A stretch of 64,000 nt of DNA. Source: Alphaproteobacteria bacterium. Lineage in GTDB: Bacteria; Pseudomonadota; Alphaproteobacteria; UBA828. The DNA is taken from the NCBI GenBank assembly GCA_963422645.2, contig CAXXVO010000014.1:128001-192000 (forward strand). Direction: 5' to 3'. The notes beneath the pieces were generated by a model. The model did not search any database. It had not been told where the DNA came from and saw nothing but the letters and a program-made list of their open reading frames with translations. Below are positions 1 to 64,000 of this stretch, piece by piece. Position 1 is the stretch's first letter; each line of letters opens with the position of its first letter. The translations under genes and the position numbers were made by a program.

Positions 1-2
1 CG

Positions 3-302
3 GACTGGCCCTCCGGCACGCTGGTCAACGTCAACTTCCCGGATGCGCTGCCGGAATCTGTGAGCGGCGTCCGCATCACCACCCAGGGGCAGAGGCCGCC
101 CGGCTCCTTCACCATCGACGGGCGGATCGACACGCGCCACGTGCCCTACTACTGGGTGGAGATCAGCTACAAGAACGGCGGCAAACACCCCGGCACCGAT
201 CTCTTAGCAATCCACGAGAACGCGATATCGGTCACGCCGATCCAGCTCGACATGACCAATCATGGCTGGCGCGGCCACTTGACGGAGGCGTTCGGCTCGT
301 AA
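3..302 (+). CDS. surE: 5'/3'-nucleotidase SurE, C-terminal part (truncated by window start)
   Basis: Frame open from base 3: LVNVNFPD...GVRITTQG...PYYW...GTDLLAIHENAISVTPIQLDMT, the typical SurE C-terminus. Confidence 0.88.
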   Translation, partial: DWPSGTLVNVNFPDALPESVSGVRITTQGQRPPGSFTIDGRIDTRHVPYYWVEISYKNGGKHPGTDLLAIHENAISVTPIQLDMTNHGWRGHLTEAFGS

Positions 303-404
303 CCGGAGCGTCGTTTGACACCCCAAGGGGCGCTCACCATACTCCGCTGCGAATTTTGTGCGGTTTCGCATGATGCGCGTGGCGCTGAATAAGGGGAGAG
401 GGAG

Positions 405-1784
405 ATGACACTATCATTTGGTGTAATTCGGGCAGGGCTGCTTGGCGCAGCCCTGTGTGTGGGCCTCGTGGCCGGCCCGCAGCTGGCCAAGGCCGAGGAC
501 ACCTTCAAGTTCGGCGGCGTCTTCACGCTCTCGGGTCCGGCCTCCTTCCTTGGTCTCTTCGAGGAAGCGGCCGTGAGGCTCGCCGTCGAGCAGTTCATGA
601 AGGGCGATTGCATCGTCGAGGCCGTTCCGCCGCAGCCCTGCGAGGGCGGCGGGCTCAAGATCGGAGACAAGGTCGTCCCCATCGAGTGGACGGCCTACGA
701 CGACGTCTCCGAGGACAAGAAGTCGATCGACGCCGTCATCCGCCTGGTCGAGCAGGACGAAGCCCGGGCAATCTGGGGCCCGCGGATGAATTCGGCGTTG
801 CTCTCGGCTGCGTCGATCCTCGATCCGCAGGGAATCATCAGCATCTGCGCGATCTGCTCGAGCCCGGCGATGACCGTGGGCCGCGAGTACGGCCACGACA
901 TCACCGACACCGGCGTGATCGAGAAGCACGGCATGGGCGAGCTCATCCACGAATCGTCCGAGAGGCTGGCGGAGCACGGCATCGATCCCGCGCTCTTCGA
1001 TGGGCGCAAGAAGCTCGGCTTCATCGGCCGGAACGAGCTTTACACCGTGCATGGCTCCATCGGCTGGCAGGAAGCGGTGGAGAAGGGCGGCGGCAGGTAC
1101 GAGTACCAGCACGACTGGGCGGTGCTCTATCCCTTCGGCACCACCGACTTCGCGCCCCACGTCGCCAGGCTCGCCGAGCAGGATCCCGACATCGTCCTGA
1201 TGGATGCCTACATCTTCCCCGACATGCTGGCGATCATGAGTGAGATGAAGAAGCAGGGGCTCGACTATGAGACCGGCGAGATCATTCTGCTCGGCAACGA
1301 CGTGCTGATGCTGCAGGTCTTCGTCGACGTGGCCAAGGATCAAGGCATCAACATGTCGTCGGGCTACGTCTGGGGTTGGCAAGAGCATAACCCGGCGCAG
1401 GACGAAGCCACGCTGGCGCGGGTCGAGAAATACGTGCCCATCTACAACGCGAAGTACGGCGACACCGAGGTCGGGAGCTCGAGCCCCTTCGATCGCGGCG
1501 CCTACGACGCCGCCATCTGGTTCCTCTACGGCGTGCAGGCCTCGGGCGATCACACCGACAACGACAAGATCGTGGAAGCCTGGCGCAGCCTGAAGATCAA
1601 CGGCCTGCGCGGGCCGACGAACGAGTTCTTCACCCGGCCCGATACCGGCGAGAAGACCGGCCAGCTGTTCGCGACCGAGTACATCATCGGCGTCGCGGAC
1701 GACAAGGTCTTCTACACCGGCATCAGCTATCGCGACGAGCTCTTCTACGGGCCCTACGTCTACGGCGACAAGCTGCCGAAGTAG
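405..1784 (+). CDS. ABC transporter substrate-binding protein, branched-chain amino acid (LivJ/K-like) family
   Basis: Signal peptide; FKFGGVFTLSGPAS and PFGTTDFAP motifs; GGAG RBS; lies upstream of LivHMGF-like genes. Confidence 0.85.
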   Translation: MTLSFGVIRAGLLGAALCVGLVAGPQLAKAEDTFKFGGVFTLSGPASFLGLFEEAAVRLAVEQFMKGDCIVEAVPPQPCEGGGLKIGDKVVPIEWTAYDDVSEDKKSIDAVIRLVEQDEARAIWGPRMNSALLSAASILDPQGIISICAICSSPAMTVGREYGHDITDTGVIEKHGMGELIHESSERLAEHGIDPALFDGRKKLGFIGRNELYTVHGSIGWQEAVEKGGGRYEYQHDWAVLYPFGTTDFAPHVARLAEQDPDIVLMDAYIFPDMLAIMSEMKKQGLDYETGEIILLGNDVLMLQVFVDVAKDQGINMSSGYVWGWQEHNPAQDEATLARVEKYVPIYNAKYGDTEVGSSSPFDRGAYDAAIWFLYGVQASGDHTDNDKIVEAWRSLKINGLRGPTNEFFTRPDTGEKTGQLFATEYIIGVADDKVFYTGISYRDELFYGPYVYGDKLPK

Positions 1785-1835
1785 CCCTGCGGCGGGGGCG
1801 GTCTAGGCCGGGTTCCGCAGGTTGAGAAGACGCTG

Positions 1836-1876
1836 GGGCGGCGCCTGCCCGCGAGGGCGCGCGCCGCCTCTCTTTT
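1836..1876 (+). terminator. GC-rich hairpin with U-rich tail between binding-protein gene and permeases
   Basis: GGCGGCGC...GCGCCGCC stem with inner GCCC-GCGA-GGGC, followed by TCTCTTTT. Confidence 0.5.
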
Positions 1877-2018
1877 GCCCTCAATCGCCGGGCGCTCGCT
1901 CCGCGAGCTTGGCTCCGCGCCATGCGGCGCGCCGGCGCGGTCGCGCCGGCCAGACCGCTTCGCGGCCCGGTTTTTCTGACGTCCATACTTTGTCGCCTGC
2001 CGGCAAGGTCGGGATTCC

Positions 2019-2894
2019 GTGACCGCGTTCGCTCAGCAGCTCATCTACGGCGCCTCCTACGGCATGAACCTTGCCGTGGCGGCGGCGGGGTTGGCCCTCA
2101 TCTTCGGCGTCTACCGGGTCATCAATCTCGCCCACGGGCAGCTCATCATGCTCGGCGGCTTCGTGGCCTACGTGGTCGCGACGCAGCTCGGCACGCATTT
2201 CTTCGTCGGCTTCTTCGCCGCCATGATCGTCATGGGGCTGCTCAGCATCGTGCTGGAGAACGCTGTCTTCCGCTTCCTCCAGCGCCGTCCGCTCACCGAC
2301 CAGCTGCTGGCGTCGCTCGGCATCTACATGGTGCTGGGCACCACGGCGCTGCGTATCTGGGGGGACTTCGAAGCCCGGCCGATCAACATGCCGGGCGAGG
2401 ACTGGGCGCTGACAGCCGGTGAAATCCGTATCGACGGTGCGCGACTGGTCACCATCGCCATTACTCTCGTCCTGTTCGCATTGCTCTATTTCGTCGTCTA
2501 CCGCACCCATCTCGGGCGGACCATGCGCGCCACCGCCCAGGGGGAGGAAACCGCCGCCCTGATGGGCATCAAGAAGCGCCGGGTGGCGGCCATCGTGTTC
2601 TTCCTCGGCGGCGCGCTCGGCGGCGCTGCCGGCGCCATGCTCGGCGCGCTCTTCAACGTGCGGCCGGACATGGGCTTCCAGCCGCTGCTGATGGCGCTCG
2701 TCATCATCATCTTCGGGGGCATGGGCAGCATCGCGGGCTCCATCGTCGCCGGCCTCATCCTCGGCATTCTCTACAACCTCACGGTGTTCTACGTCGGCTC
2801 CAAGCTCGGCGATCTGGTGCCCTTCCTGGTGCTTCTGGCGATTCTGATGATCCGCCCTCAGGGGCTCTTCGGCCTGCCGGATCGGAACGCATGA
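2019..2894 (+). CDS. livH: Branched-chain amino acid ABC permease
   Basis: GLALIFGVYRVINLAHG, GRTMRATAQ and GGMGSIAG motifs; hydrophobic. Confidence 0.9.
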   Translation: MTAFAQQLIYGASYGMNLAVAAAGLALIFGVYRVINLAHGQLIMLGGFVAYVVATQLGTHFFVGFFAAMIVMGLLSIVLENAVFRFLQRRPLTDQLLASLGIYMVLGTTALRIWGDFEARPINMPGEDWALTAGEIRIDGARLVTIAITLVLFALLYFVVYRTHLGRTMRATAQGEETAALMGIKKRRVAAIVFFLGGALGGAAGAMLGALFNVRPDMGFQPLLMALVIIIFGGMGSIAGSIVAGLILGILYNLTVFYVGSKLGDLVPFLVLLAILMIRPQGLFGLPDRNA

Positions 2895-3928
2895 CGATGC
2901 TCCAGGGTCGCCAGCTATCGCTTCGGGACCGCCGCACGCGGGCCGTGATCGGCTGGCTCGTCCTGCTCGCCTTCCTCGGCATCCTGTGGGCGACGGTCGA
3001 CAACAACTATCACCTGCGCCTGCTGGTGGGCGCGGGCACGGCGATGATCGCGGTCATCCCCTTCGGGCTGCTCATGGGCCACATGGGCTACCTCGCCATG
3101 GGGCAGGGCGGCTTTGTCGGCGTCGGCGCCTACGTGGTGGGCGTGCTCACGGTGCAGCAGTTCGAGTTCGACTTCTGGGCCGCGCTGCCCTGCGCCATCA
3201 TCATTACCGGCGCGCTCGCCTATCTGCTGAGCTATCCGCTGTTCCGGCTGCGCGGCTACCACTTCGCCATCGGCACGCTCGCCGTGGGCCAGCTGCTCTA
3301 CATCATGTTCGACAGCTGGGAGTGGTTCACCGGCGGCCCGCACGGCACCGCCGGCATCGCGCGGCCGGCGCTCGGCGACTACGCCTTCGTCACCAATGCG
3401 CGCTTCCTCATCGTGGTGCTCGTCTTCCTCGTGATCGCGGCGTTCTCTTCATGGTGGCTCGCGCGCGGGCATGTGGGCCGCGCCTTGAGCGCGATCCGCC
3501 AGGACGAGGATCTCGCCGCCGCGCGCGGCCTCGATGTCTTCCGTTACAAGCAGCTTGTCTTCGTCTTTGCCGCCGGCTTCGCGGGCCTCTCCGGGGCACT
3601 CTATGCCTCCATGCAGATCGCCATCGACCCGAGCTCGTTCACCATCTGGAGCTCCTTCCAGTACGTGATCTACGTCATTATCGGCGGCTCGGGCACGCTC
3701 TTAGGGCCCGCCATCGGCGTCGTCTTCCTGGTGGTTCTCGATCAGTTCATCCAGGACTTCGGCAAGTGGAACCAGATCGTGCTCGGCGGCCTGATCGTGG
3801 TCACGGTCCTGTTCTTCCGCGGGGGTCTCTGGGGCGGCGCTAATCTGCTTTGTCGCTTCGCCCTCGAAGCCGTCGGCATCAGGCAGAGAGTGGCCGAGGC
3901 GCTCGGCGCCGCACCGAGGGGGCGGTAG
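2891..3928 (+). CDS. livM: Branched-chain amino acid ABC permease
   Basis: RLRGYHFAIGTLA, GRALSAIRQDE and IIGGSGT motifs; ATGA overlap with the upstream gene. Confidence 0.9.
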   Translation: MTMLQGRQLSLRDRRTRAVIGWLVLLAFLGILWATVDNNYHLRLLVGAGTAMIAVIPFGLLMGHMGYLAMGQGGFVGVGAYVVGVLTVQQFEFDFWAALPCAIIITGALAYLLSYPLFRLRGYHFAIGTLAVGQLLYIMFDSWEWFTGGPHGTAGIARPALGDYAFVTNARFLIVVLVFLVIAAFSSWWLARGHVGRALSAIRQDEDLAAARGLDVFRYKQLVFVFAAGFAGLSGALYASMQIAIDPSSFTIWSSFQYVIYVIIGGSGTLLGPAIGVVFLVVLDQFIQDFGKWNQIVLGGLIVVTVLFFRGGLWGGANLLCRFALEAVGIRQRVAEALGAAPRGR

Positions 3929-3934
3929 CGGCCA

Positions 3935-4684
3935 ATGGACGCGATCCTCGCGATCCGCAACCTGAGCAAGCGCTTCGGCGGCGTCGAAGCCGTGCGCGAA
4001 GTGAGCTTCGACGTGCCACGCGGCGCGCTGGTCGGCTTGATCGGGCCCAACGGCGCCGGCAAGACGACCCTCGTCAACCTCGTCACCAAGCACGCGACGC
4101 CCGATGCTGGCACGGTGACGCTGGACACGAAACCGATCCACCGCCTGCCGTCCTACAAGGTCGCGCGCAGTGGCCTCAGCCGCACCTACCAGAAGAACCG
4201 CCTCTTCACCGAGGAGTCGGTGGAGGAGAACATCAGGACGGCGATGATCTGGGGCGGCCGGCACGGGGGCCGTGACCTCAGCTATCCCGGCTGCGCCGGC
4301 GACGAGGATGCCCGATGCGACGCGCTGCTCGAATTCTTCGAGCTGGAGGCGGTCCGGGGCGACCTGCCGACCGATCTCAGCCACCTGATGCGCCGGCGCG
4401 CGGAGATCGCACAGGCGCTGGCGCTCGGCCCCAAGGTCCTGCTGCTCGACGAGCCCTTCGCCGGCTTCAGCCGCGAGGAGTCCTTCGACCTGATCGAACA
4501 TCTGCGCGAATGCCAGCGCGGCGGCCTCACCATGCTCCTGATCGACCACAACATGGAAGTGGTCATGGACGTCTGCGAGTACCTGTTCGTCATGCATCAC
4601 GGCGCGCTGCTGGTCTCGGGCACGCCAGAGGAGATCCGCGCCAACGAGCAGGTGGTCAGCATCTATCTCGGCGGCGAGCACTGA
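3935..4684 (+). CDS. livG: Branched-chain amino acid ABC ATPase
   Basis: Walker A GPNGAGKTT, Walker B LLLDEP, C-terminal YLG. Confidence 0.9.
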   Translation: MDAILAIRNLSKRFGGVEAVREVSFDVPRGALVGLIGPNGAGKTTLVNLVTKHATPDAGTVTLDTKPIHRLPSYKVARSGLSRTYQKNRLFTEESVEENIRTAMIWGGRHGGRDLSYPGCAGDEDARCDALLEFFELEAVRGDLPTDLSHLMRRRAEIAQALALGPKVLLLDEPFAGFSREESFDLIEHLRECQRGGLTMLLIDHNMEVVMDVCEYLFVMHHGALLVSGTPEEIRANEQVVSIYLGGEH

Positions 4685-4685
4685 G

Positions 4686-5393
4686 ATGCTGGAGATCGAG
4701 GACCTGACGCTCGCCTACGGCGTGAACCGCGTGGTGCGGGGCGTGAGCCTTTCGGTCGAGCAGGGCGAGGTCTGCGCGCTGCTCGGCCCCAACGGCGCGG
4801 GCAAGACCTCGATCCTGCGCGCGATCAGCGGCCTCATGCAGCCGGTCGACGGACAAATCAATTTCGAGGGAAAGTCGCTGCTCAGGCGCGCGCCGGACAG
4901 GATCGTGCTGGACGGAATCGCCCACGTGCCCGAGGGGCGGCGCATCTTCCCGGAGATGAGCGTGCTCGACAATCTGCTGGTGGGCGCCACGGTGCACATC
5001 CGTGCGCGCCAGAAGACGCGCGAGCTGATCGAGCGGAACTACGCGATGTTCCCGATCCTGAAGGAGCGCGCCCGGCAGGCGGGCGGCACGCTCTCCGGCG
5101 GCGAGCAGCAGCAGCTCACCATCGCGCGCGGCCTGATGGCGCAGCCCCGGCTGCTCATGGTGGATGAGCCGACGCTGGGGCTCGCGCCCGCCATCATCAA
5201 CACGCTCGTCGACACCTTCCGCGCGCTCAAGTCGCTGGGCCTTACCATCATCGTTGCCGAGCAAAACGCCGAGTTCGCATTTCGGGTCGCCGACAACGGG
5301 ACCGTCATCTCCGGCGGCGAGGTGAGCTTCCGCGGCACCGTGGACGCGCTCAAGGATTCGGACCGTCTCAAACGCGCCTATCTGGGCGCCTGA
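4686..5393 (+). CDS. livF: Branched-chain amino acid ABC ATPase
   Basis: GPNGAGKT, VPEGRRIF, LSGGEQQ, DEPTLGLAP. Confidence 0.9.
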   Translation: MLEIEDLTLAYGVNRVVRGVSLSVEQGEVCALLGPNGAGKTSILRAISGLMQPVDGQINFEGKSLLRRAPDRIVLDGIAHVPEGRRIFPEMSVLDNLLVGATVHIRARQKTRELIERNYAMFPILKERARQAGGTLSGGEQQQLTIARGLMAQPRLLMVDEPTLGLAPAIINTLVDTFRALKSLGLTIIVAEQNAEFAFRVADNGTVISGGEVSFRGTVDALKDSDRLKRAYLGA

Positions 5394-5428
5394 GCGACGC
5401 TCGCCGCCCGAAACAGGAGGATCGCGCC

Positions 5429-6202
5429 ATGGGCTTCGTGAAAACGCCCGAGGAGGTGCAGCGCATCGAGGCGGTGCTGAAGCGGCCGCGCTTCGTCGGC
5501 GCCGAGATGCTCATGATCGAATTCCTCACGCGGCCGGAGATCGTGGCCGAGGTGCTGCCGCCCGGGCTGGAGCCCGTGACGGAGCCGCTGGTAACGGCGA
5601 TGGTGGGCCGCTGGCGCTCCAACTGCGTGGCCGACTTCGCCGGCGGCGCGATCTACGTCATGGCCCGGCACGGGGACATCGAGGCGCCCTACGTGCTCTC
5701 GATGTTCATGGATCAGGACCACGCGATCATCTTCGGGCGCGACCTCTTCGGCGAGCCCAAGAAGCAGGCCACGACGCGCCTGCAGCGGGGCGGCGATGCC
5801 ATGCACGGCTACGTCGAGCGGCTCGGCACACGCGTGATCGAGATCGAGGCGACGCTGCCGGACGAGCGCGAGCCCAGCCGCGAGAAGGGCGCCAACTTCA
5901 ACATCAAGGCGCTGCCGTCGTGCACCGGCACAGGCCTCGAGGACGACCCCGTCCTCACGCTGGCCGAGTTCGACAACCACCTGACCGTGCGGCGGGAGGG
6001 AACGGGCACGCTCGCACTCCGCTCGACCGTGCACGATCCGCTGGCCGACATCGAGGTCTGCGAGGTGCGCGGCGCCTCCTACATCGAGGGCGACCTGCAC
6101 TCGACCTGCCGACCGCTGGCCCGGCTGCCGGCCGATGAGTTTGTGCCCTACCTCTACGGCCGGCTCGACGACTGGTCAGCGCTCGACACGGAAAACGGCT
6201 AG
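5429..6202 (+). CDS. Acetoacetate decarboxylase family protein
   Basis: LPPGLEP and GRDLFGEPKK (Schiff-base Lys motif); AGGAGG RBS. Confidence 0.85.
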   Translation: MGFVKTPEEVQRIEAVLKRPRFVGAEMLMIEFLTRPEIVAEVLPPGLEPVTEPLVTAMVGRWRSNCVADFAGGAIYVMARHGDIEAPYVLSMFMDQDHAIIFGRDLFGEPKKQATTRLQRGGDAMHGYVERLGTRVIEIEATLPDEREPSREKGANFNIKALPSCTGTGLEDDPVLTLAEFDNHLTVRREGTGTLALRSTVHDPLADIEVCEVRGASYIEGDLHSTCRPLARLPADEFVPYLYGRLDDWSALDTENG

Positions 6203-6221
6203 GCGCTCAGGGAGACGCACG

Positions 6222-7010
6222 ATGGATATCGACACCTTCAAGCGCCATTTCAGCATGCCGCTCGGCGGCCCGATGTATGAGGCCCCGCCCTATCCCTTCC
6301 GCAACGTGCAGGACCTCATGATCCGTTACGAGGCCGACAGCGCCGCAGTAAGCGAGCTCTTGCCGCCCCATGTCGAGCCCGCCGACGATCCCGCGATCTG
6401 CACCGCCTGGGCTCGCTGGATACCCTTCTCGGCCTTCGGCCCCTACCACGAGGCCTTCGTCATGGTCGACGTGATGCTGCACGGCACGCGCTACATGTAT
6501 CAGCCGACGATCCTGGTGGATAACGACATTCCCCTCGGCGCGGGCCGCGAGATCTGGGGCTACGCCAAGAAGATCGCCGTGATCGAGCACAACTGGGGCG
6601 GCGATGTCATGCCCTATATGGAGCAGCTCCTGCTCACGGTGGAGCGGCCGCGCGGGCAGCGCCTGTTGACCGCCTCGATGGTGTGCGACCGCAAGGCCTC
6701 GCCCGACGAGCTGGCCGAATCGCCGGTGCTCTCCTACCGCCATATCCCGAGCGCGGAAACTGCCGAGCGGCCGAGCGTCTCGGAGCTGGTGCGCCTGGAC
6801 GTCACCGGCGCGCTGCGCAAGAGCGCCGACGGCAGCCCCGAGCTCTACGCCGGCCGTGCTGCGCTCACGCTCGCGAGCACCGCCGCCGACTCATGGCATC
6901 AACTGGCGCCCCTGCGCATCCTCGGGGGCTTCTTCGCCGTCGTCGACTTCGACCTCGACTTTGGCCGCGTAGTGCACGACTACCTCAAGGACCCGGCGGT
7001 CTGGGGCTGA
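6222..7010 (+). CDS. Acetoacetate decarboxylase family protein (second, divergent)
   Basis: PPYPF, FGPYHEA and GREIWGYAKK motifs; ATG 6222 after GGGAG. Confidence 0.85.
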   Translation: MDIDTFKRHFSMPLGGPMYEAPPYPFRNVQDLMIRYEADSAAVSELLPPHVEPADDPAICTAWARWIPFSAFGPYHEAFVMVDVMLHGTRYMYQPTILVDNDIPLGAGREIWGYAKKIAVIEHNWGGDVMPYMEQLLLTVERPRGQRLLTASMVCDRKASPDELAESPVLSYRHIPSAETAERPSVSELVRLDVTGALRKSADGSPELYAGRAALTLASTAADSWHQLAPLRILGGFFAVVDFDLDFGRVVHDYLKDPAVWG

Positions 7011-7561
7011 GGATCGGCGGCCGGCTCGATCGGGCAGCGCGTCTCTTCGAGCTGGAGCATCGCGAGCATGCGGCCGAAACCGATGTACTGGCCGATCATC
7101 ATGAGCAATTCCAGTGTCTCAGCCTGGGAGAAGTGCTGCCGCAACACACGCATCGCCGCATCGTCGAAGGCGTGATGATCGAGCGTCATCTGCTCGGCAA
7201 TTCGGAGCGCCGCTCGTTCCCGGGGCGAGAATGCCGCCTCGGCCGGCTCATCGACCCCGATCGCGGCCTCGCGCTCGCTCACGTCGCTCGGCGCGAGCCG
7301 CGCCGCCTTGCAGGTCTTGCAGCCGTTGAGGGTCGCGATGCGCAGTCTCACCAGCTCCTTGATGCGGCTCTCCAGCAGGCTTCCCGGCTCGCTCGCGTGG
7401 AAGGGATAGTAGAAGGCGAGATATCGCTCGAGGATGTCCGGATGCGCCGCGAAGGCGCGCGCGCAATGGCGGGTGGACCAGTCGTTCTCCGCCGCACCGT
7501 CGTGCATGGTCTTGAGGAAGGGCGGCAAGTCTTGCGGATCGGCGAGCGGCAGTCTGGACAT
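6980..7561 (-). CDS. Carboxymuconolactone decarboxylase / AhpD-like protein
   Basis: MSRLPL start; IKELVRLRIATLNGCKTC (CxxC), FSPRERAAL and LRQHFS motifs. Confidence 0.8.
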   Translation of the reverse strand: MSRLPLADPQDLPPFLKTMHDGAAENDWSTRHCARAFAAHPDILERYLAFYYPFHASEPGSLLESRIKELVRLRIATLNGCKTCKAARLAPSDVSEREAAIGVDEPAEAAFSPRERAALRIAEQMTLDHHAFDDAAMRVLRQHFSQAETLELLMMIGQYIGFGRMLAMLQLEETRCPIEPAADPQPQTAGSLR

Positions 7562-7635
7562 TCGCAACGCTCCTTCGACGAGGCAGGGGCGACGTGTGAC
7601 ACTATCGCACGGAATCACGAGGGAGATTTGAGAGC

Positions 7636-8448
7636 ATGTCCGACGTAGCGGGGAAGGTTGCACTCATCACCGGCGGCGGCACCGGGATCGGCAAGGGCAT
7701 CGCGCTGCTCTTCGGGCGGGAGGGTATGAAGCTCGCCCTCAACGGGCTGGAGCATGCGCCGACCGACGACAATCAGTACGAAACGAAGCACATCGGCGGT
7801 TACTCCGCGGCGCAGGCTGTGGCGGACGAGATCGGCGGCGACGCCATCGCCATCGATGCGGACGTGGCCGACGCCGCAGCCGTCGAGGCCATGTTCGCGC
7901 AGACGGTGGAGCACTTCGGCCGGGTCGATGTCGTGGTCAACGCGGCCGGCGTGATCACCGCCCGCCCGATCGCCGAGATGAGCGAGGCGGAGTGGGACAA
8001 CATCATGGACGTGAACGCCAAGGGCACGTTCCTGGTGAACAAGGCGGCGGTCATCCGGATGCGCGCGCAAGGGGACGGCGGCCGGATCATCAACATCTCA
8101 TCGGTTGCGGGAAAATTCGGCACGGCGACTCTCGCGCACTACTGCGCGTCCAAGTTCGCTGTGATCGGTTTCTCGAACGCGCTCGCCAAGGAAGTCGCGC
8201 GCGAAGGCATTACAGTGAACTGCATCTGCCCCGGCATCGTGGGCACGCAGATGTGGACGCTGCTCAACGACTCCTTCGCGGAGCCGGGGGAGACGCCGGA
8301 GCAAGTCTATGCCCGCGCCATCGAGCACTTCATTCCCCAGGGCATTCCGCAGACCGAGGAAGACATGGCGGAGCTCGCGCTCTATCTCGTGCGCGCCCCC
8401 CATGTCACCGGCCAGGCCATCAATCTCGACGGCGGCGCCGCGCTGTAA
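7636..8448 (+). CDS. SDR family oxidoreductase
   Basis: TGGGTGIG, NAAG, YCASK catalytic motif. Confidence 0.92.
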   Translation: MSDVAGKVALITGGGTGIGKGIALLFGREGMKLALNGLEHAPTDDNQYETKHIGGYSAAQAVADEIGGDAIAIDADVADAAAVEAMFAQTVEHFGRVDVVVNAAGVITARPIAEMSEAEWDNIMDVNAKGTFLVNKAAVIRMRAQGDGGRIINISSVAGKFGTATLAHYCASKFAVIGFSNALAKEVAREGITVNCICPGIVGTQMWTLLNDSFAEPGETPEQVYARAIEHFIPQGIPQTEEDMAELALYLVRAPHVTGQAINLDGGAAL

Positions 8449-8475
8449 AGCCGGAGCCGGGCCGCCCCACCCGAG

Positions 8476-10086
8476 TCACGACGTGCGGATCAGGTCGGCG
8501 GCCTTCTCCGCGATCATGATGACAGGCGAGGCGGTGTTGCCCGAGGTGATCCGGGGCATGATCGAGGCGTCCACGACGCGAAGACCCTTCAGCCCGTGCA
8601 CGCGCAAGTCCGAGTCCACGACCGCGTGCGGGTCTTGCCCCATCTTGCACGTCCCGACCGGGTGGAAGATCGTGGTCGCGATGTTGCCGACCTCTTTCAC
8701 GAGGTCGTCGTCGGACTGGACCTCGGGTCCGGGGAGCAGCTCCTTCGGCGCGTAACGCTTCAACGCCTTGGCCGTCATGATCCGGCGGACCTGGTGGATG
8801 GACTTGACCGCGATGTTGCGGTCGTGCGCGGTCGAGAGGTAGTTCGGCTTGATCTCCGGCTGTGTGGCTAGATCCGTGGTGGTCACGTGACAGGTCCCGC
8901 GGCTCTCCGGGCGCAGGTTGCACACCGACATCGTGATGGCGGGGTAGGGGTGGAGCGGGTCGCCCAGCCGGTCGGTGGAGAGCGGCTGGACGTGATACTC
9001 CAGGTCGGGCGTCGCGAGCGCGGGATCGGACTTCGTGAACATGCCGAACTGGCTCGGCGCCATCGACATCGGGCCGCTCCGGCGCAACGCGTACTCGAGG
9101 ACGATGCCCGCCTTCCCCCAGAGACTGTTCGCGAGCGTATTCAGAGTCTGCGCGTCCTGCACCCCGTAGACCGTGCGGATCTGCAGGTGATCCATCAGGT
9201 TCTCGCCCACGCCAGGGTTCTCGTGCGCGACCTCGATACCGAGCCCGGCGAGCCGCTCGGGCTGACCGATGCCGGACAGCTCCAGAATCTTGGGCGAGTT
9301 GATGGACCCTGCGGCCAGCAGCACCTCGGCATCGGCGTGCGCCTCACGCCGGGCCCCCTTGTGGCGATAGACAAGGCCGTGCACCGCGCGGCCTTCGAGG
9401 ATCAGACGCTCGGTCTCTGCCTGGAGGACGACGCGCAGGTTGGGCCGCTTCATCGCCGGCTTGAGGAAACCCCTGGCCGTGGTCCAGCGCACGCCCTTGC
9501 GCTGGTTCACCTCGAAGAAGCCCGAGCCCTCGTTGTCACCGTCGTTGAAGTCGGCGCGGGGCTCGATGCCGAACTCTTTCGCGCCCTCCTGCACCGCTTC
9601 CAGGATGTCCCAACTCAGCCGCTGCGTCGTGACCTTCCAGCCGCCGCCGGTGCCGTGCATCGGGCTTGCGCCGGCGTAGTGGTCCTCGGACTTGAGGAAG
9701 TAGGGCAGGACATCGTCCCAGCCCCAGCCGAGGTTGCCCAGCTGGCGCCAGAGATCGTAGTCCGCCGCCTGCCCGCGCATGTAGATCATGCCGTTGACCG
9801 CGGTGCAGCCGCCCAGCACCTTGCCGCGGGGGTAGACCAGGCTGCGCCCGTTGAGACCGGGCTCGGGCGCCGTCTTCATCATCCAGTCGGTGCGCGGGTT
9901 GCCGATGCAGTAGAGGTAGCCCACCGGAATATGGACCCAGTGGTAGGCGTCGCTGCGCCCGGCCTCGAGCAGCAGCACACGTGTGCGAGGGTCTTCGGTC
10001 AAGCGGTTGGCGAGCACGCACCCGGCCGTGCCGGCGCCCACGATGATGTAGTCGTAGCGGCCGTCGAGCGGTACGGGGGCTGCCAC
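8476..10086 (-). CDS. GMC family oxidoreductase (choline dehydrogenase-like)
   Basis: [40 protein letters not shown]. Confidence 0.92.
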
Positions 10087-10101
10087 GCGAGATCCTACGC
10101 G

Positions 10102-12801
10102 CTACATCGAAAGGCCGAGCCGGCCGCGGGTGAGCTGGAACTCGGTCACCCCGCGCGACCAGAGCGCCGGCCGGTAGCGGGCGGACGCGACGTCGGCGAT
10201 CAGCGCAGCCAGCGCGGCGACCGTTTCCTGGATACTCTGTTCCGGCACCAGGACGCGATCCAGGTCCCTGCCGTACTGTGCCGCGATCTCAGGCTCGGCC
10301 GTCACCTGGACGAGGGGGAGCATCGGATGCCCCTGCAGCGGGGTTTGCCCGACGTGGCAGAGCATCAGATCGACCCCCGTCGCGCCGAGGCCCGTGAACG
10401 CCTCCACGGGGTTCTGCGTCGGGGTCTCCATGATGTGGAACCCGGCGTCGGCCGCGGGCCGGCCGAACGCGAGCGAGGTCGGGGGCGCTACGCCATCGGG
10501 GAACACGGCGCGTCGGAACCCGTCGTTGCCGAGCAGACCTTCATTGTCGGGCACGACCACCGTCGCGCCGGCCGCGACGAGGCTCGTGGCGAGGCGGCCG
10601 AACGCTTCCCCCATCGCTCGTGTCAACGGCCCATGCGCGGCAAGCGCCACGCGCACCTCATCCGCGCCGACGCGCCGCCGCTCGGATGCAGGCGCGGCGT
10701 GGGCCGCCGCCATTGCCTCGAGCTGCCCGGTCACCTTGTCCTTGACGCTGGCGATGCCGCCGTCTAGCTGCACGCTCGCCCAGCCGAAGCGCTCCGCCGC
10801 GACGCCGTGTTCGGCCAGGTGATTGCGCACCGCGTCGTTGTGGGTCATCTCGCAGCCGTGCTCCAGCAGCACCGCGTGGCGCACGCTCCGATGCGCGAGG
10901 TGGCCGGTAAGCGTGTCGAGGTAGAGGCCGGCACCGTTGGCCGAGCCGCAGCCTTCCGTGTGCACGAGTGCCACGAAGCGCGACACGTCGCTCCATGCTG
11001 GCGGGTTGGCATCGAGCTCCTCGGCGATGAGGCGCGCGACCTGGCCGGAGCAGAGGCTGGTCGGCATCACCAATGCAATCTGATCCGAGGCCACGCCCTC
11101 CTCGGTGACCACCGCGTCGAAGGCGAGGTCGAGGGGCGGTGCGTTCTTTACCGCCACGGGCCGCCCGTTGGGGACAGGATGCCCGCGCGCCTCCTCCAGC
11201 CCATGCCCGTCGGTGCGCGGCCAGTCGCGCCAGATCGAGACCTGCGCGTGGCCGGCAAGCTCCCCCTTGCTGCGCTGCCCGGACGCGATGTCGAGCGCGA
11301 GCTCGAAGGTCTCCGCGCCGAGCGCGTCCATCTCCATGCCGTCGTTATAGCGGCCGGCGTTTACGTCCATCTCGTTTGCGAGCAGCTCGAAGCGCCCGGT
11401 GGTGGTCACGAACTTGAGCGTCGGCACGAAGGGGAAGTTGGTGATCGAGCCGTTGCCGGTGATGAAGAGGATGAGGTTGGAGCCCGCCGCCACTTGGCCC
11501 GCGATGCTCTCCAGGTCGTTGCCGGGGCTGTCCATGAAGTAGTAGCCCGGCTCGCGCATGGGCTCGCCGTAGTCGATGACGTGGTCGAGCCGGACCTCCG
11601 GCGCCTTCTTGCGGGCGGCGCCGAGCGACTTCAAAGCTATGTTGTAGAGCCCGCGAAAATTATTCCCGCCCGTGGGGTTCCCTTCCGCCGTGGCCCCGTG
11701 ATTCGCCGCATAGCGCTTGAAGTTCTCGATCTTCTGCAGGAACGCGCCGGCCGTGGCGGCGTCGCGGACGTTCTCCAGCACGTAGGGCTCCGCGCCGATG
11801 AGCTCGTCGGTCTCGGCCAGGTTCGCGGCGCCTCCATGGCGGATGACCTCCTTCGCCACCCAGCCGGCGAGCGCGTTGCCGGAGACACCTGAGAACGCGT
11901 CCGAGCCGCCGCACTGAAGGGCGAGACGAAGGTTGCCTGCGGGCTCCGCTGTGCGGCGCGCGGCCGCGACCTCCGGCAGCCAGCCTTCGATCAGCGCCGT
12001 CGCGCGCCCGACCTCCTCCTCGAACCCGCCCTCGATACGCAAGAACGCATGCGGCACGTGGTCGAGCCGGTCGTTGCGGTCTGCCATGAATCGCTGCAGG
12101 TCGTCGTTGGTGTAAGCGCCTGCGCCGTCATCGGCCGCGAGCACTGCGCCCACGTTAGGGTGCACCATGAAGCCCGCGAGCACCCGGAGCACGTGACCAA
12201 GATTGTTCGACCGACCGGCGCCGCCGCCTTCGGTATGGGTGACCGCGACCACGCCGTCGATCCCAGCGGGCGCCCTGGCCGCTGCGCGGTCCGCCACCGC
12301 GCGTACGAAGCCGTTGGCGCGTGACGTGGTGGCCACCACCACGACGAAGTTGCGGGTGCCGACGCCCCGCCCGCCGGGGCGGCGGAAGCCCTCGAAGGTG
12401 GCGCCGTCATCGGCAGGCGCGACCTGCGCGCCCGGCGCGAAGCTGGCCTTGTCCAGCGAATAGGTCTCCATGGTGTCAACGAAGTTGGCGGTGTCGGGCA
12501 GCGCGAAGTCGATATCGCGGGCCGCCAGCGCCGCCAGAATCCTCTCGTTGCAGACGTATTCGCCGGGCTCCAGGGCGCGGGTTGCGATGCCGAAGGGGAG
12601 CCCCCAGGAGGTGACCTGCGCGCCTTGCCGGACCGGCACGCGGACGAAGCGATGCCCTTCGAGTACCGTGTGGGGCAGGCGGAACTCCCCCCTCCCGTCC
12701 CCAACGAGGGTGCTGGCTTCCAGGCGCCGCGTCGCGATCGCGACGTTGTCTGCCGGTGCCGGAACCCGGGCCACCCGGTCGAATTCCAAACGGTCACGCA
12801 T
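10102..12801 (-). CDS. UxaA/GarD-family sugar-acid dehydratase with SAF domain and a duplicated C-terminal domain
   Basis: DNVAIA...GHRF (SAF), [31 protein letters not shown]; second HTEGCG/LEHGCE block near the C-terminus. Confidence 0.82.
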
Positions 12802-12977
12802 CGCGTCTTCCCTGGTTCGGCGTGCCGCCTGTGGCACGGTCGCCTTCATTATCGGGAAACGCCGCCGAAGGGGAGTCTCAGAGAGTCGCGGGATGCTGCC
12901 TCGCCCCGGTTTACGCCCGCATCGCTGCGCCCTATCGTCCGCCGCAAGAAGGATCCAATGGCAGAGGGCGGCGGCGC

Positions 12978-14147
12978 ATGGCGATCCACTTCACGAGGGA
13001 CGAGTTCGACCAGCGTCGCGACTCGGTGGTACGCGCGCTCAAGGGGCGCGGCCTCTTCGGCATCCTGCTCTTCAAGCAGGAGAGCATGTACTACCTGACG
13101 GGCTACGACACCTTCGGGTTCTGCTTTTTCCAGTGCCTCTGGCTCGGCAGCGACGGGCGCATGACCCTGCTCACCCGCGCGCCGGACCTCAGGCAAGCGC
13201 AGCACACCTCGATCATCGACGACATCCGCATCTGGGTCGACGAGGCCGGCGCGGACCCCGCCGGCGCGCTGCGCGACGTGGTCACCGGGCATGGCGGGGC
13301 CGGCACGCTGATCGGCGTTGAGCGCGACACCCAAGGGTTAACGGCGGCGAACTGGCTCAAGGTTGAGCGGGCGTTCGGCGAGTTCTGTACGCTGGAGGAC
13401 GCGTCGGACCTGGTCTCCGCGCTCCGTCGGGTCAAGAGCGACGATGAGCTCGCCCATGTGCGTCGCGCGGCCGAACTCGCCGACGATGCCCTGGCGGAGG
13501 CCGAGCGGCTGGCCGCGCCGGGCGCGTTCGAGGGCGATATCCTGGCGGCGATGCAAGGCGCGGTCTTTCGGGGCGGCGGCGAGTATCCCGGCAATCCCTT
13601 CATTCTCAGCTCCGGTCCCGACGCGCTGCTGTGCCGGGACAAGGCCGGGCGCCGCCGGCTCGCGGAGCAGGACCAGCTCACCCTCGAGTTTGCCGGCGCG
13701 TATTGCCGCTACCACGCCGCGCTGATGCGCACGCTCGTGATCGGCCCGGTCTCCGACGCGCACAAGGCCATGCACCGCGCGTGCAGCGACGCTCTCGACG
13801 CGTGCCGGGACACGCTGCAACCCGGCCGGCGCTTCGGCGAGGTCTTCGACGCCCATGCGCGGGTGCTCGACAAGGCGGGCTATCGCAAGCATCGCCTCAA
13901 CGCCTGCGGCTACAGCCTGGGCGCGACCTTTGCACCGTCGTGGATGGACGGACCCATGTTCTATACCGGCAATCCGCAAAGCGTGGAGCCCGGCATGGTG
14001 CTCTTCGTTCACATCATCCTCGCGAACAGCGATGACGGGCTCGCCATGACCCTCGGCGAGACCTACGCCATCACCGATGACGGCCCGGAGTGCCTGAGCC
14101 GGGCGCCTCACAATCTCGCGCCGGGCGGTGAGGAGGCCGCCGGATAA
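12978..14147 (+). CDS. M24 Xaa-Pro peptidase / creatinase-like protein
   Basis: QESMYYLTGYD, LRRVKSDDE, YHAALMRT, GYSLG. Confidence 0.85.
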   Translation: MAIHFTRDEFDQRRDSVVRALKGRGLFGILLFKQESMYYLTGYDTFGFCFFQCLWLGSDGRMTLLTRAPDLRQAQHTSIIDDIRIWVDEAGADPAGALRDVVTGHGGAGTLIGVERDTQGLTAANWLKVERAFGEFCTLEDASDLVSALRRVKSDDELAHVRRAAELADDALAEAERLAAPGAFEGDILAAMQGAVFRGGGEYPGNPFILSSGPDALLCRDKAGRRRLAEQDQLTLEFAGAYCRYHAALMRTLVIGPVSDAHKAMHRACSDALDACRDTLQPGRRFGEVFDAHARVLDKAGYRKHRLNACGYSLGATFAPSWMDGPMFYTGNPQSVEPGMVLFVHIILANSDDGLAMTLGETYAITDDGPECLSRAPHNLAPGGEEAAG

Positions 14148-14150
14148 GCC

Positions 14151-15773
14151 ATGTACGAGGTCGCGCTCACCGAGGCCTACTTCCCGGCGCAGACGGATAT
14201 CGACGTTCGCGACATCACCGTCGGCGGGTTGCTGCGCGAGATGGCGGCGCGGCGTCCCGATGCGGAGGCGCTGGTCGAGGTCCGGCAATCCGGTGAGATC
14301 GGGCGACGCTGGAGCTATGGGGCGTTGCTTGCCGATGGCGAGCGGCTGGCCGGCGCGCTGACGGCGCGCTTCCGCCCGGGCGAGCGGGTCGTCGTCTGGG
14401 CGCCCAACAGCCCCGAATGGGTGCTGATGGAATACGCCTGCGCCCTCGCCGGGCTGGTGCTGGTCACGGCGAACCCGGCCTACCAAGTAGGGGAGCTTCG
14501 CTACGTGCTCGAGCAATCGGGGGCCGTGGCGTTGTTCCTGGTCCGTGAATTCCGGGGCAACCCGATGGCCGAGATCGGCGCCGCTGCCGCCGACGGCCTG
14601 GGCGCGGTTCGCGAAATCGTCGACATGAACGATGCGGCGGCACTCCAAGCCGCAGCCGGGGAGGGGGCGCAGGCGTTGCCCGATGTCTCGCCCGGCGATG
14701 CGGCGCAGATTCAATACACCTCGGGCACGACCGGCTTCCCCAAGGGCGCGGTACTGAGCCATCGCGGACTGGTCAACAATGCGCGCTACTACGCGGGCCG
14801 CTGCGGCGTGACCGAGAGCACCACCTGGATCAATCCCATGCCGATGTTCCATACCAGCGGGTGCGGCATGTTGACCCTGGGCTCGCTCCAGGCCGGCTGC
14901 CGGATGGTCCTGGTCAGCCTCTTCGACCCGCACGCCATCGTCGGCCTGATCGAAAGCCAGAAGGCCAGCATCGCTCTCGGTGTGCCGACGATGATTCTCG
15001 CCATGCTGGACGCCCAGGAGGCGTCTCCCCGCGATGTCTCCACCCTGGAACTGATCAGCAGCGGCGGCGCCATGGTGGCGCCCGAGCTGGTGCGCCGCAC
15101 GCAGCGGACCTTCGGTTGCGCGTTCTCCACCCTTTATGGGCAAACCGAGCACAGCCCGGTCATCACCCAGCACCATGACGGCGACAGTATCGACGACATC
15201 AGCAACACGGTGGGGCAGCCCATTCCGCAAACCGAAGTCTCGATCCGGCGGGTTGCCGACAACCGGACCGCAGCCATCGACGAGATCGGCGAAATCTGCG
15301 CCCGCAGCCCCAGCGTCATGCTGGGCTATCACGACAACGACGCGGCGACGGTCGAGGCCATCGACGCCGAGGGCTGGCTGCATTCCGGCGACCTCGGACG
15401 CATGGATGCGCGCGGCTACGTCACGATCACCGGCCGGGTGAAGGAGATGATCATCCGTGGCGGGGAGAACCACTTTCCCGCCGAGATCGAGAACGTCCTG
15501 CTGGAGCACGCAAGCGTGGCCGAGGTCGCCGTGGTCGGGCTGCCCGACGAGACCTGGGGCGAGGTGATCGCCGCCTTCGTTCGGACCGAGGGCGGCCAGG
15601 AGCTCGACCGGGACGCCCTGCACGCCCATTGCCGGGCGCGCCTCTCGCCCCAGAAGACGCCCACCCTCTGGTGCCGTGTCGACGCGTTTCCGATGACTGG
15701 CTCGGGCAAGATCCAGAATTTCAGGCTGCGGGACGGCTACATCGCAGGGCAGTACCGGGGAGGGCCACGATGA
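14151..15773 (+). CDS. AMP-dependent acyl-CoA synthetase
   Basis: YTSGTTGFPKG, YGQTE, GWLHSGDLG, SGKIQ. Confidence 0.92.
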   Translation: MYEVALTEAYFPAQTDIDVRDITVGGLLREMAARRPDAEALVEVRQSGEIGRRWSYGALLADGERLAGALTARFRPGERVVVWAPNSPEWVLMEYACALAGLVLVTANPAYQVGELRYVLEQSGAVALFLVREFRGNPMAEIGAAAADGLGAVREIVDMNDAAALQAAAGEGAQALPDVSPGDAAQIQYTSGTTGFPKGAVLSHRGLVNNARYYAGRCGVTESTTWINPMPMFHTSGCGMLTLGSLQAGCRMVLVSLFDPHAIVGLIESQKASIALGVPTMILAMLDAQEASPRDVSTLELISSGGAMVAPELVRRTQRTFGCAFSTLYGQTEHSPVITQHHDGDSIDDISNTVGQPIPQTEVSIRRVADNRTAAIDEIGEICARSPSVMLGYHDNDAATVEAIDAEGWLHSGDLGRMDARGYVTITGRVKEMIIRGGENHFPAEIENVLLEHASVAEVAVVGLPDETWGEVIAAFVRTEGGQELDRDALHAHCRARLSPQKTPTLWCRVDAFPMTGSGKIQNFRLRDGYIAGQYRGGPR

Positions 15774-16642
15774 CGACGCCGGTCCTCTACGAACGCGACG
15801 GACGAATTGCGCGGATCACCCTGAACCGCCCCGAGGTGCTGAACGCCATCGACGGCGAACTGCCGGGCGCGCTCGCGGGCGCCGTCGCGCAGGCCGATGC
15901 CGATCCCGCAGTCCATGTGATGGTGCTCTCGGGCGCCGGTCGCGCCTTCTGCGCCGGCTACGACCTCACGCGCTATGCGAGCGGAGACGTTAGCGCCGAC
16001 GACGGCGGATACAGGGGCCAGGAGATGCCCTGGGACCCCATCCAGGACTACGCCTTCATGTGGGCGAACACCCAGCACTTCATGGCGCTCTGGCGGGCTT
16101 TGAAGCCTGTGATCTGCAAGGTGCACGGCTTCGCGCTCGCCGGCGGCTCCGACATCGCGCTCTGTGCCGACCTCACGCTCGTCGCAGACGACGCTGAGAT
16201 CGGCTACATGCCGGCGCGGGTCTGGGGCTGCCCCACGACTGCCATGTGGGTCTATCGGCTGGGGCCCGAGAAGGCGAAGAGGATGCTCTTCACCGGCGAC
16301 AGTATCACCGGCAGGGAGGCCGCCGACATGGGCCTCGTCTTGAAGGCCGTGCCTGCGGCTGAGCTCGACGACGAGGTGGAGGCGCTGGCCCGGCGCATGG
16401 CGAGCGTGCCGATCAACCAGCTGGCCATGCAGAAGCTGGTCATCAATCAGGCGATCGAAGCCAGCGGCCTCATGAATACCCAACGGCTCGCCACGATCTT
16501 CGACGGCATTACGCGCCATTCGCCGGAAGGGATGAACTTCAAGAAGCGGGCCGAAGAGGTTGGCTGGAAGCAAGCCGTGCAGGAACGCGATACCGGCACC
16601 TTCGATTGGACTTTGGATGAGCCGATCGAAGACTCAGATTGA
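15770..16642 (+). CDS. Enoyl-CoA hydratase/crotonase family protein
   Basis: ITLNRPEVLNAI, AFCAGYDL, KPVICKVHGFALAGG. Confidence 0.9.
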   Translation: MTTPVLYERDGRIARITLNRPEVLNAIDGELPGALAGAVAQADADPAVHVMVLSGAGRAFCAGYDLTRYASGDVSADDGGYRGQEMPWDPIQDYAFMWANTQHFMALWRALKPVICKVHGFALAGGSDIALCADLTLVADDAEIGYMPARVWGCPTTAMWVYRLGPEKAKRMLFTGDSITGREAADMGLVLKAVPAAELDDEVEALARRMASVPINQLAMQKLVINQAIEASGLMNTQRLATIFDGITRHSPEGMNFKKRAEEVGWKQAVQERDTGTFDWTLDEPIEDSD

Positions 16643-16654
16643 CCCCCATGTTGT

Positions 16655-16942
16655 ACCAGCAAGCAGATGCTGGCGATCGCCCGCGCGCCGATGTCGGAGC
16701 CCCACATCCTGGTGATCGACGAGCCCTCCGTCGGGCTCGCGCCGATCCTGGTCAGCCGGGTGATCGCCAAGATCAGGGAGCTGAAGGAGCAGCGCAGTCT
16801 GACCGTGCTGATGGCCGAGCAGAACTTCAACCAGGCGATCAAGATTGCCGACCGCGGCTACATCATCGTACACGGCGAGATTGCCTTCGCCGCCGATCTC
16901 TCCGAGAACGAGATGGTCAAGCAGTACTACCTCGGCGCCTGA
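16655..16942 (+). pseudogene. C-terminal remnant of a LivF-type ABC ATPase
   Basis: QMLAIARA...DEPSVGLAP...AEQN...YYLGA with no Walker A or N-terminal half. Confidence 0.75.
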
Positions 16943-17852
16943 GGCGGGAGGCGGCAGAGCGCGTCCCCTTCGCGCTATCAAATTGAAGTCTTGGCCAGGT
17001 GGTGTTGCCGAACCACTATGACCAGCGTGCGCTCGCTCGAACTTGCTCCACACTCGGCGAAGGTGCGACCAAAAAAATGTTGATGGCGTTACCGTGCTCT
17101 GCAATAGTTGCAGTGTACGGCCAAGGGAATTCCGGACAGCGTCGGATTGGCAATGCTATCAACAGGTAACTGCCCAGGTTCTTGCTGTGAAAATTCTCTG
17201 GGATTCGGCACAACGCTACCCACGCGACGCCCGTGTGCTCCTCTGTGGTCGCCGGGTTTCACAGCTCACGATGCCCCTCTTGCGGACTGCGACCGGTAAG
17301 CTACCCCGATGTGGCCCGAAGTCCGCCCGCGCGACGGGCACCGATTTTCATTCTATGGGGTGGTCCAGCACGGCGTCGACCATGATCGTTTATGAGAATG
17401 GCTCCGCTGTTGGAGAACCCGTGCCAGGTGAGCTTACGCGCACTTGACGGTGGCGATGAGCCGATCCGATGGGCTGGTCAGGGCTTCGATGATATTCCAG
17501 CCCTGCTTTCTGGCGGTGGTGATGACGCTGCGCAGGATGGCGAAGTTCTCGGCCCCCTGCGCGGACCGGAAGCCCCCGGAGATCTTCTGGCGCAGCTTCA
17601 TCATCCGAAGGTCGCGCTCGGCCTCGTTGTTCGTGAACCCGACCTCGAGGTCGATCAGGAACCGGAGCACCGCGCATTTGTGGTCGCGCAGCCTCAAGGC
17701 CAGATTGTGACCGATCCTTCGCTTCCGGCGCTTCTTCCTCTTGCCAGGCGAGAACGGTGGTTGGCTCTCGTGAAAGGCCAGCGCATCGGCGATGATCTCG
17801 TCGTATCGGCGCTCGATCAGCGCCACAAGCCTCGCCGGAACGGCGATATCCT

Positions 17853-20365
17853 CAGACTTCCTGACCTCGTGATGCTGGCTGTTCTGGGCAGCGTGCCGGG
17901 AACTCCTTGAATTCTGATACATTTCGGTTGTTTCAGGCGGTTTTTCGCTGGGTGTCGCGCCCGAGGTCTGATATTATAATTTGATACCAATTGCACGGTC
18001 TCAACCATGCCCAGTACCCTCCCAATGTGCCCTCCAGAGGCGGTCTCGATCGGCAACAGCTGCTTCGCCGTCCTGATCTCGGACGACACCTTCACCTACT
18101 TTTCCAACCTCATTCCCTTTGACAGCCACGCCGCCGATGACCGCACGGCCATGCTCTTGCGGATCGGCCGCCTCGCGGCGATCAGCGCGGTCTCGCCGCA
18201 GGAACTGGCTGACGCTTTCGCTGTCTCGCGCGCGACGGTGCAGCGCGCACGACGGCGCTACCTGGCCGAGGGCGAAGCGGGGTTCATGAAGCCCCGGCGC
18301 GGTCGCGGGCCGTCGGTGTTCACTCCGGAGTTGGCGGAGAAGGCGACGGCGTTGCTGGCATCGGGCCTGAGCGGCTCTGCGGCGGCCCGGGTTCTCGGCG
18401 TGTCAGCGCCATCGGTCAACAAGTGGCGCCGTCAGGGACTGATCGGCAACACGGAGGCGGATGGGGAGCCCGGACGCTCAGCGCTGGCTGCGCCGCCTGA
18501 CGCGGGTGCGGCTCCTGAAGGCCGTGTCGATGAAGAGAGTACCGGTGCCCCGGGGCCGGAGACGGCGCCGGGGCTGGAAGCGCAGCCGCAAACGGATCGC
18601 AGCGCGCGCGATCGGCGGGACCGGCAGGCGCCGATGGGGCGTGCGACTTGCGATGTTCCGGCTCGGGTTCTGGCCAGTTGTGGACAGGCGGGGCCGGTCG
18701 AACCGCAGTTCGCCGCCGCCGCCCGCGGTGTCCGCTTCGGCGGCGTGCTCGCCGCCCTGCCGGCCCTGCTGAAGGAAGGTCTTCTCTCCGAGACCGGTCT
18801 CCTGCCATTGCTGCCGAAGGGCTATTACGGCTTGCCTACGATCCTGCTCTTCCTGGCCTTCATGACCTTGGCGCGGGTGCGCAACCCCGAGAGCCTGCGC
18901 TACCAGGCGCCGGGCGAATGGGGCGCCATTCTCGGCCTCGATCGCTGCCCCGAGGTCAAGACGCTGCGCCGCAAGATCGCTCTCATCGCCGACGACGAGG
19001 CCGGCGTGCGGGCGTGGCAGCTCGCCCTTGCCAGGCGCTGGCAGGCGCCGACGAGCCGGAGCTCTGGGCGACGCTGGCCATCGACGGGCACGTCAAGGTC
19101 TACTCCGGCCGCAAGGGGCGCTTGCCCAAGCACTTCGTCTCGCGCGAGAAGCTGTGCCTGCCGGCGAGCGCCAGCTACTGGATCAACGCTCTGGGCGGCA
19201 AGCCGCTGCTCTGTCTGCACAAGCCGCTGGACCCGAAGATGGTCGCGGCCATCGAAGCCGACGTGGTGCCGGCGCTGCAGGAGCTTGGGATCGTTGGCGC
19301 CGGGGCGCCGGACCTGACCGCCGAGCATCCCGGCCAGCCGGCGCTCACCCTGGTCTTCGACCGCGAGGGCTGGAGCCCGGATCTGTTCCGCCGGCTGGCG
19401 AGGCGCGGCGTCGCCTGCCTGACCTGGCACAAGAACTTCAGGGGCGAGGACTGGCCGGCCGAGGACTTCGGCGCGATGACCGTTCCCATTCACGGACCGG
19501 CGGCGGACGGCAGCGCCACCATGCGGCTGGCTGAGAAGCCGGTGACGTTGCCGAACGGCTTCAGGGTGCGCCAGATCCGCCGCCTGCTCGACAACGGCCG
19601 TCAGGTGCCGCTGATCACCACCGATCCGCACAAGCCGATGGCTGAGGTTGCGGGCGCCATGTTCTCGCGCTGGTCGCAGGAGAACTTCTTCAAGTACATG
19701 CGTGACGAGTTCAATCTCGACGCCCTGCCGACCCACGAGCTCGAGCCTCTCGATCCCGCCGCCATGGTCGTCAACCCGCTGCGGCGGGCCTATGACAAGG
19801 CAATCCATCGCCTCGACCGCCAGCTTGGCCGCCTGCGCAACCGCATCGCCGACACGGCCCGGAAGAAGCAGCCGACGGCGGAACTCAGGAGGGAAGTCAG
19901 GGACCTCCAGGATGTCCGCGACATCGTCAGGGCCAGCCGCAGGGAGACGCCCAAGCACTGCCGGGCCGGCGACCTCGACGAAGCCGAGCAGCTCGATGCC
20001 TTGCCCGCGCGCGAGCGCCTCCTCCTCGACGTCATCCGGATGATCGCCTACCGCGCCGAAACCCGCATGATGCTTCCCGTCATGCAGGCGCAGGGCCACA
20101 AGCCCCATCCCCGGAAACTGCTTCAAGCGCTGCTCACCGCCGATGCCGACATCCTGCCGGATCCTGGCAATGGCCTCCTGCGGGTCCACATTCTTGGCCT
20201 CGCAAACGACGCCTGCGACCGTTGGATCGATGCGGTTCTGAGCGACCTGAACGCCACCGAAACGGTCTTCCCCGGCACCCGTCTGCGCATAGTCTACGAC
20301 ATCGACGGGGCCTCGGAATCCGCGCGGCTCGTGTCACCTAAAATCAGCAGAGGTCAGGAAGTCTG
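17853..20365 (+). mobile_element. Unclassified DDE insertion sequence type X, copy 1 (2513 bp)
   Basis: 16-bp perfect IR CAGACTTCCTGACCTC; 5-bp TSD ATCCT (17848-17852, 20366-20370), confirmed against the uninterrupted IS66 copy near 27310. Confidence 0.9.
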
Positions 20366-20366
20366 A
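18007..20366 (+). CDS. Transposase of element X, about 785 aa, frameshifted near 19045
   Basis: N-terminal HTHs; AIDGH, FDREG and RWSQENFFK (IS4-superfamily-like DDE); split over two reading frames. Confidence 0.75.
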
Positions 20367-22011
20367 TCCTTGTCCAGCGCGATGCGGGCGGCGCGATTGG
20401 CTCGGCGCAGGAGCTGCTGCATCCGCCGGGCCCAAGCCTCCCCTTCGATGTCCACCAGCGCCTGCAACTCCCGCAGGTGATGGGCGTTGCACAGGCCGTG
20501 CTCCACCCCTTCCATCGCGAAGTACGGCTTCCAGTGATCGTGCACGACGATGCCGGAGACACCCGAGAGCAGGGCGCCGCGCTTGCCGCTGACCCGGTAC
20601 GCCGCCAGCAGCGGCGTGCAGATCACATGAAGCCACTGCGTCTGACCGCCGATCCGCAAGCCGGTCTCGTCCATGTGTTTCACCCGCGCCGTGCCCGCCG
20701 CCAGATCCTGTATGTGCAAGGCCGCGTCCCGCAGCCGCTCGGCCGCCCTCTCGCTCATCGTCGCCAACGTCGCAGCCGTCACCGGCGCGCCGAAGAGCTC
20801 GGCCATCACCTGCGACAGCCGATCCTCCGGCAGGAAGTGAGCGTGCTGAAGGTAGACCGCCACCCCGGCAATGCGCGGGCCGTACTGCACCGGCGCCGAC
20901 ACCCCGTCGGGGAACGCCGCCCGGGTCACCGTCCCGCAATGCCCGCAGCACTTGGCATGCGCCCGGTGCTCGGTCACCTCCAGGGGGCTCGGCTCGGGCA
21001 GATCGAACACCTGGCGGGCGACGGGCGTTCCCGCCCTGGCCGCGTCCGAAAGCGGCGAACCGCATCCCTTGCAGGAAGCCGGGACGTGATCCTTCACCCG
21101 ATCCGGGTGATCGGCGCGGCGCAGCGTCTTGCCCTTGTGGCCGGGCTGGCCACCGGGCTTGCGGCCCGATTTGCCGCGCAGGCTTCGGGTTCGCCGCTTC
21201 GAATTCGGCTTCCTCAGCCCATCGCTCGAAGGCGGCTTGCCGCTGTTGCCGCTGTTGAGGCCGAGACGGCGCTCCAACTCCTCGATGCGCTCGACGAGAC
21301 GCGCGACTTGCTCTTCCAGCCGCGCGTTCTGCTGCCGAAGCCAGGCATTTTCCTCCCGAAGCCGGGCGTTCTCCTCCTCCAGGCGGGCGATCTTCTGCGC
21401 GGGCGTTTCGGGCGCTGCTCCCGTCGAAGGGCCGCGCGGCGACTCGGGATTGCTCATGTCGTTGTTGAGTCATTTCCCGAAATTCCCGTCAAGCCCTTTC
21501 CACCAACTCCGAACGAGAAACGCCTCAATCCACTGGCCCAAAATGACAAATCAGACGACCTGGGCAGTTACATCAACAGAGCGTTTCCGGGTTTCCATCT
21601 GTTGTGGAAATTTGTGGAAATGCTTCAGACAGCGGGAGGCAGTCATGCAGACAAAAAATTTGGCTAGAGGCGTACTTTTCGCGCTTACTATTTTGTGTTT
21701 GCCGATTGCGGGCGCCTTTGCCGAAGGCGAGCTGGACGGCACGTGGAAAGCGCCTCCGATCGGCACCAAGGCCGCATACAATTATGGTGCGAATTGGGAA
21801 GTCGTCGCAGTCAAGAGTGACAGAGTATTTGTCATAGGTGACCCCGGTAACAAAATACAGAACGTCTCTTGGCATAAGTATAAGGGGATAATCGACAGCA
21901 TAAATGATGAAGGATGGAAGAGATCGATCAATGAGGCAGCGATTGATAAACTTTTCCCACTCAAGGTGGGAATGAACCGCCCCGGCTTTCCCGGAGGCAG
22001 TTTGGTTTGAG

Positions 22012-22917
22012 TCATGCAGCCATATTGAGGTTCTCGCTGGCGGCATAGTGATTTGCTTCGGCCTCAGCGGGCGGGATGTTACCGATGGGGCCGAGCAGGC
22101 GTTGATTATTGAACCAGTCCACCCATTCGAGGGTGGCGTATTCGACGGCCTCGAACGATCTCCACGGGCCGCGCCGGTGGATCACCTCGGCCTTGTAGAG
22201 GCCGTTGATCGTTTCGGCCAACGCGTTGTCGTAGCTGTCGCCGACACTGCCGACCGATGGATCGATCCCGGCTTCGGCCAGACGCTCGGAGTATTTGATC
22301 GACAGGTATTGGACGCCGCGGTCGCTGTGATGCACGAGGCCCGATCCCCTGGCGGGCTTCCGGGCGTGTATCGCCTGTTCCAGGGCATCCAGAACGAAGC
22401 TTGCATGAGCCGTGCGGCTCACCCGCCATCCGACGATCCGGCGTGCGAAGGCATCGATCACGAAGGCCACATAGACGAACCCGGCCCAGGTCGCGACATA
22501 GGTGAAGTCCGCCACCCACAGACGATTGGGCCCGGGCGCCTGGAACTGCCGGTTCACCTTGTCGAGCGGGCACGCCGCTCCCTTGTCGCTGACCGTGGTC
22601 TTCACCGGCTTGCCCCTGATCGCCCCGGCAAGGCCGAGATCGCGCATCAGCCGCTCGACGGTGCAGCGGGCAACGTCCAGGCCTTCGCGCCGTAGCTGGC
22701 GCCAGATCTTGCGGGCGCCATAGACCGAGTAGTTCGTCTCGAAGACGCGCTCGATCTCCGCCATCAGTACCAGATCACGCCGGGCACGATCCGGCAGCAG
22801 CGACGGATCGCGCTGTCTGCCGGCATGAAGCCGGTACGTGGACGGGGCGATCGGCAGAACCTTGCAGATCGGCTCGACCCCATAGGTATCGCGATGCTCG
22901 TCGATGAAGGCGATCAT
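22012..22917 (-). CDS. IS3 transposase OrfB (integrase core)
   Basis: [33 protein letters not shown]. Confidence 0.93.
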
Positions 22918-23240
22918 CGCTTGAGTGGGCGGTCGAGCTCCGCCTGGGCAAAATAGGCACTGGCTTTGCGCAGAATCTCGTTCGCCTGGCGCAGCTCGCG
23001 AACCTCGCGTTCCAGCGCCCTGACCCGCGCACGATCGTCGCTGGTCATGCCCGACCTGGCGCCGCTGTCTTGTTCAGCCCGACGGACCCACCGCCGCAGC
23101 GTCTCGGTCGTGCAGCCGAACTTCGCCGCGATCGAACACATCGCCGCCCATTGCGAGCCATGCTCGCCCTGGTGCTCGAAAACCAGCCGGACAGCCCGTT
23201 CGCGAACCTCCGCCGGATAACGTGTCGAATGTCTTCCCAT
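22914..23240 (-). CDS. IS3 transposase OrfA (HTH plus leucine zipper)
   Basis: [14 protein letters not shown]...[22 protein letters not shown]. Confidence 0.92.
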
Positions 23241-23782
23241 AACGGCTCCTCCTTCTCACAAGATGGAGCCTCCGGGAAAGCCGGAGCGGTTCAGAAACAA
23301 AACGACTGTGTCTGCTCCCTCAGGGGATTGGGATCTTAGGGTCACATACAAGGTCACTGGAATCAAACAAATCGAGACTCTCGCCGGGGTGAGGACAGTA
23401 TATCGCATTGCATTCTTGGAAAGGGGAGACGATAATCACAGAGCAAAGGGCTTCGGATATTTCGATCCAGAGTTGGGAATTTGGCATCGCGGAATCTACA
23501 CATACCAAAACAACGATCCGTACAAATGGAAGCTAATTAGCCTGGAGCTCCCTGAGTAATCGAGAACAATCTCGACGCCAACGCCCAGGTTGGGTGCACT
23601 GACCGTCCACGTCCATTAAGGGAGCGGGTCCCGCACGGTTGCTCCCAAGAGGTAACTGCCCAGGTCGTCTGATTTGTCATTTTGGGCCAGTGGATTGGTA
23701 ACTACCCAGGTACCCCAATCCTGAGTTGAGGACGGTGATTATGGCGGCGGCCGCGGCCTGGTTCTGCCACCGCGATTGGTTC

Positions 23783-23841
23783 TTGACCTCATAGAGTTGC
23801 GGGACTATGGACTGCTCTCTCGCGTGACGGGAGCGGTCCAT
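23783..23841 (+). promoter_or_regulatory. Putative sigma70 promoter and RBS-sequestering hairpin of the B1 MTase-transposase operon
   Basis: TTGACC-17bp-TATGGA; ATGGACTGCTC (23807-23817) pairs with GAGCGGTCCAT (23831-23841); same layout in B2. Confidence 0.6.
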
Positions 23842-24505
23842 GGGGTATTTCGGCTCGAAGGCGACAGCAGGTCTGTGCCAAGCGCTGATTGCGCTGATGC
23901 CGCCGCACTCCGTCTACATCGAAAGCCACCTTGGGGGCGGGGCGCTGACGAAGCGCAAGCCGCCGGCCGTGCGTTCGATCGGCATCGACCGCGATGCGCA
24001 GGCGCTCGAGGCCTTCGTCTGCGACTACCCGGTCGATCTGGTTCACGGCTGTGCCCATGACTTCCTGGCCTCGTTCCCGTTCCTGGGCCCGGAGCTGGTT
24101 TACAGCGATCCGCCCTATCTGCACGCGACCCGCCGCTCGGCGCAGCGCTACCGCTTCGAGTACGAGGAGGCCGGCCACGTCGCGCTTCTCGCGCTGCTCA
24201 AGGCTCTGCCCTGCCAGGTCATGATCTCGGGCCATCCGTCGGCGCTCTATGACGAGGTGCTGGCGGGATGGCGCCGGCTGGCGCTGCAGGTCACGACCCA
24301 GGGTCTGGTGCGAACCGAGGTCGTCTGGTTCAACTACGCCCCCGACCGGATGCATTGGGCCAGCCACGCAGGCCGGAACTTCACCGACCGCCAGCGCATC
24401 AAGCGCAAGGCAGCCAACTGGGGCCGGCGCTACCAGGCCTTGCCGCCGGGCGAACGCCTCGCCGTGCTCGCCGCCATGATGGCCGTCGAGGCCGAAGACA
24501 CGTGA
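23840..24505 (+). CDS. Compact Dam-like (D12-class) N6-adenine DNA methyltransferase
   Basis: YFGSK (motif X), YIESHLGGGA (motif I), GIDRD, LVYSDPPY (motif IV), VMISG, RTEVVW. Confidence 0.85.
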   Translation: MGYFGSKATAGLCQALIALMPPHSVYIESHLGGGALTKRKPPAVRSIGIDRDAQALEAFVCDYPVDLVHGCAHDFLASFPFLGPELVYSDPPYLHATRRSAQRYRFEYEEAGHVALLALLKALPCQVMISGHPSALYDEVLAGWRRLALQVTTQGLVRTEVVWFNYAPDRMHWASHAGRNFTDRQRIKRKAANWGRRYQALPPGERLAVLAAMMAVEAEDT

Positions 24506-26040
24506 CGGTGTCGCACTGGCACGAAGACCTCGCCGCCCGTAACGAGGCCTTCTGCTGCCTGAAGGAGCTTCTCGAGCCATCATCCCTCGCAACCACTGTC
24601 GTCGTTGCCGTCCGGGAATGGGGGCAGGGGCTGCTGCGATCAGCCACCGCGCTCGCCCGGGAAAATGCCGCACTCGAGCAGGAGAACGCGGCCCTGCGCG
24701 AGCGCATCGCCGAACTCGAGCGCAGCGCGGCCCTCAACAGCACCACAAGCAGCAAGCCCCCCGCCAGCGACGGGCTCAAGAAGAAAAGCGGAGCCCAGAG
24801 GCGCACCCAAAGCCAGCGCGGAAAGTCCGGCGGGCCCAGTGGCGGCCAGCCCGGCCACAAGGGAACCACCCTCGCGCGGAGCGACAGCCCGGACCGTGTC
24901 GTCGATCACCACCCCTCCACCTGTTCCGGCTGTGGCGTCGAGCTCTCGGACGCCGACCGGCAAGGCGCGCCCGCCTGTCGGCAGGTCTTCGACGTACCCG
25001 AGCCGCAGCCTCTCGAGGTCACCGAACACCGCGCCCATCGCTGCCTCTGCGGCGCATGCGGCACGCTGACACGAGCCGCCTTCCCGCCGGGCGTCACCGC
25101 CCCGGTCCAGTACGGCCCTCGCATCACCGCTTGGGTGAGTTACCTGCTGTACGCCCAGTTCGTGCCCGAGAAGCGTCTGGCCGAACTCATGAGCGACATC
25201 TTCGCGGTGTCCATCTCCACTGCCACGATCGCCGCCATGGGCCGGCGCACAGCGCAGCGCTTCGAGGGCTTCCTCGACCATGTCGCCGATCTGATCCGCA
25301 CGCAGGCGCCGGTCAAGCACCTCGACGAGACCGGCCTGCGTATCGCCGCCCGTACCCGCTGGCTCCATGTGCTGTGCACCCCGTTGCTCACCGTCCTGCG
25401 CATCGGCGAGGGACGCGGCGATGTCGAAAAGAACCTGAAAGGCATCCTCGTCCACGACGACTTCGCCCCCTACTTCACCATCAAGGGCGTCCGCCACGGC
25501 GCCTGCAACGCACATCACCTGCGCGAACTCCAGGCCCTGATCGACATCGAGAAGGAGGAATGGGCGGCGAGCATGCACCGCCTGCTTCAGCGCGCGCGCA
25601 GGGCCGCCCGCTTCGCCCGTGAGAAAGACCGTCAAGTCCCCGCCTCCCTGGTGGCCCGCATCTCAAGGGCATGGGACCGTATCCTCGAAGAAGCCATCGC
25701 CTTCCATGAGGCCCAACCGCCGCTCCAGATCGCAAAGCGAGGGCGAAAGAAACGCCGCATCGGCCACAACCTCGCGCGCCGCCTTCAAAAGCATAAGGAG
25801 GGCTGCCTGCGCTTCCTCACCGACATGCGCACGCCGTTCACGAATAACGAGGCGGAGCGTGACATCCGTATGAACAAAGTGCATGAGAAGATCTCAGGCG
25901 GCTTCCGCTCCCTGCAAGGCGCCTGCAACTTCGCCGGAATGCGCAGCGTCATCGTCACCGCTCGAAAGCAAGGCTGGAACATCCTGCAAATCCTGGCGCA
26001 CCCGGAACCGATGCAGCTGATCCCTATACTGCGCTCCTGA
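24502..26040 (+). CDS. IS66-family transposase (type B1, apparently intact, about 512 aa)
   Basis: GTG start overlaps the MTase TGA (GTGA); SSKPPASD, zinc finger, DETG, CNAHHLREL, TNNEAERD. Confidence 0.9.
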   Translation: MTVSHWHEDLAARNEAFCCLKELLEPSSLATTVVVAVREWGQGLLRSATALARENAALEQENAALRERIAELERSAALNSTTSSKPPASDGLKKKSGAQRRTQSQRGKSGGPSGGQPGHKGTTLARSDSPDRVVDHHPSTCSGCGVELSDADRQGAPACRQVFDVPEPQPLEVTEHRAHRCLCGACGTLTRAAFPPGVTAPVQYGPRITAWVSYLLYAQFVPEKRLAELMSDIFAVSISTATIAAMGRRTAQRFEGFLDHVADLIRTQAPVKHLDETGLRIAARTRWLHVLCTPLLTVLRIGEGRGDVEKNLKGILVHDDFAPYFTIKGVRHGACNAHHLRELQALIDIEKEEWAASMHRLLQRARRAARFAREKDRQVPASLVARISRAWDRILEEAIAFHEAQPPLQIAKRGRKKRRIGHNLARRLQKHKEGCLRFLTDMRTPFTNNEAERDIRMNKVHEKISGGFRSLQGACNFAGMRSVIVTARKQGWNILQILAHPEPMQLIPILRS

Positions 26041-26224
26041 ACTTCTCCGGCTCATCCTGAGTATCGCTGTCCTCTCATCTTGTTCGCGACGCGGCGTTCA
26101 TCATCCTCTCGCGCTCAAGAGAGTAGGCACCCCCGCGGCGTGGGGGCGTTGACGCAAAAGGAACTGGCTTGTTCCATAAGAGAGAGGGGGTACCTGGGCA
26201 GTTACGAAATGACTCAACAACGAC

Positions 26225-27731
26225 ATGAGCAATCCCGAGTCGCCGCGCGGCCCTTCGACGGGAGCAGCGCCCGAAACGCCCGCGCAGAAGATCGCCCGCC
26301 TGGAGGAGGAGAACGCCCGGCTTCGGGAGGAAAATGCCTGGCTTCGGCAGCAGAACGCGCGGCTGGAAGAGCAAGTCGCGCGTCTCGTCGAGCGCATCGA
26401 GGAGTTGGAGCGCCGTCTCGGCCTCAACAGCGGCAACAGCGGCAAGCCGCCTTCGAGCGATGGGCTGAGGAAGCCGAATTCGAAGCGGCGAACCCGAAGC
26501 CTGCGCGGCAAATCGGGCCGCAAGCCCGGTGGCCAGCCCGGCCACAAGGGCAAGACGCTGCGCCGCGCCGATCACCCGGATCGGGTGAAGGATCACGTCC
26601 CGGCTTCCTGCAAGGGATGCGGTTCGCCGCTTTCGGACGCGGCCAGGGCGGGAACGCCCGTCGCCCGCCAGGTGTTCGATCTGCCCGAGCCGAGCCCCCT
26701 GGAGGTGACCGAGCACCGGGCGCATGCCAAGTGCTGCGGGCATTGCGGGACGGTGACCCGGGCGGCGTTCCCCGACGGGGTGTCGGCGCCGGTGCAGTAC
26801 GGCCCGCGCATTGCCGGGGTGGCGGTCTACCTTCAGCACGCTCACTTCCTGCCGGAGGATCGGCTGTCGCAGGTGATGGCCGAGCTCTTCGGCGCGCCGG
26901 TGACGGCTGCGACGTTGGCGACGATGAGCGAGAGGGCGGCCGAGCGGCTTGCGGGACGCGGCCTTGCACATACAGGACCTGGCGGCGGGCACGGCGCGGG
27001 TGAAACACATGGACGAGACCGGCTTGCGGATCGGCGGTCAGACGCAGTGGCTTCATGTGATCTGCACGCCGCTGCTGGCGGCGTACCGGGTCAGCGGCAA
27101 GCGCGGCGCCCTGCTCTCGGGTGTCTCCGGCATCGTCGTGCACGATCACTGGAAGCCGTACTTCGCGATGGAAGGGGTGGAGCACGGCCTGTGCAACGCC
27201 CATCACCTGCGGGAGTTGCAGGCGCTGGTGGACATCGAAGGGGAGGCTTGGGCCCGGCGGATGCAGCAGCTCCTGCGCCGAGCCAATCGCGCCGCCCGCA
27301 TCGCGCTGGACAAGGATATCGCCGTTCCGGCGAGGCTTGTGGCGCTGATCGAGCGCCGATACGACGAGATCATCGCCGATGCGCTGGCCTTTCACGAGAG
27401 CCAACCACCGTTCTCGCCTGGCAAGAGGAAGAAGCGCCGGAAGCGAAGGATCGGTCACAATCTGGCCTTGAGGCTGCGCGACCACAAATGCGCGGTGCTC
27501 CGGTTCCTGATCGACCTCGAGGTCGGGTTCACGAACAACGAGGCCGAGCGCGACCTTCGGATGATGAAGCTGCGCCAGAAGATCTCCGGGGGCTTCCGGT
27601 CCGCGCAGGGGGCCGAGAACTTCGCCATCCTGCGCAGCGTCATCACCACCGCCAGAAAGCAGGGCTGGAATATCATCGAAGCCCTGACCAGCCCATCGGA
27701 TCGGCTCATCGCCACCGTCAAGTGCGCGTAA
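26225..27731 (+). pseudogene. IS66 type A transposase with a 1-nt insertion near 26949 (real or sequencing error)
   Basis: GAGCGGCTTGCGG here vs GAGCGGCTGCGG in copy 1; otherwise near-identical. Confidence 0.85.
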
Positions 27732-28128
27732 GCTCACCTGGCACGGGTTCTCCAACAGCGGAGCCATTCTCATAAACGATCATGGTCGACGCCGTGCTGG
27801 ACCACCCCATAGAATGAAAATCGGTGCCCGTCGCGCGGGCGGACTTCGGGCCACATCGGGGTAGCTTACCGGTCGCAGTCCGCAAGAGGGGCATCGTGAG
27901 CTGTGAAACCCGGCGACCATAGAGGAGCACACGGGCGTCGCGTGGGTAGCGTTGTGCCGAATCCCAGAGAATTTTCACAGCAAGAACCTGGGCAGTTACC
28001 CCAAGAGTTTCTGGACGCTGCGCTAAGCGTTGCTGTGTGGGGCACGCTGACATACGCTTGCCGGCCCGGCTGCCGTCTGGTCCGACCATTGCGGCGGCTT
28101 GCCCGCCCTCGAACATTGGAGACGCAGC

Positions 28129-29526
28129 ATGTCGCTCGATCAGGCCCAGAACATCTCGCTGGAGGAGCTCGACAAGCAGGTCATGCTCCACCCGGTCACC
28201 TCGATCGCCGAGCATCAGGACGCTGGTCCGGTCATCTACGGCAAGAGCGGCGGGGTGAAGGTCTACGACCGCCAGGGCAAGGGCTACATCGACGCGGCGG
28301 CGGCGCTCTGGTGCGTCAATATCGGCTACGGGCGGACCAGGCTCGCCGAGGTCGCGGCCGAGGAGATGACGCGCATCGGCTTCTTCCACACCTTCGGCGG
28401 CGCCTCCAACGAGCCGCAGATCAGGCTCGCCGAGAAGCTGCTCTCGCTGCTCCACGAGCACGCCGATTGCCACCACATCGGCAAGGTGTTCTTCGGCCTC
28501 TCGGGCTCGGACGGCAACGACACCCAGTTCAAGCTGGTCCGCTACTACAACAACCTGCGCGGCCGGCCGGAGAAGAAGAAGATCATCTCGCGCCTCGGCG
28601 CCTATCACGGCGTCACCGCGGCGGCCGGAAGCCTCACCGGTATTCCGCTCTACCACAAGGCCTTCGACCTGCCCTTCGAGGGAGTGCTGCACACCGATTG
28701 CCCGCACTACTGGCGGGAGGGCCTGGAAGGCGAGAGCGAGGAGGAGTTCGCCGATCGCATGGCCGCATCGCTGGAAGCCATGATCGAGCGGGAAGGGCCG
28801 GAGACCATCGCGGCCTTCATCGCGGAGCCGGTGATGGGCACCGGCGGCGTGATCATCCCGGGCGGCGGTTACTACGACAAGGTGCAGGCGATCCTCAAGA
28901 AGCACGACATCCTCTTCATCGCCGACGAGGTGATCTGTGGCTTCGGGCGCCTCGGCACCTGGTTCGGCGCGAGCTACTTCGGGCTCAAGCCCGATTTGAT
29001 GACCTTCGCCAAGGGGCTCACCAGCGCCTACTTCCCGATGTCGGCGGTGGCGATCTCGGACGAGGTCTGGCAGGTGCTGGCGGACGGCACGCCCGAGGTC
29101 GGCATGTTCGCCCACGGCTTCACCTATTCGGGCCACCCGGTTGGCGGCGCCGTCGGCCTCGCGAACCTTGAAATCATGGAGAGCGAGAACCTGGTCGCCA
29201 ACTCGGCCGAGGTCGGCGCCTACTTCAAGCAGTGCCTGATCGAGCGGGTGGGCGATCACCCCAATGTCGGCGATATCCGCGGCGCGGGCCTGATGCTCGG
29301 CGTCGAGTACGTCGCCGAGCCCGGGAGCAAGGCCGCGCCGGACATGACCCCGCCGGCGCATCGGCGCGTCTCGGCCGCGGCGCAGGAGCGTGGTCTGCTC
29401 ACCCGAGGGCTGCCCTTCCTGCCGGTCAACGCCTTCTCGCCGCCGCTCACGTTTACGCGGGCGGATGTCGACGAGACCGTCGGCATCTTCGGCGAGGCCG
29501 TGGAGAGCGTCTTCGGCAAAGGCTGA
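28129..29526 (+). CDS. Class III (omega-amino acid) aminotransferase
   Basis: [30 protein letters not shown] lysine in [16 protein letters not shown]. Confidence 0.92.
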
Positions 29527-29550
29527 GCCCTCGCCTACAGGGGCTCCGCC

Positions 29551-31623
29551 ATGGGGCTCCGCATCTCCGTCGATACCGGCGGCACCTTTACCGATGTCGT
29601 AGCCGGGGGCGACGGGCGGGAGGTGGTCGGCAAGGCGCCGACCACGCCCGACCGCATCTTCGTCGGCATGCGCGGCGCTCTGGAGAACGCAGCCGAGCAG
29701 CTGGGGCTGAGCCTGCCCGCGCTGCTGGGTGAGACCGACCTCATGATCTACGGCACGACGCGGGCCACCAACGCGATCGTGCAGGGCGCGGTGGCCAAGA
29801 CCGCGTTCCTGGTCACCGCCGGCTTCCCCGACATTCTGGTGCTGAAGGAGGGCGGCAAGCACGGGGTCCACGACTTCGAGACCGACTATCCGGACCCCTA
29901 CATCCCGCAGGCCCACACCTTCGAGATCGACGAGCGGATCGACGCCGAAGGCGGCGTGGTGACCCCGATCGATCGCGCGCAGGCGCGTGCGGCGCTGGGG
30001 CTGGTCAAGGAGCGCGGCTTCGAGGCGGTCGCCGTCTGCCTGTTGTGGGCAGTTGCGAACCCGGCGCACGAGCAGGCGCTGGCCGCGCTAATCGAGGAGG
30101 TTCTCCCCGGCCTTCCCTACACGCTCTCGCACCGGCTTATCCCCATCGTGCGCGAATACCGGCGCGCGTCCGCCACCGCCATCGACGCCTCGCTCAAGCC
30201 GCTGATGCAGGCGCACCTCCAGGGTATGGAGGACGATCTGCGCGACGCCGGCTGCAAGGGCGAGATCCTGGTAAGCACCTCCGTCGGCGGTTGCATGCAT
30301 GTGGACGAGCTGGTCGAGCGCCCCATCCACACGGTCAAGTCCGGCCCCGCGATGGCGCCAGTGGCGGCATTGGCCTATTCGCAGATAGAGGGCTTCGGCG
30401 ACGATGTGATCGTCTGCGACACCGGCGGCACCACCTTCGATGTCGGCCTGGTTCGCGATGGCGCAGTCAAGCAGACCCGCGAGACCTGGATCGGCGGGCA
30501 GTGGGTTGGCCATATTCTCGCGATCTCGTCGGTCGACGTGCGCAGCATCGGCGCCGGAGGCGGCTCGATTGCCTGGATCGATCCGGGCGGCCTGCTGCGG
30601 GTGGGCCCGCGCAGCGCAGGCGCGGTGCCCGGCCCGGCCTGCTACGGCACCGGCGGCGCCGAGCCCACGGTGACCGATGCGGCCCTGCTCCTGGGCTATC
30701 TCGACCCCGACTATTTTCTCGGTGGGCGCCTTACCCTCGACATCGACGCGGCGCGGCGTGCTGTGGGCACGCTCGCCGATCAGCTCGGCAAGTCCCTGGA
30801 CGACGGCGCGCATGCCGTCATGAGCCTCGCCAACGAGCTGATGATCAAGGCGATTCAGGACATCACCGTGACCGAAGGCTTCAATCCCCGCGAGTGCACG
30901 CTGGTCGCGGGTGGCGGCGCGGCCGGCCTCGGCGTCATGGCCATCGCGGGTGAGCTCGGCTGTGAGCGGGTAGTCCTGCCGCGCACGGCCGCGGTGCTCA
31001 GCGCCTGCGGAATGCAGGTTTCGGACGTGATTCACGAGCACTCAGCGAGCATGGTCACACGCTCCGCCGGCTTCGACTTCGAAGGGGTGAACGCCGTGCT
31101 CGATTCGATCGACGCTGAGCTCGAGCGCTTCGCTGCAACGCTCGGCGATCGCGGGCTCGAGACCATGCGGATCGAACGCTTCGTCGAGGCCCGCTACCTG
31201 TTTCAAGTGTGGGAGCTCGACGTGGCGCTGCCGATCGAGCGCTTCGAGAACGAGCGCGACGTCGCCGCCCTGGTCGAGCGCTTCCACGCCACCCACGAGC
31301 AGGTCTTCGCCGTGCGCGATCCCGACAGCATCCTCGAATGCCTCAATTGGAAGGGGCGGGTTTCGGTCGGCCTCGACGCGGCGGCCCGCCCGCCGTCGAT
31401 GGCCGGCGCCGGCGGGCCGCCAGTGGCTGACAGCCGCCGGCCCGCCTATTTCGGCGGCGGCGCGCGCGTGGACACGCCGATCTATCTCGGCCGCAACCTG
31501 AGCACCGGCGCCGCGATCCAAGGGCCCGCGATCATCGAGGAGCCGACCACCACCATCGTGGTCGATCCCGGCACGCGGACCCGCTTGAGCGAGGCCGGCA
31601 ACTTCATCCTGGAGGCCTGCTGA
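29551..31623 (+). CDS. Hydantoinase/oxoprolinase subunit A (ATP-dependent)
   Basis: VDTGGTFTD, GTTRATNA, SGPA, DTGGTTFD, GAGGGSIA, PTVTDA. Confidence 0.92.
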   Translation: MGLRISVDTGGTFTDVVAGGDGREVVGKAPTTPDRIFVGMRGALENAAEQLGLSLPALLGETDLMIYGTTRATNAIVQGAVAKTAFLVTAGFPDILVLKEGGKHGVHDFETDYPDPYIPQAHTFEIDERIDAEGGVVTPIDRAQARAALGLVKERGFEAVAVCLLWAVANPAHEQALAALIEEVLPGLPYTLSHRLIPIVREYRRASATAIDASLKPLMQAHLQGMEDDLRDAGCKGEILVSTSVGGCMHVDELVERPIHTVKSGPAMAPVAALAYSQIEGFGDDVIVCDTGGTTFDVGLVRDGAVKQTRETWIGGQWVGHILAISSVDVRSIGAGGGSIAWIDPGGLLRVGPRSAGAVPGPACYGTGGAEPTVTDAALLLGYLDPDYFLGGRLTLDIDAARRAVGTLADQLGKSLDDGAHAVMSLANELMIKAIQDITVTEGFNPRECTLVAGGGAAGLGVMAIAGELGCERVVLPRTAAVLSACGMQVSDVIHEHSASMVTRSAGFDFEGVNAVLDSIDAELERFAATLGDRGLETMRIERFVEARYLFQVWELDVALPIERFENERDVAALVERFHATHEQVFAVRDPDSILECLNWKGRVSVGLDAAARPPSMAGAGGPPVADSRRPAYFGGGARVDTPIYLGRNLSTGAAIQGPAIIEEPTTTIVVDPGTRTRLSEAGNFILEAC

Positions 31624-31624
31624 G

Positions 31625-33415
31625 ATGACGCAGCCCGCGCAACCGACCGAGGCGTTGGACCCGGTCCTTCTCTCGGTGCTCTCCAACCGGCTCGACGGCA
31701 TCGTGCGCGAAATGTCGAACACGCTGCTGAAGGCCGCGCGCTCGGCGGTGATCGCCGTGGCACGGGATTTCTCCTGCGCGATCTGCACCGCCGACAACCA
31801 GCTTCTTGCGACGGCGGAGGGCCTGCCGGTCCATATCTTCGGCTCGCACCTGCAGACAAAGGCCATGACCGAGCTGCACGACGATCTCGCCGAGGGAGAC
31901 GCCTTCCTCCACAACGACCCCTACCTCGGCAACACGCACCCGGCCGATCATGCGGTGATCGTGCCGGTCTTCATCGACGGCGAGCATATGTTCTCCGCCT
32001 TGGCCAAAGGCCATCAGGCGGACATCGGCAACAGCATCCCGAGCACGTATCACGCTGCGGCGAAGGACGTGTACGAGGAAGGCTCGCTGATCTTCCCCTG
32101 CGTCCGCGTGCAGCACGACTACGCGATGGTGGACGACGTGATCCGCATGTGCCGGCGCAGGATCCGGGTGCCGGAGCAGTGGTACGGCGACTTCCTGGCC
32201 GAGCTTGGCGCGGCGCGCATTGCCGAGCGGCGCCTGAAGGAGCTCTGCGCCAAGTACGGCAAGGAGACCATCAAGATCTTCATCCGCGAGTGGTTCGACT
32301 ATTCCGAGCGCCGCATAGTGCAGGCAATCCGCGACTTGCCGAAGGCCGAGGTCGAGGCGGAAGGCGCGCACGATCCATTCGAGCCCTTCCTGCCGGACGG
32401 CATCCCGATCAAGGTCAAGCTTCGCATCGACCCGGACGAGGGCCGGGTTACCATCGATCTTCGCGACAACATCGATTGCGTCGATTGCGGCCTCAACCAA
32501 TCGGAGGCCTGCGCCATCAACAATGTCGTGGCCGGCTTCTTCAACTGCCTGGGGCCGGAGATACCCCACAACGGCGGCTCATTCCGGCGTGTGGACGTGC
32601 TGCTGCGCGACGGCTGCGTCGTCGGCCGCCCGTCCTTTCCCCATTCGACCTCGATGGCGACCACCAACGTCGCGGACCGTCTGGTCAACATCACCCACTC
32701 GGCCATGGCGCGGCTGGGCGACGGCTATGGCCTAGCCGAGGGCGGCAGCGCCATGGGTGCAGGCACCGCGGTGATAAGCGGCAATGACTTCCGCCGCGGC
32801 GGCGATCCCTACGTCAATCAGCTCACCATGGTGGTCAATGGCGGCCCCGCCGGGCCCAAGGCGGACGGCTGGGTCACCTTTGTGCTGCCGGTTGTCTCCG
32901 GCCTCATGTATCGCGACAGCGTGGAACTCGCCGAGGTGAAGCACCCGATGATCTTCGAGTCGGTGCGTCTCCTGCCTGGCACCGGCGGTGCCGGGCGCTA
33001 TCGCGGCGGCCCCGCTTCTGAGGTCGTCTACGGACCGCGCGAGGACCCGATGACGGTAATCATCCCTTGCGACTGCCAGATCAACCCGGCACGTGGCGCC
33101 CAGGGCGGCCGCGACGGCACGCCGGCCGTCCAGTTCAAGGTCGGCGCCAATGGCGACCAGACCGTCCTTCCTAACGTCGTGCAGCTCGCCCTTCAGCCGG
33201 GCGAAATGATCCGCGGTCTCGATGCCGGGGGCGGCGGATACGGCGACCCGATGGAGCGGGATCCGGAGCGGGTGCGCATGGATGTCGCGCGCGGTTGGGA
33301 GACGCCGGAGCGTGCCCGCGAGATCTACGGAGTCGTGCTGACCGGGGAGCGGGAAAGCGATTCGCTTGCGGTGGATTGGGCGGCGACAGAGGCGCTGCGG
33401 GCCGCGAATCCTTAG
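31625..33415 (+). CDS. Hydantoinase B/oxoprolinase subunit B
   Basis: RDFSCAI, HNDPYLGNTHPAD, HQADIG, GGGGYGDP. Confidence 0.92.
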   Translation: MTQPAQPTEALDPVLLSVLSNRLDGIVREMSNTLLKAARSAVIAVARDFSCAICTADNQLLATAEGLPVHIFGSHLQTKAMTELHDDLAEGDAFLHNDPYLGNTHPADHAVIVPVFIDGEHMFSALAKGHQADIGNSIPSTYHAAAKDVYEEGSLIFPCVRVQHDYAMVDDVIRMCRRRIRVPEQWYGDFLAELGAARIAERRLKELCAKYGKETIKIFIREWFDYSERRIVQAIRDLPKAEVEAEGAHDPFEPFLPDGIPIKVKLRIDPDEGRVTIDLRDNIDCVDCGLNQSEACAINNVVAGFFNCLGPEIPHNGGSFRRVDVLLRDGCVVGRPSFPHSTSMATTNVADRLVNITHSAMARLGDGYGLAEGGSAMGAGTAVISGNDFRRGGDPYVNQLTMVVNGGPAGPKADGWVTFVLPVVSGLMYRDSVELAEVKHPMIFESVRLLPGTGGAGRYRGGPASEVVYGPREDPMTVIIPCDCQINPARGAQGGRDGTPAVQFKVGANGDQTVLPNVVQLALQPGEMIRGLDAGGGGYGDPMERDPERVRMDVARGWETPERAREIYGVVLTGERESDSLAVDWAATEALRAANP

Positions 33416-33580
33416 GGTCAGCCGCAGGCATTCGGCACCTCCTTCTTAGCGTCTTGCCCTTGCCAACGGCCCGTGCTAACCCTGTCGCCGCTCGCGGCAA
33501 CCGCCGCGAGCGTGTCGTGACAGTTGCTCGATTCCGGGTTCTCGTAGGCAATCCCGTCAGGCAATCCGAAGGGTTCGACA

Positions 33581-34135
33581 ATGGCAGACGCCGCGACGCC
33601 CTCAGATAGCTCTTCCGAGCACGCGGGCACGCGACGCGACTTTTTGGTGCTGGCGGCCGGCGCCATGGGTGGCATGGCGGTGGTGGGCATCACCTGGCCC
33701 CTGATCGAGACCATGAACCCGACGGCCGATGTGCTCGCGCTGGCGTCCACCGAAGTCGATCTTTCCTCAGTCGAGGAAGGCCAGACCATCGTCGTCAAGT
33801 GGCGCGGACGGCCGGTTTTCGTGCGCCATCGCACGGCAGACGAGATCGCCGCGGCGCAAGAGGCACCGCTCGGCGACCTCTCCGATCCGCAGCCGGATTC
33901 GGAGCGGGCGCCGCAGGCGCAATGGCTGATCGTGGAGGGTGTTTGCACCCATCTCGGCTGCGTGCCGCTCGGCTCCAAGGTCGGCGACCCGCGCGGCGAG
34001 TTCGGCGGCTGGTTCTGCCCCTGCCACGGCTCGCACTACGACACCTCCGGCCGCATCCGCAAGGGACCGGCGCCGGCCAATCTCCCGGTGCCGAACTACG
34101 AGTTCCTCGACGAAACGCTGGTTCGGATCGGGTAG
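33581..34135 (+). CDS. petA: Ubiquinol-cytochrome c reductase Rieske Fe-S subunit
   Basis: Tat motif TRRDFL; CTHLGC and CPCHGSHY. Confidence 0.96.
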
Positions 34136-34148
34136 GGGACCGCGCCGG

Positions 34149-35435
34149 ATGACGACACCCGTACCGCAGAACCGCGTCGCCCAGTGGATCGAGTACCGGC
34201 TGCCGATCTTCAGCTGGACCAATGCGCACCTCATCGACTATCCGGCGCCGCGCAACCTGAACTATTGGTGGAACTTCGGCTCCCTCGCTGGGATCATGCT
34301 GGTGGTGCAGATCATCACCGGCGTGGTGCTGGCGATGCACTACACGCCGCATGCCGATCACGCCTTCGATTCGGTCGAGCACATCATGCGCAACGTGGAG
34401 TGGGGCTGGCTCATGCGCTACCTCCACGCCAACGGCGCCTCGATGTTCTTCGCCGTGGTCTACATCCACCTCTTCCGTGGCCTCTACTACGGCTCCTACA
34501 AGGCGCCGCGCGAGATCCTGTGGTGGATGGGCGTCATCATCCTGCTGCTCATGATGGCGAGCGCCTTCATGGGCTACGTGCTGCCGTGGGGGCAGATGAG
34601 CTTCTGGGCGGCGACGGTGATCACGAACATGACCTCGGCGATCCCGTGGATCGGCGAGACGGTCGTCACCTGGCTGTGGGGCGGCTTCTCGGTCGATCAC
34701 CCCACGCTCGTCCGCTTCTACGCGCTGCACTACCTGCTGCCCTTCGTGCTCTTCGGTGTGGTCTTCATTCACCTGTGGGCGCTGCATCACCGCAAGTCGA
34801 ACAACCCGCTCGGCATCGATATCAAGAGCAAGAAGGACACCATCCCCTTCCACCCCTACTACACGGCCAAGGACTCGTTCGGGGTGGGCGTGATGATGTT
34901 CATCCTGCTGATCTTCACCTTCTACATGCCGAACGCGCTGGGCGAGGTGATCAACTACGAGAAGGCGAACCCGCTGCAGACGCCGGCGCATATCGTGCCG
35001 GAATGGTACTTCCTGCCCTTCTACGCGATCCTGCGCGCGATCCCCGACAAGCTCGGCGGCGTCGTGGCGATGGTCGCCTCGATCTTCATCCTCTTCATTC
35101 TGCCTTGGCTCGATACGTCCAAGGTGCGGAGCGCGCGCTTCCGCCCGATCTACAAGTGGGCGTTCTGGGTCTTCGTCGTGGATTGCATCGCGCTCGGCTG
35201 GGTCGGCGCCAACTCGCCCGAGGGCAACTTCATCTGGATCGGGCAGGTGACCACCGGCTACTACTTCGCACACTTCCTCATCATCGTGCCCCTCATCGGC
35301 AAATTCGAGCGGCCCACGCCGCTGCCGGAAAGCATTCATCAATCGGTGCTGAAGGGCGGGGGTGAGGACTCGACTGCGGCGGCGCCGGCGGATACTGCGG
35401 CAGCCGCACCGGCGGCGTCCGGGGAGAAGACGTGA
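34149..35435 (+). CDS. petB: Cytochrome b
   Basis: [30 protein letters not shown]. Confidence 0.97.
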
Positions 35436-36202
35436 TGCGCGGCGTCCTGCTGGCCGGGCTGATCGGCGTCTTCGCGCTCTTTGGCGGCAACGCAGCGCTT
35501 GCGGCCGGCGACGCGCCGGACATCCCCGGTCAGGACTGGAAGCACGAGGGCGTCTTCGGCACCTTTGACAGGGGCGAACTGCAGCGCGGCTTTCAGGTCT
35601 TCCAGGAAGTCTGCTCCGCGTGCCATTCGCTCCAGTACATCGCTTTCCGCAACCTGGTGGAGATCGGCTTCACCGAGGAGGAGGCGAAGGCGATCGCTGC
35701 GGACTACGAGGTCGAGGACGGGCCCGACGTAGAGGGCGAGATGTTCGACCGGCCGGCGCGGCTCTCCGACTACTGGCCCTCGCCCTTCGCCAACGACAAC
35801 GAGGCGCGGGCCTCCAACGGCGGCGCATTGCCGCCCGACCTCTCGCTGATCATCAAGGCGCGCGAGGGCGGGCCGGATTACATCTACGCGCTGATGACCG
35901 GCTACGAGGAAGAGGCGCCGGAAGGGATGGAGCTTGCCGACGGCATGAACTTCAACCACTTCTTCCCGGGCCAGCAGATCGCCATGGTGGAGCCTCTCTA
36001 CGACGAGGCGGTCGAGTACGTGGACGGCTCGCCCATGACCCTCGAGCAGCACGCGCGGGATGTGACCGCCTTCCTCTCCTGGACCGCGGAGCCGGAGCTG
36101 GAAGAGCGTAAGCAGACCGGCCTCAAGGTGCTAATCTTCGTCTTTGTGCTCACCGCAGTATTGTTCGTCATCTACAGGCGCGTCTGGGCCAGGCTGCACT
36201 AG
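35432..36202 (+). CDS. petC: Cytochrome c1
   Basis: QRGFQVF..VCSACH, PPDLSL, C-terminal transmembrane anchor. Confidence 0.95.
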
Positions 36203-36280
36203 CGCATCGTCACACCCCCTCGTCGGGCCGGGCGTGACGGCGGGGCAAGCCGCCGGACCGAACGCGGAGGGGAGTGAACA

Positions 36281-37987
36281 ATGGCCCAACCCACAGGCTC
36301 GCAGCATACCGATCCCAAGAGCGATATCGATATCGCGCGGGCGGCCACTAAGCGCCCGGTTCTCGAACTCGCCCAGGACCGCCTCGGCATCGCGGGGGAG
36401 CATCTGGTCCCCTACGGTCACGACAAGGCGAAGATCACCCTCGACTACATCGGCTCGCTGCAGGACCGGCCCGACGGCAAGCTGATCCTGGTGACGGCGA
36501 TCACGCCGACACCGGCGGGCGAGGGCAAGACCACCACAACGGTCGGCCTCGGCGACGGCCTCAACCGGATCGGCAAGAAGGCCGTCATGGCCTTGCGGGA
36601 GCCGAGCCTCGGCCCCTGCTTCGGCGTCAAGGGCGGGGCGGCCGGCGGCGGCTATGCCCAGGTGGTGCCGATGGAGGACATCAACCTCCATTTCACCGGC
36701 GACTTCCACGCCATCGGCGCGGCCAACAACCTGCTCGCGGCAATGGTCGACAATCACATTTACTGGGGAAACAAGGCCGGCATCGATCCGCGCCGGGTGA
36801 GCTGGCGCCGTGTGGTCGACATGAACGACCGGGCGCTGCGTTCTGTGGTGTCATCGCTCGGCGGCGTGGCCAACGGCTTCCCGCGCGAGGACGGCTTTGA
36901 CATCACCGTCGCCTCCGAGGTGATGGCGATCTTCTGCCTCTCGCGCGATCTCGACGATCTGCGCGCCCGCCTCGGCAACATCGTGGTCGGGCTCACGCGC
37001 GAGCGCGAGCCGGTGCGCGCTAGCGCCGTGAACGCCGACGGCGCCATGACAGCACTGCTCAAGGACGCGCTCGCGCCCAATCTGGTGCAGACGCTGGAGA
37101 ACAACCCGGCCCTCATCCACGGCGGCCCCTTCGCCAACATCGCCCACGGCTGCAACTCGGTGATCGCGACCAGGGCCGCACTCAAGCTCGCGGACTACGT
37201 CGTGACCGAGGCCGGCTTCGGCGCCGATCTCGGAGCCGAGAAGTTCTTCGACATCAAGTGCCGCAAGGCCGGGTTGGCGCCGGACTGCGCGGTGATCGTG
37301 GCCACCATCCGCGCGCTCAAGATGCACGGCGGCGTCGCGCGGAGCGACCTCGGCACCGAGAACCTGGAGGCGCTGGCTACGGGCATGGAGAACCTGGCGC
37401 GGCACGTGCGCAACGTGCAGAGCTACGGCGTGCCGGCGGTGGTGGCGATCAACCGCTTCTCAGCCGATAGCGAGGCCGAGCGCGCGCTGGTGGCGGAGCA
37501 CTGCGCCGAGATGGGTGTCAACGCGGTGGAGTGCGATCACTGGGCCATGGGCGGCGCCGGCTGCGAGGCGCTGGCGCACGAGGTGGTGGGCACGATGGAG
37601 TCCAAGCCCTCGTCGTTCCAGCCACTCTATGCGGACGAGCTCACGCTCTGGGAGAAGATCGAGACCGTGGCCAAGCGGATCTACGGCGCCGACGGCATCA
37701 CGGCGGACGCGACCGTCAGCCGGCGGCTTGACGAGCTCCAGGCCGGCGGCTTCGGGCACTTCCCCGTGTGCATGGCGAAGACACAGTACAGCTTCTCGGC
37801 CGATGCGGGGCTGAAGAACGCGCCCAGCGGCTTCGAGGTGCCGATTCGCGAGGTGCGACTCTCGGGCGGCGCCGAGTTCGTGGTGGTGATCTGTGGTGCG
37901 ATCATGACCATGCCGGGCCTGCCGCGCGTGCCCGCCGCCGACAACATCGCCGTCGATGATATCGGCAACATTACAGGGTTGTTTTAG
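36281..37987 (+). CDS. fhs: Formate--tetrahydrofolate ligase
   Basis: [37 protein letters not shown]. Confidence 0.97.
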
Positions 37988-38871
37988 TTGGCAATTCGTC
38001 GCAGGAGACGATGACCTGACCCGAGCAAGAATTTCTGCCCGATTTCTGGGCCGCAGGCGCACAAAACAAAGTCATAATTGTCTGTCCGGCGAATCCGTGT
38101 TTCAAGCTCCCAAATTGACGGGAGCCCAACAATGATTCGCCCGCGCCTATACCGGTCTCTGTGTTTGCCGGTTCTTCGACTTTCGGGACACGTGTTCCGC
38201 GTCGCGGTTCCTCTCTGTCTCGTCATCCCGATTCTGGCCGCTTGCCATATATTTGTGGACGATGTGGAAGAGGAAGAGCAGGAGCCCTGCGTCCAAACTC
38301 ATGACCAGGGCTGCCTTTCCGAACCCGAGCTAGAAGCCTTGGTGGAGGAAATCGCAGGCGAATACGCGGAGCCGTCGAGCTTCCAGAACCAGTGGGGCCT
38401 GGCGGCGATCAATGCCGACCAGGCTTACGCGAACTTGGAGCTGGAATTCGGTCCCGACGTGGCACCCGGCGAAGGCGTTACCGTGGGCGTGCTGGATACG
38501 GGGATCGACAATGCCCATCCCCAGTTTCGGAACAAGACCGTCCCTGAGAGGTTTCTTGCGGGTGCGACCGGCGATGACGGAAGCGAACTTTCTCACGGCA
38601 CCGCGGTGGCAAGCATTATCGCCGGAGAGGATATTCCCGGTTTCCCGTACGACGCGCATGGCGTGGCCTGGGGTGCCGATCTCGTCGTCTTTGCCATTCC
38701 GCTGGGAGAAGCGCCCGAATTGTATGATCCGATCCAGATAAGCGAGTTGCCGGGAACCGCAGAGTACGTAACTGCCCAGGTCTGATTCTGCCGAGCACTC
38801 GGACGTGATGGATTGATGGTTCTGACCAGCCAGGGGTCAGGCTGAGCGCTTTCCCGGAGCAGCGCAGGATT

Positions 38872-40185
38872 TCAGAAGCGCAATACGGGGATCAGCTGGA
38901 TTGGATCGGGGTGCGCCAGGGTTTCGAGGACATTCCAGCGCTGTTTTCGAGCGGTGGCGATGACGGATCGCAGGTTTGCGAAGTCGCGGGCGCCTTGTAT
39001 CGAGCGGAAGCCGCCTGAGATTTTCTGGCGCAGCTTGCCCATTCGGAGGTCGCGGTCGTTCTTGTGGGCGAAGCGGGCGGCTCTGTTGGCACGGATGAGG
39101 AGCCGGTGCGTGCTCGTTGCCCAGTCTTCCTTCTCGATCTCGATGAGGGCTTGGAGCTCGCGCAGGTGATGGGCGTTGCAGGCCCCGTGGCGCACGCCCT
39201 CGAGAGCGAAGTAGGTGGCGTAGTCGTCATGGATGACGATGCCGTTGAGCTTCTCGTCGATGTGGCTGCGCCCGGTGGCGACGCGCAGGATGGTGAGCAA
39301 CGGGGTGCACAGCACATGGAGCCAATGGGTCCGGGCGGCGATGCGGATGCCGGTCTCGTCGAGGTGTTTGACTGGGGCTGCGGTGCGGATGATCTCCGCG
39401 AGGCGATCGAGGAAGCCCTCGAAGCGCCGGGCGGTGCGCCTTCCCATGGCGACGATGGTGGCTGTTGAGAGCTTGACCGCGAAGAGGTCGCTCATGACCT
39501 CGGCGACCCGCTTCTCGGGAATGAACTGAGCGTGCAGCAGGTAGGTCACCCACGCGGTGATGCGCGGCCCGTATTGGACCGGTGCGCTCACGCCGTTCGG
39601 GAAGACGGCTGTCGTCACGGTGCCGCAGGCAGCGCAGAGGCAACGATGGCCGCGATGTTCGGTGACCTCGAGGGGCTGCGGCTCGGGCACATCGAAGACC
39701 TGCCGGCAGACGGGGGCTCCGTGACGGTCAGCGTCCGACAGCGGCGCGCCGCAGCCCTCACAGGCGGACGGATCATGATCGACGACATGGTCGGGCGTCG
39801 CGGTCCGCTCCAGGGTAGTTCCCTTGTGGCCCGGCTGGCCGCCACTGGGCCTGTCGGACTTGCCGCGCTGGCTCCGGGTGCGCTTCTCCCGGTCACCGCT
39901 CTTCTTCTTCAGACCGTCGCTGGCCGGCGGCTTGGAGCTGGTGGTGCTGTCGAGCGCGGCGCTGCGCTCGAGTTCGGCGATCCGCTCGCGCAAGCGGGCG
40001 TTCTCCCGCTCCAGCGCGTCGTTCTCCTTGACCAGGGCCGCGCTCAGGCGCAGCAACCCCTGGCCCCATTCCCGAATGGCTTTGACGGCGGTCATTGCGA
40101 AGGATTGTGGGGTGAAAAGGTCCTGCAGGCACGCGAAGGCCTCGTCGTGGGCAGCGAGGTCCTCGTGCCAGCGCGACACTGTCAC
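38872..40185 (-). pseudogene. IS66 transposase B2 with an in-frame deletion of about 76 aa that removes the NNEAE motif
   Basis: Reads RFAHKNDR|DLRMGKLRQK where B1 has EKDRQVPAS...TNNEAERDIRM. Confidence 0.8.
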
Positions 40186-40850
40186 GAACCCTCGTCGGCC
40201 TCGACGGCCATGATCGCGGCCAGCACCGCCAGGCGTTCGCCCGCCGGCATGGCCTCGTAGCGCCGGCCCCAGTTGGCCGCCTTGCGCTTGATGCACTGGC
40301 GCTCGGTGAAGTTCCGGCCGGCGAAGCTCGCCCAGTGCACCCGGTCAGGCGCGAAGTTGAACCACACGACCTCGGTCCGCACCTGGGCCTGGGTCGTCAC
40401 CTGCAGCGCCAGCCGGCGCCAGCCCGCCAGCAGCTCGTCATAGAGCGCAGACGGGTGGCCCGAGACCATCACCTGGCAGGGCAGACCCTTGAGCAGTTCG
40501 AGGAGCGCGACGTGGTCGGCCTCCTCGTACTCGAAGCGGTAGCGCTGCGACGAACGCCGGGTCGCGTGCAGATAGGGCGGATCGCTGTAGACCAGCTCCG
40601 GGCCCAGAAACGGGAACGAGGCCAGGAAGGAATGGGCGCAGCCGTGCACCAACTCCACCGGGTAGTCGCAGCCAAAGGCCTCAAGCGCCCGCTCGTCGCG
40701 GTCGATCCCGATCGAGCGCATGGCCGCAGGCTTGCGCTTCATCAGCGCCCCGCCCCCAAGATGGCTCTCGATATAGACAGAGTGCGGCGGCATCAGCGCA
40801 ATCAGCGCCTGGCTCAGACCGGTCGTCGCCTTCGACCCGAAATACCCCAC
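40182..40850 (-). CDS. Compact Dam-like N6-adenine DNA methyltransferase (homolog of 23840-24505)
   Basis: YFGSK, YIESHLGGGA, DPPY; intact 222 aa; GTGA overlap with the transposase. Confidence 0.85.
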   Translation of the reverse strand: MGYFGSKATTGLSQALIALMPPHSVYIESHLGGGALMKRKPAAMRSIGIDRDERALEAFGCDYPVELVHGCAHSFLASFPFLGPELVYSDPPYLHATRRSSQRYRFEYEEADHVALLELLKGLPCQVMVSGHPSALYDELLAGWRRLALQVTTQAQVRTEVVWFNFAPDRVHWASFAGRNFTERQCIKRKAANWGRRYEAMPAGERLAVLAAIMAVEADEGS

Positions 40851-40852
40851 CG

Positions 40853-40907
40853 GCTGCTCCTCTCATGCGAGAGTGCAACCCATAGGCGAGAGAACCTATA
40901 CAGTCAA
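40853..40907 (-). promoter_or_regulatory. Putative sigma70 promoter and RBS hairpin of the B2 operon
   Basis: TTGACT(40907-40902)-17bp-TATGGG(40884-40879); GGTTGC-A-CTCTC-GCAT-GAGAG-GA-GCAGCC hairpin covering GGAG. Confidence 0.6.
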
Positions 40908-43520
40908 GCGGGGATCAACGACGCGCCGACGGCGAAACGGCACCGACGGCAAGCAACATCAGCACGCACTCAGAACTGGCGGCGGGGTACCTGGGTAGTT
41001 ACCAGAGTACTTTGCCGACAGACTCGACGAGATACTCGGTTGGCGGTTCGGCTCCCGAAGCGTCGATTTGCTGAACTTGAGCCTCGGCGTCTCGGGAATC
41101 ATCGAGAATTACAGTGAAGAGGTACTTCACGAACCGTTTGCGCGGATGATCGCCTCAATTCTTCAGGAAAGCTCCGAAGATCAGACTTCCTGACCTCGTG
41201 ATGCTGGCTGTTCTGGGCAGCGTGCCGGGAACTCCTTGAATTCTGATACATTTCGGTTGTTTCAGGCGGTTTTTCGCTGGGTGTCGCGCCCGAGGTCTGA
41301 TATTATAATTTGATACCAATTGCACGGGGTCTCAACCATGCCCAGTACCCTCCCAATGTGCCCTCCAGAGGCGGTCTCGATCGGCAACAGCTGCTTCGCC
41401 GTCCTGATCTCGGACGACACCTTCACCTACTTTTCCAACCTCATTCCCTTTGACAGCCACGCCGCCGATGACCGCACGGCCATGCTCTTGCGGATCGGCC
41501 GCCTCGCGGCGATCAGCGCGGTCTCGCCGCAGGAACTGGCTGACGCTTTCGCTGTCTCGCGCGCGACGGTGCAGCGCGCACGACGGCGCTACCTGGCCGA
41601 GGGCGAAGCGGGGTTCATGAAGCCCCGGCGCGGTCGCGGGCCGTCGGTGTTCACTCCGGAGTTGGCGGAGAAGGCGACGGCGTTGCTGGCATCGGGCCTG
41701 AGCGGCTCTGCGGCGGCCCGGGTTCTCGGCGTGTCAGCGCCATCGGTCAACAAGTGGCGCCGTCAGGGACTGATCGGCAACACGGAGGCGGATGGGGAGC
41801 CCGGACGCTCAGCGCTGGCTGCGCCGCCTGACGCGGGTGCGGCTCCTGAAGGCCGTGTCGATGAAGAGAGTACCGGTGCCCCGGGGCCGGAGACGGCGCC
41901 GGGGCTGGAAGCGCAGCCGCAAACGGATCGCAGCGCGCGCGATCGGCGGGACCGGCAGGCGCCGATGGGGCGTGCGACTTGCGATGTTCCGGCTCGGGTT
42001 CTGGCCAGTTGTGGACAGGCGGGGCCGGTCGAACCGCAGTTCGCCGCCGCCGCCCGCGGTGTCCGCTTCGGCGGCGTGCTCGCCGCCCTGCCGGCCCTGC
42101 TGAAGGAAGGTCTTCTCTCCGAGACCGGTCTCCTGCCATTGCTGCCGAAGGGCTATTACGGCTTGCCTACGATCCTGCTCTTCCTGGCCTTCATGACCTT
42201 GGCGCGGGTGCGCAACCCCGAGAGCCTGCGCTACCAGGCGCCGGGCGAATGGGGCGCCATTCTCGGCCTCGATCGCTGCCCCGAGGTCAAGACGCTGCGC
42301 CGCAAGATCGCTCTCATCGCCGACGACGAGGCCGGCGTGCGGGCGTGGCAGCTCGCCCTTGCCAGGCGCTGGCAAGGCCGACGAGCCGGAGCTCTGGGCG
42401 ACGCTGGCCATCGACGGGCACGTCAAGGTCTACTCCGGCCGCAAGGGGCGCTTGCCCAAGCACTTCGTCTCGCGCGAGAAGCTGTGCCTGCCGGCGAGCG
42501 CCAGCTACTGGATCAACGCTCTGGGCGGCAAGCCGCTGCTCTGTCTGCACAAGCCGCTGGACCCGAAGATGGTCGCGGCCATCGAAGCCGACGTGGTGCC
42601 GGCGCTGCAGGAGCTTGGGATCGTTGGCGCCGGGGCGCCGGACCTGACCGCCGAGCATCCCGGCCAGCCGGCGCTCACCCTGGTCTTCGACCGCGAGGGC
42701 TGGAGCCCGGATCTGTTCCGCCGGCTGGCGAGGCGCGGCGTCGCCTGCCTGACCTGGCACAAGAACTTCAGGGGCGAGGACTGGCCGGCCGAGGACTTCG
42801 GCGCGATGACCGTTCCCATTCACGGACCGGCGGCGGACGGCAGCGCCACCATGCGGCTGGCTGAGAAGCCGGTGACGTTGCCGAACGGCTTCAGGGTGCG
42901 CCAGATCCGCCGCCTGCTCGACAACGGCCGTCAGGTGCCGCTGATCACCACCGATCCGCACAAGCCGATGGCTGAGGTTGCGGGCGCCATGTTCTCGCGC
43001 TGGTCGCAGGAGAACTTCTTCAAGTACATGCGTGACGAGTTCAATCTCGACGCCCTGCCGACCCACGAGCTCGAGCCTCTCGATCCCGCCGCCATGGTCG
43101 TCAACCCGCTGCGGCGGGCCTATGACAAGGCAATCCATCGCCTCGACCGCCAGCTTGGCCGCCTGCGCAACCGCATCGCCGACACGGCCCGGAAGAAGCA
43201 GCCGACGGCGGAACTCAGGAGGGAAGTCAGGGACCTCCAGGATGTCCGCGACATCGTCAGGGCCAGCCGCAGGGAGACGCCCAAGCACTGCCGGGCCGGC
43301 GACCTCGACGAAGCCGAGCAGCTCGATGCCTTGCCCGCGCGCGAGCGCCTCCTCCTCGACGTCATCCGGATGATCGCCTACCGCGCCGAAACCCGCATGA
43401 TGCTTCCCGTCATTGTTGTTAAGCGTGGAAAAGTGACCCCCTATTGGGGGTGATCGGCGTCCAAAATTGACCCCCTTGGATTTGTGTCCATGAACACACC
43501 TCGTCGTTTGGACGGACGGG

Positions 43521-45047
43521 GTGGTGGGGGAGATGCTGGTTGTGGAAACGATCGCGAAGATCCGTCGGGATCATCTGGTGAAGGGCGTTCCGATCAAGAA
43601 GCTCGCCCGGGATTTGAGGGTTTCCAAGAACACGATACGCAAGGTGGTGCGGGGCGATGCGACCTCGCACAGCTACGAGCGCAAGATCCAGCCGATGCCG
43701 AAGCTTGGGCTGTGGGTGGAGGAGCTTGAGCGCCAGCTGAAGGCCAACGAGAAGAAGGCACGCAAGGATCGGCTGTCTCTTCTGCGGATTCATGAAGACC
43801 TTGTGTCGCTGGGCTACAAGGGCGGCTATGACGCGGTTCGCCGCTATGCCAGGGCCTGGCGGCGCCGGTGGCGGCTGTTGTCGCCGGCGCAGGCCTATGT
43901 GCCGCTGATCTTCGATCCCGGCGAGGCCTACCAGTTCGACTGGAGCCACGAGTACGCGCGTCTGTCGGGCGCGACGACCAGGGTGAAGGCGGCGCACATG
44001 CGGCTGTGCCACAGCCGGATGTATCTGGTCCAGATCTTTCCCCGCGAGAGCCAGGAGATGGTCTTCGAGGCGCACGAGCGTGCCTTCCGCTTCTTCGGCG
44101 GGGTCTGCCGGCGGGGCATCTACGACAACATGAAGACGGCGGTGAGCACGATCTTCGTGGGCAAGAAGCGGGACTACAACCGCCGCTTCCAGGAGCTGTG
44201 CTCGCACCATCTGGTGGAGCCTGTGGCGTGCACGCCAGGGGCTGGCTGGGAGAAGGGGCAGGTCGAGAAGCAGGTGGGTGACCTTCGCGGCCGCCTGTTC
44301 GTGCCCATCCCGCGGGGCCGCTCCTACGCCGAGATCAACGAGTGGCTGATGGATCGGTGCATCGAGGACGCCAAGAAGCATCCGCATCCGACAATCCCGG
44401 GCAAGACGGTGTGGCAGGTGTTCGAGGAGGAGCAGCCCTTCCTGATGGCGTATCGCGGCCCCTTCGACGGCTTCCATGCCAGCGAGGTGTCGGTCTCGAA
44501 GACCTGTCTGGTGCGCTTCGACAACAACCAGTACAGCGTCGCGGCCCGCGCCGTCGGCCGGCCGGTGGACGTGCGGGCCTATGCCGATCGGATCGTCATC
44601 CGCCAGGACGGCGAGACCGTTGCCGAGCACCCCCGCAGCTTCGGGCGCGGCCGGTTCGTCTACGATCCGTGGCATTACGTGCCGATCCTGACGCGGAAGC
44701 CCGGCGCGCTACGCAATGGCGCGCCCTTCAAGGACTGGCAGTTGCCCAACGCGCTCGGCCGCCTGCGAACCCGGCTCGCGGGCCACGACGACGGCGACCG
44801 GCAGTTCGTCAAGGTGCTCGCGGCGGTGCTGGAGGACGGACTGGAGGCGGTTGAGGCGGCCTGTGCCGAGACGCTCGACTGCGGTGCCTGCAGCGCCGAC
44901 GTGGTGCTCAACATCCTCGCCCGGCAGCGCCAGCCGGCACCGCCGGCAATCATCCCGACGCCCGAGGGCCTGCAGCTTCGCCACAAGCCGGTAGCCGACT
45001 GTCAGCGCTACGACAGCCTGAGGGAGGCCGGTCATGGAGCGTCATGA
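43521..45047 (+). CDS. istA: IS21 transposase IstA (start may be ATG 43533)
   Basis: [23 protein letters not shown]. Confidence 0.93.
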
Positions 45048-45762
45048 TGTGCTGGAGATGATGACCCAGCTGAAGCTCGCAGGTATGCGCGCCGCTTACG
45101 ACGACATCCTTGCCGACGGGCTCAAGCGCCGCCATCCGGTGCAACAGATCATCGGTACGCTGCTGCAGGTCGAGATCGCCGACAAGAGGGCCCGCTCGAT
45201 CAAGTACCAGATGGCCTCCGCCAAGCTGCCGACGGTCAAGGAGCTGGCCGACTTCGACTTCGCCGCCTCGCCGGTCAACGAGCCCCTGATCCAGGAGCTC
45301 GCCGGCGGCGGCTTCCTCGAGGGCAAACGCAACATCGTGCTGGTCGGCGGCACCGGTACCGGCAAGACCCATCTCGCCGTCGCCATCGCGCGGTCCTGCA
45401 TCCGCAAGGGCGCGCGCGGCCGGTGCTACAACGTCGTCGACCTGGTCAACCTCCTCGAGGCCGAGCTTCGCGCCGGACGCCAGGGCCGCACTGCAGACCA
45501 GCTCGTCCGCCGCGACTTCGTCATCCTCGACGAGCTCGGCTACCTGCCCTTCGCCCAGGCCGGTGGGCAGCTGCTCTTCCATCTGATGAGCCGGCTCTAC
45601 GAGCGCACCTCGATCGTCATCACCACAAACCTCGCCTTCGGCGAATGGCCATCCGTCTTCGGCGACCCCAAGATGACCACAGCGCTGCTCGATCGCCTCA
45701 CCCATCATTGCGAGATCATCGAGACCGGCAACGAGAGCTGGCGCTTCAAGAACCGCTCCTGA
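45034..45762 (+). CDS. istB: IS21 AAA+ helper ATPase IstB
   Basis: [25 protein letters not shown]. Confidence 0.94.
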
Positions 45763-46184
45763 CCCGCCGCCGGCCTCCCTTGCGGCCCGGTTGCCCCGGT
45801 GGGCCAACAGGGACCCCCCACGCGGCTTCGCTCCGCGTAGCGCAGGGCGCCACACGAAGCCGCGCGGGTCCCCCCTATTGGCTACCGGGACAACCTCCGC
45901 CGTGCCACTCAGGGGGGTCAATTTTGCACGCCGATCGGGGGTCAGTATTGAAAGCCGATTGACACCCGTCATGCAGGCGCAGGGCCACAAGCCCCATCCC
46001 CGGAAACTGCTTCAAGCGCTGCTCACCGCCGATGCCGACATCCTGCCGGATCCTGGCAATGGCCTCCTGCGGGTCCACATTCTTGGCCTCGCAAACGACG
46101 CCTGCGACCGTTGGATCGATGCGGTTCTGAGCGACCTGAACGCCACCGAAACGGTCTTCCCCGGCACCCGTCTGCGCATAGTCT

Positions 46185-48697
46185 CAGACTTCCTGACCTC
46201 GTGATGCTGGCTGTTCTGGGCAGCGTGCCGGGAACTCCTTGAATTCTGATACATTTCGGTTGTTTCAGGCGGTTTTTCGCTGGGTGTCGCGCCCGAGGTC
46301 TGATATTATAATTTGATACCAATTGCACGGTCTCAACCATGCCCAGTACCCTCCCAATGTGCCCTCCAGAGGCGGTCTCGATCGGCAACAGCTGCTTCGC
46401 CGTCCTGATCTCGGACGACACCTTCACCTACTTTTCCAACCTCATTCCCTTTGACAGCCACGCCGCCGATGACCGCACGGCCATGCTCTTGCGGATCGGC
46501 CGCCTCGCGGCGATCAGCGCGGTCTCGCCGCAGGAACTGGCTGACGCTTTCGCTGTCTCGCGCGCGACGGTGCAGCGCGCACGACGGCGCTACCTGGCCG
46601 AGGGCGAAGCGGGGTTCATGAAGCCCCGGCGCGGTCGCGGGCCGTCGGTGTTCACTCCGGAGTTGGCGGAGAAGGCGACGGCGTTGCTGGCATCGGGCCT
46701 GAGCGGCTCTGCGGCGGCCCGGGTTCTCGGCGTGTCAGCGCCATCGGTCAACAAGTGGCGCCGTCAGGGACTGATCGGCAACACGGAGGCGGATGGGGAG
46801 CCCGGACGCTCAGCGCTGGCTGCGCCGCCTGACGCGGGTGCGGCTCCTGAAGGCCGTGTCGATGAAGAGAGTACCGGTGCCCCGGGGCCGGAGACGGCGC
46901 CGGGGCTGGAAGCGCAGCCGCAAACGGATCGCAGCGCGCGCGATCGGCGGGACCGGCAGGCGCCGATGGGGCGTGCGACTTGCGATGTTCCGGCTCGGGT
47001 TCTGGCCAGTTGTGGACAGGCGGGGCCGGTCGAACCGCAGTTCGCCGCCGCCGCCCGCGGTGTCCGCTTCGGCGGCGTGCTCGCCGCCCTGCCGGCCCTG
47101 CTGAAGGAAGGTCTTCTCTCCGAGACCGGTCTCCTGCCATTGCTGCCGAAGGGCTATTACGGCTTGCCTACGATCCTGCTCTTCCTGGCCTTCATGACCT
47201 TGGCGCGGGTGCGCAACCCCGAGAGCCTGCGCTACCAGGCGCCGGGCGAATGGGGCGCCATTCTCGGCCTCGATCGCTGCCCCGAGGTCAAGACGCTGCG
47301 CCGCAAGATCGCTCTCATCGCCGACGACGAGGCCGGCGTGCGGGCGTGGCAGCTCGCCCTTGCCAGGCGCTGGCAGGCGCCGACGAGCCGGAGCTCTGGG
47401 CGACGCTGGCCATCGACGGGCACGTCAAGGTCTACTCCGGCCGCAAGGGGCGCTTGCCCAAGCACTTCGTCTCGCGCGAGAAGCTGTGCCTGCCGGCGAG
47501 CGCCAGCTACTGGATCAACGCTCTGGGCGGCAAGCCGCTGCTCTGTCTGCACAAGCCGCTGGACCCGAAGATGGTCGCGGCCATCGAAGCCGACGTGGTG
47601 CCGGCGCTGCAGGAGCTTGGGATCGTTGGCGCCGGGGCGCCGGACCTGACCGCCGAGCATCCCGGCCAGCCGGCGCTCACCCTGGTCTTCGACCGCGAGG
47701 GCTGGAGCCCGGATCTGTTCCGCCGGCTGGCGAGGCGCGGCGTCGCCTGCCTGACCTGGCACAAGAACTTCAGGGGCGAGGACTGGCCGGCCGAGGACTT
47801 CGGCGCGATGACCGTTCCCATTCACGGACCGGCGGCGGACGGCAGCGCCACCATGCGGCTGGCTGAGAAGCCGGTGACGTTGCCGAACGGCTTCAGGGTG
47901 CGCCAGATCCGCCGCCTGCTCGACAACGGCCGTCAGGTGCCGCTGATCACCACCGATCCGCACAAGCCGATGGCTGAGGTTGCGGGCGCCATGTTCTCGC
48001 GCTGGTCGCAGGAGAACTTCTTCAAGTACATGCGTGACGAGTTCAATCTCGACGCCCTGCCGACCCACGAGCTCGAGCCTCTCGATCCCGCCGCCATGGT
48101 CGTCAACCCGCTGCGGCGGGCCTATGACAAGGCAATCCATCGCCTCGACCGCCAGCTTGGCCGCCTGCGCAACCGCATCGCCGACACGGCCCGGAAGAAG
48201 CAGCCGACGGCGGAACTCAGGAGGGAAGTCAGGGACCTCCAGGATGTCCGCGACATCGTCAGGGCCAGCCGCAGGGAGACGCCCAAGCACTGCCGGGCCG
48301 GCGACCTCGACGAAGCCGAGCAGCTCGATGCCTTGCCCGCGCGCGAGCGCCTCCTCCTCGACGTCATCCGGATGATCGCCTACCGCGCCGAAACCCGCAT
48401 GATGCTTCCCGTCATGCAGGCGCAGGGCCACAAGCCCCATCCCCGGAAACTGCTTCAAGCGCTGCTCACCGCCGATGCCGACATCCTGCCGGATCCTGGC
48501 AATGGCCTCCTGCGGGTCCACATTCTTGGCCTCGCAAACGACGCCTGCGACCGTTGGATCGATGCGGTTCTGAGCGACCTGAACGCCACCGAAACGGTCT
48601 TCCCCGGCACCCGTCTGCGCATAGTCTACGACATCGACGGGGCCTCGGAATCCGCGCGGCTCGTGTCACCTAAAATCAGCAGAGGTCAGGAAGTCTG
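46185..48697 (+). mobile_element. Element X copy 3 (full length)
   Basis: Both 16-bp IRs, 2513 bp; right flank AAGAT matches the left flank of copy 2. Confidence 0.9.
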
Positions 48698-48698
48698 A
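46339..48698 (+). CDS. Transposase of element X copy 3, frameshifted near 47377
   Basis: Same ORF translations as copy 1. Confidence 0.75.
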
Positions 48699-50293
48699 AG
48701 ATAAGGTCGTCTTGGTCTGGGCTGCGGGAAATGCGCATGGCACGACATGCGATATCTCTATACCCCAGTGCGTAGACGGCGCGGTTGAAGCGAGCTCGGT
48801 CGACCTGTTGCCGGGCTTAGCCACACACTATCCGGAGCTGCAAGATAATACGGTCGCCGTGGTGGCCATACGCCCAGACGGAGAAATTGCCGACTTTTCC
48901 AACCGCTGCGGCATCGCGGCTGAGTATTGCTTGGCGGCGCCGGGAGAGCAGGTCCGCGCGGCGTATTTCGGCCCGGACTTGGAAGGTACCCCAGGCTTTC
49001 GGGGTGTCGCCGGTTTGCGTGGCACATCGGTCGCCGCGCCGATGGTGACCGGCGGCCTTGCGCTGATGAAGCAGTATTTCCGGGGCCAGATCTCCAACAC
49101 CGATCTGCTCTCGAGGCTTCTGGAGACGGCGAACAGCAGCGGCATCTATGCCGACTCGGCGATCTACGGTCGAGGCCTCATGGACTTGGGCGCTGCGACC
49201 TCGCCCGTGGGTGAGACGGTCGTTGCGATGGGCGATCGGGTAGAAAGCGCGGGCGCCGCTCTGAGCGATTCGGTCGTGCAGCTCGGCCTCGCCTTCGGCG
49301 ACGCACTCATTCCAGCGCTCGAAGATCGCGAGATCGCCGCGTTCGATCAGCTTGGCGCTCCGTTCTGGTACGACGTCGACACGATGGTGAACGTTGCCGC
49401 GCGACCTGCGCTGCACGATCGCTTCCGTGATTTCCAACAGCTATCGCTGTCGAAGCCGCACGGCTCCCCAGCGGATGCCATCCGACTCCCCATCCTTGAG
49501 ACACGCGACGCACCTCAGGGCGCGCTCCCTGCCTTGTATCTGGCGAAGTCTGGCGCCTCCCCCGCCGCGAGTGCCAGCCACTTTGCCCTTGCCAGACACA
49601 GCGTCGTCGCCAACTTGCCGGTTGCCGCGCACCTGAGCGCCACCTTGCTCACCACGGAAGGCCTTGTCCGGCAAAAGCCTGCTTCGGGTGCGGCGCTCAC
49701 CTGGCGTGAACCTGAGGCCCCGTTCGGTCTCCGGGCGGGCTGGATGGGCGAGCGGGACACCCTGCTCGGCAGCGAGTCCGGCGGCGCGTTCGGGGATATC
49801 GAGGCGCACGTCGCATTCGCGGGAATCGAAGCGGATACGGAGGTCGGTTCGTGGCGCCTTGGCGGCACTGCGGAGATCGGCACCGTGAACGCGCAGGCGC
49901 AAGGCGGTGTGTTCCAGGAGATCTCGCCTCTCGCCACCAGTGCATTCGCGTTGCACGCCACCCGACAGAACTCCGACGGCAGTGCGTTTCGAGTGTCGCT
50001 GTCGCAGCCGCTCCGCGTAGAGCGCGGTCAGGCGCTGCTTGCGCTTCCCTCAGGACGAACGAAAGCGGGCGAGGTGGTCCGCAACACACTGAATGCGGAT
50101 GTCGAGCCCGGTGGAAGGCAGGTTGACTTGGTGCTGCAATGGCACCAGCCGTTGGAGCTCGGCGAGTTGCGTCTCGGCGCAACACTCTCCCACGAGCCGG
50201 GCCATCGCAAGAACGCGGACGCAGAGCTAATTCTGCTCTCGGGCTGGCGCCACTTCTTCTAAGTCGGGCCGTAGCGGGCGCGTCCCGCGCCAG

Positions 50294-51508
50294 CTACGCC
50301 ATTGCGGCGCGCAGACGGCGGTCGATCGCGTCCAAAAAACCCTTTGAGTTGAGCCAGCCCTGGTCGGGGCCGATCAGGATGGCGAGGTCCTTGGTCATCT
50401 CGCCGGCTTCCACGCACTCGATGCAGCAGCGCTCCAGCGTGTCGCCAAAGTCCACGAGCGCCTGGTTGCCGTCGTGCCGGCCGCGGTGCTTGAGGCCGCG
50501 GGTCCAGGCGAAGATCGAGGCGATCGGGTTGGTCGAGGTCTCCTCGCCCCGCTGATAGGCGCGGTAGTGGCGGGTGACCGTGCCGTGCGCCGCCTCGGCC
50601 TCCACCGTCTTGCCGTCGGGCGACATCAGCACCGAGGTCATCAGGCCGAGCGAGCCGAAGCCCTGGGCCACGGTGTCCGACTGTACGTCGCCGTCGTAAT
50701 TCTTGCAGGCCCAGATGAAGGCGCCCTCCCACTTGAGCGCGGCGGCGACCATGTCGTCGATCAGCCGGTGCTCGTAGCTGATGCCGGCGGCCTCGAAGCG
50801 GTCCTTGAACTCGGCCTCGAAGACTTCCTCGAAGAGGTCCTTGAAGCGCCCGTCGTAGAACTTGAGGATCGTGTTCTTGGTCGACATGTAGACCGGCCAG
50901 CTCCGATCCAGCCCGTAGTTCATGCAGGCGCGGGCGAAGTCGCGGATCGAATCGTCCAGGTTGTACATGGCGAGCGCGACGCCGCCGCCGGGGAAGTCGA
51001 ACACCTCCCGCTCGATGGTCTCGCCGCCGTTCGCGGGCTCGAAGCGCACCGTGAGCTTGCCCTTGCCTGGCACCACGAAATCGGTGGCGCGGTACTGGTC
51101 GCCAAAGGCGTGGCGGCCGATCACGATCGGGTGCTGCCAGCCGGGCACGAGGCGCGGCACATTGCGGCAAATTATCGGCTCGCGGAACACCGTGCCTCCG
51201 AGGATGTTGCGGATCGTGCCGTTGGGCGAGCGCCACATCTTCTTGAGGCCGAACTCCTCGACGCGAGCCTCGTCAGGCGTGATGGTCGCGCACTTGACGC
51301 CGACGCCGAACTCCTTGATCGCTTCGGCGCAATCGATCGTGACCTGATCGTCGGTGGCGTCCCGATGCTCGACGCCGAGGTCGAAATAGAGAAGGTCGAT
51401 ATCAACATAGGGCAGGATCAGCTGGTCCTTGATCCACGCCCAGATAATTCGGGTCATCTCGTCGCCGTCGATCTCGACGACGGGGTTGGCGACCTTGATT
51501 TTCGCCAT
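50294..51508 (-). CDS. icd: NADP-dependent isocitrate dehydrogenase
   Basis: [35 protein letters not shown]. Confidence 0.97.
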
Positions 51509-51648
51509 CCGAAGCTCTCCAGGAATGCGTTGCGGGCAAGGGGCCCCGGGAGGAATGCGTCGGCGGCCGGCGGGGCCGCGCGCACCTTAGCAAAGCGGTC
51601 CTACCGGTCAAGGACGGGGCCGCCCGGAAGGAGGGCTCGGAAGGGCGG

Positions 51649-52203
51649 CTACGCCTCGCCGTTGTCGAGGGCGCGGAACAGCTCCTCCGTCGAGCGGACC
51701 ACGGTGGCGAGGCCGGGTGCCGCCGGCGGGGCGAAGCCGTCGGCGCTCACGTGGTCGATCAGGGCGAGGAGGGGTCCCCAATAGCCCTCGGTGTCGAGAA
51801 CGATCACGGGCTTGTCTAGGAGCCCGAGCTGCTTCCAGGTCAGCACCTCGAAGAACTCGTCGAGGGTGCCATAGCCGCCTGGCAGGATTACGAAGCCGTC
51901 AGCGCGGTCGATCATGATCTGCTTGCGCCGGAACATGTCCTCGGTGACCACCGTCTCGGTCAGGCCCTCGTGCGCCACTTCGAGGCGCGCCAGATGCTCG
52001 GGGATGACGCCGACGACATCGCCGCCGCCCGCCAGCACGGCATCGGCCACCACCGCCATCAGGCCGATGCCGCCGGCACCGTACACGAGCGTGATCCCGC
52101 GCTCGGCCAGCGCCGTGCCCAGGCTGCGGGCGGCCTCGGCATGGGCCGGGTTGCGGCCCCTTTGAGAGCCGCAAAAGACGCAAAGGGACGCGATCGCCGC
52201 CAT
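51649..52203 (-). CDS. LOG family nucleotide phosphoribohydrolase (TIGR00730-like)
   Basis: CVFCGS, GLM, RK, PGGYGTLDE. Confidence 0.9.
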   Translation of the reverse strand: MAAIASLCVFCGSQRGRNPAHAEAARSLGTALAERGITLVYGAGGIGLMAVVADAVLAGGGDVVGVIPEHLARLEVAHEGLTETVVTEDMFRRKQIMIDRADGFVILPGGYGTLDEFFEVLTWKQLGLLDKPVIVLDTEGYWGPLLALIDHVSADGFAPPAAPGLATVVRSTEELFRALDNGEA

Positions 52204-52376
52204 CGCCGGTCCGATCCTGAATCAGTGGCTGAGGTGTAGGAGTGCCGCTCTGTAGCAGAGACCGCCCCCGGCCGCCAGCCGAGATGACGGCCGGGGCTTG
52301 GTTGTAATGCCCATTGAAGCGACTATATCAGAATAGGGACCCCAAGTGCCGGGGGCAGGACCGAGCGCGGGATCCC

Positions 52377-53351
52377 ATGGAAGGGTTCAACATCCGTTTC
52401 ACCCATCGCATCGGCTGTCTGCTGCTGGCGATGCTGGCGAGTGTCGTGCTCGCCGGTGCGGCGCCTGCGGCGGAGCCCGCGATCGAGCCCGATCCGGCAA
52501 GCGCGGACCCCGCGGCACGCGGCGCCTACATCCTGCGCGCAGCGGGCTGCGCGACCTGCCACACCGACGTCGCGGGCGGCGGCGCGTTCCTCGCCGGCGG
52601 TCGCATGCTGTCCTCGCCCTGGGGGGCGATCGCCGCGCCCAACATCACGCCGGATCCTGAAACAGGTATAGGCGGCTGGTCCGACGAGAATTTTGTGCGC
52701 GCGCTGCGCGACGGCAAGTCGCCCGAAGGCCGCACCTACTACCCGGCGTTTCCGTACACCGCGTATGCCGGCATGCATCACGAGGACATGCTCGACCTCA
52801 AGGCCTACCTCGACACGGTGGAGCCGGTCGTCGCCCCCAATAGGCCGCACGCGCTCAGGTTTCCGTTCAACGTGCGCCTCTTTCTCCACCCCTGGCGCTG
52901 GCTCTTCTTCGATCGAGTGCCCATCGCTGCCGATCCCGGCCAGGACGAGCGCCTGTCGCGCGGGTGCTATCTCGTGGAAACGCTGGGCCACTGCGCCGAA
53001 TGCCACACCCCGCGCAACATGCTGGGCTCCCTCAAGCGCGGCCCGCACCTGGCGGGGTCTCGCTATGGGCCAAGCGGCATCTCGGTTCCCAATATCACCC
53101 CCGATAGCGAGACCGGCATCGGCTCATGGTCCGAAATCGATCTGGCGTTCTTCCTGCGCACGGGCTTCACGCCCTATGGCGACGACGTGCAGGGCGAGAT
53201 GCGCGAGGCTATCGACGACGGGTTGCGCCACCTGACCCAGGAGGATCTGGAGGCCATGGCCGCCTATCTCAAGTCGCTGCCTGCGATCCGCAATCCGGTG
53301 AGCTCGACTCCGTCTCCGCCGCCCGCGTTTTCGTCTGGCGGCGACTGGTAG
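52377..53351 (+). CDS. Diheme cytochrome c (dehydrogenase cytochrome-subunit-like)
   Basis: Signal peptide; CATCH and CAECH; two PNITPD-ETGIG repeats. Confidence 0.88.
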   Translation: MEGFNIRFTHRIGCLLLAMLASVVLAGAAPAAEPAIEPDPASADPAARGAYILRAAGCATCHTDVAGGGAFLAGGRMLSSPWGAIAAPNITPDPETGIGGWSDENFVRALRDGKSPEGRTYYPAFPYTAYAGMHHEDMLDLKAYLDTVEPVVAPNRPHALRFPFNVRLFLHPWRWLFFDRVPIAADPGQDERLSRGCYLVETLGHCAECHTPRNMLGSLKRGPHLAGSRYGPSGISVPNITPDSETGIGSWSEIDLAFFLRTGFTPYGDDVQGEMREAIDDGLRHLTQEDLEAMAAYLKSLPAIRNPVSSTPSPPPAFSSGGDW

Positions 53352-53429
53352 GGTGTCAGTTGGGGTAAACTGTCGCGCCTCGAACGACTCGTGTATCGTG
53401 GCGCCGCCCATCACTGCTAGGCGTATCGA

Positions 53430-56400
53430 GTGAGCGAGACAGGCACTTTCACCGGTCGCGTGGCCGCTGCGTTGCGGCGACGCGAGACGCTCCGCATCGC
53501 GGCCCCAGCCGGCGTCGCCGTCGTGGTCGTCGGCGTCCTGCTCGGCGTGTTCCTGACCGGCGGAGACGAGCAGGACGGAACGTCGGGGCAGTCCGTCGAT
53601 ATTGCCGATCGCACGGCCGAGAGCACCGTGGACAGCGTATCGCCGGCCGAGGAGGCGGAGCCCGCGACGGCCGATGCCGGCGTTCCCGAACCGGCCGAAC
53701 TCAAGCCCGAACAGACGGCTGAAGCGCTACCGGTGCCTGCCGACGTTCCCGGCGGCGACATCGATGTTGGCCCGCTGGAGGAAGAGACGGCTGAACCGGC
53801 TTCGGCCGCGCCCGAGAAGCCGACCGAGGCTGAAACCGGTGAGTTGGCTGAGACGACTCCGACTCCGGCTGACTCGCCTGCGGGCGACGTCGATACCGTT
53901 GTGCAGGACGAAGAGACGGCCGGGCCGGCGACAGCGGACGATGGCGCGCCTGCGGTCACAGCGACAGGAGACGCTGCCGAGACCGACGTTGCCGCCACAA
54001 ACGGTGACGGCACCGAGCCCACCACCGAAGAGGACGAGGAAGTTGCGGCCGAGCCGGGGGCAGCGGGAGACGCGGCGGATACCGACACGATGGCGGAGGG
54101 CGACGACGGCACCGCGCCCATTGCCGAGGACGATGCAACGGCAGCGGCTAAGACAGAAGCGGAGGAGGAGCCGGCAGACACTGAAACGATGGCGGAGGCC
54201 GATGACGGCGCCGCAACCGCCACAGAGGATGATTTGGCAGCTTTGTCTGAGCCAAGCGCGGAGGAAGAGCCGTCAGATACCGAAACGATGGCGGCGACCG
54301 ACGACGGTACCGCGCCCGCCACCGATGAGGATGCGACGGCTGCGGCTGAGCCAGAAGCGGAGGAGGAGCCGGCAGACACTGAAACGATGGCGGAGGCCGA
54401 TGATGGCACCGCGCCCGCCACCGATGAGGATGCAACGGCTGCGGCTGAGCCAGGGGCAGCGGACGACGCTGCCGGCACCGACACCATGGCGGCGACCGAC
54501 GACGACACCGCGCCCGCCACGGATGAGGATGCAACGGCTGCGGCTCAGACAGTAACAGCACCGGACGACGTTGCCGGCACCGACACCATGGCGGAAGGCG
54601 ACGACGACGTGGCACCCGCCACGGATGAGGATGCAACGGCTGCGGCTGAGCCAGGGGCAACGGACGACGCTGCCGGCACCGATACGACGGCGGAAGGCGA
54701 CGACGGCACCGCGCCCGCTACCGATGAGGATGCAACGGCTGCGGCTGAGACAGGGGCAGCAGACGACGCAGCCAGCACCGGCACCACGGCGGAAGGCGAC
54801 GACGACGTGGCATCCGCCACCGATGAGGATACAACGGCTGCGGCTCAAACAGAAACGGCAAGGGACGACGCAGCCGGCACCGACACGACGGCGGAAGGTG
54901 ACGGCGACGTGGCACCCGCCACCGATGAGGATGTAACGGCTGCGGCTGAGCCAGGGGCAACGGACGACGCAGCCGGCACTGACACCATGGCGGAAGGCGA
55001 CGACGACGTGGCACCCGCCGCCGACGAGGATGCGACGGCTGCGGCTGAGCCAGGGGCACCGGACGACGCAGCCGGCACCGACACCATGGCGGCAGGCGAC
55101 GACGGCACCGCGCCTGCGACCGAGGAGGATGAGGCGACTACGGTTGAGACGGGGGCTGGGGAGGACGCGACCGGCGCCGACACGATGGCGGAAGGCAATG
55201 ACGGCGCCGAGCCCGCCACCGATGAGGTTGCAACGGCTGCGGCTGAAACAGGGGCAGCGGACGACGCAGCCGGCGCCGATACGATGGCGGCGACAGACGA
55301 CGGCACCGCGCCTGCTACCGAGGACGATGCAGCGGCTGCGGCTGCGGCGGGTGCTGGGGACGACGCGATCGGCGCCGACACCATGGCGGCGACCGGAGAC
55401 GGCACCGCGCCCGCCACCGATGAGGATGCAACAGCTGCGGTTGAGCCAGGAGCAACTGACGACGCAGCCGGCATCGACACGATGGCGGCGACAGACGACG
55501 GCACCGCGCCTGCCGCCGAAGAGGATGCGGCGGCTACGGCTTCGGCCGCGACAACGGGAGACGACGCGGCCGGCGCCGACACCATGGCGGTGACCGACGA
55601 CGGTACTGCGCCCACCGCCGAGCTGGATGAAGAGGCAACCGAGTCCGCGGCGGCGGCTGACGGCACCCAAGATACGACCGACGAAGGCGAGACGGAGACC
55701 GCTGCCGGCGATGCCGCGCCCCTTGCCACAGAAGAGGGAGCCGAGGAGGCGGAACAGCCCATCGTCGAGACGCGCGTCGTACCCGACGAGCCGGTGGAGC
55801 AGGCTCAGGAACCGACCGTCGCACCGGATGTATCGGAGGAGATGGCGCCTGACGAAGAGCCGGCGCCCGCGGTGATGCCATCGAGCTTCGATACAGTGCG
55901 AATTAAACCCGATGGCAGCGCGGTGATCGCGGGCCGAGCCCCGCCCGGCGCCGAGGTCACGGTGAAGAGCGAGGATGTCGACCTCGGTTCGGAGACCGCC
56001 AACCGGAGCGGCGAATGGACGCTGGTGCCCTATATCCCCATCCCGCCGGGTGACCACCAGTTCTCGGCGATCGCGACCCTGCCGGACGGCACGCAGGTGG
56101 AGTCGGATGAGGTGCTTATCGTCTCCATCCCCGAGCCCGATGAAGACGGGGGGTCGGTGCTCGCCCTCCTGGCGCCGCGTGACGGCGAAGGCGGCAGCAC
56201 GGTTCTACAGAAGCCGGAGCCAGCTCCAGAGCCGGAACCAGTTCAAGAGCAAGCAGAGCCGGAGCCGGCTCCCAAAGTGGAGGAAGAGCCGACGATCGAG
56301 GTTGCGCGCTCTGATGAGACGCCCGCAGATGAGGCCGGTCCCGGCGAGGAAGAGCCGGACGAGGCCCGCCCGGAAGAGACTCCGGAAGAGGAGTCGATGG

Positions 56401-57044
56401 ACCTGGCCAGCCGGGACACGGCTGGTTCGGACGAAGCGGGATCCGGCGAAGCCGCCGCCCCGGACGAGACCATGACGGCTACCGCTCCCACGGACGACGC
56501 CCGGTCAGAAGAGGACGGCTCAGACGAACCCGGGACGGACACCGCCTCGGAGTCTGCAGGGGACGCGCCCACCGCGCCCTCTGAAGGTGAGGATACGGGC
56601 CCGCTCGCCGTGGACACGGTGGATTACGACGATGAGGGCGACATGACCCTCCGCGGCAAGGCCGAGCCGGAGGTGGACCTGCACGTCTATCTCGATGAGC
56701 GGCATGTGGGGACCGTTGAGAGCGACGCGGCAGGCGAGTGGGAACTCGACCCCGACGAAACGGTCGAGCCCGGCAGCTACACGCTCAGAGTCGATCAGAT
56801 CGATCCCGCCGGCGTGGTTCTCGCCCGCATCGAGACCCCCCTGGTCCGGGCCCGGCCCGAGCTGCTCACGCTGGGCGATGCCATCGTGGTGGTGCAGCCG
56901 GGCAACAGCCTCTGGCGCATCGCCCGGCGCACGCTGGGCGGCGGCGTCCACTACACCGAGATCTATGAGGCTAACAGCAGCCAGATCACGGATCCGGCGC
57001 TCATCTATCCGGGCCAGATTTTCACCGTTCCGGGTCTCGACTGA
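53430..57044 (+). CDS. Membrane-anchored LysM peptidoglycan-binding protein with Ig-like domains and an acidic repeat stalk
   Basis: N-terminal TM helix; FDTVRIKPDGSAVIAGRA and VDTVDYDDEG domains; C-terminal VVQPGNSLWRIA...LIYPGQIF (LysM). Confidence 0.85.
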   Translation: MSETGTFTGRVAAALRRRETLRIAAPAGVAVVVVGVLLGVFLTGGDEQDGTSGQSVDIADRTAESTVDSVSPAEEAEPATADAGVPEPAELKPEQTAEALPVPADVPGGDIDVGPLEEETAEPASAAPEKPTEAETGELAETTPTPADSPAGDVDTVVQDEETAGPATADDGAPAVTATGDAAETDVAATNGDGTEPTTEEDEEVAAEPGAAGDAADTDTMAEGDDGTAPIAEDDATAAAKTEAEEEPADTETMAEADDGAATATEDDLAALSEPSAEEEPSDTETMAATDDGTAPATDEDATAAAEPEAEEEPADTETMAEADDGTAPATDEDATAAAEPGAADDAAGTDTMAATDDDTAPATDEDATAAAQTVTAPDDVAGTDTMAEGDDDVAPATDEDATAAAEPGATDDAAGTDTTAEGDDGTAPATDEDATAAAETGAADDAASTGTTAEGDDDVASATDEDTTAAAQTETARDDAAGTDTTAEGDGDVAPATDEDVTAAAEPGATDDAAGTDTMAEGDDDVAPAADEDATAAAEPGAPDDAAGTDTMAAGDDGTAPATEEDEATTVETGAGEDATGADTMAEGNDGAEPATDEVATAAAETGAADDAAGADTMAATDDGTAPATEDDAAAAAAAGAGDDAIGADTMAATGDGTAPATDEDATAAVEPGATDDAAGIDTMAATDDGTAPAAEEDAAATASAATTGDDAAGADTMAVTDDGTAPTAELDEEATESAAAADGTQDTTDEGETETAAGDAAPLATEEGAEEAEQPIVETRVVPDEPVEQAQEPTVAPDVSEEMAPDEEPAPAVMPSSFDTVRIKPDGSAVIAGRAPPGAEVTVKSEDVDLGSETANRSGEWTLVPYIPIPPGDHQFSAIATLPDGTQVESDEVLIVSIPEPDEDGGSVLALLAPRDGEGGSTVLQKPEPAPEPEPVQEQAEPEPAPKVEEEPTIEVARSDETPADEAGPGEEEPDEARPEETPEEESMDLASRDTAGSDEAGSGEAAAPDETMTATAPTDDARSEEDGSDEPGTDTASESAGDAPTAPSEGEDTGPLAVDTVDYDDEGDMTLRGKAEPEVDLHVYLDERHVGTVESDAAGEWELDPDETVEPGSYTLRVDQIDPAGVVLARIETPLVRARPELLTLGDAIVVVQPGNSLWRIARRTLGGGVHYTEIYEANSSQITDPALIYPGQIFTVPGLD
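53982..55665 (+). repeat. About 17 imperfect coding tandem repeats of 99 or 102 bp (33-34 aa)
   Basis: Unit approx. TDTMAEGDDGTAPATDEDATAAAEPGATDDAAG. Confidence 0.9.
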
Positions 57045-57074
57045 CGCCGGCGGTGCTGGCTGCCACCGGGCTGC

Positions 57075-57563
57075 TCAGCCCAGCCGCGCGACGACGTAGC
57101 CGAGCAGGCTGAGCAGACGCTTCTTCTCGTCTTCGGAGAGACCGTGGGTCGCAAGCGCGTTCACCTCCAGCGCGGCCGGCACCAGCTCGCCGCATAGCTC
57201 GCGGCCCCGCTCCGTGAGCACCACGCGGCGCTGACGCCCGTCCTTCCGGTCGGGCACGCGGCGGATCAGACCGTCGCGCTCCATGCGCTGCAGGGTTCGC
57301 GCTGTCGTGGGCTCCTCGATCTGCTGCCGGCGGCTCAGCTCCTTTTGGGTGAGGCTCTCCTCCTCCCAGAGCAGCAGCAGCATCGACCATTGCGCGACCG
57401 AGACCCCGTAGCGGCCCAGCCGTTCCTGCAACGCGCGGGAGAAGAGGCGCGACGCCAGCGAGACCAGGTGGGCGGTGCTTTCCTCGATCACGAAGGGCGT
57501 GGCGCCGCTCGTCTCGTCTCCGCCCCTTGCCGCCGGCCGGCGGCGTATCACCGCATATGACAC
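57075..57563 (-). CDS. MarR family transcriptional regulator (start uncertain)
   Basis: GVSVAQW, LTQKEL, GLIRR...DGRQRRVVLT; GTG after GGGAG. Confidence 0.85.
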   Translation of the reverse strand: MSYAVIRRRPAARGGDETSGATPFVIEESTAHLVSLASRLFSRALQERLGRYGVSVAQWSMLLLLWEEESLTQKELSRRQQIEEPTTARTLQRMERDGLIRRVPDRKDGRQRRVVLTERGRELCGELVPAALEVNALATHGLSEDEKKRLLSLLGYVVARLG

Positions 57564-57760
57564 GGCACTCGCTCCCCTGGCCACTCGCTTCAATCCTATG
57601 GTGCGCCGGCAGGCCCGGACAAGGAAGGGGTGTGGCAGGACGATATGCTGGCGGTGCCCAGAGCCATGCGGAAAACCATTCAAACTGCACGCCATCGCTG
57701 GCATAGTGCGCGCCGCGTCGCCGCCCGTGTCGGCGGTGTGCCGGGGAGGCGAGGGGGGAC

Positions 57761-59083
57761 ATGACGCTTAGCGTGGCGATCGTCGGTTCAGGGCCGGCGG
57801 GTTTCTATACGGCTGACGCGCTCCTGAAGGCGGACCCGGAGTGCCGGATCGACATCATCGACCGGCTGCCGACGCCCTACGGCCTGATCCGCTTCGGGGT
57901 CGCACCCGATCACGAGAAGACCAAGAACGTGATGCGTGGCTTTGCACGCACGGCATCCGACGGCCGCGTTGGCTTTTTCGGCGATGTCGATATCGGCGAG
58001 GCGCTCTCCCTCGACGAGCTGCGCGAGATTTATGATGCCGTCGTGCTGGCGGTCGGCGCCGCCCATGACCGCAAGCTTGGCATCCCCGGCGAAGACAAGG
58101 CCGGCGTCGTCGGCTCCGCGAGCTTCGTCAACTGGTACAACGCCCACCCGGATTTCGTCGACCGCACGCCCGATCTCGACACCTCGAGCGTCGTCATCAT
58201 CGGCGCCGGCAACGTCGCCATCGACGTGGCGCGGGTGCTGGTCAAGACGCCGGCGGAGATGGCGGCGACCGACCTGCCGGACTATGCCGCCGAGCCCATC
58301 CAAAGCGCGCCGATCAGCGACGTCTACATGGTGGCGCGGCGCGGCCCGATCGAGGCCAAGTTCACCAATGTCGAGCTGCGCGAGATGGGCCACCTGGAGC
58401 AATGCGTGCCCCAGGTCGCGGCCGCCGACCTGCCGGACGAGGTAACCGGCGAGATGTCTCCGCGCGACCGGCGCGTGCGCGAGAAGAACCTGGAGACGCT
58501 GCGCGCCTTCGCCGGGCGCGAGGCCGACGAGATGCCCAAGCGCGTGCACTTCGTCTTCTTTGCGAGCCCGGTCGAAATACTCGGGGAGGAGCGGGTGGAG
58601 GCGGTGCGCTTCGAGCGGACGCGGGTCGAGAAGGGGCGCGCCGTCGGCACCGGCGAGCACTTCGAGATCGCCTGCGGCCTGGTGGTTGCCGCCGTGGGCT
58701 ACCTCTCCCTGCCCGTGGATGGTGCGCCCTTCGACCACAAGTATGGCGTCGTCGTGAACGACGAGGGCCGGGTCGGGCCCGGCCTCTATGCGGTCGGCTG
58801 GATCAAGCGCGGCCCGACCGGGGTGATCGGCACCAACAAGCCGGATGGCCGGGACGCCGCGCAACAGATCATCGATGATCTGGGCGCAGGCGGCGGCAAG
58901 CCCGGCCGCGAGGGACTGGAGGCGCTGCTGCGCACACGCGGGCGCCGCTGGGTCGATTTCGAGGACTGGCAACGGATCGAGGCGGCGGAGATTGCGGCCG
59001 CCGCCGAGGGCGCGCCCCGCCGCAAGCTCTACCGGCACGAGGATTTCTGGGCCGTCCTGGACGAGCAGCGGGCCGCCGGCTGA
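57761..59083 (+). CDS. Ferredoxin-NADP+ reductase (adrenodoxin reductase/FprA type)
   Basis: GSGPAGFY, PYGLIRFGVAPDH, GAGNVAID, GWIKRGPTG. Confidence 0.9.
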   Translation: MTLSVAIVGSGPAGFYTADALLKADPECRIDIIDRLPTPYGLIRFGVAPDHEKTKNVMRGFARTASDGRVGFFGDVDIGEALSLDELREIYDAVVLAVGAAHDRKLGIPGEDKAGVVGSASFVNWYNAHPDFVDRTPDLDTSSVVIIGAGNVAIDVARVLVKTPAEMAATDLPDYAAEPIQSAPISDVYMVARRGPIEAKFTNVELREMGHLEQCVPQVAAADLPDEVTGEMSPRDRRVREKNLETLRAFAGREADEMPKRVHFVFFASPVEILGEERVEAVRFERTRVEKGRAVGTGEHFEIACGLVVAAVGYLSLPVDGAPFDHKYGVVVNDEGRVGPGLYAVGWIKRGPTGVIGTNKPDGRDAAQQIIDDLGAGGGKPGREGLEALLRTRGRRWVDFEDWQRIEAAEIAAAAEGAPRRKLYRHEDFWAVLDEQRAAG

Positions 59084-59139
59084 GTGGCGCTCCCCAACGT
59101 CACTGCCCGTCAGGGAAGAGGGCCGGGGGTGCCCAAATT

Positions 59140-59173
59140 CCTCCCGCCCGGGATTGGTGAGCCGGGCGGGAGG
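59140..59173. terminator. Hairpin between convergent genes
   Basis: CCTCCCGCCCGG / CCGGGCGGGAGG, perfect 12-bp stem. Confidence 0.55.
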
Positions 59174-59183
59174 GTGACGGTCT

Positions 59184-60104
59184 CTACTTGAATGCGTCCG
59201 CGTTCTCCATGGTCACGAGGACCGTGCCTGTATCGATAATCGGAGGAAGCGAACCGCCGCCGATCAGCGTCATGACGCTCTCGACCCCGATTGCACCCAT
59301 ATTGTAGGGATTCTGCGCAACAGTTGCTGACATCTCGCCGGCCAATACGCTGGCGGCCGCATCCGGATTGGCATCGAAGCCGACGACGAATACCTGTTCC
59401 AGCATATCCGCGTTCCTGAGTGCTTCGATCGCCCCGAGGCCCATATTGTCGTTGCTGGCGAAGACAGCCATGAGGTTCGGATTGCCGGTGATGATGTTCT
59501 CCATCACTGCCAGCCCTTTTGCCCGGTCCCATTCACCGGTCTGCTCGGCAACGATATTGAGGCCGCAGGCGGCGAGGCCGGCACTCGAACCGTCGGCGCG
59601 CTGCTTGCCGGTCGACTGCGTGAGGACGCCCTGAAGGATGGCAACATCGGAACCGGGGGCCACGTTCGCGCAGATGTGCTCGGCAGCGAGGCCGGCGCCC
59701 ACCAGGTTGTCGGTGCCGATATAGGTCACGCCGGCATTCGAGCCCTTGGTATCGATGAACACCACCGGAACCCCGTCAGCGAGCGCCTCGTCCACGAAGG
59801 GAGCCAATGCGTTCGGGTCGGAGGGTGCAAGGACCATAGCGCTTATGCCCTTGGCAAGCTGATCCTCGATCTGCGCGATTTGCACCGCAACATCGGACTC
59901 GGTCGTTGGTCCAAGCACGACGACCTTCACGCCGAGTTCGGCGCCCTTTTCCATTGCACCGCGCTCGACGGCGGCCCAGAAGGGGTTGCCGGCACCCGGG
60001 CCCTTCACGCTGACGAAGATCGTCTCTTCGGCCGCGGCCATCGGGGCGAGGCCTAACAGTACCGTTGCCGCGACCGCGGCCATTGCACCTTGTAGCTTGT
60101 TCAC
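59184..60104 (-). CDS. Sugar ABC transporter substrate-binding protein (RbsB-like)
   Basis: Signal peptide; NPFW, YIGTDN, ASNDNMGLGA, VVGFD, TVAQNP. Confidence 0.9.
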   Translation of the reverse strand: MNKLQGAMAAVAATVLLGLAPMAAAEETIFVSVKGPGAGNPFWAAVERGAMEKGAELGVKVVVLGPTTESDVAVQIAQIEDQLAKGISAMVLAPSDPNALAPFVDEALADGVPVVFIDTKGSNAGVTYIGTDNLVGAGLAAEHICANVAPGSDVAILQGVLTQSTGKQRADGSSAGLAACGLNIVAEQTGEWDRAKGLAVMENIITGNPNLMAVFASNDNMGLGAIEALRNADMLEQVFVVGFDANPDAAASVLAGEMSATVAQNPYNMGAIGVESVMTLIGGGSLPPIIDTGTVLVTMENADAFK

Positions 60105-60203
60105 TGTCGTCTCCCTCCAAAAATAGGTTTGCTGACATGATTGAACGCAACGACCCGAGCACGGGCAGGTCAACCAAGTCCGAAGCGCACATAACTATAG
60201 TCT

Positions 60204-61235
60204 CTAGTGGCGCGTGCCAAGGTCGCGCCGCAACACGTCGATGAACACCGCGAGCACGATGATCGCGCCGATCAGGATCTGCTGCCAGAACGAGCTGACA
60301 TCGTTCAGGTTGAGACCGTTCCTGATCAATCCCATGATCAGCACGCCGCCGAAGATGCCGAGCACCTGTCCGCGGCCGCCGAAGAAGCTCGCCCCGCCGA
60401 TGATGACTGCGGCGATCGCTTCGAGCTCCATGCCGAGGCCCGCATTCGGAAATCCGGAATTGGTCCGCCCGGCCATGATCAGCCCGGCGATGCCGGCCAT
60501 GCATCCGCATATGGAGTAGACGATGATCAGCGTGCGGTCGACGTTAATTCCGCTGACCCTGGCCGCTTGCGGATTGCCGCCGATTGCGTAGAGGCGCCGA
60601 CCGAACACCGTATGCTCCAGCAGCACCCAGAAAACCAGGTAGACGACGACGGTAAAGATGAACACAACCGGTAGGTTCAAGCGTGCTCCATCGACCTCGC
60701 CAAGGAAAATACGGGCCGATCCGAGGAAGCGAATCGGGTCGGGTAGCCCCGAATAGGGCACACCTCCAGATATCAGGTTCGCCAATCCACGAGCCATGAA
60801 CAACATGCCCAATGTCATGATGAAGGGGTGCGGCATGCGAAGCTTTGTAATGCCGACACCGTTCACGAATCCCGCGGCAATCCCCACCAGCGGTGAAAGC
60901 ACCAGCACCACCGGCCAGGGAACGCCGGACGCGCTGGACACCGCAAGAGTCATCATGCCCAGCGCCATGACCGAACCGACCGACAGATCGATGCCGGCAG
61001 TCAGGATCACCAGGAACATGCCGATCGACAGCATCCCGTTGGCTGCGGTCTGCTTGAAGACGTTGGTGATATTGCGCCACGAAAGGAAAACGTCGGGTTG
61101 CAGCGCCCACAACACGACGCACATCACGACGATGACGATCAGGATTCCGTAACGATCGAGGATCGGCATGAGCCTGACCCGCAGCGGGTCCGTGTCTTCG
61201 AACTCCGGCTCGGTGCCGACTGGATCACGTGGCAC
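60204..61235 (-). CDS. Sugar ABC transporter permease (RbsC-like)
   Basis: GIDLSVGS, PFIMTLG, AIGGN..AARVSGI, ELEAIAAVIIGG. Confidence 0.9.
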   Translation of the reverse strand: MPRDPVGTEPEFEDTDPLRVRLMPILDRYGILIVIVVMCVVLWALQPDVFLSWRNITNVFKQTAANGMLSIGMFLVILTAGIDLSVGSVMALGMMTLAVSSASGVPWPVVLVLSPLVGIAAGFVNGVGITKLRMPHPFIMTLGMLFMARGLANLISGGVPYSGLPDPIRFLGSARIFLGEVDGARLNLPVVFIFTVVVYLVFWVLLEHTVFGRRLYAIGGNPQAARVSGINVDRTLIIVYSICGCMAGIAGLIMAGRTNSGFPNAGLGMELEAIAAVIIGGASFFGGRGQVLGIFGGVLIMGLIRNGLNLNDVSSFWQQILIGAIIVLAVFIDVLRRDLGTRH

Positions 61236-62028
61236 GGTGATGCGCCGGTTCCTTCGCGTTTTCCTTCGTTCCCATGACCCAGCCGATGACTTCGCTGCGG
61301 GTTGTCTCGGCCAGTTTCGCCTCGGCGAAGTTCGTTCCGTGGTACAGGGCCATTACCCGATCGCAGACGTGGAATATATCGTCCATGCGGTGGCTGATGA
61401 TCGCGACCGAAATGCCGCGGTTCTTCAGGCCGATGATGAGATCGAGCACCTTGCCGACCTCCTTGACCGCAAGCGCCGCAGTCGGTTCGTCCATGATCAC
61501 GATGCGCGCCTGGAACGCAATCGAACGTGCAATCGCGACCGCCTGCCGCTGGCCGCCCGACAATTCCTCCACCTTTTGCTCCACGCTCTTCACGTGGATT
61601 TTCAGATTGTCGAGATGCTGTTTTGCCAATTCCCGCCCGCCGCGATGGTCGAAGAGCGACACCAGCCCGCCGAGCAGTCTGCGCTTCGGCTCGCGGCCGA
61701 GATAGATGTTCTCGGCAATGTTCGTGTTACCGGCAAGGGCCAGGTCCTGGTAAACCATCTCGATTCCGAGATTGCGGGCATCGCGCGGGCTGTGGAACCG
61801 AACCTGCCGGCCATCAAAGATCAACTGTCCTTCGCTCGGCGGGTGCAGGCCTGACAGGACTTTCATGAGTGTCGACTTGCCGGCGCCATTGTCGCCGACG
61901 ACACCGAGCACCTCACCCGGCCAAAGCTCGAGATCGACATCGCGCAAGGCCGTAACCGCACCGAAATACTTCCAAATCCCACGGGCCTCGAGCAACGGCT
62001 GCGCCGCTTCTTCGGTGCGTTCGCTCAA
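61225..62028 (-). CDS. Sugar ABC transporter ATPase, single domain (start uncertain)
   Basis: GDNGAGKST, LSGGQRQ, MDEPTAAL. Confidence 0.88.
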   Translation of the reverse strand: MSERTEEAAQPLLEARGIWKYFGAVTALRDVDLELWPGEVLGVVGDNGAGKSTLMKVLSGLHPPSEGQLIFDGRQVRFHSPRDARNLGIEMVYQDLALAGNTNIAENIYLGREPKRRLLGGLVSLFDHRGGRELAKQHLDNLKIHVKSVEQKVEELSGGQRQAVAIARSIAFQARIVIMDEPTAALAVKEVGKVLDLIIGLKNRGISVAIISHRMDDIFHVCDRVMALYHGTNFAEAKLAETTRSEVIGWVMGTKENAKEPAHHRAT

Positions 62029-62283
62029 ATGTCCACCCGCCTGCGCAATGGGGATTGGCCCTCGCGCGGACCATAGGTTGATCGCGTTTGAACCGTCAAG
62101 GCTGGCCACGCCAGCTACCCGCCGGGTTCAGCCGGCTGGCCAAACCTGACATCTCGGGCGAATGCACGCCCCGGACCGGCCCGAAAAAGGTCGGACCACT
62201 AGACATCGGGGGCCGGTGGGAGTAAGTGAATCGTCCCGCCCCAGTCGACTGACTCGGCGGGTCTCATGGAGACTGACAGGGCC

Positions 62284-64000
62284 ATGGCAGAAGCAGCATT
62301 GACGCTCGACGAGGTGCCGCGCGAGGAGCTGGAATCGGCTGTGATTCGCTTCGCCGGGGATTCTGGCGACGGCATGCAGTTGACCGGTGGGCGTTTCACC
62401 GAGACCGCGGCGCTCGCCGGAAACGACCTCACCACCTTCCCGGATTTCCCGGCCGAGATCAGAGCGCCGATCGGCACCACCTATGGCGTCTCGGCCTTCC
62501 AGATCAACTTCGGATCGCGCAACGTGATGACCTCCGGCGACCTGCCGGACGTGCTCGTCTGCATGAATCCCGCCGCGCTCAAGGTCAATCTCTCCGAGCT
62601 CAGGGAAGGCGGCCTGGTCATCGTCGATAGCGGCACCTTCACCGACAAGAACCTGCAAAAGGCGGGCTACGAGTCCAATCCCCTCGACGACGACAGCCTC
62701 TCCCGCTACCGGGTGATGGCCATCGATATCTCGAAGCTGACCCTGGAGGCGGTCAAGCACTGCGACGTCTCCAAGAAGGAGGGGCTCCGCGCCAAGAACC
62801 TGTGGACCCTGGGCCTGATCTACTGGATGTACGACCGCGACGTGGCGGCGACGGTGGAATGGCTCGGCACCAAGTTCAAGAAGCTGCCTAACATCGCGGC
62901 CGCCAATATCGCCTGCCTCAAGGCGGGCCACGCCTTCGGCGAGACGGCCGAGCTTCCCGACGGTGCTCTGGTCTACGAGATCAGGCCCGCAACCTTCAAG
63001 CCGGGGCTCTACCGCACCGTCACCGGGACCGAAGCGCTGGCCTGGGGTCTCGTGGCGGGATCGCAGCTCGCCGGGCTCAAGCTGGTGTTCAGCTCCTACC
63101 CGATCACGCCGGCGTCTTCGGTGCTGCACGTGCTCTCCCGGCTCAAGGCCTATGACGTGTTGACCTTCCAGGCCGAGGACGAGATTGCCGCGGCCGGCGC
63201 CGCGATCGGCGCGTCCTACGCTGGCGCCCTCGGCGTCACCTCGAGCTCGGGCCCCGGCGTGGCACTCAAGACCGAGGCGCTCGGCCTCGCGATTACCGCC
63301 GAGCTGCCGCTGATTCTGATCAATTCCCAGCGCGCCGGCCCGTCTACGGGTATGCCGACCAAGACCGAGCAGTCGGATCTCTACCTCGCCGTCTACGGGC
63401 GCAACGCCGATGCGCCGCTGGTGGTGCTCGCGGCTCGCTCGTCGGCGGAAGCGTTCGATGTCGCCATCGAGGCGGTGCGTCTGGCGACCCGCTATATGAC
63501 ACCGGTGGTGGTGCTGAGCGATACCTTCATCGCCAACGCGGCGGAGCCGTGGCGGCTGCCCGATGTCGGTACGCTCAAGCCCTTCCCGGTGACCTTCCAC
63601 ACCGAAGCGGAGGGCTTCCAACCCTACCGGCGGGATGAGGAGACGCTGGCGCGGCGCTGGGTGAAGCCGGGCACGCCCGGCCTCGAGCACCGCATCGGCG
63701 GGCTGGAGAAGGACTACACGACGGGCAACGTCTCCTACGACCCCGAGAACCATCAACGCATGACCGACGTGCGGCACGAGAAGATCGCCAACATCGCGGA
63801 CGACATTCCCGAGCAGGAGGTCGATCAAGGGCCCGACCATGGAGCGATCGCGGTGGTCGGCTGGGGCTCGACCTACGGGCCGATCAGCCGGGCCGTCGAG
63901 CGCAGCCGGGACGAGTACGGCATCGACGTTGCGCACATCCACCTGCGCTACCTCAACCCGCTGCCGCGCAATCTTGGCGACCTGCTCGCGAGCTACGAGA
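62284..64000 (+). CDS. 2-oxoacid:acceptor (ferredoxin) oxidoreductase alpha subunit, truncated by window end
   Basis: Hand translation: MAEAA...IRFAGDSGDGMQLTG, FPAEIRAP, SYPITPAS, QAEDEIAA, QRAGPSTG; missing from the ORF track because there is no stop in the window. Confidence 0.92.
   Translation, partial: MAEAALTLDEVPREELESAVIRFAGDSGDGMQLTGGRFTETAALAGNDLTTFPDFPAEIRAPIGTTYGVSAFQINFGSRNVMTSGDLPDVLVCMNPAALKVNLSELREGGLVIVDSGTFTDKNLQKAGYESNPLDDDSLSRYRVMAIDISKLTLEAVKHCDVSKKEGLRAKNLWTLGLIYWMYDRDVAATVEWLGTKFKKLPNIAAANIACLKAGHAFGETAELPDGALVYEIRPATFKPGLYRTVTGTEALAWGLVAGSQLAGLKLVFSSYPITPASSVLHVLSRLKAYDVLTFQAEDEIAAAGAAIGASYAGALGVTSSSGPGVALKTEALGLAITAELPLILINSQRAGPSTGMPTKTEQSDLYLAVYGRNADAPLVVLAARSSAEAFDVAIEAVRLATRYMTPVVVLSDTFIANAAEPWRLPDVGTLKPFPVTFHTEAEGFQPYRRDEETLARRWVKPGTPGLEHRIGGLEKDYTTGNVSYDPENHQRMTDVRHEKIANIADDIPEQEVDQGPDHGAIAVVGWGSTYGPISRAVERSRDEYGIDVAHIHLRYLNPLPRNLGDLLASYE

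What the first reader, a model, noticed from the sequence alone, without database searches (positions are those of the whole stretch)
23698..26205. IS66-family element carrying its own DNA adenine methyltransferase coupled to the transposase
Seen: between GTAACT-type IRs lie only a 221-aa DPPY methyltransferase gene and an IS66 transposase gene, overlapping as GTGA. A diverged element at 38768-41002 has the same organisation and a perfect 8-bp TSD, so the pair moves as a unit and is not a chance neighbour. No restriction endonuclease is present. Established: canonical IS66 carries tnpA/tnpB accessory genes upstream of tnpC, ISBst12-type elements have none, and Dam methylation regulates IS10/IS50; passenger-carrying IS elements are known in general. 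Inference: a self-methylating IS in which the MTase occupies the accessory-gene slot, and may protect the element from restriction, regulate transposition or alter the host methylome. I cannot confirm novelty without a search.
Basis: partly seen in the sequence, partly recalled or inferred. Interest (0 to 1): 0.85.

Follow-up and report, generated by a model that had tools for sequence, protein, structure and literature searches.

The report
Insertion sequence carrying a mini-Dam regulator gene
This is a real, actively spreading jumping gene whose extra gene looks like a DNA methylase, but that gene, with its own promoter and palindromic binding site, recurs in two unrelated families of jumping genes and most likely acts as a self-regulating switch for the transposase.

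Summary
Element 23698-26205 has 19/20-matching GTAACT inverted repeats, a 221-aa DPPY gene and an IS66-family transposase joined by GTGA. The second copy has a perfect 8-bp duplication (CAGAGTAC). The host genome holds 36 full-length copies, 22 of them with perfect 8-bp duplications.

The protein is a Dam-fold "mini-Dam" that lacks the roughly 110-residue target-recognition domain. Its closest studied relative is plasmid Upf31 (47% identical). Upf31 gave no detectable methylation in print and represses its own promoter.

I found the gene travelling as a cassette. The cassette comprises TTGAC, the palindrome NTAG-N10-CTAN (97 of 101 unique upstream regions) and a hairpin pairing the ribosome-binding site. 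The cassette sits upstream of three transposase lineages: two deep IS66 lineages and IS701. It was next to a transposase, or the stump of one, in 159 of 160 sampled loci.

The two operator half-sites change together. Protein residue 181 tracks them: Phe with ATAG, His/Arg with GTAG/CTAC.

Best reading (0.55): a portable autoregulated promoter-plus-DNA-binding-protein cassette that drives transposase expression. Whether it also methylates DNA is open, because DPPY is invariant. I found no published description, and ISfinder could not be queried.

The parts
23698..23717 (+). Left inverted repeat of copy 1 (type A), on the side of the mini-Dam gene
   Evidence: Matches the right end at 19 of 20 positions. 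It is the boundary of 36 full-length genomic copies.
23783..23809 (+). Cassette promoter and operator: -35-like TTGAC (23783-23787), then the palindrome CATAG (23790-23794) - N10 - CTATG (23805-23809), which overlaps a -10-like TATGGA
   Evidence: Read directly and found as a pattern hit. TTGAC-N1-4-NTAG-N10-CTAN is present in 97 of 101 unique upstream regions, always with a 10-bp spacer. The same palindrome lies upstream of a plasmid homologue. Promoter activity is inferred, not shown.
23806..23842 (+). Predicted 5' leader hairpin that pairs the Shine-Dalgarno GGGAG (23829-23833) and the start codon
   Evidence: Minimum free energy -23.3 kcal/mol, z = -3.4 for this copy. In all 27 unique leaders folded, 6-10 of the 11 positions from -15 to -5 are paired, and the arm sequences differ between lineages. 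A joint RNAalifold run gave no consensus because the alignment failed.
23840..24505 (+). Mini-Dam (Upf31-like) gene, 221 aa. It has motif I (E28, G32, G34) and DPPY (90-93), lacks a target-recognition domain, and ends in two long helices (181-199 and 203-220)
24502..26040 (+). IS66-family transposase, 512 aa, GTG start overlapping the upstream stop codon (GTGA)
26186..26205 (-). Right inverted repeat of copy 1
38760..38767 (.). Target-site duplication CAGAGTAC, copy 2 (first copy)
38768..41002 (-). Copy 2 (type B, about 82% nucleotide identity to type A) with the same organisation. The transposase runs from about 38872 to 40185 and carries a 228-bp internal deletion. The mini-Dam gene is 40182-40850. 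The operator ATAG-N10-CTAT is at 40882-40899
41003..41010 (.). Target-site duplication CAGAGTAC, copy 2 (second copy)
26206..27999 (+). Body of the 'type C' IS66-family element, which has no mini-Dam gene and into which copy 1 is nested. Its 46-bp left end is at 23652-23697
   Evidence: IR hits at 23652 and 27999. Its transposase is 60% identical to that of type A. There are 92 genomic HSPs longer than 1500 bp.

Best explanation
The element is an active IS66-family insertion sequence of the tnpA/tnpB-less kind. It has acquired a portable expression cassette upstream of its transposase.

The cassette has three parts: (i) a sigma-70-like promoter whose spacer and -10 region are overlaid by the palindrome [A/G]TAG-N10-CTA[T/C]; (ii) a leader hairpin that pairs the ribosome-binding site; (iii) a 221-aa Dam-fold protein of the plasmid Upf31 family.

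I propose that the protein binds the palindrome as two symmetry-related subunits. Residue 181, at the head of the basic C-terminal helix, would help read the variable half-site base. Binding would repress the cassette's own promoter. Because the transposase follows on the same strand, the protein would set transposase supply in cis and in trans. In this lineage the coupling is translational, through the GTGA overlap.

Shown here: the anatomy, mobility as one unit, conservation of the cassette and its operator across IS families, and operator/protein covariation. Inferred: DNA binding, repression, and co-transcription with the transposase. Open: whether the invariant DPPY pocket only flips the adenine of TAG or also methylates it.
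For: 1. The same cassette serves unrelated transposases. The upstream gene is 82% identical to ours in elements bounded by CTCGACTTTGT[A/T]CA repeats and 5-bp CTNAG-type duplications (CTTAG, CTCAG twice, CTAAG, CTGAG, plus TTCAG). Their transposase is IS701 family, scoring 309 and 313 bits against a cut-off of 170. The gene is 63-73% identical to ours in a deep IS66 lineage whose transposase is only 26-31% identical to ours.

2. Nucleotide homology between our IS66 element and the IS701-type element covers only element positions 86-811. That is 57 bp upstream of the ATG to just past the stop codon.

3. TTGAC-N1-4-NTAG-N10-CTAN is present in 97 of 101 unique upstream regions from 152 loci, always with a 10-bp spacer. 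In shuffles the looser NTAG-N10-11-CTAN occurred in 73 of 2020.

4. The half-site variants change together: A..T 67, G..C 14, and 16 other combinations. Fisher's test on the four A/G-by-T/C classes (mixed A..C 9, G..T 2) gives 6e-9, but relatedness inflates this.

5. Residue 181 is Phe in 73 of 74 proteins with an A..T operator (the other row is a gap). It is His or Arg in all 15 with G..C and in 6 of 8 with A..C. Every one of the 21 His/Arg proteins has a CTAC half-site. Parsimony needs 4 changes on a FastTree.

6. Stand-alone plasmid homologues carry the same architecture. One at 56% identity has CATAG-N10-CTATG. A relative at 44% identity has CATCG-N10-CGATG after TTGAC. So the site belongs to this protein family and not to any transposase.

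7. Upf31 (46.7% identical) represses its own promoter: XylE fell from 4.76 to 0.09 units. It gave no methylation signal (sections 9 and 11 of bioRxiv 10.1101/2024.02.05.579024).

8. The gene is under purifying selection (dN/dS 0.23), and the ORF is intact in 36 of 36 copies.
Against: 1. D90, P91 and P92 are invariant in 84 diverse family members. Y93, E28, G32, G34, G5 and K7 are nearly invariant. A pure repressor would not need a catalytic pocket.

2. No binding, transcription or expression data exist for this protein.

3. Upf31 is only 47% identical and its proposed operator (inverted CAGCATCG) differs.

4. Operator/residue covariation is confounded by shared ancestry. Only 4 inferred changes support it.

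5. A sibling IS without the cassette (type C, transposase 60% identical) has at least 92 long matches in the same genome, more than the roughly 75 cassette-bearing copies. The cassette is therefore neither required for spread nor an evident brake on it.

6. In the IS701-type and deep IS66 lineages the two genes are separated by 5-70 nt and do not overlap. Translational coupling is therefore not general.
Confidence: 0.55

Rival explanations
1. The gene is a working orphan N6-adenine DNA methyltransferase that modifies many sites in the host and element DNA. Its benefit would be protection from restriction after transfer, or a changed host methylome.
For: The fold and motifs are those of Dam. 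Foldseek's top hits are DpnM, EcoDam and T4Dam, with probability 1.0 and TM 0.5-0.56. The family profile hits DpnM at 1.5e-10 and EcoDam at 3.8e-6. DPPY and motif I are conserved. PHROGs places it in 'DNA methyltransferase' families (4.8e-17). Of the 196 plasmids with homologues, 134 are conjugative. In one plasmid the gene lies beside transfer genes, a setting where orphan methylases are common (recalled).
Against: The roughly 110 residues that form the Dam/DpnM DNA-recognition domain are missing: DpnM residues 75-183 align to only 19 residues here. Curated cut-offs are failed: PF02086 scores 12 bits against 22, and TIGR00571 scores 21 against 114.85. Upf31 gave no GATC methylation and no SMRT kinetic signal in a methylase-free E. 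coli. An IS that already resides in a host-methylated chromosome gains little from anti-restriction. This view also does not explain the conserved palindrome in the gene's own promoter.
Confidence: 0.15
2. This is a hybrid model of a self-encoded epigenetic switch. The protein methylates only the adenine of TAG in its own palindromic operator. Full methylation shuts the promoter. Passage of a replication fork leaves the site hemimethylated and gives a burst of transposase. This is the logic of Dam control of IS10, but the methylase is carried by the element, so it would work in any host.
For: The model reconciles the invariant catalytic motif with a rare 8-to-10-base composite site. Such a site would occur only a handful of times in E. 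coli and could escape SMRT motif calling (my estimate, not computed on a genome). TAG/CTA is the invariant core of both half-sites. The site overlaps the -10-like hexamer. Portability between IS families fits a host-independent control module.
Against: No methylation has been seen for any family member. No data here bear on methylation state. Repression by simple occupancy explains the Upf31 reporter result without catalysis.
Confidence: 0.2
3. The gene is a passive passenger. A plasmid gene was trapped between the ends and is merely carried along, with no role in transposition.
For: Insertion sequences with passenger genes are known in general (recalled). The cassette-less sibling IS spreads at least as well in the same genome.
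Against: The position and orientation are the same, upstream of and co-directional with the transposase, in three transposase lineages across at least 9 phyla. The start and stop codons overlap in the type A lineage. The gene is under purifying selection and intact in 36 of 36 copies. The IS-borne proteins form one well-supported clade, 100/98.
Confidence: 0.1

Closest known systems
Upf31 (upf31.0) of IncP-1beta plasmids such as pBP136
   Same: It is 46.7% identical over residues 1-206. It shares the DPPY and motif I columns and a C-terminal helical region. Its promoter has TTGAC followed by an inverted repeat. It is reported to repress its own promoter, and methylation was not detected.
   Different: It is a stand-alone plasmid backbone gene, not inside an IS. 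Its proposed operator is inverted CAGCATCG. It is predicted to act through KorB, which has no counterpart in the IS.
IS66 family, ISBst12-type (transposase-only) elements
   Same: The transposase model is matched above the cut-off and the domain set is DUF6444, zf-IS66 and DDE_Tnp_IS66. The ends start with GTAA and the duplication is 8 bp. There is no tnpA/tnpB. The nearest annotated plasmid transposases (46-48% identical) have no listed upstream gene.
   Different: It has a second, unrelated gene with its own promoter and operator upstream. The transposase starts roughly 30-40 residues earlier than its nearest annotated plasmid relative and than the type C sibling in this genome.
Canonical IS66 (tnpA-tnpB-tnpC)
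   Same: It is the same transposase family, with accessory coding capacity upstream of the transposase and overlapping start and stop codons (the features of canonical IS66 are recalled).
   Different: The accessory protein here is a Dam-fold protein. No TnpA-like or TnpB-like ORF is present.
Dam / DpnM / T4 Dam (D12-class N6-adenine DNA methyltransferases)
   Same: It shares the Rossmann-type core, the N-terminal G-x-K motif, motif I and DPPY.
   Different: The inserted DNA-recognition domain is missing. Two C-terminal helices are added. Identity is 13-15%. Activity has not been shown.
Dam control of IS10/IS50, and small upstream repressors such as IS1 InsA or IS911 OrfA (recalled)
   Same: The logic is the same: a site in the transposase promoter, or a small DNA-binding protein encoded upstream, keeps transposase low.
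   Different: Here the site is not in the terminal repeats. The regulator has a methyltransferase fold. The promoter, operator and regulator move between IS families as one module.
IS701 family
   Same: The sister elements carrying the cassette (L080-L086, L097, L098) match NF049999 above the cut-off and make 5-bp CTNAG-type duplications.
   Different: These are not in this window. They also carry a divergent 95-aa DUF3024-like ORF.

Membership tests
IS66 family | Transposase matches the curated IS66 model above its cut-off | tested here: met
   NF033517 scores 289.6 bits against a cut-off of 180. PF03050 has E = 5e-41.
IS66 family | Terminal inverted repeats of about 20 bp beginning GTAA (feature recalled) | tested here: met
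   GTAACT[A/G]CCCAGGTACCCC, 19 of 20 positions matching
IS66 family | 8-bp target-site duplication (feature recalled) | tested here: met
   22 of 36 full-length copies have a perfect 8-bp duplication. Copy 2 has CAGAGTAC.
Canonical IS66 (three-gene) | tnpA and tnpB upstream of tnpC | tested here: not met
   There are only two ORFs. The upstream one has no IS66 accessory domain.
ISBst12 group of IS66 | The transposase is the only gene | tested here: not met
   A conserved 221-aa gene precedes it in all 36 copies.
D12-class / Dam N6-adenine DNA methyltransferase | Match to PF02086 or TIGR00571 above the curated cut-off | tested here: not met
   PF02086 scores 12 bits against 22. TIGR00571 scores 21.1 bits against 114.85. 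A profile built from the family does reach DpnM at 1.5e-10.
D12-class / Dam N6-adenine DNA methyltransferase | AdoMet-binding motif I and catalytic DPPY | tested here: met
   D90, P91 and P92 are invariant. E28, G32, G34 and Y93 are conserved in at least 90% of 84 sequences.
D12-class / Dam N6-adenine DNA methyltransferase | Target-recognition domain between motif III and DPPY | tested here: not met
   DpnM residues 75-183 correspond to only 19 residues here. The model shows no such domain.
D12-class / Dam N6-adenine DNA methyltransferase | Transfers methyl to adenine N6 in DNA | not testable with these tools
   The only experimental test in the family (Upf31) was negative.
Upf31 family (plasmid Dam-fold autoregulators) | Full-length sequence similarity to Upf31 | tested here: met
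   46.7% identity over residues 1-206, E = 4e-52. Aligned.
Upf31 family (plasmid Dam-fold autoregulators) | Inverted repeat overlapping the gene's own promoter | tested here: met
   97 of 101 unique upstream regions have it. It is also present upstream of plasmid homologues.
Upf31 family (plasmid Dam-fold autoregulators) | Represses its own promoter | not testable with these tools
   Shown only for an R751/pBP136 hybrid Upf31.
Restriction-modification system | Cognate endonuclease gene adjacent | tested here: not met
   No third ORF lies within the inverted repeats. In 157 of 160 sampled loci the next gene is a transposase.

The most novel reading that the evidence does not exclude
A methyltransferase-fold protein together with its promoter-operator is a mobile control module. 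Unrelated transposons (IS66, IS701) and conjugative plasmids have each adopted it. It works by flipping, and perhaps methylating, one adenine in each half of its own operator. Each element would then carry a host-independent, copy-number-sensing and possibly replication-timed epigenetic brake on its own transposase.
Probability: 0.2. Interest if true: 0.8.

Novelty: new variant of a known kind. Interest (0 to 1): 0.6.

Why it matters
Insertion sequences are usually thought to regulate themselves with family-specific tricks. Here one small module (promoter, palindromic operator, leader hairpin and a Dam-fold protein) is shared by two unrelated IS families and by conjugative plasmids.

The module is abundant. 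There are 3705 clusters at E <= 1e-3.

If the protein is a repressor, thousands of genes annotated 'DNA adenine methylase' are mis-named, and methylome predictions that count them are wrong. If it methylates its own operator, it would be a self-contained epigenetic control of transposition.

The host genome, with about 75 cassette-bearing copies and about 90 cassette-less sibling copies, offers a natural comparison.

Tried and rejected
Homodimer prediction. I ran complex prediction with two copies of the protein. The result was no verdict (scores 0.23 and 0.15, mark 0.42), so I do not use it either way.

Joint RNA consensus of the leader. RNAalifold on 25 sequences gave no pairs because the lineages did not align. 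I replaced it with single-sequence folds.

IS630 association. In L076 a DDE_3 transposase lies downstream of the gene. However, L076 and L079 share only the gene plus about 130 bp upstream and 26 bp downstream, including the first codons of an IS66-type transposase. I rejected this as a nested insertion.

RNA evidence. No RNA holder was listed for the element.

Phylum survey. Only 2 of 400 other genomes sampled in the host's phylum had a match at E <= 1e-20. Both were distant, at 44-47% identity. This search therefore yielded no further IS-borne copies; the two distant matches gave loci L103 and L104, and L104 served as an outgroup and operator comparison.

Metagenome scan with an alignment. 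I repeated it with the single protein P0126.

Literature. Seven full-text searches found no paper describing an IS66 or IS701 element with this gene. Apart from the Upf31 preprint, I saw only titles and abstract starts. For that preprint I read the outline and sections 9, 11, 12 and 13. The Gourbeyre/Siguier/Chandler review of IS66, and the ISfinder and TnPedia entries, are not in the library, and I cite their content only from recall. ISfinder itself could not be queried, so prior listing there is not excluded. The supplements of the Upf31 preprint (SMRT output, reporter tables) were not seen.

Full report
**What is there**

Between 19/20-matching inverted repeats lie two genes. The repeats are GTAACTACCCAGGTACCCC at 23698 and its partner ending at 26205.
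- The first gene is a 221-aa ORF (23840-24505) with DPPY at residues 90-93.
- The second is a 512-aa transposase starting at GTG 24502. Its start overlaps the upstream stop as GTGA.
- The transposase is IS66 family: NF033517 scores 289.6 bits against a cut-off of 180, and it has DUF6444, zf-IS66 and DDE_Tnp_IS66.
- No tnpA, tnpB or endonuclease ORF is present.

The second copy (38768-41002, minus strand) has the same layout and a perfect CAGAGTAC duplication. Its transposase has lost 228 bp relative to at least 13 sibling copies.

Copy 1 has no duplication. It is nested in another IS66-type element ('type C'), whose 46-bp left end is at 23652-23697 and whose body is at 26206-27999.

**It is an active unit**

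The host genome (5.9 Mb, 23 contigs) gives 92 tblastn matches to the 221-aa protein. Of these, 51 are full-length at 97-100% identity, 24 are full-length at 85-87%, and 17 are fragments.

Thirty-six elements are full-length at 99.6% nucleotide identity or more. Twenty-two of the 36 have perfect 8-bp duplications. Several of the rest carry flanks that are swapped between copies, as expected after recombination between copies.

All 36 keep the 221-aa ORF, and 34 keep a 512-513-aa transposase. dN/dS for the small gene between the two subfamilies is 0.23, with dS 0.31.

**What the small protein is**

- It fails the curated Dam models: PF02086 scores 12 bits against 22, and TIGR00571 scores 21 against 114.85.
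- A profile of 84 relatives reaches DpnM (1.5e-10) and EcoDam (3.8e-6) in two blocks. The blocks skip DpnM residues 75-183, which form the DNA-recognition domain.
- The AlphaFold model is confident (pLDDT 92.4, pTM 0.87). It is a Rossmann-type core followed by two long C-terminal helices.
- Foldseek ranks DpnM, EcoDam and T4 Dam first, with TM 0.5-0.56 and 13-15% identity.
- D90, P91, P92, H23 and H113 are invariant in 84 diverse members. G5, K7, E28, G32, G34 and Y93 are nearly so.

It is therefore a 'mini-Dam': the catalytic and cofactor motifs are intact and the recognition domain is absent.

**Relatives and the one experiment in the family**

The family is large. There are 3705 clusters at E <= 1e-3 in the 90%-identity library. 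There are 5554 representatives in the 50%-identity library, 553 of them at E <= 1e-30.

In PLSDB, 196 plasmids carry homologues, all below 60% identity, and 134 of the plasmids are conjugative. These include 'upf31.0' of IncP-1 plasmids. On a Xanthomonas plasmid the gene stands alone beside transfer genes.

For Upf31 of pBP136 (46.7% identical over residues 1-206), Elg and colleagues report the following (bioRxiv 10.1101/2024.02.05.579024; I read the outline and sections 9, 11, 12 and 13):
- no GATC methylation;
- no SMRT kinetic signal in a methylase-free E. coli;
- strong repression of its own promoter;
- a proposed inverted-repeat operator;
- a C-terminal dimerisation region.

**The gene is almost always inside an IS, and not only IS66**

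Of 80 loci from species-representative genomes (69-95% identity; Alphaproteobacteria, Gammaproteobacteria, Tectimicrobiota, Chloroflexota, Binatia, Planctomycetota, Acidobacteriota, Bacillota and a CPR phylum):
- 62 are followed by our transposase type. One of these (L093) is only 26% identical, and its small gene clusters with the deep lineage.
- 8 are followed by a deep IS66 lineage whose transposase is 26-31% identical to ours.
- 8 are followed by an IS701-family transposase.
- 2 are followed by only the first codons of an IS66-type transposase.

The IS701-type units are multicopy. Three copies in one genome share 2781 bp at 99.8% identity. They have their own inverted repeats and CTNAG-type 5-bp duplications.

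A metagenome scan with a 60%-identical relative found at least 575 stretches. In 79 of the 80 loci kept, the deep IS66 transposase follows within a few to about 25 nt.

On the protein tree the IS-borne genes form one clade (100/98) apart from plasmid proteins. Its sub-clades match the three transposase types. The IS701 clade (96/91) is sister to ours.

Nucleotide homology between our element and the IS701-type element is confined to 57 bp upstream of the ATG through the stop codon. The unit that moved between IS families is therefore the gene plus its immediate upstream region.

**The upstream region is a conserved promoter-operator**

Every lineage has TTGAC followed by a palindrome. In the window these are TTGAC at 23783-23787 and CATAG-N10-CTATG at 23790-23809.
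- Across 152 loci, which give 101 unique upstream regions, 97 have TTGAC-N1-4-NTAG-N10-CTAN, and the spacer is always 10. The other four differ by one base.
- The variable half-site bases change together: A..T 67, G..C 14 and 16 other combinations. The test (Fisher 6e-9) uses the four A/G-by-T/C classes, in which the mixed pairs number 11. Shared ancestry inflates this figure.
- Protein residue 181 sits at the start of the basic helix 181-199. It is Phe in 73 of 74 A..T cases (the other row is a gap). It is His or Arg in all 15 G..C cases and in 6 of 8 A..C cases. Parsimony needs four changes.
- The same CATAG-N10-CTATG lies upstream of the 56%-identical stand-alone plasmid gene. A 44%-identical relative has CATCG-N10-CGATG after TTGAC.

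The site therefore belongs to this protein and not to any transposase.

Downstream of the operator, all 27 unique leaders fold into a hairpin that pairs the Shine-Dalgarno region, with different arm sequences in different lineages.

**Mechanism**

The best-supported reading is an autoregulated cassette. The protein would occupy the palindrome that overlaps its own promoter and so limit transcription of itself and of the transposase that follows. In this lineage the transposase is translationally coupled through the GTGA overlap.

What is shown is the anatomy, the mobility, the modular transfer and the operator-protein covariation. Binding, repression and co-transcription are inferred.

The invariant DPPY argues that the adenine pocket is used. 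Whether it only flips the TAG adenine or also methylates it cannot be decided here. A composite site this long would be rare in E. coli, so the negative SMRT result for Upf31 does not exclude site-restricted methylation (my reasoning).

**Evidence against a strong regulatory role**

A cassette-less sibling IS (type C, transposase 60% identical) has at least 92 long matches in the same genome. This exceeds the roughly 75 cassette-bearing copies.

**Comparison and novelty**

The element meets the IS66 tests: transposase model, GTAA ends and an 8-bp duplication. It is neither the canonical three-gene type nor the single-gene ISBst12 type. The nearest annotated plasmid transposases (46-48% identical) have no listed upstream gene.

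The accessory protein belongs with Upf31, not with working Dam enzymes.

Seven literature searches found no description of this organisation. ISfinder could not be queried. Given the abundance of these elements, some may be listed there.

I rate the finding a new variant of a known kind: an IS with an upstream regulator or accessory gene. The unusual points are the methyltransferase fold of the regulator and its transfer, with promoter and operator, between unrelated IS families and plasmids.

Noticed in passing
window 23652-23697 and 26206-27999: This is 'type C', an IS66-family element without the mini-Dam gene. Its transposase is 60% identical to type A but reads in two frames here (26225-~26950 and 26949-27731). 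There are 92 genomic matches longer than 1500 bp. Whether the frame change is programmed or a defect was not examined.
   Followed up: partly
window 23652-23697; genome flanks listed: Type A copies sit repeatedly in the left end of type C elements, at targets GATTTGTC, GGCGTTTC and GAAATGAC. One target (GAAATGAC) is used both in the window copy and in a copy on contig 9. This could be a preferred nested insertion site, or a composite that was itself duplicated.
   Followed up: no
own genome, e.g. contig 10: 125238-125348 / 127861 onward: Several type B copies are interrupted at the same position, about 106-111 bp from the left end and just upstream of the TTGAC/operator. In three of them the insert is about 2.5 kb, and the one I compared has no similarity to type A.
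   Followed up: partly
own genome, contig 9 near 534228 and contig 6 near 391794: Two type A copies carry reciprocally swapped 8-bp flanks (GAATACAT / GGAGAGTC). This is the signature of recombination between copies, or of an assembly join through the repeat.
   Followed up: no
L084:3475-3759 (minus strand); also L080, L083, L097: The IS701-type elements carrying the cassette also encode a divergent 95-aa ORF at their left end. It is 77% identical between the two sub-lineages and has a weak DUF3024 match (E = 3e-4, below cut-off). It is absent from the host genome of the window.
   Followed up: partly
window 38078-38785: The ORF cut by copy 2 reads like a subtilisin-type peptidase (my reading of its motifs in the translation). 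I did not check it against Pfam.
   Followed up: no
window 17166-17181 (+) and 21556-21571 (-): Two further IS66-type ends (GTAACTGCCCAGGT...) could bound another element or composite of about 4.4 kb. Its content was not examined.
   Followed up: no
element 23698-26205 in public runs: Near-identical sequence (at least half of the sampled words) is held by 9 runs under five coded organism labels, and smaller shares by 11 more runs; the 20 holders span 13 studies. One small-share holder is labelled as a sponge metagenome.
   Followed up: no
window 41320-42864: A 514-aa ORF lies next to copy 2. Its N-terminal part looks helix-turn-helix-like and its C-terminal part has low-complexity composition. 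It was not analysed.
   Followed up: no
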